Positions 1 to 64,000 of a DNA stretch of 64,000 bases are shown piece by piece. The position numbers and the translations under genes are program-made. Numbering within the stretch: the stretch's first letter is position 1; every line of letters starts with the position of its first letter. The stretch is taken from the IMG/VR virus record IMGVR_UViG_3300034061_002899; one strand, written 5' to 3'. Below the pieces are notes generated by a model. That model had not been told where the DNA came from. It did no database searches and saw only the letters and a program-made list of their open reading frames with translations. The DNA is from a virus.

Positions 1-85
1 AAATTCAAACTAATAGTACATCATCTGTTACTTCGGCAGTAGCCTCTATTAGACCATCAGTAAATCAAATTCAAACTAATAGTAC
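1..85 (+). repeat. 19-bp direct repeat AAATTCAAACTAATAGTAC (1-19 and 67-85) inside the fibre CDS
   Basis: Read directly; encodes the duplicated IQTNSTSSVT. Confidence 0.85.
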
Positions 86-3000
86 GTCATCGGTTACTCC
101 AGAGGTAAGAAGAACAGTTACGACAAGCCCTGTACTTACTACTACTGCATCTAGCCCAACACCCCCTATCGTACCGGGACCGGGAACAGGTACTAATCCT
201 CTTCCTCCAGGACCCGTATTCCCAGATCCTGCAAATCTTGTAGTTCCTAATGATGAAATTCCTGAACCAGTACCTCAAATTGAGTTCACTGTACCTACCC
301 CAGCTAATACAGTGGTTGGTCCTGATGGATTCTTAAATACATTAGTAACAAATGAAGCACTTCCGGTTGATGAAGGTAACATTATTAACGTTACCAATGT
401 TTACAATACATTCCTATCTAACGTTGGAATATATGATGGAAATAATTTAATATCTAATGCTGTACAACAACTAATATTTACTGGTGATGGAGTTACAGTC
501 ACTGGTAGTAACACTGCCTATATTAATATTCCCGGCGGTAACAGTAGTGGTAATGGCGTACCGGGTGGTAGTAACACTCAAATTCAATACAACAATAGTG
601 GTAATTTTGGAGGAAACAGTGGTTTTACATTTGATTCAACAATTGGTGAATTAAGTGTGCCGGGTAATATTGTAGTTGGTAATGCTATAGGCGGCAATTT
701 AACAGGTGCTAACGTTATATTCGCTAACTCATTTACTAGTAATGGTGGTGTTGTAGATTTTGCTACAAATAATCCAGATGTATTGTTGGGTAATGTAGGT
801 AATATAACTATAGGTGGCGGTACTGCTAATTATGTATTGACAACTGATGGTGCTGGTAACTTAAGTTGGGTAGCACGTGCTCGTGGTGTCACTGTACAAG
901 AAGAAGGTACTAATGTACTAGCAACAGCAAATACAATCAACTTTGTTGGTAATGGTGTTACTGCAAGCAACGTGGGTAACGTTGCTACTATTACAATTGC
1001 CGGTGGTATTGGTGGCATTGCGGTTCAAGAAGAAGGTACTAATGTACTAGCCACAGCAAATACAATCAACTTTGTCGGTTCAGGTGTTACAGCAAGTAAT
1101 GTAGGTAACGTTGCTACTATTACAATTACCGGTGGCGGTGCAGTTTCTGGCTCTAATACACAATTACAATTTAATGATGGTGGTAACTTTGGTGCAAGTT
1201 CTAACTTAACATTTGATAAAACAACTAGCAATTTAACTGTTGGTAGTAATGTTCTTGCTGTTAACTTTATTGGTTCAGGTTCAAACACACCAACAGTTAC
1301 CTCAGGCACTAATTTAGATTTGATAGCAACTGCAGGTGTTCGTGTTCCTTCTAACATTAGTTTATATGGTGGAAATGTATCATTGGGTGCCGTAGCTAAT
1401 CTACATATTACCGGTGGTACTGCTAATTATGTATTGACAACTGACGGGGCTGGTAACTTAAGTTGGAGTGCTGGTGGAGGTAGTGGTGCTAATGGTACTC
1501 CAGCCGGTTCTAATACACAAGTACAATATAACAATAATGGAAACTTTGGTGCAAGTTCAGGCTTTACATTTGATTCAACTACTGGTTGGTTAAGAGCTCC
1601 TGGTAATATTACTGCAAACTCAGAACTACATTTTGGATACGATCAAGGTTTTTCTAATGTGTCTGATGCTTGGGGTCGTTTACGAATGTTTCCAGGAAAT
1701 GTTCAAAATGCTAATATAAACACAGGTTATGGATTTACATATCAAAACACAGGATCTGGCCCGGCATATTTAGCGTTAACAAATGAAGAACGAAATTTCA
1801 ATCAAGCACTTATTATAGCAGATGGTTCAATAGGACCAGGCGCAGGTAATGTACCTGTAACCGCATTTGGTTTTAGTATAATTGACAGTATTGCAAATAC
1901 ATCACCTACTACAGGAAATGAAAACGGTTGGACTCCTTTATTAAACCTAGATTATAATGGTAATTTTACTTTACCTGGAATCCCCAGTTGGACAAGTAAC
2001 TCTGGTACAGCAAATGTCGGTAGTCTATTGGTCAGAGGCAGGTCTAATTTAAACAGTGTATCAAATATTACTATTACTGGTGGTACTATAGGTCAAGTGT
2101 TGACTACTAATGGTAATGGTAATTTAACTTGGAGTAATGCAGGAGCTGGACTTTCTGTGCGAGATGAAGGAGCCAATGTTTTAACATCAGCAAGTATAAT
2201 GAACTTTGTGGGTGCAGGCGTGGTTGCAAGTAACGTAGGTGGTGTTGCTACTATTACTATTCCAGGTGCAGGTGGAAACGGATCACCAGGTGGCGCAAAT
2301 GGTCAAGTACAATATAATGATAATGATATATTTGGTGGAAATCCAGGATTCACATTTGATGAATCTAATACTACAGTAACAGCTAACAATTTTGTTGCTA
2401 CAAGCACAGCTAACTTAGGTGATGTTGCTAATGTTACAATTCTAGGTGGCACAGCTAATTATGTATTGACAACTGACGGCACAGGTACATTAAGCTGGTC
2501 TAACTTATCTGCTACAAGTAACCTTGCTGCCGGCGGTGCAAACACACAAGTTCAATATAATGATGATGGCATATTAGGTGGAAATCCAGGATTTACATTT
2601 AATGAAGGATTATCATTAATTACTGCTAATAACTTAACTGTAAGTAGCAAATCTAATTTAAATTCAGTATCTAATGTAACTATCTTAGGTGGTACTAATG
2701 GTTACTATCTACAAACTGATGGTTCAGGTAACTTAACATGGGCTCCTGGAAGTAACAGCACAGGTAATGGTAGTGTTGCTGGTGCTAACACTCAAGTTCA
2801 ATTCAATGACGAAGGAAACTTTGGTGCAGTTGCTGGATTTACATTCAACAAAACATCTACTACATTAACAGCAAACAACATTGTTGCTTCAAGCACAGCT
2901 AACTTAGGTGATGTTGGTAATGTATATATTGGTGGTGGTACTGCTAACTATGTGTTGACAACTGACGGTACCGGCACACTAACTTGGTCTAATCTATCAG

Positions 3001-5954
3001 CAACCAGCAATATTGCAGCCGGTGGTGCAAATACACAAGTTCAATACAACGATGATGGTATACTAGGTGGTAACCCGGCGTTTACATTTGATGAAGGCAC
3101 TACTTTAATTACTGCTAATAACCTAACAGTAAGTTCTATTACTCGTTTAGGTAACGTTGGCAATGTTCACATTGACGGTGGCACAGCTAATTTTGTATTG
3201 ACAACTGACGGTACAGGCAACTTAAGTTGGACTAGTGGTAATAGTATTGCCAATGTAGCCGCAGGTGGCGCAAATACTCAAGTTCAATATAATGATGATG
3301 GCATATTAGGTGGTAACCCAGCATTTACATTTGATGAGGGATTATCATTAATTACTGCTAATAACTTAACAGTAAGCTCTATTACTCGTTTAGGTAACGT
3401 TGGCAATGTTCATATCGATGGTGGTATTAACGGATACTTCTTACAGACAGACGGAACAGGTAACTTAGTATGGGGTGTTCCAATTGGCTTACCGGGTAAC
3501 GGACAAGTTGCAGGTGCCAACACTCAAATTCAATTTAATGACGCAGGTAACTTTGGTGCTGTTGCTGGTTTTACATTCGACAAAACAACTACTACGTTTA
3601 CAGCAAATAATATTATTGGTAATAGTACTGTTAATTTTACAACAGCATCAAATGTTAGTTTAGGTAATGTTGGTAATGTACATATCGCAGGTGGTAACGC
3701 TAATTTCATATTGACTACTGATGGTACAGGTAACTTATCCTGGGCTAACTTAGCCGGCGGCGGTGCTGGTAATATTGCGGCAGGTGGTGCAAATACACAA
3801 GTTCAATATAATGATGATGGCATATTAGGTGGTAACCCAGCATTTACATTTGATGAGGGATTATCATTAATTACTGCTAATAACTTTGTAGCAACTAGCA
3901 CAGCTAACTTGGGTGCAGTTAGTAATGTTACAATTACCGGTGGTACTAATGGTTATGTTCTACAAACTGACGGAGCAGGTAATTTAACTTGGACAGCACA
4001 AACAGGCGGAAATGCAGGTAATGGAATACCAGCTGGAGCAAATACACAAGTTCAATTCAATGATGCAGGTAATTTTGGTGCAAGTGCTGGATTTACTTTT
4101 AATAGTTCAAATACTTTACTCACAACCAATAATCTAGCTGTTACGACTACTGCTAACTTTATATCAGCATCAAACGTTAGTTTAGGTAATGTTGGTAATA
4201 TTCACATTTCAGGTGGCGGTGCAAATTATGTATTAGTCACTGATGGATCTGGTGACCTAAGTTGGGCTAATTTATCAGCAACTACAATTGGCATTAAAGC
4301 AGGTGGTGCAAATACTCAAGTTCAATATAACGATGATGGCATAATAGGTGGTCACCCAGCATTTACATTTGATGAAGGATTACAACTAGTTACAGCAAAT
4401 AATTTTGCGGCAACAAGTACAGCTAACTTAGGTGATGTTGGTAATGTATATATTGGTGGTGGTAATGCTAATTATATATTAACTACCGATGGTACAGGCA
4501 CGCTAAGTTGGGCTAACTTAGCCGCAGGTGACGTTGGCAACATCAAGGCAGGTGGTGCTAATACTCAAATTCAGTATAACGATGACGGCGTATTAGGTGG
4601 TCACCCAGCATTGACATTTGACGAGGGATTAACATTAGTTACAGCAAATAACTTAACAGTAACTTCTATTACTGAGTTAGGTGACTTAGGTAACGTATAT
4701 ATTACCGGTGGTAATCCGTTTGATGTTATTGCTACGATTGACGGAGCAGGTAATTTAGGTTGGGCAACAATTACATTTGAAGCCGGCGGTACAAATACAC
4801 AAGTTCAATACAATGATGATGGTTCATTTGGTGGTGATGCGACATTCACATTTGATGAGACATTAACATTATTAACTGTTAATAATTTTGTAGTTACAAG
4901 TACAGCTAACTTGGGTTCAAATGCTAATGTTACTATTACAGGTGGTGGACCTGGACAAGTATTGACTACGGACGGTACTGGTAATTTAAGTTGGAGTGAC
5001 GGGACAGCTAATACTCCAGGAGGTTATTATCTACATACACAATCAGTTGCAAGTAATGTTTGGACAGTAACTCACAATCTTAATAGAACATATGTTGTAG
5101 TAGAACCAGTTGATGCTAATAATAATTCTTATAATGGAAGATATGATTTCCCAACAATTAATTTTGTAAATGCTAACACATTGACAATGACATGGACTAC
5201 CGCAGTAGATGGATATGCAGCCGTAGTAGGTGGAGGTATAAGTTATTACAATGAAATTACTGGTATTACTGTACAAGACGAAGGTTCTAACGTATTAGCT
5301 AATGCTACTACACTGAACTTTGTTGGCCCTAGTGTTACAGCAAGTGATGTAGGTGGTGTTGCTACAATTAATATTGCAGGTATACCCGGAGTTATTATAC
5401 AAGATGAAGGTAACGTTGTAGTTGGTTCAACTAATACGTTTAATTTTGTAGGTGCAGGTGTTGAAGCAAGTAATGTAGGTGGTGTTGCAACAATCACAAT
5501 AAATGGTGGTATTACTGTATATGACGAGGGTGTTCCTTTTGTTAGTTCAATTGGTGCTCTTAACTTTGTTGGTCTAGGTGTTACGGCTACAGTAGCGCCG
5601 GGATCAGGTATAGCTACTGTTACTATTCCAGGCTCTAGTGCAGGTGATACTATTTACGACTTGGGTAATGTTTCAGGCACTACTACAATTAATATTAACA
5701 ACGGTACTATTCAAACATGTACAATGACAGCTAATACATTCTTTAACATATCATCAGTTGCATCAGGACAGAGTATTACATTGATAATAACACAGGGTGT
5801 AGGAGCCCCGTATCTTGCTACTTATGGTAGTACTGTTCTTTGGGCTTCTGGTTATAAAGCTCTAAGTACAACAGCTGGCGCTGTAGACATGGTTAACATG
5901 GTCAATATTGGCGGCACATATTATGCTACATTAACAACAGGATATGCGGCATGA
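3..5954 (+). CDS. Giant Gly/Asn/Thr-rich repeat protein, probable tail fibre/whisker (5'-truncated)
   Basis: The frame is open from base 3 (IQTNSTSS..., Pro/Thr-rich), so the true start is upstream of the window and not GTG312. It has about 14 copies of a GGANTQVQYND-G...LTTDG-GNL-W repeat and about 6 copies of a VQ(E/D)EG-NV...NFVG-GV-ASNVG-VATITI repeat. Confidence 0.75.
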   Translation: MQTNSTSSVTSAVASIRPSVNQIQTNSTSSVTPEVRRTVTTSPVLTTTASSPTPPIVPGPGTGTNPLPPGPVFPDPANLVVPNDEIPEPVPQIEFTVPTPANTVVGPDGFLNTLVTNEALPVDEGNIINVTNVYNTFLSNVGIYDGNNLISNAVQQLIFTGDGVTVTGSNTAYINIPGGNSSGNGVPGGSNTQIQYNNSGNFGGNSGFTFDSTIGELSVPGNIVVGNAIGGNLTGANVIFANSFTSNGGVVDFATNNPDVLLGNVGNITIGGGTANYVLTTDGAGNLSWVARARGVTVQEEGTNVLATANTINFVGNGVTASNVGNVATITIAGGIGGIAVQEEGTNVLATANTINFVGSGVTASNVGNVATITITGGGAVSGSNTQLQFNDGGNFGASSNLTFDKTTSNLTVGSNVLAVNFIGSGSNTPTVTSGTNLDLIATAGVRVPSNISLYGGNVSLGAVANLHITGGTANYVLTTDGAGNLSWSAGGGSGANGTPAGSNTQVQYNNNGNFGASSGFTFDSTTGWLRAPGNITANSELHFGYDQGFSNVSDAWGRLRMFPGNVQNANINTGYGFTYQNTGSGPAYLALTNEERNFNQALIIADGSIGPGAGNVPVTAFGFSIIDSIANTSPTTGNENGWTPLLNLDYNGNFTLPGIPSWTSNSGTANVGSLLVRGRSNLNSVSNITITGGTIGQVLTTNGNGNLTWSNAGAGLSVRDEGANVLTSASIMNFVGAGVVASNVGGVATITIPGAGGNGSPGGANGQVQYNDNDIFGGNPGFTFDESNTTVTANNFVATSTANLGDVANVTILGGTANYVLTTDGTGTLSWSNLSATSNLAAGGANTQVQYNDDGILGGNPGFTFNEGLSLITANNLTVSSKSNLNSVSNVTILGGTNGYYLQTDGSGNLTWAPGSNSTGNGSVAGANTQVQFNDEGNFGAVAGFTFNKTSTTLTANNIVASSTANLGDVGNVYIGGGTANYVLTTDGTGTLTWSNLSATSNIAAGGANTQVQYNDDGILGGNPAFTFDEGTTLITANNLTVSSITRLGNVGNVHIDGGTANFVLTTDGTGNLSWTSGNSIANVAAGGANTQVQYNDDGILGGNPAFTFDEGLSLITANNLTVSSITRLGNVGNVHIDGGINGYFLQTDGTGNLVWGVPIGLPGNGQVAGANTQIQFNDAGNFGAVAGFTFDKTTTTFTANNIIGNSTVNFTTASNVSLGNVGNVHIAGGNANFILTTDGTGNLSWANLAGGGAGNIAAGGANTQVQYNDDGILGGNPAFTFDEGLSLITANNFVATSTANLGAVSNVTITGGTNGYVLQTDGAGNLTWTAQTGGNAGNGIPAGANTQVQFNDAGNFGASAGFTFNSSNTLLTTNNLAVTTTANFISASNVSLGNVGNIHISGGGANYVLVTDGSGDLSWANLSATTIGIKAGGANTQVQYNDDGIIGGHPAFTFDEGLQLVTANNFAATSTANLGDVGNVYIGGGNANYILTTDGTGTLSWANLAAGDVGNIKAGGANTQIQYNDDGVLGGHPALTFDEGLTLVTANNLTVTSITELGDLGNVYITGGNPFDVIATIDGAGNLGWATITFEAGGTNTQVQYNDDGSFGGDATFTFDETLTLLTVNNFVVTSTANLGSNANVTITGGGPGQVLTTDGTGNLSWSDGTANTPGGYYLHTQSVASNVWTVTHNLNRTYVVVEPVDANNNSYNGRYDFPTINFVNANTLTMTWTTAVDGYAAVVGGGISYYNEITGITVQDEGSNVLANATTLNFVGPSVTASDVGGVATINIAGIPGVIIQDEGNVVVGSTNTFNFVGAGVEASNVGGVATITINGGITVYDEGVPFVSSIGALNFVGLGVTATVAPGSGIATVTIPGSSAGDTIYDLGNVSGTTTININNGTIQTCTMTANTFFNISSVASGQSITLIITQGVGAPYLATYGSTVLWASGYKALSTTAGAVDMVNMVNIGGTYYATLTTGYAA

Positions 5955-6745
5955 ACTTTGGTGGGAGTAGATTAGGATTTTGGTTTAGACCCCCAAGTCG
6001 GATCACAAAAACTAAAGTATTAGTGTTCTATGATCCAACTACCTATGTGTATTCCGGAGGGGGTGTATACAATGATTTTTATAATCCCGAGTACGGTACA
6101 CCAGATCCCGCAACAGCAATTTATCCTAATATACAAAGTAGAGAAATAGCTGCCGGATATGAGCCGGAACTAATTGTTGGATATGACAATCTACCAGCAG
6201 ACATGAGTATCTATTCTCATGTATGGGATATAGGTTATGTGAGTCCATATAGCATTAATCCATTGACGGATCCTACTAGTAAATTAACTACATTTCTTCA
6301 AGGTGGTGGTTCTATGTTCATGCTAGGTGAAAATTCTGGATTGAATCAACCCGGACCTTCTCCAGAACTTACCAGGTGGTCAACTATTAAAGAATTTCTA
6401 AATGTGTTGGGCGCAAATACAGGTCAACCTACAGTTTTGTCGATGGATCCTACATATTACGGCATCATTACTTCTACAGTTAAACCTGAATTTTTAATAG
6501 CTAATAATAATAATATAGTTACTTTGTATGCCCCGGGCGGTTGGCTTAATATAAATCAGGGGACAACGATGACAACTCCGTTAACGGGCGGTAATGCATA
6601 CCCATCAGTTATGTGGGAGACAGGTTCGCTTCCTAATGCAACGACAGGCGCAATTATATCAGTTTTAGATGTTGATTTTTTGACAACTGATTTTCTACAG
6701 GTTGATTTTATTGACAACATTATTGCATCATTAATGCAACGATAA
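5951..6745 (+). CDS. Hypothetical protein, probably fibre-associated, with a GATase-like/DUF4350-like segment
   Basis: ATGA overlap with the fibre gene; FLQGGGSMFMLGEN segment. Confidence 0.45.
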   Translation: MNFGGSRLGFWFRPPSRITKTKVLVFYDPTTYVYSGGGVYNDFYNPEYGTPDPATAIYPNIQSREIAAGYEPELIVGYDNLPADMSIYSHVWDIGYVSPYSINPLTDPTSKLTTFLQGGGSMFMLGENSGLNQPGPSPELTRWSTIKEFLNVLGANTGQPTVLSMDPTYYGIITSTVKPEFLIANNNNIVTLYAPGGWLNINQGTTMTTPLTGGNAYPSVMWETGSLPNATTGAIISVLDVDFLTTDFLQVDFIDNIIASLMQR

Positions 6746-6803
6746 TAGAATTCCGTGTCTATATAGATTTTTGATAAATACTATATAACATTGGAATTCC
6801 ATT

Positions 6804-7427
6804 ATGCGTTTCACAGAAATATCAGAATCTACAACATCAGGCTCAGTATCAACTGTAGCAATGCCATTAGGCAAAACTCAAACAAGAACTCAAGTTGCTG
6901 GTCTACAACCCGTACAAAAAGTAATGGGTGGTGCATCAAAGAAAAAAGGCCCTTATGGTAATAGCATCAATGAAAGCGCAGAACTTAGTGAAGCTGACCT
7001 ACAAGAAGATGATATCATTTTAGTTCCCGGACAAGGACGCAAAATGAAAACTGGATTTGTACCACACGGCCAAAGTCGTTTAGACCACGAAGTTGAAATG
7101 GCACGTAGTGATTTGTTCAGTGCCGCAAAGAATGCTCAACAAGTCTATGCTATGATTAAAGATGTTAGTGAAGATGAAGGACTTGAAGGTTGGGTACAAG
7201 AAAAGATTATCAAAGCAAATGATTATCTAAACACTATACGTGAATATTTAGAAGGTAAACGGATTCAACAAGAATCAGTAGTTGAAGGTGCTAAAGTTGA
7301 CCGCATGGTTAAGCACATTGAAAAATCAGAAAAGAAATTAGGCAAGAGTAAAGACGAAGCAGAGAACATTGCTTGGGCTACAGCTAACAAGCGTGGCATG
7401 TTAGACAACAAGAACAAGAAGAAATAA
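6804..7427 (+). CDS. Putative virion-internal protein (MRFTEISE N-terminus)
   Basis: Preceded by a GATAAATA late-type motif; capsid-targeting-like N-terminus; SVVEG linker. Confidence 0.55.
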   Translation: MRFTEISESTTSGSVSTVAMPLGKTQTRTQVAGLQPVQKVMGGASKKKGPYGNSINESAELSEADLQEDDIILVPGQGRKMKTGFVPHGQSRLDHEVEMARSDLFSAAKNAQQVYAMIKDVSEDEGLEGWVQEKIIKANDYLNTIREYLEGKRIQQESVVEGAKVDRMVKHIEKSEKKLGKSKDEAENIAWATANKRGMLDNKNKKK

Positions 7428-7428
7428 T

Positions 7429-9678
7429 ATGAGCAATATTCTAAAAGGTTTACAATTAAACGAATTGTCTAATGAGAAGTTAGGACAATATAAAAAAGCC
7501 GCTGGTGCTGATGCTACTGCCGCTGACAAGGCAGGTGATACTAAGAAGGCTGACAAGCGTATGAGTGGCATTGTTAAAGCAACTAAGAAACAATTTGCTA
7601 ATGACGAAAAGAAAGAAGTAGACGAAGCATACAACAAATATCAATCAAATCGCACAGGTTTTAGTCGTGGTCAACGAGATAATGAGCGCCACGATTTAGA
7701 TGTACCAGGACAAGATCCTAGAGAACTTAGAATGTACAATCTTACTATTGATGGTAAGCCATTAAATCCTAAACCAATTATGGGTCGTAGCAACTTAATC
7801 AAATTTGGTAAACAACAAGCCGCCACTGGAGTTGATCTTTCTAACGCTATTATATCTCTAGTAGATGAAGGTGTGGCTGAAGGTAGATATGATTTTAGCG
7901 ATTACCATGATGCTAGACTACGTGGTGATTATGGTATGGATCTTCCTGCTAACACTTCCGGAAGTACATACAAAGAACTTAATAAAGGTGATGGCGCTGG
8001 CGAACGAGGAAGACCACAACGACTAAAAGGTGTTTCAAAAAAATTACCAGCTGATCCGTTTGGTCGTACTACAGGTGAAATTCCTAAAGGTAAGCCAGGC
8101 ACAGTTCATAGTATGATGCGTGACATTGATGAAGATGAGTTAGATGAGAACTGCTGGAAGGGATATCACAAAGAAGGTAACAAAAAAATGTTTGGCAAAA
8201 CTGTTCCTAACTGTGTGAAGAATGAAGGTGTAGCAGAGGGTTGGCAAGAAGAATCACAAGACTTAGAAGACTGGTCAAAAGAAGTCAACAAGAGATTGTA
8301 TAGAGCACATGAAAGTCAGCGCCCTGCATTGGCAAGACAATTGAGCAAATTAGAACAAAAGAATTTTGGCAGTAGTCTAAATAAAGGATCACTTACAGAA
8401 TTAGTTCATTCAGCATTGATGGCAATACAAAAAGGTAATATGGTTCACTATGATCCACAGAGCGTAGGTTCAATGCCGTTTGGTAATATAGTAGGTGATG
8501 ATGCTAGAGTCATTGCCAATTCGGGATTGAAAAAATATGATGTAGATGGTTATCGTGGTTTGAAAAGAGCAGGTATAGTAGATACTATTGAACAGTTTCT
8601 ACATTTACGAGACCTCGCTGACAATCAAGGTCAAGCAATAATGAAGTATGCTAACATGCCACCTGTAGCAGCCTGGATGCAATTTATTAAAGATATCGGT
8701 TGGTCTAAAGATGATATGAACGAAGAAGTACAAGCCAAAACTGATGATAAGTTACTAGCATATTACGCACAGCGTAAAGCAGAAAAAGAAAAACAACAGC
8801 AAGGTGTAGTGAAAGAACAACATAATTGCCCACACTGCGGTGGCGAATTGGTCAGTGAAGAACTGATGAACGAAAAGAAAGATGCTTGCTACTATAAAGT
8901 TAAGAGCCGTTATAAAGTATGGCCAAGTGCTTATGCTAGCGGTGCTTTAGTTAAATGCCGCAAGAAGGGCGCAGACAGTTGGGGTAATGGTGGAAAGAAG
9001 AATGAAAGTTCTATCTTAGAAGGTATTGAACAAGTAGATGAGAACTTAAATAAATGGTTCAAAGAAAAATGGGTTCGTTTTGGTCCTGATGGCAAGATCC
9101 GAGGCGACTGTGCTAGAGGTGATGATAGTGAAGGTAAACCAAAGTGTTTACCACAAAGTAAAGCGCAGAACTTGGGTAAGAAGGGTCGTGCTAGTGCCGC
9201 TCAACGTAAGCGCAGAGAAGATCCTAATCCAGAGCGTAGTGGTAAAGCAATCAATGTTAACACTAAGAAAAAGTCAAACGAAGGTTTGGACGAAGGTTGG
9301 AAAGAAAAACTAGGCGCAGCCGCATTAGCAGGCTCAATGGCACTAGGAGCCGGTGCCGCTCATAGTCGTGTAACACCTGATGGACAAGGTGGATTTACTG
9401 GTGGATTAAAACCAAGTGCAACTGTGATATCACCGTCTGATGACAAGCCGGCTGCAGAAGCACCAAAGGGCTTTAGTAAAGAATATCTACAAAAAGCCGC
9501 AGATCCAAATCGCACTGGTAGATATATGATTAGTGTTGAAAAGGCACAAGAATTATTGAAACAAATGAACGAAGATCAACTTGATGAAAAGTGGTCACAG
9601 AAGTACAAAGACAGTATCAACTGTAGTAATCCTAAAGGCTTCAGTCAAAAAGCACATTGTCAAGGAAAAAACAAATGA
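7429..9678 (+). CDS. Modular putative virion-internal polyprotein
   Basis: Short basic or Cys-containing modules (CWKGY...VPNCVK, CPHCG, KWSQKYKDSINC...FSQKAHC) separated by GVAEG, LDE and MNE junctions. Confidence 0.6.
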   Translation: MSNILKGLQLNELSNEKLGQYKKAAGADATAADKAGDTKKADKRMSGIVKATKKQFANDEKKEVDEAYNKYQSNRTGFSRGQRDNERHDLDVPGQDPRELRMYNLTIDGKPLNPKPIMGRSNLIKFGKQQAATGVDLSNAIISLVDEGVAEGRYDFSDYHDARLRGDYGMDLPANTSGSTYKELNKGDGAGERGRPQRLKGVSKKLPADPFGRTTGEIPKGKPGTVHSMMRDIDEDELDENCWKGYHKEGNKKMFGKTVPNCVKNEGVAEGWQEESQDLEDWSKEVNKRLYRAHESQRPALARQLSKLEQKNFGSSLNKGSLTELVHSALMAIQKGNMVHYDPQSVGSMPFGNIVGDDARVIANSGLKKYDVDGYRGLKRAGIVDTIEQFLHLRDLADNQGQAIMKYANMPPVAAWMQFIKDIGWSKDDMNEEVQAKTDDKLLAYYAQRKAEKEKQQQGVVKEQHNCPHCGGELVSEELMNEKKDACYYKVKSRYKVWPSAYASGALVKCRKKGADSWGNGGKKNESSILEGIEQVDENLNKWFKEKWVRFGPDGKIRGDCARGDDSEGKPKCLPQSKAQNLGKKGRASAAQRKRREDPNPERSGKAINVNTKKKSNEGLDEGWKEKLGAAALAGSMALGAGAAHSRVTPDGQGGFTGGLKPSATVISPSDDKPAAEAPKGFSKEYLQKAADPNRTGRYMISVEKAQELLKQMNEDQLDEKWSQKYKDSINCSNPKGFSQKAHCQGKNK

Positions 9679-9721
9679 CAGATTTTGAATTTTATTGGAA
9701 TAGAAAAGGATACCCTATATA

Positions 9722-10162
9722 ATGTTATCAGATAACTTAAAAATATTATTAGCAAGCACCCAAAGTTTTGCTATCAAGTCACAGAATTTTCACTGGAATG
9801 TTGAAGGTAGTAAATTTCCAGAATATCACAAATTTTTTAACAAATTGTATGAAGATGTAAGTGACACTATTGATCCAATCGCCGAATATATTAGAATCTT
9901 AGGTCATTATACTCCTGGTAGTTTAACTCGCTATGCTGAGTTAAGTATCATTCAAGACCAAACTAAAATTCCACGTGCTGAATTGATGTTTGCTGAGTCG
10001 CTACAAGATTGTGAAACAATGCTTCAATTAGTAACAGCAATGTTTGATGAGGCCGCCAATGAAAATCAACATGGTATAGAAAACTATATGGCTGAACTAC
10101 AAGACTTGTATGGCAAGAAAGCATGGTTTATTCGTTCTATTCTTAAAACAGAACGTGAGTAA
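9722..10162 (+). CDS. dps: Dps/ferritin-like DNA-protection protein
   Basis: NFHWNVEG..F..YH.FF..LY...D.IAE.IR signature; C-terminal K.AWF. Confidence 0.9.
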   Translation: MLSDNLKILLASTQSFAIKSQNFHWNVEGSKFPEYHKFFNKLYEDVSDTIDPIAEYIRILGHYTPGSLTRYAELSIIQDQTKIPRAELMFAESLQDCETMLQLVTAMFDEAANENQHGIENYMAELQDLYGKKAWFIRSILKTERE

Positions 10163-10168
10163 TATAAC

Positions 10169-10603
10169 ATGAAAAAAATTATAACAACATTATTATTAAC
10201 ACTATCCGTTAGTGTATTTGCACAGAAAACTCCACAAGGGGTAACATATGATGCAAACATTTTAAAAGTAAGTGACGGTGATACCATAGTTATTGCCGCA
10301 CCATTCTTACCAGCGCCACTAAAGCCGCAGTTAGCTGTTCGTATATTTGGTGTTGATACCCCTGAAAAAGGCTTCAGAGCTAAGTGCGAATCAGAAAATC
10401 AACGAGGCTTAGCCGCTAGTGAGTTTACTAAAAAACTAGTAGGTAGTAGTCAAAAGCGTCAAGTGATATTATATGACTGGGATAAGTTTGGCGGCCGTGT
10501 TCTAGGTGACATTATATTAGACGGTAAAAGTCTACGCCAACAACTGATTGCTAATGGCTTTGCCCGTGAGTACTTTGGTGAAGCCAAGCAATCTTGGTGT
10601 TAA
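10169..10603 (+). CDS. Thermonuclease (SNase-like) with signal peptide
   Basis: DGDT, VRIFGVDTPE, DKFGGRVL and L..GFA motifs. Confidence 0.9.
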   Translation: MKKIITTLLLTLSVSVFAQKTPQGVTYDANILKVSDGDTIVIAAPFLPAPLKPQLAVRIFGVDTPEKGFRAKCESENQRGLAASEFTKKLVGSSQKRQVILYDWDKFGGRVLGDIILDGKSLRQQLIANGFAREYFGEAKQSWC

Positions 10604-11328
10604 TTCTTAGTGTAAACAAAGTATAATCTATCGTTGGCATCTTTCTTAAAGGCATCTAACTTTAGATTGTACTTCTCAGCAAACTCATTTACAACTTCAA
10701 AACTCCAAGGGAATATATCAACATAAGGCCCTGTCTTGTGCGGAATACCTGGATTAGCTCTTAAATAGAATTTCCCACCCTTTTTCAATAGATTGACACA
10801 ATGTTCAAATCGTACTTCAATCTCATCCTTACTGTTAAAGTTAATTGATCCAAGTGCTAGTATTACATCATATGATTTTGGTTTAACTTTATACTCTAAG
10901 ATATCAACTTCATAGTCAGCTTGATTGTTGTATGGATCAATACCAATCAGATTCTGAATGCGGCCCTTGAACGGATGATATCCACAACCAACATCAAGTA
11001 CTTTCTCTGGGTTTAGTTTATTAACTTCATCAGCAAGTTCCCAACCAGTATGCTCATAGTCTCCTGTTCTTGGCTTCCAAATCTCACTAAAAAATCTTAG
11101 GATATATCGTTCTGATAAGTCACTGACAATATCTTTCAGTGAACCCACATAATCACAGGGTAGTTGTAGTTCAGCTTCTACTGCATCCTTAAATTTACTA
11201 TATCGTGCGGGTGTCCAAGGTAAGTCTTGTACAATAGTTTGTTCAGTTATAGAAATTTTGGAATACTTGGGTAAATTAAACGCAAGTTGTAAATTTTCTT
11301 GTAAAAGATTAAAAATTTTAGTATTCAT
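10600..11328 (-). CDS. Class I SAM-dependent methyltransferase with an extra N-terminal domain
   Basis: VLDVGCG, GIDP, YDVILALGSI and LLKKGG motifs. Confidence 0.85.
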   Translation of the reverse strand: MNTKIFNLLQENLQLAFNLPKYSKISITEQTIVQDLPWTPARYSKFKDAVEAELQLPCDYVGSLKDIVSDLSERYILRFFSEIWKPRTGDYEHTGWELADEVNKLNPEKVLDVGCGYHPFKGRIQNLIGIDPYNNQADYEVDILEYKVKPKSYDVILALGSINFNSKDEIEVRFEHCVNLLKKGGKFYLRANPGIPHKTGPYVDIFPWSFEVVNEFAEKYNLKLDAFKKDANDRLYFVYTKN

Positions 11329-11387
11329 ATGATTTTTTATAAAATGGACTAAATAATAGTCACATCATATTTATTCTTGGAGGAAAG

Positions 11388-12350
11388 ATGAAAAAAATAT
11401 TAGTAACATTATTCGCATTATTCACGTTGTCAGCATTTGCATGGCAACCGACGAAACCAGTCAAAGTATTAGTAGGTTTTGCACCCGGATCAGGTAATGA
11501 AATCTCATTTAGAAAAGCATCAAGTATCGTGGAGAAAAACAACCCTGGCACAAATTTCATAATTGAAAACAAGCCCGGTGCTGATGCTGTAGTTTCACAG
11601 AACTTATTATTTAACGCAGAGAAAAATGGATTGACAATCAGCGTTCCTAGTCATATGAGTTTATTTATAACTAATGACATTTGGCAACAGGATGTAAAAA
11701 AGTTTCAATATAATTCTTTTAATAATGTGGTAACGCTTGGACAAAGTCCATTAGCATTAGTAGCTAATAAATCAAGCCTAGTTGACACGCCACAACAATT
11801 CTTAGCAACAGTTCAATCTAGCCATAGAAATATAAACATTGCTGTAGGTGGTGGAGCACATCAAATGGCATACGAATACATCATGCTAAAAACAAAAGGT
11901 GACAAAGACAAAATTCGTGCTGTAAGATATGGTGGACCTCAACAAGCAGTTACTGCTGTAGCCGGCGATAAAGAAGTAGAATTTGGTATTATGCCAATAG
12001 CTATAGCAAGACCATTAATTGACGCAGGAAAAGTAAAATTGGTAGGTCTTACTGGAGATAAGGTTCCTGGAAAAATTGCAGGTGCCCCTTTACTTGAAGA
12101 TAGTATCCCGGGCATTAGTGTTTATGCTGGTTGGATGGTGAGTTTGCCTCCTGAAACACCTACGGAGATATTAATCTGGTATCAAATTGAGTTTAGCAAA
12201 GCAATAAAAAGTGACGAGTATAAAGAGTGGGCTTACAATAATTATATTTTGATTGACGAAAAGCAATTAAATACAGACGGTGTTAAAGCATATGCTGAAA
12301 CATTAAGAAAGAATTTTAAACCTATCATAACACAATTAAGTAAAAAATGA
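11388..12350 (+). CDS. Bug/TctC tripartite tricarboxylate transporter substrate-binding protein
   Basis: Signal peptide; P.KPV..LVGFAPG, ENKPGA, VRYGG....TAVAG and GKVKL motifs. Confidence 0.85.
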   Translation: MKKILVTLFALFTLSAFAWQPTKPVKVLVGFAPGSGNEISFRKASSIVEKNNPGTNFIIENKPGADAVVSQNLLFNAEKNGLTISVPSHMSLFITNDIWQQDVKKFQYNSFNNVVTLGQSPLALVANKSSLVDTPQQFLATVQSSHRNINIAVGGGAHQMAYEYIMLKTKGDKDKIRAVRYGGPQQAVTAVAGDKEVEFGIMPIAIARPLIDAGKVKLVGLTGDKVPGKIAGAPLLEDSIPGISVYAGWMVSLPPETPTEILIWYQIEFSKAIKSDEYKEWAYNNYILIDEKQLNTDGVKAYAETLRKNFKPIITQLSKK

Positions 12351-12967
12351 AATATATCTTTGTAGCAGGTGCCCCCGGTAGTAAGTGGAGTAGCGTAGTA
12401 AAGAACATTTACTATAGTCCTAACGTAGACCAATCTGATTACAGTGATAGTAGAACATACTACCATGATGCATCTGGTAAAAATGAACTAATGCATTTGG
12501 GCGCATACTATGATCCTGGTATGGAGTTTGGTAAACTGTTCCATCGTCTACCTATGTATGACAAAGAAACATTAGAACGTGACTTTGATGAAGCGTTCAC
12601 TGGTGAAGGAGTTCGTATCGTTAAAAGTCACGTGTTTAGTAATCACATTGATTTCATAAAAGAAACATGGCCTGATTGTCCTATCATTTTAGTACATCGT
12701 CCTGATGATGCTTGTTTAGGATGGTGGGTTAAATGTGGTCACTTTGACATTACATACCCTGACTATAGTGAATACTATCAGAACTTAAAAGTAATGGCTA
12801 CTAAGATTAAAGAACAGAATCAAGGTATCATTAAAGCAACATATAAGTATCCTAGCAAACTCCCATTAACTAATCACATGCTATGTAAGATGCTAAATAT
12901 AGAACTACCACCGAGCGAGTATGAACAAAGCTACGGGGCATCAGATGTAAGGGTAACAGTAATATGA
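12347..12967 (+). CDS. P-loop/sulfotransferase-like protein
   Basis: IFVAGAPGSKWS N-terminal loop; IVKSH; IILVHRP. Confidence 0.5.
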   Translation: MKYIFVAGAPGSKWSSVVKNIYYSPNVDQSDYSDSRTYYHDASGKNELMHLGAYYDPGMEFGKLFHRLPMYDKETLERDFDEAFTGEGVRIVKSHVFSNHIDFIKETWPDCPIILVHRPDDACLGWWVKCGHFDITYPDYSEYYQNLKVMATKIKEQNQGIIKATYKYPSKLPLTNHMLCKMLNIELPPSEYEQSYGASDVRVTVI

Positions 12968-13647
12968 TAAGTAGTTGGGAACAAAGTAAAAAACGTAGTA
13001 ATTATCATTTTGATAACTTTAAAAACGATTCACAAGTTGATAAAGTAATTAAGATTGGTAAGATTTTAGCAGACTATACAGAAGATGTTAAACATGCAGT
13101 AAAGACAGCTAAACCAGCAACATGGCGTACACGTGGTGCTGTAGGTAAAACTAGACCTGAAGAAGAATTAGCCGCAGAGGACTATGATTTAGAACGATTC
13201 GGTTACGGCAAAGATTATCAAATCACGCACTTGAATTGGGAAATAACTCCTAATCTAAAAAAGATTAGTGACTTGTTTGGACTAGATGATTGCATGGAAC
13301 GTATTCACGTACAGATGCCCGGTGAAGTTTGGAACTTACATTTAGACAAATTAGAGAAATGGTTACCAAATGAGCCATGGCGTGTAATACGTATTCAAGT
13401 AGCATTAACTGACTGGGAACAAGGACATTTCTGGAGTTATGGTAATTATAATCATCAACAATGGCGTGCAGGTGATGTAACAACATTTGATTGGCAAAAT
13501 ATCCCTCATTCTACTGCTAATGCAGGTCATAATCCTAGAGTTACATATCAGTTAACCGGTATTATCACAGAAAAAACTAATGATTTCTTAAAGAGATTAG
13601 CACGTTTTGAAAAACACGAATTAAATGAGAGATCAAATGATTGGTAA
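12964..13647 (+). CDS. Cupin/2OG-Fe(II) dioxygenase-like protein
   Basis: PGE...LHLD and PHSTANAG..PR (HxD...H triad). Confidence 0.65.
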   Translation: MISSWEQSKKRSNYHFDNFKNDSQVDKVIKIGKILADYTEDVKHAVKTAKPATWRTRGAVGKTRPEEELAAEDYDLERFGYGKDYQITHLNWEITPNLKKISDLFGLDDCMERIHVQMPGEVWNLHLDKLEKWLPNEPWRVIRIQVALTDWEQGHFWSYGNYNHQQWRAGDVTTFDWQNIPHSTANAGHNPRVTYQLTGIITEKTNDFLKRLARFEKHELNERSNDW

Positions 13648-13650
13648 GAA

Positions 13651-13738
13651 CACACCTTAGGACCGGTACTCGTTACCGTGGTGTAGCCGGCTGCTGGCTT
13701 GACGTATGAATTCGCTACTCAGAAGTCTAAAGTGAGCT
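13651..13738 (+). ncRNA. Candidate structured RNA (multi-stem with possible pseudoknot), family not identified
   Basis: GC-rich intergenic island with stems ACACC/GGTGT, CGGTA/TACCG, AGCCGG/CTGGCT and GAC..TGA/TCA..GTC; loop TTCGCT can pair with AGTGAG. Confidence 0.55.
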
Positions 13739-13772
13739 TTAATGATAAATACTATACTAAGGAGCATATACT

Positions 13773-14006
13773 ATGCAACAACATGTCTACACCTCATCAA
13801 AGGGCGAATCATTCCTATCATGGGACGACTGGGCTCACGCAACTTTATCTCCTGCAGATTTAGAAGTTTATATGGATCCCGTTACTGAGGGCGCACCGAT
13901 GCCACCGGAAAAACTAGCACTATATAGTCGTTGGGTACAAGAAGAACAAATTATCTCACACGTTGTTATGGAAGATGGTGCTGTAGTAATGGAATATGAT
14001 ATCTAA
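13773..14006 (+). CDS. Hypothetical protein
   Basis: GATAAATA motif and AAGGAG RBS upstream. Confidence 0.7.
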   Translation: MQQHVYTSSKGESFLSWDDWAHATLSPADLEVYMDPVTEGAPMPPEKLALYSRWVQEEQIISHVVMEDGAVVMEYDI

Positions 14007-14568
14007 TAATTTTATAGCAGAATCAGCCGCAGATGAGTTAGCTAAAAAGCTACCCTCATTAGCTAAACACGACTATGATACCATTGACAAATTAATGAGA
14101 AGCATTGCCAACCGACATAGTATGAGCGGTAATGCATTACATGACTTATTTGTAAGAAAATATAAAAGAACGCCTGATAATTGGATTAATCATAAATTAG
14201 ATGAGGGTGATGATTCTGATTTGCAACAAGAAGTTGATAAATTCTGTGATTGGGCTTGTAAGCGTTTACATATAAAAAGTAAGCCACATATCGAACTAAG
14301 TATGGATACTGAAGAAGCACAAGATAATCATCATACCGGTGGTCATCAAATGGGTGCTGACAGTATTTGGGTATATGTAAATAATCGTAACCTAGTAGAT
14401 ATACTACGTACAGTATTCCATGAATTAGTTCACGTTCGTCAAGGTGAACTAGATATGATTAAGCCGGGTGATAGTTACCCAGGTAGCCCAATTGAAGCAA
14501 TGGCAGATATGCTTGCGGGCAAATACATCAAAATTTACGGCGAACAGAACCATCATATCTTTCAATAA
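13996..14568 (+). CDS. Putative virion protein with a C-terminal HExxH metallopeptidase-like domain
   Basis: MISNNFIAE N-terminus; LDE junction; RTVFHELVHVRQ...E..AD. Confidence 0.65.
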   Translation: MISNNFIAESAADELAKKLPSLAKHDYDTIDKLMRSIANRHSMSGNALHDLFVRKYKRTPDNWINHKLDEGDDSDLQQEVDKFCDWACKRLHIKSKPHIELSMDTEEAQDNHHTGGHQMGADSIWVYVNNRNLVDILRTVFHELVHVRQGELDMIKPGDSYPGSPIEAMADMLAGKYIKIYGEQNHHIFQ

Positions 14569-14594
14569 AACATAATCTATGCTATAATGCATAG

Positions 14595-15191
14595 ATGATC
14601 AAGTTAACAGTCCCATTACCCAAACAAGTTACCGTAGCATTTAGTGGTGGCGTGGACAGTTGCGCTGTTGTTGACTTCCTAAGCCGTAAGCATGATGTGT
14701 CTTGTGTATACTTCCATCATGGTACTGAACATAGTAACAAAGCATTAGACTTTGTATCTAAATACTGTGAGGATAGAAATCTACCAATGTATTTGGGTAT
14801 ATTAAATCGTAAAAAACCTAAATCAATGAGCCAAGAAGAATTCTGGAGAGAAGAACGCTATCAATATTTTGCTAAACATGGACCAATCATTACCTGTCAT
14901 CATTTGGATGATTGTGTTGAAACATATATTTGGTCGGCACTGCATGGCACACCCAAAGTTATTCCGCTCACACGTGGTAATGTATTGCGACCGTTTTTAA
15001 CTACCCGAAAACAAGATTTTGTATATTGGTGTGAGAGCCACAATATTGAATGGTGTGAAGATAACTCAAATAAAAATCCCAAATACACACGCAACTATAT
15101 CCGTAATGAGATGATGCCACATGTATTGAAAGTCAATCCGGGTATTCATACTTTGGTCAAGAAGATTGTAGAAGGAAAGAAAAACACTTGA
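14595..15191 (+). CDS. tilS: TilS-like PP-loop ATPase (catalytic domain only)
   Basis: SGGVDS, HH, R..RY, HHLDDCVET, RPFL, EDNSN and RNYIR motifs. Confidence 0.8.
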   Translation: MIKLTVPLPKQVTVAFSGGVDSCAVVDFLSRKHDVSCVYFHHGTEHSNKALDFVSKYCEDRNLPMYLGILNRKKPKSMSQEEFWREERYQYFAKHGPIITCHHLDDCVETYIWSALHGTPKVIPLTRGNVLRPFLTTRKQDFVYWCESHNIEWCEDNSNKNPKYTRNYIRNEMMPHVLKVNPGIHTLVKKIVEGKKNT

Positions 15192-15216
15192 CTTCTCTAC
15201 ATAACCCATGTATACT
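15188..15216 (+). promoter_or_regulatory. Sigma70-type promoter TTGACT-17-TATACT
   Basis: 17-bp spacing; upstream of the dsbA-like/polymerase genes. Confidence 0.7.
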
Positions 15217-15239
15217 AACTAATTATTTAAGGAGAACCT

Positions 15240-15506
15240 ATGTCAGACTATAATCGTTCGTTTAACAACGAAGCTAAAATCAAACTAACACAATTGGTAA
15301 ATGAGGGCATGACAGTCCTACATGAAATCGACACATTGAATGGTGGTTTGAATGACACTATCAAAGCAGTGGCAGAAGAACTTGAAATCAAGGCTTCTAC
15401 ATTGAAAAAAGCAATTAAGATTGCTCACAAAGCAAGCCTAGGTCAAACTAACAAAGACCATGATGAACTCAACACTATCTTGGAAACAGTCGGCAAAACT
15501 CTATGA
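15240..15506 (+). CDS. T4 DsbA/GapR-like dsDNA-binding protein
   Basis: Size, helical pattern (EID.L...L.D.IK.VAEEL.I....LKKAI) and position beside the polymerase. Confidence 0.6.
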   Translation: MSDYNRSFNNEAKIKLTQLVNEGMTVLHEIDTLNGGLNDTIKAVAEELEIKASTLKKAIKIAHKASLGQTNKDHDELNTILETVGKTL

Positions 15507-16114
15507 GTCGATTGATTACATTCGGGTGCTCATATACGTATGGGCATGGTTTAGAAGATTGTCATATTGAACCTAAATCCCATGGCCCAAATCCTAGCAA
15601 ATATGCATGGCCTAATTTGCTAGGACAAATGTTAGGATTAGATGTAGTTAATTGTAGTGACCCCGGGGCAAGCAATATACATATATTGTGGAAATTGTTA
15701 AATTTTGACTTTACAGATGATGATCTGTGTGTTATAATGTGGAGTCACTTTGGTAGAGAACCGTTTAGTAATTTAAAATACGATTCGGACAATATCGATT
15801 GGGATAACTATGAAGATAGCGTAGTAAAATCACTACCTACTTTAAGTAAGGAAAACATTGTTATCAGAAACATTATAGATATCCATCATGGTTATTTACA
15901 TTTAACAAACAAAAATATAAAACATTTGTTTATTATAGGGCCGATCGATGTGCTCTTGTATAAATTTCCGAATATAGAAATACCAACACTAATGAAAGAT
16001 ATTTTCATTAAAAAATATTTAGTTGATAGAGCATTAGACGGTATGCACCCAGGCCCTAATACTCATATGAATATTGCAAAAGAATTATTGGATAAAATAA
16101 ATGTCATACATTGA
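15503..16114 (+). CDS. SGNH/GDSL-like hydrolase or acyltransferase
   Basis: FGCSYTYG, GASN, WS and D.MHPG motifs. Confidence 0.65.
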   Translation: MSRLITFGCSYTYGHGLEDCHIEPKSHGPNPSKYAWPNLLGQMLGLDVVNCSDPGASNIHILWKLLNFDFTDDDLCVIMWSHFGREPFSNLKYDSDNIDWDNYEDSVVKSLPTLSKENIVIRNIIDIHHGYLHLTNKNIKHLFIIGPIDVLLYKFPNIEIPTLMKDIFIKKYLVDRALDGMHPGPNTHMNIAKELLDKINVIH

Positions 16115-18809
16115 TGCAATTCACAGTAGGGACGAAGACCGTATCTATGTAGTAGAACGGGATAAGAATGGCAAACGCCAGTACAAAGAATACCCTACTA
16201 ACTATGTAATGTATTATCCTGATCCTAAGGGTAAGCATCGTAGTATCTATGGCAATCCAGTTAGTCGTTTCAGTACACGCAAACGCACAGAGTTTGAAAA
16301 AGAAAAGCGTATCCATTCAGGTAAAACATTGTTTGAATCTGATATCAATGTAGTCTTTCGTTGTCTAAGCGAGAACTATCTTAAAGTTGATGCTCCTAAA
16401 CTTCATACTTGTTTCTTTGACATTGAGGTGGACTTTGATCCTGTTAAAGGTTTCAGTCCAACATCAGACCCATTTAATCCTGTAACTGCTATCAGTTGTT
16501 ACTTAGATTGGCTTGACCAATGCATTACTCTTGTTGTTGCGCCCAAACACATGAGTCCAGAGACAGCACAAGAGATTGTTAATGAATTTGAAAACACAAT
16601 GCTATTCACTGGTGAAAAGGAAATGTTTGATGTTTTCTTTCAACTAATTGAAGATGCTGATGTATTAACTGGCTGGAACTCAGAGGGCTATGATATTCCC
16701 TATATGGTCAATCGTGTTACTAGAGTGATGAGTAAGGATGACACACGCAAGTTTTGCTTGATGGGTCAACTGCCCAAGCCTAGAGAATACGAACGATTCG
16801 GTAAAAGTGAAACAACTTATGACTTAGTAGGTCGTATTCACATGGACTATTTACAGTTGTACAAAAAGTATAACTATGAATCACGCCACAGTTATAAACT
16901 TGACTCTATCGGTGAGATGGAGGTCGGTGAAAACAAAACGCAATATGAAGGTACTCTTGACCAGTTGTATAACAAAGACTTTAAAAAGTTCATTGAATAC
17001 AACAGACAAGATACGATGTTGTTGGTGAAGATTCACAACAAACTTAAGTTTTTAGAATTAGCTAATCAACTTGCACATGAAAACACAGTACTGCTCCCAA
17101 CAGTTATGGGTTCAGTTGCAATGATTGAGATGGCAATTTTTAATGAGGCTCACGAACGTGGGTTAGTTGTTCCAGATAAAAAACGAAAGGTTGAAAATGC
17201 AGAAGAAGTCCAGCAGGCAGCAGGTGCCTATGTTGCTACGCCGAAAAGAGGAATGCACGAATGGGTCGGCGCCGTCGACATTAACTCACTCTATCCCTCG
17301 GTTATTCGTGCCGTCAACATGGGTGGAGAAACGATTGTCGCACAAGTCAGACAAACACTAACTGACCATTACATGAAAGAAAAAGGTCGCAATCTCGCTG
17401 AAGGAAAGAAATATTTCAAAGAAGGCGATGAAGATGTGACTGGTGCTATATTATGGGAGAACCTGTTTGGTTCACTAGAATATACTTCTATTATGAACCA
17501 AGAGCGTGGCACAATGCTAACTGTAGATTACGAAGATGGTCGCAGTGAAGAAATGTCAGCCGCAGAAGTATGGAAGATGGTCTTTGATAGTCATAAGCCC
17601 TGGATGTTAAGTGCTAATGGTACAATCTTTACTTATGAAAAAGAAGGCGTTGTTCCTGGTCTACTCAGTCGATGGTACTCAGAGCGTAAAGAGACACAGA
17701 AACTTGCTAAAGAAGCGTACGGAACTGACAAATATGAATATTACGATAAGCGTCAGCTTGTTCGTAAGATTTTATTAAACTCAGCTTATGGTGCACTATT
17801 GAATGAACATTGTCGGTTCTATGATAAGCGTATCGGTCAATCTGTTACACTAAGTGGTCGTCAAATTGTTAGACACATGATGAGTACCATCAATGAATCT
17901 GTGACTGGTGATTACAATCACGAAGGTCCTGCAATCGTATATGGTGATACTGACTCATGTTATTTCACAGCATATCCTGCTCTTAAACCTCAGATTGATA
18001 GCGGTGAATTGACTTGGGACAAAGAAACTTGTATCGGATTATATGATGGCATTGCTGACCAAGCTAATGAATCGTTCCCAGCATTCATGGAGAAAGCATT
18101 TCATGCTCCAAGAAAGAATGGTGCTATCATTAAAGCTGGTCGTGAATTGATTGGTGATCGTAGTATCTTTATCACTAAGAAGCGTTATGCTATCAACATC
18201 TTTGATAAAGAAGGCAAGCGTAAAGACAAAGACGGTGCATTAGGTGATATCAAGGCTATGGGTCTTGACTTGAAACGTGCTGATACCCCTAAGTATGTGC
18301 AAGAATTCTTAATGGATGTGCTTGAGATGGTTCTTCAACGAGGTAAAAATCGTGAGGAAGTCATTGAGCGTGTTAAAGAGTTTAAGCGTGTACTAGTTGA
18401 ACAAGACAGTTGGACTAAGGGTTCACCTAAATCAGTTAACAACTTGACTAAGCATACACAAGTGTTTGAAAAGACAGGCAAGTGTGGTGTTGGTCATGCA
18501 CGTGCCGCTATTAACTGGAACTATCTACGCAGAATGAACGGTGACAATTACAGTCAACAAATTGTTGATGGTATGAAGATTATCGTTTGTAAACTGAAAC
18601 CCAATCCATTAGGCTTCAACAGTATTGCTTATCCGGTTGATGAATTACGATTGCCTACTTGGTTTAAAGAGTTACCATTTGATGATGGTGCAATGGAATC
18701 TACTCTAGTGGATGAAAAGGTTGACAACTTACTTGGTGTTCTTAATTGGGACATTAAGAGTAACATTGATGTTAAATCGACATTTGATGATTTATTCTCA
18801 TTTGGTTAA
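16101..18809 (+). CDS. Family B DNA polymerase (T4 gp43-like)
   Basis: Exonuclease motifs FDIE, WN...YDIPY, YN.QD; polymerase motifs DINSLYPS, KILLNSAYG, YGDTDS, KKRY. Confidence 0.97.
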   Translation: MSYIDAIHSRDEDRIYVVERDKNGKRQYKEYPTNYVMYYPDPKGKHRSIYGNPVSRFSTRKRTEFEKEKRIHSGKTLFESDINVVFRCLSENYLKVDAPKLHTCFFDIEVDFDPVKGFSPTSDPFNPVTAISCYLDWLDQCITLVVAPKHMSPETAQEIVNEFENTMLFTGEKEMFDVFFQLIEDADVLTGWNSEGYDIPYMVNRVTRVMSKDDTRKFCLMGQLPKPREYERFGKSETTYDLVGRIHMDYLQLYKKYNYESRHSYKLDSIGEMEVGENKTQYEGTLDQLYNKDFKKFIEYNRQDTMLLVKIHNKLKFLELANQLAHENTVLLPTVMGSVAMIEMAIFNEAHERGLVVPDKKRKVENAEEVQQAAGAYVATPKRGMHEWVGAVDINSLYPSVIRAVNMGGETIVAQVRQTLTDHYMKEKGRNLAEGKKYFKEGDEDVTGAILWENLFGSLEYTSIMNQERGTMLTVDYEDGRSEEMSAAEVWKMVFDSHKPWMLSANGTIFTYEKEGVVPGLLSRWYSERKETQKLAKEAYGTDKYEYYDKRQLVRKILLNSAYGALLNEHCRFYDKRIGQSVTLSGRQIVRHMMSTINESVTGDYNHEGPAIVYGDTDSCYFTAYPALKPQIDSGELTWDKETCIGLYDGIADQANESFPAFMEKAFHAPRKNGAIIKAGRELIGDRSIFITKKRYAINIFDKEGKRKDKDGALGDIKAMGLDLKRADTPKYVQEFLMDVLEMVLQRGKNREEVIERVKEFKRVLVEQDSWTKGSPKSVNNLTKHTQVFEKTGKCGVGHARAAINWNYLRRMNGDNYSQQIVDGMKIIVCKLKPNPLGFNSIAYPVDELRLPTWFKELPFDDGAMESTLVDEKVDNLLGVLNWDIKSNIDVKSTFDDLFSFG

Positions 18810-18817
18810 ATTGCTTA

Positions 18818-18846
18818 TTGACATTCGCAATAAATGCCATTATAAT
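18818..18846 (+). promoter_or_regulatory. Sigma70 promoter TTGACA-17-TATAAT
   Basis: Perfect consensus upstream of the clamp gene. Confidence 0.8.
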
Positions 18847-18890
18847 ACACAGCATAACTACCTAAATAGTACTATACATAAAGGAAAAAC

Positions 18891-19619
18891 ATGAAAGACT
18901 ATCTTAAAGACTTAATCGACCATACACATGGTCTTGGTATCGATTTGATTAAAATCACAGGTACTGACACAGAAACACAATTCAATGCTATTGCAGAAGA
19001 TAAAAGTGTTATTGTTAGCGGTACATTTAAAAACCCTATTCACGACTTCATGGGTGTGTTTGGTATGCCTAACTTAGGTAAACTAAAAACAATCGTTGGA
19101 TTTGATGAGTATGATGAACATGCTAAAATCAATGTGTCTAAAACACAACGTGATGGTGAAGATGTTCCCGGTGCAATTCACTTTGAAACAAAGACAGGTG
19201 ACTTTATCAATGACTATCGTTTGATGTACAGAACAGTTGTTGAAGAAAAGATTAAATCAGTTGGCTTTAAAACTCCACCATGGAACGTTAGCTTTGAGCC
19301 TACAATCGCAGGTGTTCAGCGTTTGAAAAAACAAGCACAAGCTAATAGCGAAGAAGAACATTTTGTTGCTAAAACAGATGGTGATGACTTGAAATTCTAT
19401 TTCGGTGATCCATCAACACACAGCGGTAGTTTTGTGTTTCATCCACAAGTAGGTGGTACATTGACTAAGAGCTGGTACTGGCCCGTTAAACAAGTCATCG
19501 GTATTATGGATCTAGTCGGTGATAAGATTGTTCGTATCAGTGACGCTGGTGCAACAGAAATTATCGTTGATTCAGGTTTAGCTACATATTGCTTTAGACT
19601 CCCAGCACAAGCAAAATGA
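18891..19619 (+). CDS. Probable sliding clamp (gp45-like)
   Basis: About 240 aa, beta-rich, immediately after the polymerase; clamp-like C-terminus (IIVDSGLATYCFRLPA). Confidence 0.6.
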   Translation: MKDYLKDLIDHTHGLGIDLIKITGTDTETQFNAIAEDKSVIVSGTFKNPIHDFMGVFGMPNLGKLKTIVGFDEYDEHAKINVSKTQRDGEDVPGAIHFETKTGDFINDYRLMYRTVVEEKIKSVGFKTPPWNVSFEPTIAGVQRLKKQAQANSEEEHFVAKTDGDDLKFYFGDPSTHSGSFVFHPQVGGTLTKSWYWPVKQVIGIMDLVGDKIVRISDAGATEIIVDSGLATYCFRLPAQAK

Positions 19620-19978
19620 TTGATCACGTATACGGTGGCGAGTTCCTAAATGTTAACAGCCATAGGGGTTCAACTCCTTACATCAATACTACAAATCCTA
19701 TTACTGGTATGGTAGCGTATGATGGTATTAGTCAAACTATGAAAGTGTTTGATGGCACTAATTGGCTAACATTAGGTGGAGGAGTTGCTAACATTCATTT
19801 GACAGAAAATGCTGTTAGTATCTTAAAGTGGGCTGAACAGAAAATGCTAGCAGAAGCCGAGCGCAACAAATTAGCAGAAACAAACCCCGCTATTAAAGAT
19901 TTGATGGATCAAATTAAAGACAAAGAAGAACAAATTAGTATTGTTCAGTCATTGGTAAAAGAAGAAGTAAAAGTTTAA
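19616..19978 (+). CDS. Hypothetical protein
   Basis: Overlap-coupled ORF; coiled-coil C-terminus. Confidence 0.7.
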   Translation: MIDHVYGGEFLNVNSHRGSTPYINTTNPITGMVAYDGISQTMKVFDGTNWLTLGGGVANIHLTENAVSILKWAEQKMLAEAERNKLAETNPAIKDLMDQIKDKEEQISIVQSLVKEEVKV

Positions 19979-20634
19979 TGAAAAAATATGATTTGCTTTA
20001 TTGTATGGGTGATAGCTTTGTTGTCGGTCAAGGTCAAGATGATGATATCAACCGTGAAGTTACGGTCGAAAACAGATTTAGTAATTTAATTGCAACTCAT
20101 TATGGATTGGAATGCGTTAACAATGCCGTAGCTGGATGCAGTAATGAACATATTGCCAAAACAGTATATTCGGATATTTTAAAATTTAAAGATGAAGGCA
20201 TTAATCCACTAGTGGTTGTTACATATACCGAACCAAGTCGAACTGAGATTTATTCTAATAAATTAAAGAGTACCACTACAATCAGTGAAAGCACAGTTGT
20301 ATATTTCAAAGATTACATGATTGACAACTATAATGCACCATATGCATTAAATCGTAGCATTTATAATGCACTGTCGGTAAAAACATTATTAAACTATTGT
20401 AACTTTGATTTTGTTGATGCGTGGACTTTTGAATACCATGAGAATTATGTATCTCGCAGAATAAAAGTACCTTATATGAGTAATGTACAAGAAATAGATA
20501 CCCCGATATCTACTATAGCAGGAGATGATAGATTTAAAGTAGGCGAGGCATATTTACACCCTACCCCAGCCGGCCATAGAAAAATAGCCAACACAATTAT
20601 AGAAAAAATAAACACATTATATGGATCAAGATAA
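19978..20634 (+). CDS. SGNH-like protein
   Basis: GDSFV.G, GCSN and HPT..GH motifs. Confidence 0.65.
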   Translation: MKKYDLLYCMGDSFVVGQGQDDDINREVTVENRFSNLIATHYGLECVNNAVAGCSNEHIAKTVYSDILKFKDEGINPLVVVTYTEPSRTEIYSNKLKSTTTISESTVVYFKDYMIDNYNAPYALNRSIYNALSVKTLLNYCNFDFVDAWTFEYHENYVSRRIKVPYMSNVQEIDTPISTIAGDDRFKVGEAYLHPTPAGHRKIANTIIEKINTLYGSR

Positions 20635-22174
20635 TTTATCACAAAAACAAAACCCAGAATGGGCATTGTTTTTACCTGCAGTCAGTAGTTTTTATATTGC
20701 TGGCTTGGGTAAGCAACGTAAAGGTGAAGAGTACTTTGATAAAGCACGAATCCCTGCAGGCTTCAATGGTGATGTTGAGAAACTAAATTTCTTAAACAGC
20801 AAAGAAGGTCTCTATTATTATAAATGGGGACTATATAGTGCTGGTCATGCTAACTTAGATACCACTAAAGACGATCCTAATGAATCAATTATTAGAGAGC
20901 GTGAAGAAGGTACATTTATGTTAGGTGATAGTGGTGGATTTCAGATTCTTAAAGGTCAATGGCCTGCTGACTGGAAAGATCCTAATTGTCCACGTGCTAT
21001 GGTAAAGCGTAAAGCAGTCTTGAACTGGATGGATACATACATGGACTATGGCATGTGTTTAGATATTCCATCACAGTCATTAACAACTTATCACATGAAA
21101 GATAAGAATGGTAATAGCCTGCATGGTATCAGTACTATTGAAGAAGCTATTACTGCTACTCATATCAATAATGAATACTTTATTAAGAATCGTAATGGTA
21201 AATGTAAGTTCTTAAATGTTCTTCAAGGTCGTAATCATGGTCAGTCAGAAGATTGGTATAATGAGATGAAGAAGTATTGTGACCCAAATATCTATCCAGA
21301 TAATCATTTTAATGGCTGGGCGTTTGGTGGTCAGAATAAAATTGATGTACACTTGATGTTAACACGCATGGTTGATATTATCCATGATGGTTTGTTACAA
21401 GAAGGTAAGCATGATTTGATTCACTGTTTGGGTACAAGTATCTTAGAGTATGCTGTACTGTTTACTGATATTCAGAAAGCTATTCGTAAGTATCACAACC
21501 CTAAACTTCATATTACATTTGATTGTGCAAGCCCATTCTATAGTGCGGCTAAAGGTTTAGCATATTTCAATACTAACATTGAGCATAATAAGAAATGGTC
21601 ATACAGTATGGAAAAAACTGCTGAAAAGAAAGAATATGCTATTGATAATCGTAAGTACCGTGATGCTGTATTAGCTGAGGGCATCCATAAACTCTTTACA
21701 GATAGTCCAGTAACTGATAAACTAGTACTTAAGGACATGTGTTATAGGGGTCATGGATTCTTAGGACAACATGGTAAAGAAACTAAAACTAGCTGGGATA
21801 CATTAAGTTATACATTGATTCAAAGTCATAATGTTTGGATGCATATGAATGCTGTGCAAGAGGCTAATCGTCAATATGAAACAGGAATTGTACCTAAAAT
21901 GCTTATTCATAAGTTTGAAGGTAGTAAGTTTTTTGGTGAATTAGTTGATGAAATATTCAGCAAGAAAACTAAACAAGAATCTATTGACTTAATTGATTAT
22001 CACCGTAGCTACTGGATGCAATTTCAATCGGGTAGTCAAGGTATTAGCGGTAAACGCACAGTTAATGCTATGACAATGTTTGACCAATTATTTGAAGTAA
22101 ATACAGATGAACCGGAAATTGATGAAGTCATTGAAGATAGTGATGACGAAATCGCAAAAGTATTAGGAGAATGA
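20621..22174 (+). CDS. dpdA: TGT-fold transglycosylase, DpdA-like (7-deazaguanine insertion)
   Basis: TGT motifs in order: DSGGFQ, M.LDIP, VLQG, AFGG, H.LG, FDC (nucleophile Asp). No CxCxxC Zn site. Sits next to replication genes and folE/queD/queE. Confidence 0.8.
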   Translation: MDQDNLSQKQNPEWALFLPAVSSFYIAGLGKQRKGEEYFDKARIPAGFNGDVEKLNFLNSKEGLYYYKWGLYSAGHANLDTTKDDPNESIIREREEGTFMLGDSGGFQILKGQWPADWKDPNCPRAMVKRKAVLNWMDTYMDYGMCLDIPSQSLTTYHMKDKNGNSLHGISTIEEAITATHINNEYFIKNRNGKCKFLNVLQGRNHGQSEDWYNEMKKYCDPNIYPDNHFNGWAFGGQNKIDVHLMLTRMVDIIHDGLLQEGKHDLIHCLGTSILEYAVLFTDIQKAIRKYHNPKLHITFDCASPFYSAAKGLAYFNTNIEHNKKWSYSMEKTAEKKEYAIDNRKYRDAVLAEGIHKLFTDSPVTDKLVLKDMCYRGHGFLGQHGKETKTSWDTLSYTLIQSHNVWMHMNAVQEANRQYETGIVPKMLIHKFEGSKFFGELVDEIFSKKTKQESIDLIDYHRSYWMQFQSGSQGISGKRTVNAMTMFDQLFEVNTDEPEIDEVIEDSDDEIAKVLGE

Positions 22175-22175
22175 T

Positions 22176-22388
22176 ATGCCATACCAAAGTCGTATTAAGA
22201 CACTAGAAGAATCAATTAGATTATTAGACAACCAAATTTTTAATTTAGAAAAAAATGGTTCAGATGATGTTAAAAAATTATCTGAATTAAAAGAAATTAA
22301 AGACAAGTATAACAAAGAACTTAGATTAATGATTCGGGCTCAATGGGATAATGACCATAATTCTATTGACCTTAGTGATGACCGTTAA
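22176..22388 (+). CDS. Small coiled-coil hypothetical protein
   Basis: GGAG RBS; tightly packed ORF. Confidence 0.65.
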   Translation: MPYQSRIKTLEESIRLLDNQIFNLEKNGSDDVKKLSELKEIKDKYNKELRLMIRAQWDNDHNSIDLSDDR

Positions 22389-23224
22389 TGAAATATAAAA
22401 AAATTATAACCTGCGGTTGTAGCTTCAGTGATCCTGGCACACCATATACTTGGGTAAACCTCTTAGAAAGAAATCTTAAAAGAATTTATCCTGAGTTAGT
22501 GTTTGACCATAGAGGATTGAGTAGCCAAGGACAACAACTTATTCAAAAGAAAACAGTTCATGCTATCTGGAAAGCACTTAATGAAGGTTATAAACCGGAA
22601 GAAATATGCGTTATTGTAATGTGGTCTGGACATGATAGACGTAGTTTTTATATCAATAACAAGGATACAGTTGAACGTATTGTAAATCATTGGGCAAAAA
22701 CTAAAACAAGATATACATTACAGTTTGGTGATTTAGAAAATAGCGGAGATAGTCTTACGGAATTAGGTTCGTTGAATACTAATTTATATGTTCCATATAA
22801 CAAGAATGGTGGGTGGTACATAACCGGTGGATGGCATGATGAAGTTCCTTTCTTTAAGGAATATTTAATGTTCACTGAGGGGATACAGGAATCCATAACG
22901 CTTTCATTAGAAAACATGATTATGTTACAATCTATATGTAAAACACATAATATTAAATTATATGAACAATTTTATATGGATGGTGCATATGATTGTTTAG
23001 AAGATCACAAGGATCATAAAGAATGTAAACATCTATATGATTTGTTAGATAAATCAAATTATGTTACTACACAATCTATACATGGATATTTGAAATCAAT
23101 GGAAGTAGAAAATTGTCAATACTTTAAATCAGTAACTGATCCTCACCCAAATGCACATGGGCATATGGTTTGGTTAGATAATGTTTTATTACCGCACTTG
23201 GAACGAACAGGATTTTTTAAATGA
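22388..23224 (+). CDS. SGNH-like protein
   Basis: CGCSFS, MWSG..R and D.HPN..GH motifs. Confidence 0.6.
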   Translation: MKYKKIITCGCSFSDPGTPYTWVNLLERNLKRIYPELVFDHRGLSSQGQQLIQKKTVHAIWKALNEGYKPEEICVIVMWSGHDRRSFYINNKDTVERIVNHWAKTKTRYTLQFGDLENSGDSLTELGSLNTNLYVPYNKNGGWYITGGWHDEVPFFKEYLMFTEGIQESITLSLENMIMLQSICKTHNIKLYEQFYMDGAYDCLEDHKDHKECKHLYDLLDKSNYVTTQSIHGYLKSMEVENCQYFKSVTDPHPNAHGHMVWLDNVLLPHLERTGFFK

Positions 23225-23442
23225 ATAGTAAACCATCACTAACTATTAATTCAACATTATCGGCTGACACCGAAGAGTCTACCATTTCATTTAGAGGTGG
23301 CTCAGAGGAAATGTTACGTGTGGCAAAAGATGGGTTTTATGTTCGTGGTAAACGGGTAAATCAGGATGACAAAGAAGCTGAAATAGTGTATAATACATTT
23401 CATCAGTGGTTAACATGGGCTACATTAAACAGGACTTATTAA
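23221..23442 (+). CDS. Hypothetical protein
   Basis: Overlap-coupled ORF. Confidence 0.65.
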   Translation: MNSKPSLTINSTLSADTEESTISFRGGSEEMLRVAKDGFYVRGKRVNQDDKEAEIVYNTFHQWLTWATLNRTY

Positions 23443-23895
23443 ATGGAACAAAATATTCAAGCACAAACAGAAAAACGTATACGCATTAAGCAACATGCCA
23501 AGCGTATGATTTTCGTAACATTTCAAAAAGAGGGTATTCACAAATACCCGGCAGCGGCAACAGATCCATTACTCGCAACGGGTGATGAATATGATGTTAG
23601 CTTTTTAGGAACTCCACATCGTCACATCTTTCACTTTAACGTGGCGATTGAAGTATTTCACAATGACAGGGATATTGAATTCATTCAATTTAAACGCTGG
23701 TTAGAGAATCTCTATAAAGGCGGAACACTTGAATTGAATTACAAAAGTTGTGAAATGATTAGTGATGACCTCTATGAAGTTATTGCTACTCGCTATCCCG
23801 ATCGTAACATTGAGATTACTGTCTCGGAAGACGGTGAGAACGGTGCAACGATTTATTACAACACAACACAACCTTATCAACAATTAGCTATTTAA
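23443..23895 (+). CDS. QueD-like T-fold protein, DpdL-type (putative CDG decarboxylase)
   Basis: H...LGTPHRHIF (LxxxHRHxF) in place of the QueD CxxxHGH motif; also DIEF, SCE and VSEDGENGA. Confidence 0.7.
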   Translation: MEQNIQAQTEKRIRIKQHAKRMIFVTFQKEGIHKYPAAATDPLLATGDEYDVSFLGTPHRHIFHFNVAIEVFHNDRDIEFIQFKRWLENLYKGGTLELNYKSCEMISDDLYEVIATRYPDRNIEITVSEDGENGATIYYNTTQPYQQLAI

Positions 23896-23907
23896 AGGAT
23901 TATCAAA

Positions 23908-24114
23908 ATGGCAAAACAACAATATCAATCTAATCCACGTGTTCAACAAATCTTTGAGGACTTGGAAAACTATCTTGAATTTTGTCAAGATTATGGATAC
24001 AAATACAACGAGGCAGACCTCTACGACCAACGTAGCTATGTCTTCCGTCAGTTTGCAAAGTACATGACAGGTAAGCCTGCAAAAAATCAATGGCTGGAAC
24101 ACGCACGTCCATGA
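23908..24114 (+). CDS. Hypothetical protein
   Basis: AAGGA RBS; clean ORF. Confidence 0.7.
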   Translation: MAKQQYQSNPRVQQIFEDLENYLEFCQDYGYKYNEADLYDQRSYVFRQFAKYMTGKPAKNQWLEHARP

Positions 24115-24121
24115 AAATTGC

Positions 24122-25081
24122 ATGATGCAAGAGCTACCAGTTAGCGAATGGCCTGTACTACCGGCTAATTCAATTTTAGCTGATACACAAAGTATCATCT
24201 TTAATGATTTTACACCGGCGCATAAAGATGATGTTAAATTTGCTAGCTTCTATTTGAAGCGAGGAAAAAAGACTCTGTTTATTAATATAGGCGAGAGTTG
24301 GACTTATGGTGAGCGTCTGCCGTCATTGGACGGGTCATATAGTATCTCTACTGGTAGCGATATTTATAGTTTTGGCAGTCAGTTGCTATATACTTTTGGC
24401 ACACAGATGGCTAAAACTTTAGACTGTGATTTATATCAACACGCAGTACCGGGCAATTCTAATGTCAATATGTTAGTAGATTTAGATAATATATTAAAAT
24501 ACGTAGCATCTATGGGTTACGAAAAAATATATCTATCTTTACAGATAACTGAATCTCACAGAGACGGTGCATATACAAGTAGATCCTATTTTAATAGTAC
24601 ACCGCTGAGTAAAATATACTTAGGTAAAAATTACTTTAATCAACCTGTATCATATGAGCAATGGGTAAAACTATATCATAAAACATTGTTAGATTGGTAT
24701 CAGACTACGTTGGATAAATATTATAACTTGAACATTGATCCTATTGTTTGGTCTAATTTCTGCATGTTTGACTCTAACAAAGAGTACTTGTTTAAGCATA
24801 TCAAACCAAGTTGGATCGCATACTCAGCTATGTTATTGGGTGTCGATTATCAAGAACTTGTTATCCTTAATGCAACGGCAGTCGACCCTAAATCTAGTTT
24901 GTTCATTGACGGATCGGTTTACTTAGATTTAGATTGGGCTAACGATCAACTATCTAAGATAGATAAAACCTTGACATTCATACATAAAAACAAGTATCAT
25001 AACAATCACCCTTCAATTGAAGGTCATAGAGTATGGGCAGACTATCTAATAGAACAATCTAAATGGACAAAGAATATATGA
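24122..25081 (+). CDS. SGNH-like protein
   Basis: GESWTYG, PGNSN and HPS..GH motifs. Confidence 0.6.
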   Translation: MMQELPVSEWPVLPANSILADTQSIIFNDFTPAHKDDVKFASFYLKRGKKTLFINIGESWTYGERLPSLDGSYSISTGSDIYSFGSQLLYTFGTQMAKTLDCDLYQHAVPGNSNVNMLVDLDNILKYVASMGYEKIYLSLQITESHRDGAYTSRSYFNSTPLSKIYLGKNYFNQPVSYEQWVKLYHKTLLDWYQTTLDKYYNLNIDPIVWSNFCMFDSNKEYLFKHIKPSWIAYSAMLLGVDYQELVILNATAVDPKSSLFIDGSVYLDLDWANDQLSKIDKTLTFIHKNKYHNNHPSIEGHRVWADYLIEQSKWTKNI

Positions 25082-25833
25082 AAATTGTATTAGTCACCGG
25101 TGGATTCGATCCATTACACAGCGGTCATATTGAATACTTCAAGTCTGCAAGAAAACTCGGCGACAAATTAGTTGTCGGGATAAACAGTGATGCATGGTTG
25201 GCTCGCAAAAAGGGCCAACCTTTTATGCCTATTACTGAACGTATGTCAATCATTGAGAATTTAAAAATGGTAGATCATTGTGTTATCTATGATGACAATG
25301 ATGGATCTAGCATTGAAGCTATTCGTAACGTAAAGATGATGTATCCGGAAGCACATATAATTTTTGCTAACGGTGGTGATAGAACATCAGATAATATTCC
25401 AGAAATGGTATTTGATGATGTTGAATTTGTTTTTGGCGTAGGTGGCGAGAACAAAATGAATAGTAGTAGTTGGATACTACGTGAATGGAAACAACCGAAA
25501 ACATTGCGTCAATGGGGATATTATCGTATACTACATGATGTAGAGGGTTGTAAAGTAAAAGAATTAACTATTGATCCAGGTAAATCATTGAGTATGCAAA
25601 AACATTCCAACAGAAGCGAATATTGGTTAGTTAGTGAAGGTAAGTGTGATGTTCACTCTATGATGCCAAATGGTTACGCACTTCCAACACAAATATTAAC
25701 AAAACATAATTCATATAAAATTCCTGTAGGTGACTGGCATCAGCTAAGTAATCCATACAGTGAAGTATGTCGTATTGTAGAAATTCAATATGGCTCACGT
25801 TGTGTAGAAGAAGATATTGAAAGAAAAGAATGA
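25078..25833 (+). CDS. Cytidylyltransferase (HxGH) fused to a mannose-6-phosphate-isomerase type II-like cupin
   Basis: GGFDPLHSGH, GINSD, ANGGDR and SSS; then R.WG.Y, LSMQKH..RSEYW and EIQYG..C.E.DI.R. Confidence 0.85.
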   Translation: MKIVLVTGGFDPLHSGHIEYFKSARKLGDKLVVGINSDAWLARKKGQPFMPITERMSIIENLKMVDHCVIYDDNDGSSIEAIRNVKMMYPEAHIIFANGGDRTSDNIPEMVFDDVEFVFGVGGENKMNSSSWILREWKQPKTLRQWGYYRILHDVEGCKVKELTIDPGKSLSMQKHSNRSEYWLVSEGKCDVHSMMPNGYALPTQILTKHNSYKIPVGDWHQLSNPYSEVCRIVEIQYGSRCVEEDIERKE

Positions 25834-27029
25834 ACACACTATATTACATGGGGCTAGAACCGTATAAAGCACGATACACACTACAATTACAAGAGTGGAA
25901 TGAACGTGTTTTTAAACGTAGAGGTATTAACTATGTTATTGTACCCGGCGAGACACTCAGCAACGATCAGGCTATTGTCACAGGACAGGTACTAGACGCA
26001 CACGGTCGAACATACTTTGGTATGAGTCAACTAATGAATCTTGTACGTATGATGAAGCAAGGTGATGTGGGTGCGGGTGATATCGTATACTTTGAAGATA
26101 TGTTTCAGCCAGGCATTGAATCATTGCCCTATATTATGAAACAGATTCCTATCACAAGTCGTCCTAAGATTTTTGTTCGTTGTTTAGCACAAAGTATTGA
26201 TCCTGATGATTTTGTTCATGTCTGGGGCATGAGTGAGTTCATGGGTCATTATGAGAAGATGGTAGACAGTTTTGCTGATGGTGTTCTTGCTTCAAACGAA
26301 GAAATGGTTATGCATATGAAGATTGCAGGTTGGAAAGCGCCAATCTACAATATCAGTGGTTTAGCATTTGGTAAAGAAGAAGTACGTAGTCGTGTAGATA
26401 ATGTCATCAGACCCTTTGATGAACGACCAATGCGTATTGCATTTAGTGCAAGATGGGATCAAGAAAAGCAACCAGACTTCTATATGGATGTGATTGAAGA
26501 ATTCTTTAATCGGTATGGTGAGAAGGATCGTTATGGTACTTATCGTGGTGTAGAGTTTTGTGTGTTCAGTGGTAGTAAATTAAAAAGCAATAACGATAGT
26601 TATATGCAACGCACAAGAGATTTTCAAGGTCGTGGATTATTAAAAGTTTATGAAGATTTGGACAAGAACGCATATTATGAATTGTTAAATAATACTAGAG
26701 TATTGTTTAACTGTGCGTTACAAGATTGGGTAAGCAATACAGTCAGCGAAGCAGATAGTTTGGGTTGTAATGTATTGTATCCAGCATATCGCAGTTTCCC
26801 GGAAACGTTTGCGAATGATTATACAAGAATGTATGCGCCCTGGTCTGTTGAAGATGCGGCAATTAAGTTGTATAATATGTTACATCAGCCGCATATGAAT
26901 CAAGGTAAAATCAGTGATTGGACTGACGGTACTATTGATAGAATCTGTGATATTCTAGAGGGTAAGGGACGACAATGGTTGCGTATGGACACAGACTATC
27001 GCAAACACACTAGAGAAAGTAAATACTAA
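25830..27029 (+). CDS. GT-B glycosyltransferase
   Basis: F.ARWDQEKQP and LQD...N...EA...GC..L.P....FPE motifs. Confidence 0.75.
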   Translation: MNTLYYMGLEPYKARYTLQLQEWNERVFKRRGINYVIVPGETLSNDQAIVTGQVLDAHGRTYFGMSQLMNLVRMMKQGDVGAGDIVYFEDMFQPGIESLPYIMKQIPITSRPKIFVRCLAQSIDPDDFVHVWGMSEFMGHYEKMVDSFADGVLASNEEMVMHMKIAGWKAPIYNISGLAFGKEEVRSRVDNVIRPFDERPMRIAFSARWDQEKQPDFYMDVIEEFFNRYGEKDRYGTYRGVEFCVFSGSKLKSNNDSYMQRTRDFQGRGLLKVYEDLDKNAYYELLNNTRVLFNCALQDWVSNTVSEADSLGCNVLYPAYRSFPETFANDYTRMYAPWSVEDAAIKLYNMLHQPHMNQGKISDWTDGTIDRICDILEGKGRQWLRMDTDYRKHTRESKY

Positions 27030-27041
27030 AAGGAGAATATT

Positions 27042-27731
27042 ATGTTTGAAACAACTTATACAGATAATGTAAATTATCGTTCAGCAAGCGAAATTAATTC
27101 AGCAATGGGCCGTGTCTATGGACATATGAGTCTTGCTGTTATTGTATCAATGTTTGTCAGCTACTTTGTGGGTTCTAGCCCCGAGTTGTTGGCATTCTTT
27201 TTTACAGGCTGGTTAAAGTGGATTGTGATTTTTTCACCACTAGTAGCAATTTTTGGTGTTATGATGGTACTAGCTAACAATCCTAGTAAAAGTGTAGCAC
27301 AGTTATGTTTACATGGTTTTGCGGCATTGATGGGCTTGAGTTTTGCCACAATCTTTGCTGTGTTCACTATGGGTAGTATTGTGTCAGCATTCATGGGTGC
27401 GGCAATATTATTTGGTGTAATGAGTGGCTATGGTTACTTTACTAAACAAAGCCTAGATAGTTTAGGTAAGTTTATGTTTGTTGGCCTTATCGCTATCATC
27501 ATTGCTAGCATTGTTAATATCTTTATTGGCAGTACTGTAATGCAAATGGTAATTAGTGCGTTAGCAATTATTATCTTTCTTGGGCTTACTGCTTACGATA
27601 CACAGAAGATCCGTGAGGAAGTTAGTGTAAACACCAGCGATGCTGTTGAAGTTCGTGGTGCATTAACATTATACATGGACTTTATCAACTTGTTTATCAA
27701 CTTGCTACAACTTTTTGGTGATAGAAAATAA
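27042..27731 (+). CDS. Bax inhibitor-1/YccA family membrane protein
   Basis: About 7 TM segments; AYDTQKI and GALTLYMDFINLF. Confidence 0.92.
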   Translation: MFETTYTDNVNYRSASEINSAMGRVYGHMSLAVIVSMFVSYFVGSSPELLAFFFTGWLKWIVIFSPLVAIFGVMMVLANNPSKSVAQLCLHGFAALMGLSFATIFAVFTMGSIVSAFMGAAILFGVMSGYGYFTKQSLDSLGKFMFVGLIAIIIASIVNIFIGSTVMQMVISALAIIIFLGLTAYDTQKIREEVSVNTSDAVEVRGALTLYMDFINLFINLLQLFGDRK

Positions 27732-27733
27732 TC

Positions 27734-27928
27734 ATGGTAACACGTAAGAAAAAAGAAAACTTAGAACCAACCGTAGTTAAGGGTAATCACTTAACCGTAA
27801 CTACTTTCCCTGATGGCAAAACTGTGCTAGAATGGGATGACGAAGCATTATTAAAAGAAGTGCGAGAAGCACTCAGCTCGGTAGAAGTACCAAAAACAAA
27901 ACGCAAATTAAAAAAGGAAAAACAATGA
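27734..27928 (+). CDS. Hypothetical protein
   Basis: Tightly packed ORF. Confidence 0.65.
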   Translation: MVTRKKKENLEPTVVKGNHLTVTTFPDGKTVLEWDDEALLKEVREALSSVEVPKTKRKLKKEKQ

Positions 27929-28119
27929 GCGCACAAAACGATATTGAAACTAGTTTGGCAGCATACAACGCTGAGAACGATAAGTTTAACAAAGGCAATG
28001 CAGCCGCAGGTACACGTGCCCGTAAAGCATTAGCTGAATTAGCAAAAGCGGTTAAGGCTCGCCGTAATGAAATTACAGCAGAAAAAGCCGCACGTGCTGA
28101 AGCAAAAGTAAAGGCTTAA
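27925..28119 (+). CDS. Histone H1-like (Hc1-type) basic protein
   Basis: KGNAAAGTRARKAL.EL.K..K..R signature. Confidence 0.75.
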   Translation: MSAQNDIETSLAAYNAENDKFNKGNAAAGTRARKALAELAKAVKARRNEITAEKAARAEAKVKA

Positions 28120-28120
28120 T

Positions 28121-28291
28121 ATGACCTGCAGAGGCTATGATAGCAGGGCAGTTAAAGTCCCTAAAGAAGTAAAACGCAGAGCAGCCACTATTTTAGATGA
28201 CCATCAACGTGGTAGCTTTATTCGTAGTTGGGCTGAAATCTACAAAGAAGGCTTACGTGCTAAAACTTCTGGTAGAAAATCTAAGGATTAA
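28121..28291 (+). CDS. Small basic hypothetical protein (56 aa, not in the ORF track)
   Basis: MTCRGYDSRAVKVPKEVKRRAA...; fills the gap exactly. Confidence 0.6.
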   Translation: MTCRGYDSRAVKVPKEVKRRAATILDDHQRGSFIRSWAEIYKEGLRAKTSGRKSKD

Positions 28292-28293
28292 AA

Positions 28294-28779
28294 ATGGCAA
28301 ATGTCTACTGTATTAAACCACTAGAAAAGAAAAGTATTAGCTGGCGGGTAGAAATGTACCGTGAGAATGAGGACGGTTCTATCAGTTGGTTTAATATGGA
28401 AGAACTATATCGTTGGGGTCAAGGTTTTATTGAAGAAGACCTTGATTGCAACCTACCTTGGAAAGGCGACAAGTCTGCTCACTGTAGAACAGATGCAGGT
28501 TGGGGTTGTGAGTTTGAAGATTCTATCAGTATAGATTGGGAATTCTCAGACGATATTCCAGAATTAGAACAACAAGAAATCAAAGAGTCATACTACGAAG
28601 GTGGTGCGGCTTGGTTGTTTGACGGTGAGCATGATTGGCAAACCGAAGATGATTATGTTATTGTGTTGGCACCCTTTAGTGTTGACTACGCTAGTGACAA
28701 CGGTGATATAATCAAAGAGAATGTAAAATTAAAAGAACGTCCCCCATTAGATCCAAATGCGGCATGGCCTTTTTCTTAA
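28294..28779 (+). CDS. Acidic hypothetical protein, likely paralog of 60812-61321
   Basis: KP..KKSI...(Y/W)RWG...W......H.W pattern and AAWPF tail shared. Confidence 0.7.
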   Translation: MANVYCIKPLEKKSISWRVEMYRENEDGSISWFNMEELYRWGQGFIEEDLDCNLPWKGDKSAHCRTDAGWGCEFEDSISIDWEFSDDIPELEQQEIKESYYEGGAAWLFDGEHDWQTEDDYVIVLAPFSVDYASDNGDIIKENVKLKERPPLDPNAAWPFS

Positions 28780-28861
28780 CAGACAAATTAAATGATAAAT
28801 AAAGATGTAACACAAAGGTTACAAAACGTCAAAACAAAACACTCACAACGGAGGGTTATCT

Positions 28862-29542
28862 ATGAGTTATAATAAGACAAAAACAGATCCAGAATTGGGT
28901 CAAAAAGTACATCAGCATTTACTTAAGTGTGGTGTAGAAACTCCTACAGTCAATAACAGTATTGATCGTAAAGCTAAAATCGAAATCATCGAAAATGCTT
29001 TCACAAACATTATGCTTACATTGGGTCTAGACCTGTCAGACGATAGTTTGATTGAAACACCAAAGCGTGTTGCTAAGATGTATGTAAATGAAATCTTTTG
29101 GGGACTAGACTATGAAGCATTCCCTAAATGCACAACAGTTGACAACAAGATGCAATACAACGAAATGGTTGTAGAGCGTAATGTTAATGTTCAATCTAAC
29201 TGCGAACATCATTTTGTCATCATTGACGGATTGGCTACTGTAGCTTATGTCCCTAAACAACGAGTGTTAGGGCTTAGTAAGATAAACCGTATTGTAGAAT
29301 ATTTTAGCAAAAGGCCTCAAATCCAAGAGAGGTTAACAGAGCAAATTTTCCACACCTTACAGTTCATCCTTGAAACAGAAGATGTTGCAGTTATGATTGA
29401 TGCACAACACTATTGTGTAAAATCACGTGGTGTAGAAGATACAGGTAGTAGTACTGTTACTTGTCGTTTAGGTGGTGGTTTCAAAACTGATCCAGCGGCA
29501 AGACAAGAGTTCTTACAGATTGCTAACAAAGGTTGCAAATGA
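28862..29542 (+). CDS. folE: GTP cyclohydrolase I
   Basis: ETPKRVAK, CEHH, GLSK..R, RPQIQERLT and H.C...RG motifs. Confidence 0.97.
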   Translation: MSYNKTKTDPELGQKVHQHLLKCGVETPTVNNSIDRKAKIEIIENAFTNIMLTLGLDLSDDSLIETPKRVAKMYVNEIFWGLDYEAFPKCTTVDNKMQYNEMVVERNVNVQSNCEHHFVIIDGLATVAYVPKQRVLGLSKINRIVEYFSKRPQIQERLTEQIFHTLQFILETEDVAVMIDAQHYCVKSRGVEDTGSSTVTCRLGGGFKTDPAARQEFLQIANKGCK

Positions 29543-29670
29543 CTATTACATTATTAATTACAATAGCGGTAGTAGTTGGCATCGTAGTATTATTTGCTAC
29601 AATGCCAAATAATAGTAGCTGTACAGGCGACTGCAATCAAGGTCGTAATTGCACATGTGGGAATAAATAA
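29539..29670 (+). CDS. Small membrane-anchored Cys-rich protein (43 aa, not in the track)
   Basis: TM helix followed by CTGDCNQGRNCTC. Confidence 0.6.
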   Translation: MTITLLITIAVVVGIVVLFATMPNNSSCTGDCNQGRNCTCGNK

Positions 29671-29859
29671 ATGAAATTTAAGTTAGGTGATATGGTTAAG
29701 AAAGTGTCAGGTTCACAATGGCACGGTAAGGTAGTAGGTACGTATTCAACTGAATTGACCCCTGAAGGTTATGCAGTTGAAAGTTCTACTGAGAAGGGCT
29801 CTGTGCAAATATATCCTGCAAAGGCCCTTGAACTTTGGGAGATTAATAATGGGATTTAG
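29671..29859 (+). CDS. dfrB: R67/DfrB-type (type II) dihydrofolate reductase homolog
   Basis: [22 protein letters not shown]....[10 protein letters not shown] matches the R67 DHFR SH3-like core, including VQIY. Confidence 0.88.
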
Positions 29860-30085
29860 AGCACCAATGGATTATAATTCAGTACATCATCAAATCTATC
29901 TAGCAGGGGTAGAACTACATAGCCCGTATAATGACGGTTATGTTCAATGGGGAATCAAACAAGATTTACATAAGTTAAAATGGTTGTTAGATGAGATTAT
30001 GGCTGACAGTCCTACATTTGCAGGTGAGGATGAATTCTTAAAAGAACATGACCAAACTAAGATGTGGAGAACTCTTTCAAAATGA
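29849..30085 (+). CDS. Hypothetical protein
   Basis: ATG29849 with GGAG RBS. Confidence 0.65.
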
Positions 30086-30546
30086 TTTTCAATCACATTA
30101 AAGAACTAAAATTACAGGGTAAGAAGATTGGTGTTACTTTCAGTACATTTGATATGCTTCATGCAGGCCATGTTGCTATGTTAAGTGAAGCTAAAAATCA
30201 TTGTGATTACTTGATTTGTGGATTACAAACTGACCCAACTATTGATAGACCTGATACTAAGAACAAACCTATTCAAAGTATTGTTGAGCGACAGATTCAA
30301 CTAGCGGCTTGTCGTTATGTTGATGAAGTAGTAGTTTATCAAACTGAACAAGACTTGATTGACTTGTTGTTGATACTCCCATTAGATGTTCGTATTTTGG
30401 GTACAGAGTATGAGGATAAGAACTTTACCGGACGTAATGAGGGTGCAGGTCGTGGTGTCCAAGTTATATTTAATAAGCGTGACCATAGTTTTAGTAGTTC
30501 AAGTTTACGCAAACGTGTAGCAGAAGCAGAAAGGAATAAAGTATGA
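30082..30546 (+). CDS. TagD-like cytidylyltransferase
   Basis: TFDMLHAGH, ER......RYVD and R....SSS motifs. Confidence 0.88.
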   Translation: MIFNHIKELKLQGKKIGVTFSTFDMLHAGHVAMLSEAKNHCDYLICGLQTDPTIDRPDTKNKPIQSIVERQIQLAACRYVDEVVVYQTEQDLIDLLLILPLDVRILGTEYEDKNFTGRNEGAGRGVQVIFNKRDHSFSSSSLRKRVAEAERNKV

Positions 30547-30746
30547 AAAATTTTACAGTTAAAGAAAATCAAGCATTTAGACTCCGTGTTCAATTAAATA
30601 AATGTCTTACTCCGTCGGATTTAAATTCTATAGAGTTTATACAAGAAAATCTAAAAGATGGAACAGTTATTGATACATCAACATATAATTTTTTTATGAC
30701 AGATGAAGAATTAAAAACACTAATACAAGGCTTAAAGGAAAATTAA
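30543..30746 (+). CDS. Hypothetical protein
   Basis: Overlap-coupled ORF. Confidence 0.6.
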   Translation: MKNFTVKENQAFRLRVQLNKCLTPSDLNSIEFIQENLKDGTVIDTSTYNFFMTDEELKTLIQGLKEN

Positions 30747-30748
30747 AA

Positions 30749-31543
30749 ATGTCTCAAAGAATCTTAATCATGGGCTTACCCGGATCGGGTAAGACTTATC
30801 TAGCACAATATGTACTAGAACATTTACAAAACGAAAAGAAAAAAGTGGGTTGGCTCAATGCCGACGATGTTCGTAAAAAATACAACGACTGGGATTTCAC
30901 TGAAGCAGGCCGTATTCGTCAAAGTCTACGTATGCGTGAACTAGCAGATTCAATGACAGAGTATGATTATGTTATCTGCGACTTTGTTGCACCTTTAGTT
31001 GAAATGCGTAACAACTTCAAAGCAGATTGGACTATATGGGTTGACACCATTGACAAAGGTCGTTACGAAGATACCAACAAAGCATTTGTACCTCCTGAAG
31101 TTTACGACTTTAGAATTACAGAACAACGTGCTGAATGGTGGGGTGAGTTTATTGCCGCCCATATATATGATAATCGCCGTAGACCGGTGTTTGATTGGCA
31201 GAAAGAAACAGTACAGATGTTAGGACGTTGGCAACCGTGGCATCCAGGACATCGTGCATTATTTGAACGTGCTATTGCTAAAACAGGACAGGTAGTGATT
31301 CAAATACGTGATTGTCAAGGATGGCAAGGAAGTAATCCATTTGCTATTGAACAAGTAAAGAGTTTTATTCGTAGAGACTTAGATCCTCTGTACCAAGGTC
31401 AGTACGAAATACAAGTTGTTCCTAACATTGTGAACATTACATATGGGCGTGATGTTGGATATAAGATTGAACAAGAAACTTTTGATGATGCTATTCATAG
31501 TATTAGTGCCACAAAGATTCGTAAGGAATTAGGATTAAAATGA
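30749..31543 (+). CDS. Adenylylsulfate-kinase-like domain fused to an HxGH nucleotidyltransferase
   Basis: GLPGSGKT, NAD.VR and DF...GR; then GRWQPWHPGH and ISATKIR. Confidence 0.8.
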   Translation: MSQRILIMGLPGSGKTYLAQYVLEHLQNEKKKVGWLNADDVRKKYNDWDFTEAGRIRQSLRMRELADSMTEYDYVICDFVAPLVEMRNNFKADWTIWVDTIDKGRYEDTNKAFVPPEVYDFRITEQRAEWWGEFIAAHIYDNRRRPVFDWQKETVQMLGRWQPWHPGHRALFERAIAKTGQVVIQIRDCQGWQGSNPFAIEQVKSFIRRDLDPLYQGQYEIQVVPNIVNITYGRDVGYKIEQETFDDAIHSISATKIRKELGLK

Positions 31544-31764
31544 ACAAATACCACGTTAGATTTAATACCAAACATAACGGTAGTGAACTAGTCTGGCGTG
31601 TTTTTGAAAATGGTGTAGAACATTTGGCAACAGATGTTCGCATCATTGGAGAAACTTTTACCGAATGCACACATGAATATGGCGAAACCAAATGGAATAT
31701 TGCTTGCCATGGTAGAATAGTTTGGGTAAATAAGGTTGCAGTAATTGTGACAGATAAAGATTAA
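31540..31764 (+). CDS. Hypothetical protein
   Basis: Overlap-coupled ORF. Confidence 0.65.
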   Translation: MNKYHVRFNTKHNGSELVWRVFENGVEHLATDVRIIGETFTECTHEYGETKWNIACHGRIVWVNKVAVIVTDKD

Positions 31765-31772
31765 TTTTGAAG

Positions 31773-32474
31773 ATGAACGGTAACCGAACTTGTATTATTT
31801 GCTTACCACGCACGGGTAGTCAATTATGTGAACAATTAGCTAATGAGGTAAACTCAGGGATTCAATTGGGTGAATATTTCGAAAATTGGAATCGTAGTGA
31901 ATACATCACTGATGTGGACAATAATATATTATTAAAGAATTTTGCTAGCATTCCTACAGACTTTAAACTATTTGAAGGATTTAAAGAACGACTTGATTTA
32001 TTGAAAAATACAAATATAAATCAGCCACTAACACTAAGAATATTTTTGATGGATCAACATGATAAAGATATACTATCTAATATAATAATGGAATTAAAAA
32101 ATATAGGTTTTGAATTTATCACATTGAAAAGGGATATAAAAGAACAACTATTAAGTTACATGATTGCCCGCTCTTATGTAAAAAATGTATTTAGAATTAA
32201 TAGTGAAATAAATCAACCGGTATACATTGATCTTAGAAAATTAAATAAAGCACTAACTCACATCTATGATAGTCATCTATTATGGGAAAAGAACTTATCT
32301 GTGGTATTACACAATATTGAATATCAAACAGTAAATTATGAATCTATACATTCAGATATGGAAAACATCTACAACACAAAATTTAAATATCAAAGTGAAA
32401 AGTCAATTAAAGGTGACCCATTTGATTTAATTATAAATAAACAAGAGGTTATGGATTTTTTAACAAATCTTTGA
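31773..32474 (+). CDS. Sulfotransferase-like (Stf0-type) protein
   Basis: PRTGS.L, GEYF, I.L.R....Q..SY..A and YE motifs. Confidence 0.65.
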   Translation: MNGNRTCIICLPRTGSQLCEQLANEVNSGIQLGEYFENWNRSEYITDVDNNILLKNFASIPTDFKLFEGFKERLDLLKNTNINQPLTLRIFLMDQHDKDILSNIIMELKNIGFEFITLKRDIKEQLLSYMIARSYVKNVFRINSEINQPVYIDLRKLNKALTHIYDSHLLWEKNLSVVLHNIEYQTVNYESIHSDMENIYNTKFKYQSEKSIKGDPFDLIINKQEVMDFLTNL

Positions 32475-32482
32475 CTTTACCA

Positions 32483-32550
32483 ATACCGGTCTCTTTGGGC
32501 TCATCCCGGTATACAAATTCTGCGTCCTATGCTATAATCTAACATAGGAG
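32483..32550 (+). promoter_or_regulatory. Candidate cis-regulatory RNA upstream of queD (pseudoknot plus RBS-sequestering hairpin)
   Basis: ATACCGG/CCGGTAT stem; loop GGGC pairs with GTCC; TCCTATG/CATAGGA stem covers the AGGAG RBS. Confidence 0.5.
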
Positions 32551-32556
32551 AACACA

Positions 32557-33039
32557 ATGGCAAACAAAAAATTCTTTTCAACAAAGACATACCGACAAAT
32601 AGGTCCTGTTGCATATCGTCAATGGCGTGCAGACAGTCATTGTAATTTAATTCATGGCTATGCTATGAGTTTTCACTTTGAGTTTGAAGCTGATACACTT
32701 GATGCCCGTAACTGGGTAACAGACTTCGGTGGATTACGACCACTCAAAGATAAACTAGAAGAATGGTTCGATCATACATTACTAGTTGCACAAGATGACC
32801 CAATGCGTGAACATTTATTAGAACTAGGTCGTTTGAAATTAGCAAAGATTACAGAAGTAGAACGTACTGGTTGTGAAGGTATTGCTGACTTCTTGTATGA
32901 ATATATTAACACAATCTTTTTACCTAACTGCGGTAGTGAAGAAGCAAAACGTGTCTGGTGCTGTAGAGTAGAGGTTCGTGAGACTGATAGTAACATGGCA
33001 GGACGTGGTGGTCACAGGGAAGACAATGAATTCGCTTGA
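32557..33039 (+). CDS. queD: 6-carboxy-5,6,7,8-tetrahydropterin synthase
   Basis: HCNLIHGY, DFGGL, FDH, GCE and V.VRET motifs. Confidence 0.9.
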   Translation: MANKKFFSTKTYRQIGPVAYRQWRADSHCNLIHGYAMSFHFEFEADTLDARNWVTDFGGLRPLKDKLEEWFDHTLLVAQDDPMREHLLELGRLKLAKITEVERTGCEGIADFLYEYINTIFLPNCGSEEAKRVWCCRVEVRETDSNMAGRGGHREDNEFA

Positions 33040-33217
33040 GAAAATCTGGGCTAGGGCAACAGGTCATCTAATGGGTAACACCGATGATGACAGGCCTGAT
33101 GTGCCTATTCTTACATTGGGTGAAGCAAGAATTGCATTGTTCCTAAAAACTTTCTGGGTGGTGCTACATGTGATAACATGTTGTTTTATTATAGCAAATA
33201 CTATACATCATTGGTAA
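33026..33217 (+). CDS. Small membrane protein
   Basis: ATG33026; C-terminal TM helix. Confidence 0.6.
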   Translation: MNSLEKIWARATGHLMGNTDDDRPDVPILTLGEARIALFLKTFWVVLHVITCCFIIANTIHHW

Positions 33218-33220
33218 AAT

Positions 33221-33412
33221 ATGAATAAAAAAATTAAAGAACTATGGGAAGAAGCCGCTCAACGAGATGATATAATGGATGAAAAACGTTATGAACATTT
33301 TGCTGAGTTAGTAATTAGAGACTGTGCTAAACAAGTTAACCATCTTTATAAACAAGGTGGCGGCACTTGGGGTGAAGTTATTCTTAAACATTTTAATATA
33401 AAAATCAAATGA
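33221..33412 (+). CDS. Small protein of the FAELIVREC...HF family
   Basis: EHFAELVIRDC...ILKHF. Confidence 0.65.
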   Translation: MNKKIKELWEEAAQRDDIMDEKRYEHFAELVIRDCAKQVNHLYKQGGGTWGEVILKHFNIKIK

Positions 33413-34257
33413 GTCATTTAAAAGTATCAGAGTTATTTTATAGTATTCAAGGTGAGGGTAGATTCATGGGAGTTCCCTCCGTGTTCTTACGAACATATGG
33501 ATGCAATTTTACATGCGGTGGATTCGGCATGCCTAAAGGGGAATTGAGTAGTGAGAGAGATGTTATTGCGATTAAAGCAGAAGATTATACAGACTATAAA
33601 TCCTTACCGCTTGTCAGTACAGGATGTGATAGTTACGCAAGTTGGGACCCTCGTTTTAAACATCTTAGTCCTGTCATCGCTACCGATAGTATTGTTGACA
33701 GCATTTGTGATATACTTCCTCATGGTCGTTGGATGGATGAACATCTTGTTATTACAGGTGGTGAACCTCTTCTTGGCTGGCAAAGAGCGTATCCTGACTT
33801 ACTGTCACATGAGAAAATGAGAGCATTGAAAGAGATTACATTTGAAACTAATGGCACACAAGAACTAAATCAAGACTTTAAAATATATCTACAGAAATGG
33901 AAGATTAACAGAGAAAAGAATGCACTTACATTTAGTGTGAGTCCTAAACTAAGTATCAGCGGTGAGAAGTGGAGTGAAGCAATTTGTCCCGAAATTATTC
34001 ATCAATATGAAAGCATAGGATTTGTATATCTTAAGTTTGTCATTGCCACAAAAGAAGATGCAATTGAAGCTGATGAAGCAGTAAAAGAGTTTCGTGGTAG
34101 AGGTTTTAGAGGTCCAGTATACTTCATGCCATGCGGTGGTGTAGAATCATTGTATAACTTAAATGCAAAGAATGTTGCTATTGAAGCAATGAATCGTGGT
34201 TATCGTTATAGCGACAGACTACAAGTACCACTCTTTAAAAATGAGTGGGGAACTTAA
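33409..34257 (+). CDS. queE: 7-carboxy-7-deazaguanine synthase (radical SAM)
   Basis: E.FYSIQGEG...G.PSVFLR..GCNFTC...(insert)...CDS, ITGGEP, ETNGT, SPK and R.Q motifs. Confidence 0.92.
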   Translation: MSHLKVSELFYSIQGEGRFMGVPSVFLRTYGCNFTCGGFGMPKGELSSERDVIAIKAEDYTDYKSLPLVSTGCDSYASWDPRFKHLSPVIATDSIVDSICDILPHGRWMDEHLVITGGEPLLGWQRAYPDLLSHEKMRALKEITFETNGTQELNQDFKIYLQKWKINREKNALTFSVSPKLSISGEKWSEAICPEIIHQYESIGFVYLKFVIATKEDAIEADEAVKEFRGRGFRGPVYFMPCGGVESLYNLNAKNVAIEAMNRGYRYSDRLQVPLFKNEWGT

Positions 34258-34475
34258 TGCCGCAAACACAGCCATACGATCATTTCTATGAAAGGATGAT
34301 CGGAACCGAATACAAGTTTGCTTGGTTACCTAAGAGATGTGATATATCAGGTGAACGTATTTGGTTAAAGTATGGATACCGATTAACTAGAATCATTACT
34401 GGGCCAGGTGAATCTATATTTGAGTATAGATGGCACGATAAGAATACCCATATTATGTGGAAACTAACAAGGTAA
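34257..34475 (+). CDS. Hypothetical protein
   Basis: FAWLP.RC..SG..IWL; TAATG coupling to queE. Confidence 0.6.
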   Translation: MPQTQPYDHFYERMIGTEYKFAWLPKRCDISGERIWLKYGYRLTRIITGPGESIFEYRWHDKNTHIMWKLTR

Positions 34476-34479
34476 ATAT

Positions 34480-34653
34480 ATGTATGAATTAAGATATCTT
34501 GTCCGAAACGGTTGGGACGGACCAGAAAAAGTGTTACAATATAGAACACAACTTGAAGTTACAGACTATAGTGGAACTACTACAAACGGTAGTTTTACTA
34601 AAAAGCGTGAATGGACTGAGTGGCAAGATGTGCCTACAGTAAAAGATACATGA
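34480..34653 (+). CDS. Small hypothetical protein (57 aa, not in the track)
   Basis: MYELRYLVRNG...LQYR...EWQDVP. Confidence 0.6.
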   Translation: MYELRYLVRNGWDGPEKVLQYRTQLEVTDYSGTTTNGSFTKKREWTEWQDVPTVKDT

Positions 34654-36053
34654 GAACATACGATAAACGAATTGGGTTTTTAATAAACTCTGAACATATA
34701 AAATCTACAGGTGGCAATGGACAATTTGCTAGAAGTTTTTGCGACTTGATGTCAAAAAATAAAATTAAAGTAGATATCATTACTGATAAAACCCCGCACT
34801 ATAAAGAGTTTGCAAACTCATTAGGAGTGAATATCATTACACCAGATGACCCATATAAAGATGGAAAGCACAGCGCCATTTTTGCTAAACCTGATAGTTA
34901 TAATTTAGAAAAAATGCTAAACTTTAGAAATTCAATTCTAAAGGCTATGACTACTAATATGTATGATATATTTGTGTGTAACTCACCTGAGAGTATTTTT
35001 ACCGCAATATCATTAGGTATGTCAGAAAACATACAAATAATTGCATATACACATCTAGAAAGTCAAATTTTTACTAACACTAGTAATCCTTTCTGTGATG
35101 AAGCAAATGAATTAATGAGGCAAAATCTTACAACTTCAGGAATCTTTGTTGCTACTCAGAGTGATTTTAACGCAAAACAATTTAATAGACCAAACGTGTA
35201 TGAATGTCCTATTCCATTGACAGAAGCAACGTTGTTGAAAAAATATAACAACAAGAGAGAAGGTGTATTATTCGTTGGTCGTTGGGAACCAGGTAAGAAA
35301 CCAGAATTGTTTATTGATTTAATAAAACAAACAGGTTTACCTGCAAAAGTTTTAACAAGCCCTAATGGCGTAAAAAAGTTTGAGGAAGCATTAAAACCAT
35401 TAGGTGTTAAGTATGAAATTAAACACAGTCTTGTAGGACAATCAAAAGTTGATTTTATAACAAGTGCTAGAATAGCGTTCAATCCTAGTATAGTTGAAAG
35501 TTATGGTATGGCATTCCATGAACAAACTATACAATTACCTACAGTAGCGTTAGATGGCATGCGTTGGTTAAATAATTTCAATAGTGATTATTATTATACT
35601 TGTGATAAAAAAACTATGGTTGATACTATTACGAGTTTATACGGGCATTTTGATAAAGCAGAAGAATGGTATAACATCAATGTAGTTGAATATTATTCTG
35701 AATTAGAAAGTCAAGTGTTTTCTAAATGGAAGAAATGTTTTGACGCATTTATTCCTAAACAAGTTAAAGGTGATAGTGCTTCTATAAATCAACAAACATC
35801 TGTATGCTATGATACCTTTATAAAGAGTTTAAAAAGAACACAAATAAGTTTAGGTAATGACTTACGAGCAATTTATAACAACAAGCATAAGTTTGACGTA
35901 ATTTATACAGATAATCACACCCATTTATCTAAAGATAAAAATTATATTCCAATTGACCCTATGGTAGAAGTTAAAGAAGATAACGCTGATAGGTTAGTTC
36001 AACCCTACAACAATTTGTTTTACGAAGATACTGATGCAACAGAAAATAACTAA
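34650..36053 (+). CDS. GT-B (GT4-like) glycosyltransferase with C-terminal extension
   Basis: GG.G.F, LFVGRW..GK.P and PS..ESYGMA..E motifs. Confidence 0.85.
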   Translation: MRTYDKRIGFLINSEHIKSTGGNGQFARSFCDLMSKNKIKVDIITDKTPHYKEFANSLGVNIITPDDPYKDGKHSAIFAKPDSYNLEKMLNFRNSILKAMTTNMYDIFVCNSPESIFTAISLGMSENIQIIAYTHLESQIFTNTSNPFCDEANELMRQNLTTSGIFVATQSDFNAKQFNRPNVYECPIPLTEATLLKKYNNKREGVLFVGRWEPGKKPELFIDLIKQTGLPAKVLTSPNGVKKFEEALKPLGVKYEIKHSLVGQSKVDFITSARIAFNPSIVESYGMAFHEQTIQLPTVALDGMRWLNNFNSDYYYTCDKKTMVDTITSLYGHFDKAEEWYNINVVEYYSELESQVFSKWKKCFDAFIPKQVKGDSASINQQTSVCYDTFIKSLKRTQISLGNDLRAIYNNKHKFDVIYTDNHTHLSKDKNYIPIDPMVEVKEDNADRLVQPYNNLFYEDTDATENN

Positions 36054-36555
36054 TTTTATAAATTCATCTGACTTTCAAAATACGTTTAATGTTTTAAATA
36101 AGTCAATTGTGTCACCTGGACCGCAAATTTTTACTTTAAATCAGTTAGTAAATAATTCCTCAATAAAAGTTAAAGGCGGGATATATTTTTTGTATGATGA
36201 CAATCAACACGGATTATATAAAAAGGATGCGCTATGGTATGTGGGTATAACTGGTACTTCAACTCTAAGAGACCGTGTTCGTAAACATTGGCAAAGAGCA
36301 ACAGGAACTTTTAATTTAAACAATAATACTATTGTTCCGAGTTTTAACTATTTTGAAAATTGGTTAAATTCAAAAGGACATGGTGGTGTTAATGGCATTT
36401 GGCAAAGTAATTGCCAAGTTCTTTGGTATGAAACAGTTAACCTTAGTAAGGATGAAATGGAATATCTAGAAACAAAGTGTATTATGTCGCTTGATCCTAT
36501 TCTTAATAAACAAAGATTTTCTATTTTTGGTATACCGGCATTAAATTTATTATGA
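36034..36555 (+). CDS. GIY-YIG nuclease
   Basis: GIYF...WYVG.T....L..R...H...LE...I....P..N. Confidence 0.7.
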   Translation: MQQKITNFINSSDFQNTFNVLNKSIVSPGPQIFTLNQLVNNSSIKVKGGIYFLYDDNQHGLYKKDALWYVGITGTSTLRDRVRKHWQRATGTFNLNNNTIVPSFNYFENWLNSKGHGGVNGIWQSNCQVLWYETVNLSKDEMEYLETKCIMSLDPILNKQRFSIFGIPALNLL

Positions 36556-37382
36556 AAAAAGTTTTAATAACAGGTTGTTCAGGTTACATAGGATCGCATC
36601 TATGTAAACTATTAGCAAATGACTATGAGGTGCATGGATTAGATATTGTTGATCCACAGGCACCGCTCAATGAATTCTATCGATGTGATATCAATAGACA
36701 ATTTACAATGCCGGAAGATATTGAATACGATGCTGTTATTCATTTAGCCGCATTAGTTCGTGTTGGCGAGAGTGAACAAATACCAATCAAATATTATATC
36801 ACTAACTTGAATGGTACGATGAATGTTATCAACAGAATAAAAGCAAAGAACTTTATATTTTCAAGTACAGGTGCCGCACAAGATTGTAATAGCGCATACG
36901 GTATTAGTAAACGTGCGGCAGAAGATGTAGTTAGAGAATATTGTACAAACCATCGAGAAACACCATATACAATCTTTAGATTTTATAATGTTATTGGAAG
37001 CACCGTCGTATCTCCCACTAACCCCGATGGGTTAATGTATAACTTAATGAAGGCACGTGAGAGTGGTGAGTTTACTATATTTGGTAATGACTATGATGTG
37101 AGTGATGATGGTACCTGTGTACGTGACTATGTACATGTCAATGAAATATGTGACGCATTAATGCAAGCAATTGAAAAACCTAGCAATAGTGTTGAATCAC
37201 TTGGGCACGGAGTAGGATGGACTGTTAAAGAAATTGTTGATGAATTTCAAAAAGTCAATAATGTTAGCTTTAATATAAAATACGGGCCAAGAAGAAAGGG
37301 CGACATTGCTAGTAGTGTACTAAAAAATGTATCGCCCTATATGCGTAACTTGTATACGATGGATGAGTTACTTAAGGTTTAA
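36552..37382 (+). CDS. NAD-dependent epimerase/dehydratase (GalE-like)
   Basis: TG.SGYIGSH, HLAA, YGISK, RFYNV and DGTCVRDYVHV motifs. Confidence 0.93.
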   Translation: MKKVLITGCSGYIGSHLCKLLANDYEVHGLDIVDPQAPLNEFYRCDINRQFTMPEDIEYDAVIHLAALVRVGESEQIPIKYYITNLNGTMNVINRIKAKNFIFSSTGAAQDCNSAYGISKRAAEDVVREYCTNHRETPYTIFRFYNVIGSTVVSPTNPDGLMYNLMKARESGEFTIFGNDYDVSDDGTCVRDYVHVNEICDALMQAIEKPSNSVESLGHGVGWTVKEIVDEFQKVNNVSFNIKYGPRRKGDIASSVLKNVSPYMRNLYTMDELLKV

Positions 37383-38386
37383 CTTAAACCAATCTTTCCC
37401 GGATACATTGGCCCGTCTTTGATTCTTTCACCACCGTCAAAGTAACGTATTTCAATAGGCATATCTTGCCAGTTTAATCTGTATGCAGCCATGATACGAT
37501 GATTGCCTTCGTTGACCCATGCTTCACCGTTGTAGGCAACCATGATGTATGGAAGATATTCGTGATCGGGACTGTGTGACATGGGTGGTAATTTACCAGT
37601 CTTTTCCATATAATCCATCAACCACTTTAAGTCAGCTTTACGGACATTAGTTTGTTCATGGCGCATACCCGGCAATGATGCCAAACGCATTACACGTACT
37701 CTTGGTGGTGTTCCTCTTACTGAAGCTGTAGTACTGCCCATATATGGTACACCATAACTATTGCGTCCTTGCTTTTTAGCATAGTCAATCTTGCTTTGTA
37801 ACCAATCCTCATTAGGTACGTCTACACTTAGTGTGCCTTCTGTGACACCTTGCTGACCTTTATCTAGAAATGCTACATTGTCTGGTATGCCTAGCTTTTT
37901 AATGCTCCACAGTATTTGATTATATTTTCCATCATATACTAATTTGTCAGATCCTAGATTTGGCGCACTAGAGTTAATTTGTTGTTCTGCTCGTTTATAG
38001 CTTTGAGGTTTGAGATACTTTTTAGCTTCACTAGGCCATCCACCTTGAAGAACATTATATAATGATAGTAAACTAAAAGCCCAGTCTTCTTTATCATCAG
38101 TTTCCCAACCTTGTTCACCGTGAGGATGAGTAACTAATATCGCACCCTTTTGTATAAGAGCCGGTACATTTAATTTTCTACGGTCAACATTAAATGTAGT
38201 GTTTGAATAGCCTTCCGCCACACTTGACCTTGATTCTCCGCCGCCACCATCACCTCCGCCTTCACCGGATTCTCCACTACCTCCGTAGTAGCCATAACCA
38301 GGAAAATAATATCCTCCTGTTCTGCGAATTCTTTTAGATTTTTTTCTAGATTTTTTGCGTTCTATTATAAATTCATTAGCTCTCAT
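37379..38386 (-). CDS. Modular putative virion protein with C-terminal ParB/Srx-like domain
   Basis: MRANEFIIE; SVAEG and QGVTEG linkers; P.I.V.....VNEGNHRI.AA. Confidence 0.65.
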   Translation of the reverse strand: MRANEFIIERKKSRKKSKRIRRTGGYYFPGYGYYGGSGESGEGGGDGGGGESRSSVAEGYSNTTFNVDRRKLNVPALIQKGAILVTHPHGEQGWETDDKEDWAFSLLSLYNVLQGGWPSEAKKYLKPQSYKRAEQQINSSAPNLGSDKLVYDGKYNQILWSIKKLGIPDNVAFLDKGQQGVTEGTLSVDVPNEDWLQSKIDYAKKQGRNSYGVPYMGSTTASVRGTPPRVRVMRLASLPGMRHEQTNVRKADLKWLMDYMEKTGKLPPMSHSPDHEYLPYIMVAYNGEAWVNEGNHRIMAAYRLNWQDMPIEIRYFDGGERIKDGPMYPGKIGLS

Positions 38387-38937
38387 GTATAACCCCTAAC
38401 TCTATCAAAGAAACTTGGTTTACCCTTTGACGGACCTTTAACTTCTCCATGACGTTTATGTTGACTACCATAGTCATAGAATTTACCTACTACATCGAAT
38501 CCATGCTTAAAGAAAATTGCAGCCGGGAAAGGTCTGATATTTTTCATCATTCCCACACGTTCTTTACCTTGTGGTGCTTCTTGTTTATCAGTTGTATTTC
38601 TATCAACTGGTTGTAACCATGCATTTGGTTTTAATCTAACTAACCAAACATAAGGCTTTTCCATAGCATACAAGTCATTATCATTTATATAAGTTTTTAA
38701 TGGATAGAACCACAATGCAGGATTACCCTTGCCTGCACCAATATAATCTGGATAATAGTCTGGATGGTCAATGTCAACACTACGTCCAAACTTTTGTTTA
38801 GCACTAAAGCCTAACTGGTCAATGTCAGTAAAGCGAACAAAGTATTCTTCTGGTCTGCCACCATCACGCTTAACAGCATTGATGATTTGATCCTTAACAC
38901 TTACTTTGGCTTCTGTGATAAACTCAGTGGCTCTCAT
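38383..38937 (-). CDS. Putative virion-internal protein
   Basis: MRATEFITE N-terminus. Confidence 0.6.
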   Translation of the reverse strand: MRATEFITEAKVSVKDQIINAVKRDGGRPEEYFVRFTDIDQLGFSAKQKFGRSVDIDHPDYYPDYIGAGKGNPALWFYPLKTYINDNDLYAMEKPYVWLVRLKPNAWLQPVDRNTTDKQEAPQGKERVGMMKNIRPFPAAIFFKHGFDVVGKFYDYGSQHKRHGEVKGPSKGKPSFFDRVRGYT

Positions 38938-39116
38938 TTCTTACGTCCTCTAAATCCTGCTGGCATATGTAAATCATTAACGGGGAACATTGATTTGAAC
39001 CATTCATCAGTGCCCGGCTTTGCAGTAATCTTACTACGGTCTATAGGAATAGAAGATGTAGGTTTTCCTCTATAATCATTTACACCAGCAAGTCTTTTAA
39101 GTTCGTCTAAGTTCAT
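38934..39116 (-). CDS. Small protein (ELKRLAG motif)
   Basis: Overlap-coupled ORF in the minus-strand block. Confidence 0.6.
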   Translation of the reverse strand: MNLDELKRLAGVNDYRGKPTSSIPIDRSKITAKPGTDEWFKSMFPVNDLHMPAGFRGRKK

Positions 39117-39667
39117 AGACTCTTACCCCAACGTGTATTGATTACATTCCAGTTAATAATCTTCCACTGTTCTTTCAAATATTTCTTTTTGTCAGAACCA
39201 TAGTCTAATATCCAGGCATGTTCCCACCAATCAACTAACAACAGTATGTCATTGCGTACTTCATGGTTCTTGATAGTTTTAATCTTACCATCAGTTGCTA
39301 AGTATACCCAACCACTACCTTGAATCTTCATTGCTTCAGTTTCAAACTGATCCTTCATTGATTCGTATGAGCCAAAATGTTTGTTAATAAAGCCCATCAT
39401 AGGACCATTGGGATTATTTTTATTTCTCACTTCACGGAACTGAGGGAATAATGTATTATGTAAAAATGCACCTGCATAGTTAAAATCCTTATCACCCTCA
39501 CCCTTGTTATAGCGTTCAGCATAACCTTTAGCTAGTTTGTCATAGTGAAGTTCTATTGTATCTTTACTAAGAACAGGTGCAAGTTCACCTTCAGTAAAGT
39601 TTAGTGGAATGATTTCTATGTCTTGGGGTTTACTCTTATCCTCAAGTAAAGTAATTAAGTCACGCAT
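39113..39667 (-). CDS. sod: Fe/Mn superoxide dismutase
   Basis: LHY, FN....LH, GSGW and DWWEHAW; four metal ligands apparent; extra MRDLITLLE leader. Confidence 0.88.
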   Translation of the reverse strand: MRDLITLLEDKSKPQDIEIIPLNFTEGELAPVLSKDTIELHYDKLAKGYAERYNKGEGDKDFNYAGAFLHNTLFPQFREVRNKNNPNGPMMGFINKHFGSYESMKDQFETEAMKIQGSGWVYLATDGKIKTIKNHEVRNDILLLVDWWEHAWILDYGSDKKKYLKEQWKIINWNVINTRWGKSL

Positions 39668-40035
39668 TAGTCTGTATAATCCTCAACTTGTACAATCATA
39701 TTAGGTAATATATCACCCAAATACATACATTGATCTGTTTCTTTTAAACTGTCAATCCAATTATCAACTGTAGTATGATCCAAATCTCCTACAAGTTTTT
39801 TATGGTCTAATTTATTTACATCAACTGTGATTAATGTTACATAATCATTACCAGTTCTTTCTTGGTCTGACACCGCATACTCTAATGCTAAGTCAGGATT
39901 ATCTGTTAAAAATACTGCATGGTGTCTACCACCTCTTAGACCTTGCTGTTGAATAACATCAGCTGGCTCAGATGTTCCATGCCATAATTGAGTATGATCA
40001 TTTGTATTTTCAAAAATAAACTCTTTGGATAGCAT
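39667..40035 (-). CDS. ADP-ribosyltransferase-fold-like protein
   Basis: LWHGT...I...GL...VFLT.....A..YA; MLSKEFIFE leader. Confidence 0.55.
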   Translation of the reverse strand: MLSKEFIFENTNDHTQLWHGTSEPADVIQQQGLRGGRHHAVFLTDNPDLALEYAVSDQERTGNDYVTLITVDVNKLDHKKLVGDLDHTTVDNWIDSLKETDQCMYLGDILPNMIVQVEDYTD

Positions 40036-41513
40036 TAGTGTTTCAATAGTAATGTAGATATGATGTTAGGATCATTAGCACTGATATCACCTTCACCAGG
40101 AGCAACAATAACATTGTACTTCATACCTGCAGGGATAGATTTGCGTTTAGCCATGTACTCATCATAGTTTAGAATACTGTTAGCACTTAGTCCATACTCT
40201 TTAGCAAGACGATTCTTTAGTTCAGGTAACTTGTTAGGTTGTACTTGCCATTGGCCTTCTGACCCCTTAACTAAGTTTTTCTTTTCGTCCTTAACTAACA
40301 AATCTTGGAACAAATCATCTGGAACAATGCGACTATTCTTAGTTGTATCTAAGTTAGCATCTTTGGCTTTGACTTGCTTCTCTTGTCCTGTATTAGCACC
40401 TTCACTCCAGTTGATAATGAAGTTAGGTGGTTTCTGACCTAGCGCGGCACCAGCCATCTTTGTATACGCATAGAACTTAGTATCAGGATGCTTTGCAGCC
40501 ATCTTCAATGCTAAATCTAAGTATTCTGGGCTAAAGAAGTCACCAGCATCATGCCAACGAATGGTTACTGTATAACCACCCTTCTGACCTAATTTTTCTT
40601 CTTTGGCAATTTCACTGCTTAGTTGACTGAAGAAACCATCTGGGTCATTCAATAGATATGTTAGTATACGACCATCACTCTGCCAAGCGGCTTTGAACTG
40701 AACTTTACCACCCTTCATGGCAAAACAATCTATTTTACATGAACCAGCTCCTGGGCATGTATTAACAATGATTAGTTTGTTTGTATCTTCATCCAATGCG
40801 ATACCAGTCAATGCCGCAAAGCCAACGTTAAAGAACTGTTCTAATTCACCGTTACTATGCTTCATCTTTTCGTTTTGCTTTAATAATGCTTTTGGTCTTT
40901 GTGCCAATGCTTGTTTGATTTTATCTTCATTATATGTTTGACCATCAGGACCTAAATATTCAATCACACTACTACGATGTATGTAAGGCATTTTATATCT
41001 GTCTGTCTTTGTTTTACCAGACACATACTTTTCATTGCCCTTCTTGTCAGTCTTAACATTACCTTGTTTATCAACATCAGGAGTACCAATGATACGTTTC
41101 ATGTAGTCTTGGAACTCGTCACCACCAAACTCACGGCTACTTGCTGGTAGTTTAGTTGCTTCATCTAATCCAGATAGTTTGCGAATTCTGTCTAAACCTT
41201 CTGCTACGCTTTTGCCCAACACTTGTTGAACTAGTAGTTCGGGAGCAAAATCCATGTCACCGGCTAATTCTCTTGCCGCTGCCAATACTGCTTCTCTAGT
41301 TGGTTGTAGTCTTCTTTCTTCAACATCACGGCGCAACTTCATTATAAGAGATTGTGCATCATAACCTAAATCACGAACTCCCTCGTCAACTTCTTTTTCA
41401 CCGGGCATATCACCAGCTTTAGCAACGAATTGCTGAGGTGTCATAATTTGTATGCCACTCGGTGCTCCGGGCATTTTTGGCTCTGCGCCTTCAAATAGTT
41501 CTTTAAAATTCAT
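40035..41513 (-). CDS. Gene-product-88-like protein with N-terminal modules
   Basis: N.K, TCPGAGSC...CFA, RWHDAGDF and YAYTK motifs. Confidence 0.7.
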   Translation of the reverse strand: MNFKELFEGAEPKMPGAPSGIQIMTPQQFVAKAGDMPGEKEVDEGVRDLGYDAQSLIMKLRRDVEERRLQPTREAVLAAARELAGDMDFAPELLVQQVLGKSVAEGLDRIRKLSGLDEATKLPASSREFGGDEFQDYMKRIIGTPDVDKQGNVKTDKKGNEKYVSGKTKTDRYKMPYIHRSSVIEYLGPDGQTYNEDKIKQALAQRPKALLKQNEKMKHSNGELEQFFNVGFAALTGIALDEDTNKLIIVNTCPGAGSCKIDCFAMKGGKVQFKAAWQSDGRILTYLLNDPDGFFSQLSSEIAKEEKLGQKGGYTVTIRWHDAGDFFSPEYLDLALKMAAKHPDTKFYAYTKMAGAALGQKPPNFIINWSEGANTGQEKQVKAKDANLDTTKNSRIVPDDLFQDLLVKDEKKNLVKGSEGQWQVQPNKLPELKNRLAKEYGLSANSILNYDEYMAKRKSIPAGMKYNVIVAPGEGDISANDPNIISTLLLKH

Positions 41514-42940
41514 AGTATTTCTTTCCTAGCTTTAGCTACCATTTGTTCGGCAAGCATTAGTAATTCTTCCATCTGCTCAATGGATTCACAATTCCATCTA
41601 CGTAAACTCTTATTAATATTGCTATTTGGATCTCTTGCTGTCTTGGCACTTGTTCTACTTTTCTTCATACCTTTCATTCTAGCACAGAATGACTTACGGC
41701 GTTTAGCGGCTTTACTACCCTTTTTAAGTTTGCTAGGTTTAGTAGTTACTGCTGTTTGAATCTTGCTACCAGGGTGACTGCGGCGATAACTACTCACAGA
41801 TTTTTTGCTCATCCCGCCAACACGTTTGTTATTGTGCTTTGACCAATTCTCACCTTCATTTGTTGCCATTTCACCATCATCACTATGACCATAATATGCG
41901 GCTACTTTTTGTAAATCAGCAGAATTTCTAGCATTGAGATAATCAGTTACTAAATCGTGAATTTGATTTCTTTGTTCCATTGGTGGAGGTAATTCTATTT
42001 CACCTTCACTGGCATCAGCAATATGTGCGGCACCGGGGCTATCTAAGAACCAGATTTCATCATCTTCATCCCATTCTAATCCCCATTTGTCTATTGTTGC
42101 AGTTAACACATAGTTATTGGTAGTACCTACTACAAACTTGTTACCACCTATATAACGTGAACTAGTAGGTTTACCATAATCTTTTGGTCCGCCACCACCG
42201 CCTGTGGGAGGCTTATTAGGAGCAAATTCATTTAGCTCGCCTTCACTTTTAGGTTTCTGATGATGTTTTTTCATATTGATAGCAATAGCGGCTTGTTGTG
42301 CTGGGTTTGCGGCTTCCCCCACACCTTTATTTCTGCCGGCCATTTGAATTACTATTAATGGTACTCTATTATCATCTTTGTCACCGCTATGTGTTATTCT
42401 ATTATATTCTTTTACTTTTAGTGCTACTGTATCGGGATCCATAACCTCTTTACTTATCACCTCATATCTAGTACCCGGTTCAAGCCCAGCTTTTTTTAAA
42501 TCGTCTATATGAATAGGTGTACCAGTGCCACTACCATCTGCATATGTTACGCTTTTTTTTAACCATCCGGGTTGAGGTTTTGTACTAATATACACAATGC
42601 CTCCTGAATCCACACCCGCATAAATATAATCAGGTAAATGCAGAATGCTCTGTAAATTTTTATTTGGATATGTTTTAAAATATTTTGTTACTACTGAACT
42701 AGTGTTCGTGTAGTCATCTATTTTTTGTTTTTGAATTTCTACTGCTTCTTCTTCAGATCCAACTTCAACCTCAGGAAAAAGTTTTGTTATATTAGTAACT
42801 TGGTTACCATTTCTATCACCCACCCAGGCTTTAGCAGTGTTGGAATTTTTAAGCGTAAATGCTTTAATAACATAGCCTTTATATGGCAATTCTACACCCT
42901 CATTTAACACATTTTCAATTAAAAATTCGTTTGCTCTCAT
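41510..42940 (-). CDS. Modular putative virion-internal polyprotein
   Basis: MRANEFLIE; modules ANPAQQAAIAI.MK and RRKSFCARM.G...SLRRWNC. Confidence 0.6.
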   Translation of the reverse strand: MRANEFLIENVLNEGVELPYKGYVIKAFTLKNSNTAKAWVGDRNGNQVTNITKLFPEVEVGSEEEAVEIQKQKIDDYTNTSSVVTKYFKTYPNKNLQSILHLPDYIYAGVDSGGIVYISTKPQPGWLKKSVTYADGSGTGTPIHIDDLKKAGLEPGTRYEVISKEVMDPDTVALKVKEYNRITHSGDKDDNRVPLIVIQMAGRNKGVGEAANPAQQAAIAINMKKHHQKPKSEGELNEFAPNKPPTGGGGGPKDYGKPTSSRYIGGNKFVVGTTNNYVLTATIDKWGLEWDEDDEIWFLDSPGAAHIADASEGEIELPPPMEQRNQIHDLVTDYLNARNSADLQKVAAYYGHSDDGEMATNEGENWSKHNNKRVGGMSKKSVSSYRRSHPGSKIQTAVTTKPSKLKKGSKAAKRRKSFCARMKGMKKSRTSAKTARDPNSNINKSLRRWNCESIEQMEELLMLAEQMVAKARKEIL

Positions 42941-42958
42941 GTTAGTTCCCGTAAATAG

Positions 42959-42987
42959 TTGACTTTATTGCGTAGGTATGCTACACT
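42959..42987 (+). promoter_or_regulatory. Sigma70-type promoter TTGACT-17-TACACT with TG
   Basis: In the divergent intergenic region upstream of uvsE. Confidence 0.55.
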
Positions 42988-43017
42988 ATATCTATTATTT
43001 ATCATTTTGGTCTATCT

Positions 43018-44046
43018 ATGTACACAAATCAGTCAGTCAAACGTATCGGTTTTGCTTGCAAATGGGCAGAAATTAACAAGAAGGGTGAGATTGTTTCAGC
43101 CGAAGGTCTTAACACAGGTGGTACAACTCATGCTTGGGCAAAGCGTAATAGTCGTAGTGTCGTAGAAGAAAAGATTATGGATGTTGCTAAACGCAATATT
43201 CTAAATACACATGCACTTGTTAAGAAAGTTGCAACACTTGATCCACAATTGCGTATGTTGCGTCTTACTAGCGATATGCTCAGTTTCTACACTATGGATG
43301 AGTACAAAGACTTTTGGCAATCAACTGATGTACAAAACAGTTTACAACGATGGTTCGCACCGATCGGTGAAACTGCTAGGGCTAATGATGTTCGTCTAAG
43401 TTTTCACCCCGATCAATTTGTAGTTTTAGCAAGTGACCGTGAAGAAGTAGTAAATAAGAGTATAGATGAATTTGAATATCATTGTGACATGGCTCGTTGG
43501 ATGGGCTATGGTCAGAAGTTTCAAGATATGAAAATCAATGTTCACATCTCTGGTCGCAAAGGTCCTCAGGGCATCAGAGATGTTTATAATAGACTTAGCC
43601 CCGAGGCACGAAACACACTTACATTAGAGAATGAGGAATACACACATGGACTTACAGACTGCTTATCATTATCTGACCTCGTACCTACGGTCATGGACAT
43701 TCACCATCACTGGATTCGTGAAGGAGAATATATTTCCCCCAATGATGACAGGGTTAAAAAAGTTATTGATAGTTGGCGCGGTATTAGGCCTACTTTACAT
43801 TACTCCGTCAGCCGTGAGGACGTACTTGTCGGCCATTCCGGATCACAGTTACCCAATCATGGTGCGTTGATTGAATCGGGATACAGTAAGCAAAAACTTC
43901 GGGCACATAGTGATTACTATTGGAACGAAGCGGTGAACGATTGGGCATTGACATTCATTGATAATTTTGATATGATGTGCGAATCGAAGGCAAAGAATCT
44001 TGCCAGCTTTAAATTATTAGAGAGATATAAATGTTTGACAAAATAA
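43018..44046 (+). CDS. uvsE: UV-damage endonuclease
   Basis: IGFAC, RL.SD, RLSFHPDQF.VL.S, LEN.E, DIHHH, LHYS and RAHSD motifs. Confidence 0.93.
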   Translation: MYTNQSVKRIGFACKWAEINKKGEIVSAEGLNTGGTTHAWAKRNSRSVVEEKIMDVAKRNILNTHALVKKVATLDPQLRMLRLTSDMLSFYTMDEYKDFWQSTDVQNSLQRWFAPIGETARANDVRLSFHPDQFVVLASDREEVVNKSIDEFEYHCDMARWMGYGQKFQDMKINVHISGRKGPQGIRDVYNRLSPEARNTLTLENEEYTHGLTDCLSLSDLVPTVMDIHHHWIREGEYISPNDDRVKKVIDSWRGIRPTLHYSVSREDVLVGHSGSQLPNHGALIESGYSKQKLRAHSDYYWNEAVNDWALTFIDNFDMMCESKAKNLASFKLLERYKCLTK

Positions 44047-44462
44047 AGAACTTATTCAAAAAGCCAGAACCTGTAAAGCCTGTACAGGCAAAGAAACCTC
44101 GTCAGCCTAAGAAGAAAAAAGAAGATAGCGTTCTATCTGATAAAGAAAAGGCAACCAAAGAAGGATTGCCTTATGTTAATATTCTTAAGATGGAACTTGA
44201 TCCATATGATATTAATACGGGCGCATTCGAACTTGACTTTAATGATAAGTTTGTGTTAAACTTGATTCGTGCAGGATATAAAATACGTGAAGATGATACT
44301 GATACAATTATTGTAGATCGTTGGTTTCAAACAGTATGTCGTAATGTAGCACTAGAACTCTATGAGCAACAGCAGGCCGATCCGGAGAATCGGGCAATGG
44401 CTACGGACATGCGTGTGGTTCGTGCTAAGGACCTTGGTGATGGTAGAACAGAGGTAAGTTGA
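44031..44462 (+). CDS. Hypothetical protein
   Basis: GAFELDFN..F...L...GY; clean ORF. Confidence 0.7.
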   Translation: MFDKIKNLFKKPEPVKPVQAKKPRQPKKKKEDSVLSDKEKATKEGLPYVNILKMELDPYDINTGAFELDFNDKFVLNLIRAGYKIREDDTDTIIVDRWFQTVCRNVALELYEQQQADPENRAMATDMRVVRAKDLGDGRTEVS

Positions 44463-44467
44463 AATAG

Positions 44468-44540
44468 TGTTGTAAAAATACAACAATCCAAAATTTGACA
44501 ATAAATCCAATTGGCTATATAATAGAATCTTAGACAGTTA
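44468..44540 (+). promoter_or_regulatory. TGTTGTA-N4-TACAACA inverted repeat plus repeated early promoter TTGACAATAAAT..TATAATAGAATCTTAGACAGTTA
   Basis: -35 at 44495-44500 and -10 at 44518-44523; same element as the 55.2-56.6 kb copies. Confidence 0.8.
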
Positions 44541-44662
44541 GATAACGGTCTAAAAAGAGAAAAAAATTCGGGAAACTGAATACTGTACAATAATTCAATC
44601 ATGTGTTATAGTACATACATCTACTGAGATGAGGACAACTAAGTTGAATTCTACTCAGGGAT

Positions 44663-44684
44663 AACAGGTAAAACTGTTTTTTTT
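44663..44684 (+). terminator. Possible intrinsic terminator in the leader of ORF 44722
   Basis: AACAG-gtaaaa-CTGTT followed by a T-run; weak stem. Confidence 0.35.
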
Positions 44685-44721
44685 GTTAGTTAATTTTTTT
44701 TATATGAACCAAAGGAAATAT

Positions 44722-45330
44722 ATGACAGATAGTTTTTTGATTGCAACGGCTGTGAATCATTCTAAGCAGACCGCAACCGCAACTGTAGTAGATGAGTTGG
44801 CACTACCAAATGGTGCATCAATCGTTACTAAACCCAGTGGTGAATTCTTACGCTGGACTCACCCCAACGGCACTTACAAAGAGGTGCCTATCGTGTTCAA
44901 AGGATTAGATGGTCAACGGGCCAATCGTTTGAAACATACATTGTTGGACAACTACTATCTTGCAGGTTATGATTGTAGTAACCCCAAACCTCTACGTGCT
45001 AGAGTGCTTGATGAGCCCAACAATCACATCCTTAAGGTATTTTTGTGCCCACTCACAATGATGGTACATATCTGTAGCCGAGATTCCAATGATCCAAGGT
45101 ACATGAAAGGCATTGATTGGTCTACTATGACTGTGAAGTGGCCGTGTGATGAGGACGCAGGTACCTATCACATCGTTAAGTTTGGTTTGTCCAAAGACGA
45201 AGGTGAAGAACTGAAGCGTCAACTGTATGCACAATACGTTGAAATGGGTTACACTAAAGTATCTGCTAGGGATCAAGTGCCGAAGTATGTTAGTAAGGCA
45301 CGTGACATCAGCAAACAATTTGCTGTTTAA
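44722..45330 (+). CDS. Hypothetical protein
   Basis: AAGGA RBS before ATG44722. Confidence 0.7.
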   Translation: MTDSFLIATAVNHSKQTATATVVDELALPNGASIVTKPSGEFLRWTHPNGTYKEVPIVFKGLDGQRANRLKHTLLDNYYLAGYDCSNPKPLRARVLDEPNNHILKVFLCPLTMMVHICSRDSNDPRYMKGIDWSTMTVKWPCDEDAGTYHIVKFGLSKDEGEELKRQLYAQYVEMGYTKVSARDQVPKYVSKARDISKQFAV

Positions 45331-45345
45331 CAAAGGAATACAACA

Positions 45346-45516
45346 ATGAGAAACTATACTACTGTTTCCGAACAATTACAATGTTTACAATCCGAATTGC
45401 AAGGAGTGCTACTTGACGTTGAATACGGCGACGGCTTTGACGAGGTCTGCTATAACACAATCATGCGTGTATATAACGAATTGAACAATCTTTCACAACA
45501 AACTAAAGGACACTAA
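45346..45516 (+). CDS. Small hypothetical protein (56 aa, not in the track)
   Basis: AAGGA RBS; MRNYTTVSEQLQCL... Confidence 0.6.
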   Translation: MRNYTTVSEQLQCLQSELQGVLLDVEYGDGFDEVCYNTIMRVYNELNNLSQQTKGH

Positions 45517-45518
45517 TC

Positions 45519-46748
45519 ATGGCTACTAATCAAAAAGTTATTTTGAAATATACTAAACCCAAAGTATTGAAATACAATAAATCACTTATACATCGGCTTC
45601 TTAGAAAAAAGAACGAGTACAGTACTACGAATGCTATGGACAGACTACATGAATTTTTAAATAGTGATAGAGTACAGGTACAAAAACATTTTGACCAATT
45701 AAAAAAAGAAGGTAAAATGTATAGCCGAAAACAAAGAGTTAAATTTGAATTAGTAAAAATAAAAGATATTAACATCGATGATGATATTCAGCGTGAATTG
45801 GATCACGGTCATGTATTAAAAATAGGTGATCCTGACACATTTGCAGTTCCCTTTATGTCTGTGATTACTGGAAGTAAGGATTCAAGTGGCAAGTACCATT
45901 CAAGCAATGGTCAGCATACATTGATATATGAGGCGGCCCTTGATTATCATGGTCTTTGGTATGATTACGACGGTGAGGTAGAAGAATTAACAGTACCTTT
46001 TGTATACATTGAAACCGATGACCGGTCAATTTTGCGATATGATTGGTATGTTCGCAATGGTATGGCAAGTAAGAAGCCACAACCCTATGACCATCATCGT
46101 GTTGAAGTTTTGTGCTGGCGAGTAGATGATAAAACAGATCAAAAATATAAAAATGCTCACCTAATACAAAAGGTATGTGAGGAAGAGGGTTATGAACCTA
46201 TTAGTGAATTTGATTTTGAAAACATAGATCATCCCAAAGCAATCAAAGCAGTGGATCAAATGCGTAAATATGCAAAAACTTCTGAAAAACGTGACGCTTG
46301 GCGTTTTATGTTGAGAACTCATGCTCAGAATTTCCCTAATCGTCAAATCCATCAGATGGAGATTACTCTGTTCTGTGAACTATACAAGTATATGTCTAAT
46401 ATAGAGGGGGTTGATGTTTATAGTAATAGTTTTCAAAAGGATTTTATGGAGCCTTTTATTGCTATTATGCAAACTTTTTTCAAGGGCGGTCCTGATAATT
46501 TAGCAAGCGAAAGCACAGTTACCTATACGAAATGGTTTGCTGCCGAGTGGAATCTTGACCCTTCTACAGATGAAATAGGGGTAGACAAGTTTGCTTCACT
46601 TGTATTAATGTTAAAGTTATATGTTGTCCTAGGAGGTACCCACAAGGTTCCGGATATTGTTAACAATTTCAAGAGTCCTAAATCAGGAGATTTATTGAAA
46701 TACCTTTCAAAGTCTATTACTCAAGATTTGAAAAAATATGTCAAATAA
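45519..46748 (+). CDS. ParB/Srx-superfamily (DGQHR-like) protein
   Basis: I.ID..IQRELD...H...I and NGQHT motifs. Confidence 0.6.
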   Translation: MATNQKVILKYTKPKVLKYNKSLIHRLLRKKNEYSTTNAMDRLHEFLNSDRVQVQKHFDQLKKEGKMYSRKQRVKFELVKIKDINIDDDIQRELDHGHVLKIGDPDTFAVPFMSVITGSKDSSGKYHSSNGQHTLIYEAALDYHGLWYDYDGEVEELTVPFVYIETDDRSILRYDWYVRNGMASKKPQPYDHHRVEVLCWRVDDKTDQKYKNAHLIQKVCEEEGYEPISEFDFENIDHPKAIKAVDQMRKYAKTSEKRDAWRFMLRTHAQNFPNRQIHQMEITLFCELYKYMSNIEGVDVYSNSFQKDFMEPFIAIMQTFFKGGPDNLASESTVTYTKWFAAEWNLDPSTDEIGVDKFASLVLMLKLYVVLGGTHKVPDIVNNFKSPKSGDLLKYLSKSITQDLKKYVK

Positions 46749-47238
46749 ACGTCAACTACCTGAGTTTCAATTCTTTTATATTATTGAAACTGCACATCAC
46801 TTCTTGCATGACGGTAAACCGGTGCGTCGTTTAGGTTATGGTATCACTATAGGACCCAAAAAACGTTTAAGTCAATATGCTGACCATAGTGGAGGAGAAC
46901 AAGAATTTGTTCATATTCTTTACGGTGATTATAGACAACAAACTAGTTTGGAAAATATTGTCAAGGAAAAACTAGCTAGTAAAACCGCTTTTATTTACGG
47001 AGAACCGGTTGAATGGTTAAGTTTTGATAGCGGTATGACAGTACAATCACTGTATAATTTAATTTTGGATATAGTTGATTCGGAATCATATGATATTTTT
47101 TCTGTGAAAAATATTTATCTGCCTTTCAATAATAGTACTCGCCACAAAAAAATGACCAATTACAATGTTAAAAATAACCCTTTGCAATATTTGGATATTA
47201 GTGAAGTGCCTAGTTGTCTCATAGACCATAATATTTGA
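46738..47238 (+). CDS. GIY-YIG/T5orf172-like protein
   Basis: FYII...GYGIT..P..RL..Y...LE..VK...EW. Confidence 0.5.
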   Translation: MSNKRQLPEFQFFYIIETAHHFLHDGKPVRRLGYGITIGPKKRLSQYADHSGGEQEFVHILYGDYRQQTSLENIVKEKLASKTAFIYGEPVEWLSFDSGMTVQSLYNLILDIVDSESYDIFSVKNIYLPFNNSTRHKKMTNYNVKNNPLQYLDISEVPSCLIDHNI

Positions 47239-47263
47239 TTTAATCTAAATAGTAGTATATAAT
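47235..47263 (+). promoter_or_regulatory. Sigma70-type promoter TTGATT-17-TATAAT overlapping a CTAAATA late motif
   Basis: The -10 box ends 6 nt before the rnh ATG. Confidence 0.65.
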
Positions 47264-47269
47264 AGACAC

Positions 47270-48268
47270 ATGAAATACGCACTTATTGACACAGCTAACA
47301 CATTCTTCCGTGCCCGTCACATTGCATCACGTAATAGTGATACATGGGAAAAGATCGGCATGGCCCTTCACTTAACATTAGCAAGCACTAATCAAATCGT
47401 TCGCAAGTTTGGAATCGATCACGTTGTATTTTGCTTAGAAGGTCGTAGCTGGCGTAAGAGCTTCTATGAGCCATACAAGAAAAATCGTATTGTTGATACA
47501 TTATCACAGACAGAAGCAGAGATTGAAGAAAACGAAATGTTCTGGGATACGTATGAGAAGTTTACAACTTTTCTACGTGAGAAAACTAATGTTAGCGTTT
47601 TGCGACATGCTGAGGCTGAAGCTGATGACTTAATCGCACGTTTTGTTCACTTGCATCCCGATGACGAACATTTTATTATCAGTAGTGATAGTGACTATGT
47701 TCAATTGATTAACGAGAACGTGAAACAATATAACGGTGTAGCTAATCAATTAATCACACTTGATGGTTACTTTGACGATAAGGGTAAGATTGTCAAAGAT
47801 AAGAAAACTAAAGAACCCAAACTGTTAGAGGATCCTCAATATTTGCTATTCAAAAAATGTATGCGGGGCGACGGTACTGACAATGTGTTTAGTGCTTATC
47901 CAGGTGTACGTGAGAAAGGTAGCAAGAATAAAGTTGGCTTGATTGAAGCATACGCTGATAGACATAAGCAAGGCTTTGATTGGAACAATCTAATGCTACA
48001 ACGTTGGACTGACCACAATGAAGTGGAACATCGTGTACGTGAAGATTATGAACGTAATCGTATCTTAATTGATTTGACTGCACAACCACAAGAAATCAAA
48101 GATAAGGTTGATACAACTATTCGTGAGGGTGTGCGTATAACTACTACCCCTCAAGTTGGTATTCACTTTATGAGATTTTGTGGTAAGTATGATTTGACTA
48201 AGATTAGCGAACAAGCCGAGACTTATGCTAAATGGTTAAACAGTCCCTATACTGGTTCATTGGTATGA
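47270..48268 (+). CDS. rnh: T4 RNase H-like 5'-3' exonuclease
   Basis: LID, SWRK..Y..YK.NR, EADD, SSDSD..QL, GD..DNV and N..LIDL motifs. Confidence 0.92.
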   Translation: MKYALIDTANTFFRARHIASRNSDTWEKIGMALHLTLASTNQIVRKFGIDHVVFCLEGRSWRKSFYEPYKKNRIVDTLSQTEAEIEENEMFWDTYEKFTTFLREKTNVSVLRHAEAEADDLIARFVHLHPDDEHFIISSDSDYVQLINENVKQYNGVANQLITLDGYFDDKGKIVKDKKTKEPKLLEDPQYLLFKKCMRGDGTDNVFSAYPGVREKGSKNKVGLIEAYADRHKQGFDWNNLMLQRWTDHNEVEHRVREDYERNRILIDLTAQPQEIKDKVDTTIREGVRITTTPQVGIHFMRFCGKYDLTKISEQAETYAKWLNSPYTGSLV

Positions 48269-48280
48269 CGGACAAATATC

Positions 48281-48630
48281 AAGAACATTTTGGAGTTGAA
48301 GTATGAACGATAATATTAAAGCAGGTGCAGACCTCAACGCAGGTGATGGTGGTTATAGTCTAGGCACTAAAGAAAAGTATGATGAATTTGTCAGGGGCCG
48401 TAATCAATCATTAGGTAAAATGAGAATCCGAGAACTTGCTGAACAGGCTACAACTTATATTGAGCCAACATCTAATAGTGGCGAAGGCTGGATCTTTGAC
48501 AAGGAAAAGTTCGCCGAGTTGATTGTGAGAGAATGTGGAGAAATTGCCTACAAAGCGTATTGGAATAATCCCGAAACAGTTAGAGGCGTACACATTCAAG
48601 AAAAGATTAAAGAACATTTTGGAGTTGAAG
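48281..48630 (+). repeat. 21-bp direct repeat AAGAACATTTTGGAGTTGAAG (48281-48301 and 48610-48630)
   Basis: Exact repeat bracketing ORF 48303-48635. Confidence 0.85.
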
Positions 48631-48635
48631 AATGA
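48303..48635 (+). CDS. FAELIVREC...HFGVEE family protein
   Basis: Motif shared with ORFs 33221 and 57496. Confidence 0.7.
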   Translation: MNDNIKAGADLNAGDGGYSLGTKEKYDEFVRGRNQSLGKMRIRELAEQATTYIEPTSNSGEGWIFDKEKFAELIVRECGEIAYKAYWNNPETVRGVHIQEKIKEHFGVEE

Positions 48636-48859
48636 AATTCACTACTACTGGTACAACTTTTAAAGAAATCAATCAAGGTGATCCAGACTTTATGATGAAT
48701 GATGGTATCAAATTAGTACCACGAGCTGCCATTAAGATTAGCCAACGATGCCCAAGTAATTATGCAAGTTTGATTGCTGAATGTATGAATCACGGTTGGA
48801 TCAAACCCGTCGCACATGTTAAAGAATCAGATTATGTTTGGGAAAAGGTAGGAGAATAA
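48632..48859 (+). CDS. Hypothetical protein
   Basis: Overlap-coupled ORF. Confidence 0.65.
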   Translation: MKFTTTGTTFKEINQGDPDFMMNDGIKLVPRAAIKISQRCPSNYASLIAECMNHGWIKPVAHVKESDYVWEKVGE

Positions 48860-48860
48860 A

Positions 48861-49142
48861 ATGAGTGGCGGGCATTTTCAATACAAGCAATGGGAAATAG
48901 GTAATATTGCCGATGAAGTAGAACAACTAATCATTGACAATGATAGTGAAGAAAAAGATCAATGGGGCGATAGAAAAGGTTGTCATTTCACTACAGAAAC
49001 CATTGAAGAATTTAAAAAGGGTTTAGCTATTCTACGACAAGCACATATCTATACACAGCGTATCGATTGGCTAGTGTCAGGTGATGACGGTGAAGATAGC
49101 TTCCATAGTAGATTGAAAAAAGAATTAGAGAACTTAAAATGA
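48861..49142 (+). CDS. Hypothetical protein (MSGGHF...RIDWLVSGDDGE)
   Basis: GGAG RBS. Confidence 0.7.
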   Translation: MSGGHFQYKQWEIGNIADEVEQLIIDNDSEEKDQWGDRKGCHFTTETIEEFKKGLAILRQAHIYTQRIDWLVSGDDGEDSFHSRLKKELENLK

Positions 49143-49336
49143 ATAAAGATTTTAATAACATTGTGTTTATTCTAAATAAATCCCCAAAAGAATTACATGC
49201 ATGGTGGAAACTATTAAGTGAAGATGAACAACAGTATGCCATAGAAATTCTTACCGACTATCGTAAGATGTTAGATGAACCTGTTGTAGAAGAATATACA
49301 TTAGCAAGAGAATACTTAAAGAAGTTTCAGTTATGA
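49139..49336 (+). CDS. Hypothetical protein
   Basis: Overlap-coupled ORF. Confidence 0.6.
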   Translation: MNKDFNNIVFILNKSPKELHAWWKLLSEDEQQYAIEILTDYRKMLDEPVVEEYTLAREYLKKFQL

Positions 49337-49674
49337 ACCTAGCAGAATACTTTGAACAAAATAGATACAAAGCCAAATATCAAATTGGTGATCGTATCTT
49401 TGGATATTGGAATAACATTCCGTTTGTTGGCACTGTAGGGAACGACACCGTAATAAGTGAATTAGTTGGACCACAACTTAGTATTCATTTAGATTTACCA
49501 ATTTGCTATGAAAAGGTAATACGTACTGTTATAATAGCAAAACATAAAGAGTTTAAAAAGATATCAAAATTGGTATCAATCATAGAGGAAACAAATGACA
49601 AAAACACTAATCGCAAAACCAGTAGTAAAGAATCAGTTCTGGATAGTAACAGACGGAAACGAAAAAGTAGGTAA
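49333..49674 (+). CDS. Hypothetical SH3-like protein
   Basis: YQIGDRI.G...PFVGTV; 3' end overlaps the next gene. Confidence 0.6.
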   Translation: MNLAEYFEQNRYKAKYQIGDRIFGYWNNIPFVGTVGNDTVISELVGPQLSIHLDLPICYEKVIRTVIIAKHKEFKKISKLVSIIEETNDKNTNRKTSSKESVLDSNRRKRKSR

Positions 49675-50053
49675 TGTATTAGCTGATGGTTCTGGCTTTG
49701 AAGTTAAACTGAACGGCAACAAGACTCATTTTAAGAATACAAATGCTATTGAGAAGCAAACTAAAATTGAGTTTCAAAGAGTTACTAAAGAAAAAGTTAA
49801 ACAAGAAATTCCTTTTAGTGAATATCCAACACCTAAAAAGGTATATAATTCTATACTAGACATTAAACGTAAGATTCACTTGTTTACAAAAACATCCAAA
49901 AGTAAGTGCTATTATGCCGCAGGATGGTATATTGTTAGTCAGGGAAGTGAACCTACTATAGAATTTTGCCCTAAATACATCTTTATTCAGCGTTATGAGT
50001 ATGTAGGTCCATTTAAAACTGAAGATGAAGCAAAAGACTTGATAAATATCTAA
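49595..50053 (+). CDS. Hypothetical protein
   Basis: GAGGA RBS; FCPK...RY...GPFKT. Confidence 0.75.
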   Translation: MTKTLIAKPVVKNQFWIVTDGNEKVGNVLADGSGFEVKLNGNKTHFKNTNAIEKQTKIEFQRVTKEKVKQEIPFSEYPTPKKVYNSILDIKRKIHLFTKTSKSKCYYAAGWYIVSQGSEPTIEFCPKYIFIQRYEYVGPFKTEDEAKDLINI

Positions 50054-50250
50054 TGATTCAAATTAAGCGGTTTATTGAGAAAGTATCGTTGATTGAGGGG
50101 CGACAAGGGAAAGATGTGGTTATTCCAATATCTGACGCTAGAGGCCTACGTGATGAATTAGCAAAACTATTAGCAGACCACTATGAAATGAAAAAGGATT
50201 CCCCGGAAGAGGTAATTCAAGTTCAAATATCCGGGGGAGGATTTAAATGA
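50053..50250 (+). CDS. Hypothetical protein
   Basis: TAATG coupling; GATAAATA upstream. Confidence 0.65.
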   Translation: MIQIKRFIEKVSLIEGRQGKDVVIPISDARGLRDELAKLLADHYEMKKDSPEEVIQVQISGGGFK

Positions 50251-50540
50251 GTAGAACACAACCTAAAGTCTTACTAGAATTAGTAGACAAAGTAACATAC
50301 AAATGCGATCAAATCGTTGAGGCAAGTGGCATCTGGGCTGTATTCTATGACGGACAACCTATCAATCTAAAGTCACAGCATTACTTAGATAATGAAGCAA
50401 CACCTAAATACAAGAAGACCAGTTTCAGTAATCCTGGTCATGCACGAAACTTGTGTAGAAAATTAAACACACAATTTAAATCTGATAAATTTACTGTCGT
50501 GTTTATGAATAATGGTACTACTGTGTACCCCGATGAGTGA
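50247..50540 (+). CDS. Hypothetical protein
   Basis: KYKKTSFSNPGHA; GGAGG RBS. Confidence 0.75.
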   Translation: MSRTQPKVLLELVDKVTYKCDQIVEASGIWAVFYDGQPINLKSQHYLDNEATPKYKKTSFSNPGHARNLCRKLNTQFKSDKFTVVFMNNGTTVYPDE

Positions 50541-50925
50541 TAATAAATCAAAGAAACAACGTATCACCGAGGCTGTACTTAAACAGTTGCCGCCTACAGA
50601 TCAACCAATAGACAAAATAATTAATGAGTGGTGGTTCACTAGATCCAGTGAAGGATTGCGCCTATCCGCTATTGGTGATTTAAGTTTTCGCCACGCACAA
50701 ATAGAATTTTTTAACTTACCACTAAAAATTACTCAGGATAATTGGCACAAGTTCATAGTTGATTGCAGTAAGAAGATTAAATGCCCGTACTATTTTGGTG
50801 TCAATAAAAATGATTTGAAAGAAAAAGAGGCATACATAAGATTGTATGACAGTAAAATCGCTATGATGATACAACTATATGGTGATGTACATAGTTACTT
50901 AGAATCAGTAAAGGCAAGAAAATGA
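50533..50925 (+). CDS. Hypothetical protein
   Basis: WW....GLRL...G...PYY. Confidence 0.65.
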   Translation: MSDNKSKKQRITEAVLKQLPPTDQPIDKIINEWWFTRSSEGLRLSAIGDLSFRHAQIEFFNLPLKITQDNWHKFIVDCSKKIKCPYYFGVNKNDLKEKEAYIRLYDSKIAMMIQLYGDVHSYLESVKARK

Positions 50926-51089
50926 CAGAAGAAAAGAAAAGCAAGAACCCATTTATAAACTTAGCCAACGCCGCTAAGAAAGATAGTAAGCACCCTGGAT
51001 TAGGTAAAGCACCTAAAAGCCAAGGACCTAAACCAACTAAGGGTAACGGTGGTGCAACGGTTGTTCGTAGAAGTGGTCGTGGTGGTTAA
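50922..51089 (+). CDS. Small basic protein (55 aa, not in the track)
   Basis: MTEEKKSKNPF...RRSGRGG. Confidence 0.55.
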   Translation: MTEEKKSKNPFINLANAAKKDSKHPGLGKAPKSQGPKPTKGNGGATVVRRSGRGG

Positions 51090-51574
51090 TACCATCTACC
51101 TTCATTACGCATTCGTTTGATTAGATTTAAATAAGTGCTACATACTCCGTAGCATTTTAATTGTACCGTACTAAACAAACTACGGTCATCTATTTCTGGA
51201 AGAAATATAATACTAGTGTTGTTAATAGGTACTGTACCAGGAGTGATAAGTTTACCACTACTAGTGGTGACTGGCGTACTTTCTGTAGCGTTTGGGAACC
51301 AAAAGTAATTTGGGTATAGTTTACTTGGTTGAGTAGTTAACCAATTTTGCATATCTGTATTTCTAGCGTTTATCCAAAAGCGCACACCTTGTAGATATTT
51401 GTCAGTTACGGGAATAATTGGTTCATAGCTACCTAAATATAACTGTCCGTCTACTCTCCAAACATCGACCATACAGGAATAGCCTGCATTGAATGCTTTC
51501 CCAATTTGTGCAGGTGTATTAGCATCCTCAAAGTTTTGGCTATCAAAGATACCCTGGTAAGATATATATAACAT
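51086..51574 (-). CDS. Degenerate GDPD-like (phosphodiesterase-fold) protein
   Basis: ISYQG in place of I.HRG; N...I..A...GY....DVW...LYLG; CATAAATA upstream. Confidence 0.5.
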   Translation of the reverse strand: MLYISYQGIFDSQNFEDANTPAQIGKAFNAGYSCMVDVWRVDGQLYLGSYEPIIPVTDKYLQGVRFWINARNTDMQNWLTTQPSKLYPNYFWFPNATESTPVTTSSGKLITPGTVPINNTSIIFLPEIDDRSLFSTVQLKCYGVCSTYLNLIKRMRNEGRWY

Positions 51575-51665
51575 AATATGTATTTATGTCAACGAAATCA
51601 ATAGCTACCGCGTTATATATATGTAGACATTAAAATCTACTTCATTAACTTAAAGGAAACTTAAA

Positions 51666-51932
51666 ATGAAAACATTAGCAATCGCCCTAATCGCTACATT
51701 GTCAGTAGCAACAGCAATGGCTCAGAATACAGCCCCTGCCGCAAAGCCAGCAACAACTGCTCCGGCAGCTACAGCACCGGCTGCACCTGCTAAAGCAGAA
51801 GCACCAAAAGAAGAAATGAAATTAGCTAAGAAAAAGGACGCCCCCAAGGCAGATGCCAAAAGTGCTCCTACCACGACACAAGCGGCTCCAGCAACAACTG
51901 CTCCTAAAGCAGACGCCAAATCAGCTAAATGA
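51666..51932 (+). CDS. Secreted Ala/Pro/Lys-rich low-complexity protein
   Basis: Signal peptide ending AMA; AAGGA RBS. Confidence 0.75.
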   Translation: MKTLAIALIATLSVATAMAQNTAPAAKPATTAPAATAPAAPAKAEAPKEEMKLAKKKDAPKADAKSAPTTTQAAPATTAPKADAKSAK

Positions 51933-52113
51933 AGTAGATGATGACGATAACTATGATATAGTTGATTTAGACTTACATCGTAGTTATAGTCGACCAAGAC
52001 TAGTCGGTTCTAATCTTTGGGATGATGATGAATTATCGGATAATATTTTAAAGAGACTTGCACAGGCAAGAATGTTAGCACTAGAGGCATATCATAATAA
52101 ATATGTGTTATGA
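51853..52113 (+). CDS. Hypothetical protein overlapping the previous gene (start uncertain)
   Basis: Its acidic 3' part fills the gap to 52110. Confidence 0.4.
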   Translation: MPKVLLPRHKRLQQQLLLKQTPNQLNEVDDDDNYDIVDLDLHRSYSRPRLVGSNLWDDDELSDNILKRLAQARMLALEAYHNKYVL

Positions 52114-52844
52114 TTTTATCTAAGTTAAAGCTAACATTAAAATGTCATCTATATGGTAGATATACAGGCATAGATTCTCCTAATAAATGTTTGAATAAAG
52201 AACATTTTTCAAATTATCCATATGAGATAGGATACAGACATAACTCTAGAGGCTTTAGAGGGCCTGAATGGCCCTCTAACATCGATAGTGTATGTTGGTG
52301 TGTAGGTGATAGCTTTACTAGTGGTGTAGGGCAGCCATATGAACACACCTGGCCATATGTATTTTCAAGTAAATCAAATATTCACACAATCAATATATCT
52401 ATGGACGGTGCTAGTAACATGTGGATTTCACGTAAAACAATTGAATTACTAGAAATACAACCAAAATATATTATTATTCAATGGTCGTATATTCATCGCA
52501 GAGAAAGAGATATAATAATAGGTGGTAGTGATTATGATAATTGTGATGAAGAAAGAACATTGCATCATAGCAACTCTACAACAGAAGAAGATATACAACA
52601 TAATATTGATTGCATAAATTTAGTAGAATCTAAAAAAAGAAATACGACTATTATACATACTTTTATACCAAAGAATGTACCCGATGACTATCAAGTATTA
52701 TTTAAAGATTTGATTGAAAAAACGAATATAAATGTAGTTTGGTTCGATCAACTAGACTATGCTAGAGATTTTCACCATTATGACATAAAGACTAGCAATA
52801 GTTTGGCAGAAAAAATAATAGCATCCAAATATATAAATATTTAA
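52110..52844 (+). CDS. SGNH-like protein
   Basis: NSRGFRG.EW, GDSFT.G.G, GASN and ARD.HH motifs. Confidence 0.65.
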   Translation: MILSKLKLTLKCHLYGRYTGIDSPNKCLNKEHFSNYPYEIGYRHNSRGFRGPEWPSNIDSVCWCVGDSFTSGVGQPYEHTWPYVFSSKSNIHTINISMDGASNMWISRKTIELLEIQPKYIIIQWSYIHRRERDIIIGGSDYDNCDEERTLHHSNSTTEEDIQHNIDCINLVESKKRNTTIIHTFIPKNVPDDYQVLFKDLIEKTNINVVWFDQLDYARDFHHYDIKTSNSLAEKIIASKYINI

Positions 52845-52928
52845 CAACATTACATTGTATAAATAGTTATGAAGTTAAGGGTTCTTCATAAAAACCCAAT
52901 TTTTAAACACACACATAGGAGATATAAA

Positions 52929-53204
52929 ATGTTTAACACAGCAACTTACGCCTTTATCGATGGCGTTACAGACTTTAAAAAACAATGCGTAGAACAAACA
53001 GTTCAACACGAAGGCATCAAAACAGCATTGAATGGTTTTATTGATGCACAATCAAAATATACTAAATCAGCCGCAGATGCAGGAATGCAATCAATGATGG
53101 CTTTGGGTATGATTTTCTCAAGCAAAGATTTCTACACAGAAATGGGTGACCAGTTCAAAGCAATGGTTCCAGCTTTCAACGTAAAAAAAGCAAAGGCTAA
53201 GTAA
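52929..53204 (+). CDS. Helical hypothetical protein (phasin-like?)
   Basis: AGGAG RBS; amphipathic helices; TATAAATA at 52858. Confidence 0.55.
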   Translation: MFNTATYAFIDGVTDFKKQCVEQTVQHEGIKTALNGFIDAQSKYTKSAADAGMQSMMALGMIFSSKDFYTEMGDQFKAMVPAFNVKKAKAK

Positions 53205-53206
53205 TC

Positions 53207-53404
53207 ATGGTAAGCGTTCTATTAACAATTGGCGCACTAGCCATGGTTGGTATTATTGGTCCACTAATTGCAATGGCAAGTGAATCTAATACTTATGGTT
53301 CTAGATTAGAGGAATACATTGTCAGTAAGAATCCACAAGATAATTCTGACATAGAACGTCTAACTAGAGATTATGAAATAGCTTCAAGTAAGAGGTATCT
53401 ATGA
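53207..53404 (+). CDS. DUF3563-like small protein with N-terminal TM
   Basis: LEEYI.S.NP....DIE.L.R.YE. Confidence 0.5.
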   Translation: MVSVLLTIGALAMVGIIGPLIAMASESNTYGSRLEEYIVSKNPQDNSDIERLTRDYEIASSKRYL

Positions 53405-53695
53405 ACACACTTAAACAACTATTTCAAAGCCTACTAGAGGCAATTCAATCCATTAAAGAATACAAAGCGAGTAAAATGAAATGAGATTACTTAATGACCT
53501 AATTATGCTATACAAATGGGCTAAAGAAGGTTGGGAAGTACATCCAATCATTGACGATGAATTTAAGGGTTGGTTATGAATAATTGGTGGCCCGTCTCGG
53601 ATGAAGAGTGGGAACGTTTAAATTTTCCCGAAAGATTTGAACAACCTAAAAAAATGTTTTATACTACATGAACATTAACACACTAAGGAAATAAA

Positions 53696-53971
53696 ATGAC
53701 AGACTTTACACCAAAATTGCCCGAAGTTAAATTTAACAAGAATGGCTATGAACTACGTACAGATATCTTGGCTATGGCCAAAGATGCGGTACAACATGAA
53801 TATCAAATGAAATTTCAGGGTTGGGAAATGAGCGCAAAGCGTGATGCAAAAACAGGTCAACTTGTAAGCACAGTATCTATGCCTGAATTTCCAGGATTAG
53901 ACAAGATCCTTGAAACTGCTGAAAAGATGTATGGTTTTGTAAATCAAGGACAAACACAGTCTAAGAAGTAA
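53696..53971 (+). CDS. Hypothetical protein
   Basis: KNGYELR..IL.MAK...P....IL..A..MY.FV. Confidence 0.75.
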   Translation: MTDFTPKLPEVKFNKNGYELRTDILAMAKDAVQHEYQMKFQGWEMSAKRDAKTGQLVSTVSMPEFPGLDKILETAEKMYGFVNQGQTQSKK

Positions 53972-53983
53972 TTCTTAACAACC

Positions 53984-54010
53984 GAAGGTTCTTTTACAGA
54001 ACCTTCCTTT
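53984..54010 (+). terminator. Hairpin terminator GAAGGTTCT-tttac-AGAACCTTC
   Basis: 9-bp perfect stem after ORF 53696; short T tail. Confidence 0.6.
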
Positions 54011-54015
54011 ACGGC

Positions 54016-54023
54016 TATAAATA
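54016..54023 (+). promoter_or_regulatory. T4-type late promoter TATAAATA
   Basis: Exact T4 late consensus. Variants (G/C/T)ATAAATA and CTAAATA precede many genes (near 6773, 11349, 13744, 18862, 28794, 52858, 61547). Confidence 0.65.
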
Positions 54024-54028
54024 AGAGT

Positions 54029-55123
54029 ATGAATGTACTAATACTAACCCCCGACCGTGTAGGAAGCACACTACTACAACGTTTAATTACCATATACATG
54101 AATGCACATGAGTATGACAAGCCAGTTATAAATCTACATGAACTTACCAATGGTTTACAATTATACTATAGTGATGTTTACAACAAAGAAGTACTTGGCA
54201 AACCTAAATTCCATAAATCTTGGGGATACTACCAAACATTGGAAGAAATAACAACGTTGTTGCGTGATACTGATCATTACAAAACAGGTCGTTTGGCTAG
54301 GTATCACGTTGTTAATAGGAATGATTCATTGCGAGACCAAGTAGAATTCTATAATTATATTAACGAAAACTTTTATATAATATCAGCACGAAGAAATAAT
54401 TTATTTGAACATGCTATCAGTTGGGGAATACACGGAGTAACAAATAAATTAAACGTGTATACTCATCAAGAAAAAATAGATGTATTCTATAATGTTTATA
54501 AAAACGGAGTGACTATTCATCCGATTAAATTAATAAAGCATCTAAACGATTATAAAGAATATATAAATTGGTGTGACACCTATTTCAATGTTACTTCATA
54601 TTTTGATTATGAAAAAGACTTAAAAGATATTGAAAAATATATATTAGGACTAGATATCTTCCCAAATCAAGAACGTAAATCTTGGGGAGATATATTTGAT
54701 ATCCCATGGCATGATTGGAATAAATGTCATAAATTAATTAGTGACTTTGGTGGATCCGATGTTAAACTACTAGAAAACAACGCTGTTTCTAATTTGACTC
54801 CGGCTTTATTACAAACAAGTTTAAGTTTAGTTGACCAAAATTATTTAGTACAGCATGGTCCAAAATACATGAAAGCGCACGATGAAATAGCACAACTTAT
54901 TTGGCGTGGCACTCTACCTACTAATGTGCCTATTAAGTTACAAACAATGGCAGAAAAAAGAAAAATAATTAAAAACTTTGATGAATGTATTGAAGTATAT
55001 AATAAATGGGTAGATGAAAACGGGATGGGTATCAAATATACTGATAATGACCTAAAGCAAATAGCAAATGAAGAAGTTAAGACTTGGTATAATGAGGTTC
55101 CAAAAAACTTGTTACTAGAATAA
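54029..55123 (+). CDS. Sulfotransferase-like P-loop protein
   Basis: PDRVGSTLL, I...R.NLFE.AISW and YE motifs. Confidence 0.55.
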   Translation: MNVLILTPDRVGSTLLQRLITIYMNAHEYDKPVINLHELTNGLQLYYSDVYNKEVLGKPKFHKSWGYYQTLEEITTLLRDTDHYKTGRLARYHVVNRNDSLRDQVEFYNYINENFYIISARRNNLFEHAISWGIHGVTNKLNVYTHQEKIDVFYNVYKNGVTIHPIKLIKHLNDYKEYINWCDTYFNVTSYFDYEKDLKDIEKYILGLDIFPNQERKSWGDIFDIPWHDWNKCHKLISDFGGSDVKLLENNAVSNLTPALLQTSLSLVDQNYLVQHGPKYMKAHDEIAQLIWRGTLPTNVPIKLQTMAEKRKIIKNFDECIEVYNKWVDENGMGIKYTDNDLKQIANEEVKTWYNEVPKNLLLE

Positions 55124-55145
55124 TTTCAAATGTTCTATCTGGTTG

Positions 55146-55199
55146 CGGTGGGGCCGGTACTGATACATTAATCACAGTCTATACGTGATAAACCCACCG
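55146..55199. other. GC-rich nested stem-loop element, possible ncRNA
   Basis: CGGTGGG/CCCACCG outer stem and ATCAC/GTGAT inner stem. Confidence 0.4.
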
Positions 55200-55265
55200 A
55201 AAACGTAGTCAAACACTGGTACTCCAAAATTTGACAATAAATGGATTTGGGTATATAATTCATTT

Positions 55266-55490
55266 ATGAAATCAAAAATCTTCATTATTCAGCGTGACAA
55301 CGACAATTATTTCAAGCAAAAGTTGCCTACATGGCGCAACGGTTTTTGTGAAATTACTCGCAATGTCATAATTGAACCAGACCCGCACGGTATCTATTTG
55401 GATGGTGAGTGGGGTTATATCACAGTCTATGGTAAAAAGATTTATGTCACTAGGGCCGGCACTGAATTTGCATTTGAAATTCGTGGCTAA
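55266..55490 (+). CDS. Early hypothetical protein, copy 1
   Basis: 65/74 aa identical to 56287-56511. Confidence 0.8.
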   Translation: MKSKIFIIQRDNDNYFKQKLPTWRNGFCEITRNVIIEPDPHGIYLDGEWGYITVYGKKIYVTRAGTEFAFEIRG

Positions 55491-55556
55491 AAATTTGACA
55501 ATAAATGGATTTGGGTATATAATAGAATCTTAGACAGTTAAATAAAGGACTACAAA

Positions 55557-55823
55557 ATGGCAAAGAAAATCTCTATCAAAGTTTTTGGTGACCCCGGACA
55601 CGCTTGGGCACGTTTCCCCAAAGCTAAATTGGTTAGTCTTGGTATTGCTGATAAGATCACCCCTTACAGTTATCAAAATGGTACTAATGCTTTCCTTGAG
55701 GAAGACTGTGACCTGTCAACACTAATGGCGGCTCTTAAAGCCAAGGGCTATGAAGTCAAATTTAATGAAAGTTTTACCAACAGGCAAAGCAAAATCCGTG
55801 GTTATTGCTCATACAGAATTTGA
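55557..55823 (+). CDS. Early hypothetical protein (DPGHAW...YSY...LEEDCD)
   Basis: Own promoter and AAGGA RBS. Confidence 0.75.
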   Translation: MAKKISIKVFGDPGHAWARFPKAKLVSLGIADKITPYSYQNGTNAFLEEDCDLSTLMAALKAKGYEVKFNESFTNRQSKIRGYCSYRI

Positions 55824-55881
55824 CAATAAATGGGCTTTGTGCTATAATAGAATCTTAAACAATTAACAAACAGGAGTTATT

Positions 55882-56247
55882 ATGAAGGGCTTTTTAATTA
55901 TCAGTGCGATTGTTGGCATATTTTTCTACAATAATTCTTCGGGCACTGTTTCCAGTATCACCGAAAAAGGTTCGTGCGAAAAAGGCGGAGTGTATTCAAA
56001 ACAATTCAACTGTGAATATGTTTACAACAAGGCCACCTACGATGTGTATTATTGGCGGTATCTTAACAGTGATAAGTCTGACAGACTAGTAGGAACTACT
56101 GTTGGTTTATCTGCTTGTCGAGATACTGCAATATACGCTCATAGAAATGCCAATAATCAAATGAATCAAGATTTGGACTGGAGCGAACGCATGTATATTT
56201 GTATGCTCACTAAAGATGGCAGAAATTTAGAGAAGCATAGGTATTAA
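55882..56247 (+). CDS. Exported/membrane-anchored Cys-containing protein
   Basis: N-terminal hydrophobic segment; AGGAG RBS. Confidence 0.7.
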   Translation: MKGFLIISAIVGIFFYNNSSGTVSSITEKGSCEKGGVYSKQFNCEYVYNKATYDVYYWRYLNSDKSDRLVGTTVGLSACRDTAIYAHRNANNQMNQDLDWSERMYICMLTKDGRNLEKHRY

Positions 56248-56286
56248 AAAGTTGACAATAAATGGATTTGGGTGTATAATACATTT

Positions 56287-56511
56287 ATGAAATCAAAAAT
56301 CTTTATTGTTCAACGTGACAACGACAAGTATTTCAAGCAGAAATTGCCTACATGGCGCAATGGTTTCTGTGAAATAGTACGTAATGTCACTATTGAAAAG
56401 GATCCGCACGACATTTACCAAGACGGTGAATGGGGTTACATTACGGTCTATGGCCGTAAGATTTATGTCACTAGATCCGGCACTGAATTTGCGTTTGAAA
56501 TTCGTGGCTAA
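56287..56511 (+). CDS. Early hypothetical protein, copy 2
   Basis: Paralog of 55266-55490; ATG 6 nt after the -10 box. Confidence 0.8.
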   Translation: MKSKIFIVQRDNDKYFKQKLPTWRNGFCEIVRNVTIEKDPHDIYQDGEWGYITVYGRKIYVTRSGTEFAFEIRG

Positions 56512-56578
56512 AAGGTTGACAATAAATGGATTTGGGTATATAATAGAGTCTTAGTCAGTTAAACAACAGGAGTTAAAA

Positions 56579-56836
56579 ATGTCAGCATTAAAAACATATC
56601 TGGATCGCAAGAACGCTTACGCTACAATCTTTGGTGCAAAAGCACTTACTTTAGACAATGCTACTGACCGTCAAAAGATTGCCGATTCAATCGATTCAGA
56701 TTTGAGTCCCGAGAATTTATCTTGTGACGGTGAACTGCCCCGTAGTCTGGTTCAGAAACGCTACAAGGAATTGACAATGGCGGCACGTGAATTGCAAAAA
56801 TTAGATCCCTCAGTTAAGTTTTACGAATTCGTTTAA
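56579..56836 (+). CDS. Early hypothetical protein (LSPENLSCDGE)
   Basis: Own promoter; AGGAG RBS. Confidence 0.75.
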   Translation: MSALKTYLDRKNAYATIFGAKALTLDNATDRQKIADSIDSDLSPENLSCDGELPRSLVQKRYKELTMAARELQKLDPSVKFYEFV

Positions 56837-56845
56837 GGAGTAGTC

Positions 56846-57499
56846 ATGGCTCGCAATCAAGACCCAGTTTTCACTTTCAATGCCGATGATGTGTGGGCGG
56901 CGGCATGTGCGGCACAACGAATCAATGGCAGTTATGTTAAGTTGGCAATGATCTCCGAGTCAGATCCTTCACTTACAAAGTTGTCTAATCGTATGTTGGC
57001 AATGCAATTGTTGACTGACCCCTTTAGTATCACGGATGAAGACCGTGAGCAAAGTAAAAAGGTTCGTGCATTTTATCAGGCATTGACTTTCAAAATCTTG
57101 CAAGGTAAAAAATTGAATGAGTTTGACAATAACGCAATGGTGTTGTCCAATCGTGATGTTATCTCTAGCAATTATGACTTTGCAGTTATTTGCAGTTTGC
57201 CAAGTTGCTATGAGCGAGGTGTCGTGCGCCAGTCAGTAGAACAGCGTATCAGTTTTGCTAAAGGTGGTTACATTAGTGCAGTTGGCAATAAAGTATCAAC
57301 CTCAGTTGAGGTGTTGAGGTGTGTTTTTTCACAAAAGTGGATGACTAATTTTGTTACTGGTATTACTAGTGATGACCAAGTAGTATTCTTTGCTTACAAG
57401 AGTGAACTGCCAGTAGGTAAGATGTTTGACATTTACGGCACTGTCAAATCACAGCGTGATAATACAACCCAATTTAATCGTGTAAAGGTGATTGCTTGA
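56846..57499 (+). CDS. Hypothetical protein with C-terminal OB-fold-like domain
   Basis: G.K....VEV...GTVK.....T..NRVK. Confidence 0.6.
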   Translation: MARNQDPVFTFNADDVWAAACAAQRINGSYVKLAMISESDPSLTKLSNRMLAMQLLTDPFSITDEDREQSKKVRAFYQALTFKILQGKKLNEFDNNAMVLSNRDVISSNYDFAVICSLPSCYERGVVRQSVEQRISFAKGGYISAVGNKVSTSVEVLRCVFSQKWMTNFVTGITSDDQVVFFAYKSELPVGKMFDIYGTVKSQRDNTTQFNRVKVIA

Positions 57500-57723
57500 A
57501 TACAGAATTAATTAATAAATTGAAGGCACAATGTATCGTGCGTGAAATGCGTGGTACTAATGCGTTTGACAATTATATGGTAGATCGGTTTGATACTGAA
57601 AAGTTTGCAGAACTGATTGTGAGAGAGTGTGACCGGTATGCCCGTAGTGTATGGGAACATGGTCCTTTGTTAGGTAGAGACTTGTTAATTCATTTTGGTG
57701 TTGAGGAGATGAGTGATGAATAA
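57496..57723 (+). CDS. FAELIVREC...HFGVEE family protein
   Basis: Shared motif; TTG start. Confidence 0.65.
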   Translation: MNTELINKLKAQCIVREMRGTNAFDNYMVDRFDTEKFAELIVRECDRYARSVWEHGPLLGRDLLIHFGVEEMSDE

Positions 57724-57946
57724 AACTATTGAATGGCTTTTTAAGCAGGCTGGTGGCTATGTTGAAATTGACAGTAAAGGTAATCGTTTTACCTATACAG
57801 AAAATTTTGACCCTGATTTATTTGCCGGGTCAGTTATTGCAGAATGTGTTCAAGCATTAGTCAATCATGGTTATACAGATGCGGCAACTATGTTAGCAAA
57901 CGAGTATCCCGAAGACTGGCAAAAATTTGAATTTCCGGAGATTTAA
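57716..57946 (+). CDS. Hypothetical protein, distant member of the same family
   Basis: L..QAG...FD...FA..VI.EC. Confidence 0.6.
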   Translation: MNKTIEWLFKQAGGYVEIDSKGNRFTYTENFDPDLFAGSVIAECVQALVNHGYTDAATMLANEYPEDWQKFEFPEI

Positions 57947-57948
57947 TT

Positions 57949-58077
57949 ATGACTAAATTACTAGTAGGTTTTATTCTTGGTATCGTTGTTTCAACTGTCG
58001 GCTTTAGTGGTATTGCTAGAATGGCTGACAACGGTGTTAACAAGATTAAAGAAGTAACGGTAGAACAGGTGAAGTAA
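57949..58077 (+). CDS. Small membrane protein (42 aa, not in the track)
   Basis: MTKLLVGFILGIVVSTVGFSGIARMADNGV... Confidence 0.55.
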   Translation: MTKLLVGFILGIVVSTVGFSGIARMADNGVNKIKEVTVEQVK

Positions 58078-58506
58078 ATGGGACTAGATATGTATGCTTA
58101 TGTTGCCAGCAAGAAAGGTCAACAAAGTGAATATTATGAAACTGCCGAGTTTGATAAGACAGTTAATGAATTTGTAAGCACTACTGTTACTAAGCCACAC
58201 GAACTTGCTTATTGGCGTAAGCATCCTAACTTGCATGGTTGGATGGAACAACTATGGATTAGTAAAGGTCGTCCAAGGCAAAGTGTCGCTTGGCCGGTGT
58301 TCAACGGGATTGAACTTGAATTAACATGGGATGACTTAGATAAACTTGAACGAGATATTCGTCAAGGTAGACTTCCTAATACAGAAGGTTTCTTCTTTGG
58401 TAATCCTAGTGATAATTATTACTATGAACAAGACCTTGAGTTTGTTAACAACGCTAAGGCAGAAGTGTTCTTAGGATTGAAAGTATTTTATAACAGTAGT
58501 TGGTAA
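58078..58506 (+). CDS. Phage hypothetical protein (MGLDMY...YWRKH..LHGW...GFFFG...Y.SSW)
   Basis: Motif pattern recognised from phage proteins. Confidence 0.75.
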   Translation: MGLDMYAYVASKKGQQSEYYETAEFDKTVNEFVSTTVTKPHELAYWRKHPNLHGWMEQLWISKGRPRQSVAWPVFNGIELELTWDDLDKLERDIRQGRLPNTEGFFFGNPSDNYYYEQDLEFVNNAKAEVFLGLKVFYNSSW

Positions 58507-58666
58507 TGTATATAACAAACAAATACGATTCGGTTAGGTTGCCATATAGCGAAGAAATGTTAGAATGGCTATTGGCAACTTATCCGAAATCTGAGTATAG
58601 AGTGGTTATATTGGAAGAACAACATTTATAGCTAAATACGCTACGAGGTATAGCGTGTTTCCCAAA

Positions 58667-58885
58667 ATGTTTAAAAATATAATTATAACTATCTTAACAA
58701 TAATGTTAATGTTTGTTTGGCTGACGTCCGATCTGGAAAGTGATTATTATAATCTGGATGATGTTACTATTGAATATAAATGTAGTGTAATTAGAGAGTA
58801 CAAAAATATTCCGCCCGAAGTTCTTGAGGAATGTAGGAGACGGAAAAACATAACCGAAGATGTTGACAACAAAACATCGGTGTGA
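58667..58885 (+). CDS. Small membrane-anchored protein
   Basis: TM helix followed by Y.C......PPEV.EECR. Confidence 0.55.
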   Translation: MFKNIIITILTIMLMFVWLTSDLESDYYNLDDVTIEYKCSVIREYKNIPPEVLEECRRRKNITEDVDNKTSV

Positions 58886-58891
58886 TATAAT
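58863..58891 (+). promoter_or_regulatory. Sigma70 promoter TTGACA-17-TATAAT
   Basis: Perfect consensus upstream of the ligase gene. Confidence 0.8.
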
Positions 58892-58919
58892 TTACAAATT
58901 ATTAACTTAAGGAACTTTC

Positions 58920-60257
58920 ATGTCAGCCTCATGGATTCGTAAACTAAATGAATCAGATAGCCGCCTTCATAAAGAAGATGTACTCAAACAAGCATTAGAG
59001 GCAAGTGTCCTTGGTAGCAGTAATGCTATCAATTTCTTGTCATTTGTAAAAGCATGTTACAATCCTTACGTTACCTTTGGTGTTCGTCAAGTACCAGACA
59101 CAACAGGTATCGTTGATGCAGAAAATCCCTGGGATGAGTTTAATGAGTTGATGCTACAACTTAGTCAACGTAGATTAACAGGTCATGCCGCACGTGATGC
59201 CATTCAAAGTACGGCTGAACGATTTGATAGTGATGAATGGAATACATTCTTAGCACCAGTATTGCGTAGAGACTTACGTGCTGGTATTAGTGACAAAACA
59301 ATCAATAAGATTTGTAAGAAAACAGCTTACGAAATTCCAATCTTTGGTTGTCAACTTGCTACTAATAGTGAAGGTCGTCCTGAGATGAAAAGTATCAAAC
59401 GCCTTGAGCCTAAGTTAGATGGCGTTCGTATGTTGTTGATGGTTATCCCAAGTGATTTTGGCGATGTTACTACTATCTGTTTTAGTCGTAATGGCAAACA
59501 GTTTGATAACTTTGGTCACATTGAAGAACAGGTTCGCAGTAACTGGATCAAGATGGTTCGCAAAGCCGGAACAAGTAACTTAAGCATGGGCTTTGTGCTT
59601 GACGGTGAGGTTATTGGTAATAGCTTCCAAGAACTGATGCGACAAGCACGCCGTAAAGAAAATGCTCAGGCAGAAGATAGCGTGTTCAACGTGTTTGACA
59701 TTCTACCGCTTGATGCTTTCCGTGAAGGTCATTGGAATAGTCAACTTGAAAAGCGCATTAAGATATTAGAAGATATGCGTCCAGTAATTGATAACATGCC
59801 TAATGTTGAATTACTGCCACACATCATGGTTGACTTAGATACAGCCGCTGGTCGTGACCAGTTGGATCGTTATGCTAAGGATCAAGTTAATCTAGGCTTT
59901 GAAGGCATTATGATTAAAGAATTACAAGCACCATATATCTGCAAACGTAGCACAGATTGGATGAAGTGGAAGCCAACTATTACTGTAGATTTAGAGGTCG
60001 TGGGCATTGAAGAAGGTACTGGTAGAAACTTAGGAAGACTTGGAGCACTTGTTTGTCATGGAATCGATGATGGAAAAGAAATCACAGTCAATGTGGGTAG
60101 TGGCTTTAGTGACGGTGATAGAGATGATTATTGGACTAACCGCAATTTGGTCATTGGTCGCACTGCTGAAGTATTGTGTGATGTGATTACCCAGAATCAA
60201 GATGGTACTTACAGTTTGCGTTTCCCCAGATTTGTTCGTTTCCGTGACGATAAATGA
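58920..60257 (+). CDS. lig: ATP-dependent DNA ligase
   Basis: KLDGVR, SRNGK, LDGE, FD, EGIMIK, W.K.K, GSGF and LRFPRF..FR.DK motifs. Confidence 0.96.
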   Translation: MSASWIRKLNESDSRLHKEDVLKQALEASVLGSSNAINFLSFVKACYNPYVTFGVRQVPDTTGIVDAENPWDEFNELMLQLSQRRLTGHAARDAIQSTAERFDSDEWNTFLAPVLRRDLRAGISDKTINKICKKTAYEIPIFGCQLATNSEGRPEMKSIKRLEPKLDGVRMLLMVIPSDFGDVTTICFSRNGKQFDNFGHIEEQVRSNWIKMVRKAGTSNLSMGFVLDGEVIGNSFQELMRQARRKENAQAEDSVFNVFDILPLDAFREGHWNSQLEKRIKILEDMRPVIDNMPNVELLPHIMVDLDTAAGRDQLDRYAKDQVNLGFEGIMIKELQAPYICKRSTDWMKWKPTITVDLEVVGIEEGTGRNLGRLGALVCHGIDDGKEITVNVGSGFSDGDRDDYWTNRNLVIGRTAEVLCDVITQNQDGTYSLRFPRFVRFRDDK

Positions 60258-60282
60258 TAAAATAACTTATTAGGAGAATACT

Positions 60283-60810
60283 ATGGTAACAATTGTTAAA
60301 CATGAATGGCATCAACACGATAGACAATATGCTATTGAACTTGATGAATCACTATTAAGTGAAATCTATCCTGATAAGGAAGAAGATGAGATTAAAGTAA
60401 TACTAGAAGGTATTGCTGACGGCACTTATGATTATGAAGATGTACTCAATGACGCCTACGAGAATGATGTAGAGATTGAATGGGACTTCCAGTATGATGA
60501 CTGTTGGACTGACCGCAAAGGTGGATACGATGTTACCTACGAACTAGGTGATGAATCTAGTTGGGTAGAGCCTGATAAAGAACCAGAACCAACACACAAA
60601 TGTACCAAGTGTAAATGGAAGGGTCAGTATTATGATGCCGATTGGCAATGGGAAGATAGTGCGGGTAACGAGTTTGATGAAGCCAAACATGTTTGCCCAA
60701 TGTGCGAGTCTGACCTTGAACTAACCGAACATGGTTTAGTAGAGGAAGAAGCAAAAAAGAAACGCATGGCAGAAATTGATGCTATGTTTAACGAAGAAGA
60801 GGAAGAGTAA
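60283..60810 (+). CDS. Acidic protein with Zn-ribbon
   Basis: CTKC...CPMC. Confidence 0.7.
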   Translation: MVTIVKHEWHQHDRQYAIELDESLLSEIYPDKEEDEIKVILEGIADGTYDYEDVLNDAYENDVEIEWDFQYDDCWTDRKGGYDVTYELGDESSWVEPDKEPEPTHKCTKCKWKGQYYDADWQWEDSAGNEFDEAKHVCPMCESDLELTEHGLVEEEAKKKRMAEIDAMFNEEEEE

Positions 60811-60811
60811 A

Positions 60812-61321
60812 ATGGCAACATGGTCAGTAAAACCAACATGGAAGAAATCAATCCTTGAACGTAATTACCTGTCAAAGGATGATAACCGAGTTATGATTGA
60901 AACTGGTTGGCGTTGGGGTGAATTCACAGTTGAAACTGATGATGACAATCCTCCGAACATTGAAGCAGGTGTTAATATCTATGACTGTGGATATGAATCT
61001 GAATTAGTAGAGACTAATGATGGTTGCTGGGAAGAACATGACATGGATGATTGTGATGAAGAAACCCAAGAATGGCTAGAAGAATTTTTTGACGAAGGCA
61101 ACAGTTGGCTCGATTTAGAAGAACATGGCTGGAGCCAAGACGAATGTGAAATGATTATTGATTGTGATTTAGAAATTACAAGAATCAATGACGATGGTTC
61201 TGAAGGTGAAACTATTACTACTGGTATGGATGAAGAAACTCAAAAGAGTAGAGAACTTCCGCTTAAGCTAGAACCACAAGCAGTTTGGCCCTTTGAAAAG
61301 CCTAACAAAGATATTGAATAA
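60812..61321 (+). CDS. Acidic hypothetical protein, likely paralog of 28294-28779
   Basis: KP.WKKSI, WRWG and AVWPF. Confidence 0.7.
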   Translation: MATWSVKPTWKKSILERNYLSKDDNRVMIETGWRWGEFTVETDDDNPPNIEAGVNIYDCGYESELVETNDGCWEEHDMDDCDEETQEWLEEFFDEGNSWLDLEEHGWSQDECEMIIDCDLEITRINDDGSEGETITTGMDEETQKSRELPLKLEPQAVWPFEKPNKDIE

Positions 61322-61545
61322 TGGAACAAGACATTAATAACTATGTAGGTAAGTCTTACACGTTTGAAGATGGCAATAAAATTGAAATCATTCAAGTAAG
61401 AATGGTTGATGAGCAGAGGTGTGGCCCATCAGTCACTTACTTTATTCATCAAGGTCGTGGCATACCACAAAAACTAATTATGCCTTTGGAACCCTTCATT
61501 GAATTGTATGGCCATTTATTCGAAGATAATCCATCAACAGAATAG
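61321..61545 (+). CDS. Hypothetical protein
   Basis: TAATG-coupled ORF. Confidence 0.6.
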   Translation: MEQDINNYVGKSYTFEDGNKIEIIQVRMVDEQRCGPSVTYFIHQGRGIPQKLIMPLEPFIELYGHLFEDNPSTE

Positions 61546-61558
61546 ACTAAATACTTAG

Positions 61559-63169
61559 ATGTTTAATAGAATATTTACTTTTTCCAACCTTACACTATTG
61601 GTAGCATTGACACTTAGTTCAGTGGCAGCTTACTATAGTATCATCGGGTTAACAGCTATCTTTGCAGGTGCGGTTATTCCTGTTATCATCATGGGTACAA
61701 TACTTGAAGTAGGCAAGATCACTACAACAGTATGGCTACGTAAATACTGGAACCGTGCAGGCTTCTTGCTCAAGCTATACTTAGTACCTGCTGTTATCGC
61801 ATTAGCATTGCTTACCTCTATGGGTATCTTTGGCTTCTTGTCAAAAGCACACATGGATCAAGGCATCACATCAGGTGATAGCCAAGCCAAATTATCATTG
61901 TACGATGAAAAAATTAAAACACAACGAGACAACATTGAGTTAGCCCGCAAAGCACTAACTCAAATGGATAATCAAGTTGATCAACGATTAAGTCGTGGTG
62001 ATAGTGAGAATAGTGCTGAACGTGCCGTACAAATTCGTAGACAACAAGCCGGTGAACGTACTAAGTTACAAAAAGAAATTGGTGATGCTCAAAAAGAAAT
62101 TGCTAAACTAAATGAGGAACGAGCACCTATTGCGGCAGAGAATCGTAAGATAGAAGCAGAAGTTGGCCCTATCAAATATATTGCCGCACTAATATACGGT
62201 GACGATGCTGATAACAATACACTTGAATCTGCTGTTCGTTGGGTTATTATTTTATTGGTTATTGTATTTGATCCATTAGCTATTGCACTTGTACTTGCCG
62301 CTAACGCAAGTAAAGAATGGGATAAAGAAAAACCAAAATATGAAGAAGATGATGGTCCATTAACTGACGAGCAGATTGATCAGATAAAAGATTCGGTAGA
62401 AGTGCCCGATAATTTAGTAGTTAAAGACGATGCATTATTCAAATCACTTTCAGTGACCAATGAAGAGGAAGAAGCATTTAAATCACTGGAACCAAAAGGT
62501 AGTGATCCTACAATAAACTGCTATATGTGTGGCACTGAGTTAATTAATGCCCCCGGTATAGGACCATTCTGCCCCAATAAGGCGTGTGATGTTAGTGATG
62601 GTCCTTTTGAAGAACCAGAAGAACAACCAAAATCATTACTAGAACAACATCCTTACTTAACTAAACCTTTTGTTAGTTTTGTTGTTAAACCAATGGTAGC
62701 TCCTAAAGAAGAACCTTCTAAAGAACTTACAGTAGACTCTACTAAACCAATTGATATCGTAACAGAGGGTGTTACTACCCGAAAACCATTCAAAGACCTC
62801 GAAGGTGGTTATGTTACGTATGAGGGTAGACACATGCACCGTGATGTGTTAATGGGTTCTCACCCTGAGATATTTAAATTAGTAGCAGATTCGGCAAGAT
62901 CAGCTAATACTAGCTTTGGAACTGAGTTCCCAAAAATGGCAGAAAAGGGTGATACCTTTGTTCGTGTTGATGTATTGCCAAACCGTGTATATAAATTTGA
63001 TGGAACCAGATGGATTATGGTCAACAAAGACACATCCAAAAGTTACATACATGACCAAGAATATATCAAGTACCTAGTATCCAAAATAGAATCGGGCGAG
63101 TATGATATTGAGTTGTTGAATGATTCCGAAAAGCAACAAATCGAAGAATACTTGACCAAAAAGTCTTGA
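61559..63169 (+). CDS. Membrane protein with coiled coil and C-terminal soluble domain
   Basis: 3 N-terminal TM segments, coiled coil, GPIKYIA, TM VFDPLA, CxxC..C..C. Confidence 0.75.
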   Translation: MFNRIFTFSNLTLLVALTLSSVAAYYSIIGLTAIFAGAVIPVIIMGTILEVGKITTTVWLRKYWNRAGFLLKLYLVPAVIALALLTSMGIFGFLSKAHMDQGITSGDSQAKLSLYDEKIKTQRDNIELARKALTQMDNQVDQRLSRGDSENSAERAVQIRRQQAGERTKLQKEIGDAQKEIAKLNEERAPIAAENRKIEAEVGPIKYIAALIYGDDADNNTLESAVRWVIILLVIVFDPLAIALVLAANASKEWDKEKPKYEEDDGPLTDEQIDQIKDSVEVPDNLVVKDDALFKSLSVTNEEEEAFKSLEPKGSDPTINCYMCGTELINAPGIGPFCPNKACDVSDGPFEEPEEQPKSLLEQHPYLTKPFVSFVVKPMVAPKEEPSKELTVDSTKPIDIVTEGVTTRKPFKDLEGGYVTYEGRHMHRDVLMGSHPEIFKLVADSARSANTSFGTEFPKMAEKGDTFVRVDVLPNRVYKFDGTRWIMVNKDTSKSYIHDQEYIKYLVSKIESGEYDIELLNDSEKQQIEEYLTKKS

Positions 63170-63194
63170 AAAAAACTCCAGTTTAGTTTATAAT
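63166..63194 (+). promoter_or_regulatory. Sigma70-type promoter TTGAAA-17-TATAAT
   Basis: Upstream of the lipoprotein gene. Confidence 0.6.
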
Positions 63195-63223
63195 AATAAC
63201 ATTATTAACTACTGGAGTATCCC

Positions 63224-63856
63224 ATGAAAAAACTAATTGTTTGTGCAACTGTACTAGCCTTAACTGGTTGCGGCAGTTTTAGTAAAAAGAATAACGAACC
63301 TGAACAAATTCGTAATCAAAAACTTTCAACTTCTTTCAAAAATGATACTATTCGTATTGAAACAGATTGCGCTTGGTATAAGCCATTCAAAAGCGAGTGT
63401 GATGTAGTTTCTATTGAGGCAACTGCTACAGCTGCCAGTAATGGTAATACTGATAGTAATCGGCGTACTGCATTAATTCGTGCAGGAGATCGTGCCCGTG
63501 CTAGTGTTCGTCACTTCATTCAGGAAGACTTGAATAGCACACGTACACAAACTACACTTGCTAAGAACGTTGAAAAAGCAAGCGATAGATTGAAATCATC
63601 CACTGTTAACGGTGAGACGGTAGCAATGAGTGATACTGATGCTGAAAAGGATTCAAGCCATAGTATTCGCACTAATAGCAATGACACCGCTTATCAATTG
63701 CAAGAATCTATCCGTGTTAACGCTACCGGTATCTTGCGTGGTTTCCATGTAATTAAACAAGAAGTTACTGGTAATCAGGAAGTTAGTGTAACGATACGAT
63801 GGGACAAGGGTTCTGAACAAACCGCTAATATTCTGCGTAAAAAATTCGGTAACTAA
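63224..63856 (+). CDS. Lipoprotein (LPP20-like)
   Basis: Lipobox LTGC; A...A.DRA and G.LRG motifs. Confidence 0.7.
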   Translation: MKKLIVCATVLALTGCGSFSKKNNEPEQIRNQKLSTSFKNDTIRIETDCAWYKPFKSECDVVSIEATATAASNGNTDSNRRTALIRAGDRARASVRHFIQEDLNSTRTQTTLAKNVEKASDRLKSSTVNGETVAMSDTDAEKDSSHSIRTNSNDTAYQLQESIRVNATGILRGFHVIKQEVTGNQEVSVTIRWDKGSEQTANILRKKFGN

Positions 63857-63858
63857 AA

Positions 63859-64000
63859 ATGAGACTGCTATTAATAGCGGCTTGTTTATTCATTACGAAT
63901 GCATTTGCGAATGACTACATACGAGTAGTCGGTACAGGTCCTACATTAGAACTTGCAAAAGAAAATGCATTTCGTGAAGCAATAATGATCCGTGTTGGTA
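63859..64000 (+). CDS. Exported protein, 3'-truncated (LPP20/FlgT-N-like start)
   Basis: Signal peptide, then V.G.G.T...A..NAF..AI...VG. Confidence 0.55.
   Translation, partial: MRLLLIAACLFITNAFANDYIRVVGTGPTLELAKENAFREAIMIRVG

Follow-up and report, generated by a model that had tools for sequence, protein, structure and literature searches.

The window, a 64,000-nt stretch of DNA, comes from a 101-kb IMG/VR viral record with an estimated completeness of 29%, which implies a full phage genome of about 350 kb; the host of the element described here is an uncultured giant phage. Along with folE and queE, the window encodes a 160-aa, QueD-like T-fold protein of the PTPS family (Table 1). An 82-nt gap (32475-32556) separates the stop codon of the upstream ORF from the queD-like ATG, as a first-pass annotation of this DNA had noted, and all coordinates in that annotation were correct when re-checked against the letters. 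The inverted repeat of the leader has one exact copy in the window (0 expected). Folding of the leader as a single sequence gave a minimum free energy (MFE) of -15.6 kcal/mol, with z = -0.23 compared to shuffles. Since the lone sequence is no more stable than its shuffles, support for an RNA structure rests on comparison with relatives.

Table 1. Features of the queD-like locus and its leader (window coordinates).
Feature	Coordinates	Strand	Comment
folE	28862-29542		same window
TATAAATA, T4-type late-promoter consensus	32432-32439	+	45 nt upstream of conserved P1
Upstream ORF stop	32472-32474	+	ORF ends at 32474
P1 5' strand, ACCGG	32485-32489	+	pairs with 32506-32510
L1, N-C-U (here UCU) then variable spacer	32490-32496	+
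P2 5' strand, GGGC	32497-32500	+	pairs with 32524-32527
U of U·C mismatch (32501) and P2' 5' strand CA (32502-32503)	32501-32503	+
L2, N-C	32504-32505	+	C directly 5' of P1 3' strand
P1 3' strand, CCGGU	32506-32510	+	conservation and covariation
L3, A-rich linker AUACAAAUUC, 10 nt	32511-32520	+	conserved in relatives
P2' 3' strand UG (32521-32522) and C of U·C mismatch (32523)	32521-32523	+
P2 3' strand, GUCC	32524-32527	+	last bases common to the RBS-hiding hairpin
Sequestering hairpin, UCCUAUG/CAUAGGA	32525-32549	+	-7.3 kcal/mol; loop holds TGCTATAAT (32530-32538)
Shine-Dalgarno AGGAG (32546-32550) and queD-like start codon (32557-32559)	32546-32559	+
queD-like gene, PTPS-family T-fold protein, 160 aa	32557-33039	+	Pfam PTPS, 58 bits; PHROG 2389, QueD-like
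queE	33409-34257		same window

A protein-guided scan identified 323 viral contigs that encode close relatives of the QueD-like protein. Among these relatives the leader is kept from P1 onwards, even behind differing upstream genes. A degenerate pattern for the 3' half of the motif retrieved at least 120 further viral loci, and nearly all of the loci listed have a complementary P1 5' strand, although this was no part of the pattern. Two alignment sets were used for comparison, one based on the pattern and leader (129 unique aptamers) and one retrieved via the protein (51 unique leaders). Conservation and covariation in homologs, which the first-pass annotation had proposed as a check, were both seen, in the relatives from the 323 contigs and in the two alignments scored below.

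Strong covariation of both P1 and P2 is seen in a total of more than 150 unique uncultured-phage leaders. With pair counting under a pseudoknot mask, alignment A2 scored 0.282 compared to 0.094 for shuffles (0/500), and controls in which the pairing was slid scored no higher than 0.085. Alignment A4, from the protein-retrieved set, shows covariation at 11 of its 14 pairs (score 0.341 versus 0.092; 0/500). A4 is independent of the sequence pattern, having been retrieved with a protein profile and then scanned with a covariance model, and both P1 and P2' were absent from the model that aligned it. Furthermore, cognate loop/tail duplexes have a mean energy of -4.56 kcal/mol, compared to -3.34 kcal/mol (sd 0.12) for partner-shuffled duplexes (z = -9.9; 0/1000). 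The pairing of GGGC with GTCC across the loop and tail, proposed from the window's sequence by the first-pass annotation, is thus confirmed by covariation in relatives. On this comparative evidence, the queD leader holds a real RNA element, the conserved core of which is an H-type pseudoknot.

The individual parts of the aptamer, which is about 45 nt in size, differ in how tightly they are constrained. The 7-bp stem ATACCGG/CCGGTAT (32483-32489/32506-32512) with its 16-nt loop, reported earlier, is present in the window, but conservation is limited to its inner 5 bp; the two outermost pairs (5' bases 32483-32484) are lineage-specific and are paired in only 4 of the 129 unique leaders. The conserved P1 follows the pattern A-U, S-S, N-N, G-C, G-C, with 99.7% of cells paired. 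Among the 129 unique aptamers, pair 2 covaries between GC, CG and UA and pair 3 between CG, AU and UA. Among the relatives from the protein-guided scan, compensated changes in P1 give three sequence types (ACCGG/CCGGU, AGCGG/CCGCU and AGAGG/CCUCU). The C and U of L1 are invariant or nearly so, and the L1 spacer that follows varies from 0 to 6 nt. P2 ranges from 4 to 7 bp across relatives, with compensated variants that include GGCG/CGCC, GGCA/UGCC, GGUG/CACC, GAAC/GUUC and GACAA/UUGUC. Beyond a conserved U32501·C32523 mismatch we recognised a new 2-bp extension of P2, which we call P2' (32502-32503/32521-32522). Its C-G pair is invariant, and its A-U pair is replaced by G-C in 4/51 unique leaders and is unpaired in none; the two-pair extension is exposed by this variant class in the protein-retrieved set, where UCG replaces UCA and UCUGC becomes UCCGC. 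The C of L2 is present in 51/51 unique leaders retrieved via the protein, preceded by a variable base that is mostly U. In L3, which follows the pattern A.A.A..UC, A is invariant at positions 3, 5 and 7.

The element is highly specific to one gene. A covariance model gave a single match in the record from which the window derives and a single match in each of five complete genomes of 348-382 kb, and each match directly precedes the genome's only Pfam-detectable PTPS gene. No second copy was found in the window or in any of these genomes, by pattern or by covariance model. The genes downstream of the motif number 117, and 114 of them belong to one QueD/PTPS cluster; the remaining 3 are ORFs inserted between the leader and queD. 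At one such locus (L072:2577-3006, identical to L137 and L305; IMGVR_UViG_3300042455_002108), a foreign ORF of 113 aa lies between a complete leader, with aptamer and hairpin, and queD, such that the inserted gene has taken over the switch; similar insertions are found in L147 and L180.

Not all relatives carry the element. Among 80 loci retrieved by protein alone, 54 have the motif; it is missing from about 23 others for which the upstream sequence is long enough. The element is therefore dispensable, even where the protein is 90% identical. Upstream of position 1501 in L312 (IMGVR_UViG_3300009161_003962), for example, there is no aptamer before a QueD that is 90% identical; the leader is replaced by two TGTATAAT promoters and a plain Shine-Dalgarno sequence, which looks like a natural loss or replacement of the switch.

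Outside uncultured phages we detected almost nothing. The 3'-half pattern gave 74 matches in 185,579 prokaryote genomes, about the number expected by chance, of which 2 are true motifs. Both lie on short metagenome-assembled contigs, CAIJZG010000002.1 (L218; 5.5 kb) and JBDNIA010000411.1 (L253; 6.3 kb), binned as Bacteroidetes and Crocinitomicaceae (Bacteroidota), respectively. These contigs may be phage DNA, and their binning is a weak hint of the host phylum. A blastn search with two leader variants found no match in 50,697 cultured phage records. It should also be noted that six cultured phages with a related QueD (ACP17, X1, R26L, BUCT-ZZ01, Pan1 and Me-ZS1) gave no covariance-model hit above 7.3 bits, and that queD is packed against the upstream gene in all six. 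The element is restricted to phages, and it is a real, strongly covarying cis-regulatory RNA.

Its presence once per genome, almost only before one gene family, is typical of autoregulation, and T4-like phages are known for protein translational repressors. In the T4 gene 32 leader, a pseudoknot nucleates binding of the gene's own single-strand-binding protein, which represses translation. The queD leader could similarly be a translational operator in which a phage protein, either the QueD-like enzyme itself or a RegA-like protein, shifts the balance between the knot and the competing helix. The likeness to gene 32 lies in a pseudoknot that would govern downstream translation from the 5' leader of a T4-like phage; the differences are that the product here is a T-fold enzyme, that the conserved junction resembles a pocket and that the logic is, by our reasoning, activating. 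We know of no RNA binding by T-fold enzymes. The element persists while the protein diverges to less than 30% identity (alignment A3), and it is also found in front of inserted foreign ORFs. Furthermore, those unpaired bases that are conserved group together at the junction of P1 and P2, like those in the small-molecule pockets of preQ1-I riboswitches (PMC11625349). Regulation by a bound protein is therefore unlikely.

The first-pass annotation had cautioned that a TGnTATAAT sequence in the second loop could simply be a promoter, and the caution proved justified. The window has a -35-like TATACA (32510-32515), a 17-nt spacer and an extended -10 element, TGCTATAAT (32530-32538). The arrangement T(T/A)TACA, 17-18 nt, TGnTAnnnT occurs in 76-78 of the 79 leaders of the window's lineage (type A) and is absent from type B. 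In type A the -35-like hexamer consists of the last P1 base plus L3, and L3 position 4 is C in 75/79 type A leaders compared to 4/49 type B leaders. This conservation would be expected if the leader held only DNA-level signals, namely a terminator-like hairpin for the upstream gene, followed by a σ70 promoter for queD, with no functional RNA fold. However, the embedded promoter cannot explain the leader, since P2 covariation links the hairpin loop with the promoter spacer, and since type B and type C leaders keep the aptamer while having no embedded promoter. Intrinsic terminators have a GC-rich stem, a 3-8-nt loop and then a U tract. With a 13-19-nt loop, an A-rich tail and no U tract, the hairpin is not terminator-like, and a scan for intrinsic terminators did not list it. 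The promoter is thus a conserved feature of the lineage and fails as the sole explanation of the leader; we regard a purely DNA-level account as very improbable. Some lineages have an ORF that extends across the hairpin. We rejected a peptide-coding or readthrough interpretation on three grounds: the upstream genes are not the same, there are promoters in between, and the compensated changes alter the encoded amino acids.

Transcripts from the embedded σ70-like promoter would start near 32544-32546 and would contain neither the aptamer nor the anti-SD strand, and the promoter could possibly act as a bypass that escapes the switch. A long, aptamer-containing transcript in the window may start at TATAAATA, a candidate that shows no enrichment in the window (6 copies versus 10.3 expected). 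In 61/80 type A leaders TAAATA, the core of the T4-type late promoter, is found within 50 nt of P1, mostly 11-17 nt before it; the window does not have the P1-adjacent TAAATA of its relatives. Many type B leaders have a full TTGACA-17-TATAAT promoter that ends 7-9 nt before P1. Promoters or TAAATA just upstream of P1 suggest that the aptamer lies at the 5' end of the mRNA. In three RNA libraries, contigs span the upstream sequence, the aptamer and queD, with the limits that DNA carry-over is possible and that transcript starts are invisible in contigs. RNA libraries make up a small share of the sequencing runs with the element, counted from contigs only.

Elsewhere in the window, a 67-nt repeat occurs in four copies on the + strand (44490-44556, 55490-55556, 55815-55881 and 56511-56577). 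It carries a near-consensus TTGACA-17-TATAAT followed by a conserved leader, and the four copies are likely a family of strong early promoters.

The second stem described by the first-pass annotation, TCCTATG/CATAGGA (32525-32531/32543-32549), does bury the first bases of the AGGAG, and the knot and the hairpin compete through the TCC/CC that they have in common, since bases of the P2 3' strand (P2b) sit in both. Relatives extend this competition. Two unrelated expression platforms follow the aptamer, and both reuse the P2 3' strand to cover either the Shine-Dalgarno sequence or the AUG. In type A, the strand runs into CCUAUG, and pairing of this sequence with CAUAGG masks the Shine-Dalgarno sequence. 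In type B, it is the start codon that is masked, by pairing of the strand plus (A/G)UC with GAUGGCA; a third variant has the pairing ACUCC/GGAGU. The Shine-Dalgarno sequence follows about 20-45 nt downstream of P2b, and the nested MFE structure pairs the P2b zone with the region from Shine-Dalgarno to AUG in 121/128 unique leaders. The suggestion of a previously undescribed phage translational switch, in which an H-type pseudoknot opposes an anti-RBS hairpin, is thus supported both by covariation and by the analogous competitor helix in unrelated platforms. The leader combines the features by which riboswitches are generally recognised: a conserved, covarying aptamer and an alternative pairing that controls an expression signal.

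The direction of the switch was deduced by secondary-structure reasoning. The knot contains the conserved bases and is for that reason presumed to be the effector-bound form, and because the P2 3' strand also hides the Shine-Dalgarno sequence or AUG, knot formation should free the ribosome site. This would be ON logic, also in vivo. In the window the two alternatives are near in energy (-6.8 versus -7.3 kcal/mol), and the accessibility computed for the Shine-Dalgarno sequence plus AUG changed from 0.36 to 0.51 when the aptamer was blocked, a modest gain. Such a modest change, together with the dispensability of the element in some relatives and a position at or near the transcript 5' end in many lineages, where structures protect mRNA, is compatible with a fixed or kinetic device that has no specific effector, such as a translation tuner, a stabiliser of the mRNA 5' end, a thermometer or a co-transcriptional timer. 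However, mere stability needs neither invariant single-stranded bases nor a conserved U·C mismatch, and the fact that two platforms converge on the same mutually exclusive P2b pairing points to regulated switching. We consider a ligand-independent device distinctly unlikely.

Scans against all of Rfam, on 2 kb and on 111 nt, found no family at the element (E ≤10). Neither preQ1-II nor preQ1-III (RF01054, RF02680) gave a hit in these scans, and the element is half their size. SAM-II, SAM-V, SAM/SAH, guanidine-III and fluoride riboswitches are also small RNAs in which a ligand stabilises a pseudoknot sensing fold; they likewise have no Rfam match here, and their conserved nucleotides and genes are unrelated. 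The closest known system to the queD-leader motif is preQ1-I, the features of which were compared for types I-III (e.g., B. subtilis queC, T. tengcongensis and E. coli yhhQ; PMC11625349, PMC10622847). Like preQ1-I, the element is a small H-type pseudoknot with a 5-bp P1, a P2 formed between loop and 3' tail, an A-rich L3 and an invariant C, after a variable base that is mostly U, directly 5' of the P1 3' strand; it also lies in the leader of a 7-deazaguanine-pathway gene, with apparent translational control. In preQ1-I the cytosine at this position, in the context UC or AC, determines specificity (PMC11625349), and by analogy the L2 C may contribute to ligand binding.

These similarities, including the Y-C before the P1 3' strand and the que-pathway gene downstream, could mean that the element is a divergent but true preQ1-I member that binds preQ1 or preQ0 and represses translation. 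However, the first-pass annotation had judged the loop to be outside the preQ1-I consensus, and RF00522 indeed fails to match the element. When five genomes were searched directly with RF00522, there was no hit at the element (E ≤10) and only weak hits elsewhere; the element falls below the Rfam gathering threshold of the family (39 bits). Its L1 is N-C-U, its P2 is longer and has the U·C mismatch and CA/UG extension, and its L3, at 10 nt, is also longer. Unlike that of preQ1-I, its P2 does not include the Shine-Dalgarno sequence and competes with the helix hiding this sequence or the AUG, which would give ON rather than OFF logic; every described preQ1 riboswitch has the opposite logic (PMC11625349). 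Furthermore, the element is found in phage contigs only, and the phages that carry it do not have canonical QueC. We therefore do not file the element as a preQ1-I member, given the failed model, the P2 without a Shine-Dalgarno sequence, the reversed logic, the extended P2 and the restriction to phages, and we consider repression by preQ1 or preQ0 through a divergent preQ1-I RNA to be improbable. Our search of the literature found no description of the queD-leader motif; a 2024 review of preQ1 riboswitches mentions neither phages nor ON switches, and papers on 7-deazaguanine in phages do not mention riboswitches. Glutamine riboswitches (glnA RNA) are carried by marine myophages (PMC9004378). 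They resemble the element as riboswitch-type RNAs of uncultured or aquatic T4-like phages, but they are a borrowed bacterial class, while we detected no bacterial counterpart of the queD-leader motif.

The regulated protein is a divergent QueD, scoring 35.5 bits with TIGR03367 compared to a cut-off of 89.25, and a PDB sequence search with it returned no match. In alignment A3 it has invariant SHC..HGY and F/Y-R-Q motifs in place of the canonical C...HGH and A-H-R, so that two of the three usual zinc histidines are replaced. The same divergent type is common in cultured 7-deazaguanine phages. The first-pass annotation had seen neither QueC nor QueF; the absence of QueC held up, as neither QueC nor TGT has a Pfam match in the 101-kb record. 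The window encodes a second T-fold ORF of 150 aa (23443-23895, + strand) with the sequence LGTPHRHIF. LxxxHRHxF is the signature of DpdL, which is predicted to decarboxylate CDG in phages that have 2'-deoxy-7-deazaguanine and no QueC (PMC10516641). Homologues of DpdL occur in 5/5 complete and 16/20 fragmentary motif-bearing genomes (21/25 other records). For QueC, most motif-bearing genomes have no match and a few have short partial hits, none full-length. From this gene content, motif-bearing phages are predicted to use a QueC-less route of FolE, QueD, QueE and DpdL. Without canonical QueC, such phages would not be expected to produce preQ0 or preQ1 of their own, which makes guanine-faced compounds of the path from GTP through H2NTP, CPH4 and CDG to 7-deazaguanine, or guanine released by base exchange, plausible effectors. 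It is speculative, but a switch that activates would be easier to reconcile with a signal of precursor or demand than with an end product. In another part of the window (540-5700, + strand), many diverged units of about 243 nt and 129 nt, repeated in tandem (families D1-D6), make up a long coding region, probably for a fibre or surface protein with repeat domains.

The element is most likely a new class of riboswitch that controls a QueD-like enzyme with ON logic. In the translational ON riboswitch that we propose, to which we assign a probability of roughly 60%, the leader of the queD-like mRNA would fold into an H-type pseudoknot with a 5-bp P1, a 4-7-bp P2, a U·C mismatch and a 2-bp P2'. 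Alternatively, the P2 3' strand would pair with the ribosome-binding region, at the Shine-Dalgarno sequence in the window and at the start codon in other lineages. We infer that a ligand exists, most likely a small guanine-like or pterin-like metabolite of the route from GTP to 7-deazaguanine, and that it would stabilise the knot; the ribosome site would then be freed and the QueD-like protein translated. In the window's lineage, the embedded σ70-like promoter, if used, could add short transcripts that escape the switch. A more specific version of this proposal, for which we would give slightly less than even odds, is that the element represents the first virus-only riboswitch class: a preQ1-I-like sensor of a guanine-faced metabolite that turns ON the first committed enzyme of QueC-less, DpdL-type DNA hypermodification, with a promoter bypass. 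Candidate ligands would be guanine freed by DpdA base exchange, dihydroneopterin triphosphate, CDG and 7-deazaguanine.

To our knowledge, riboswitch classes are few, almost all have been found in bacteria, and those so far reported from phages have been borrowed from bacteria. A phage-confined class with activating logic would, if true, be new in two ways, and would mean that viruses evolve metabolite sensors of their own. As the aptamer is tiny, it is suited to structural work and tool building, and knowing its ligand would put the predicted QueC-less DpdL route to 7-deazaguanine DNA to the test as well. If the proposal is true, the element would provide a direct experimental handle on how giant phages time or meter the large flux that replaces guanine in their DNA.
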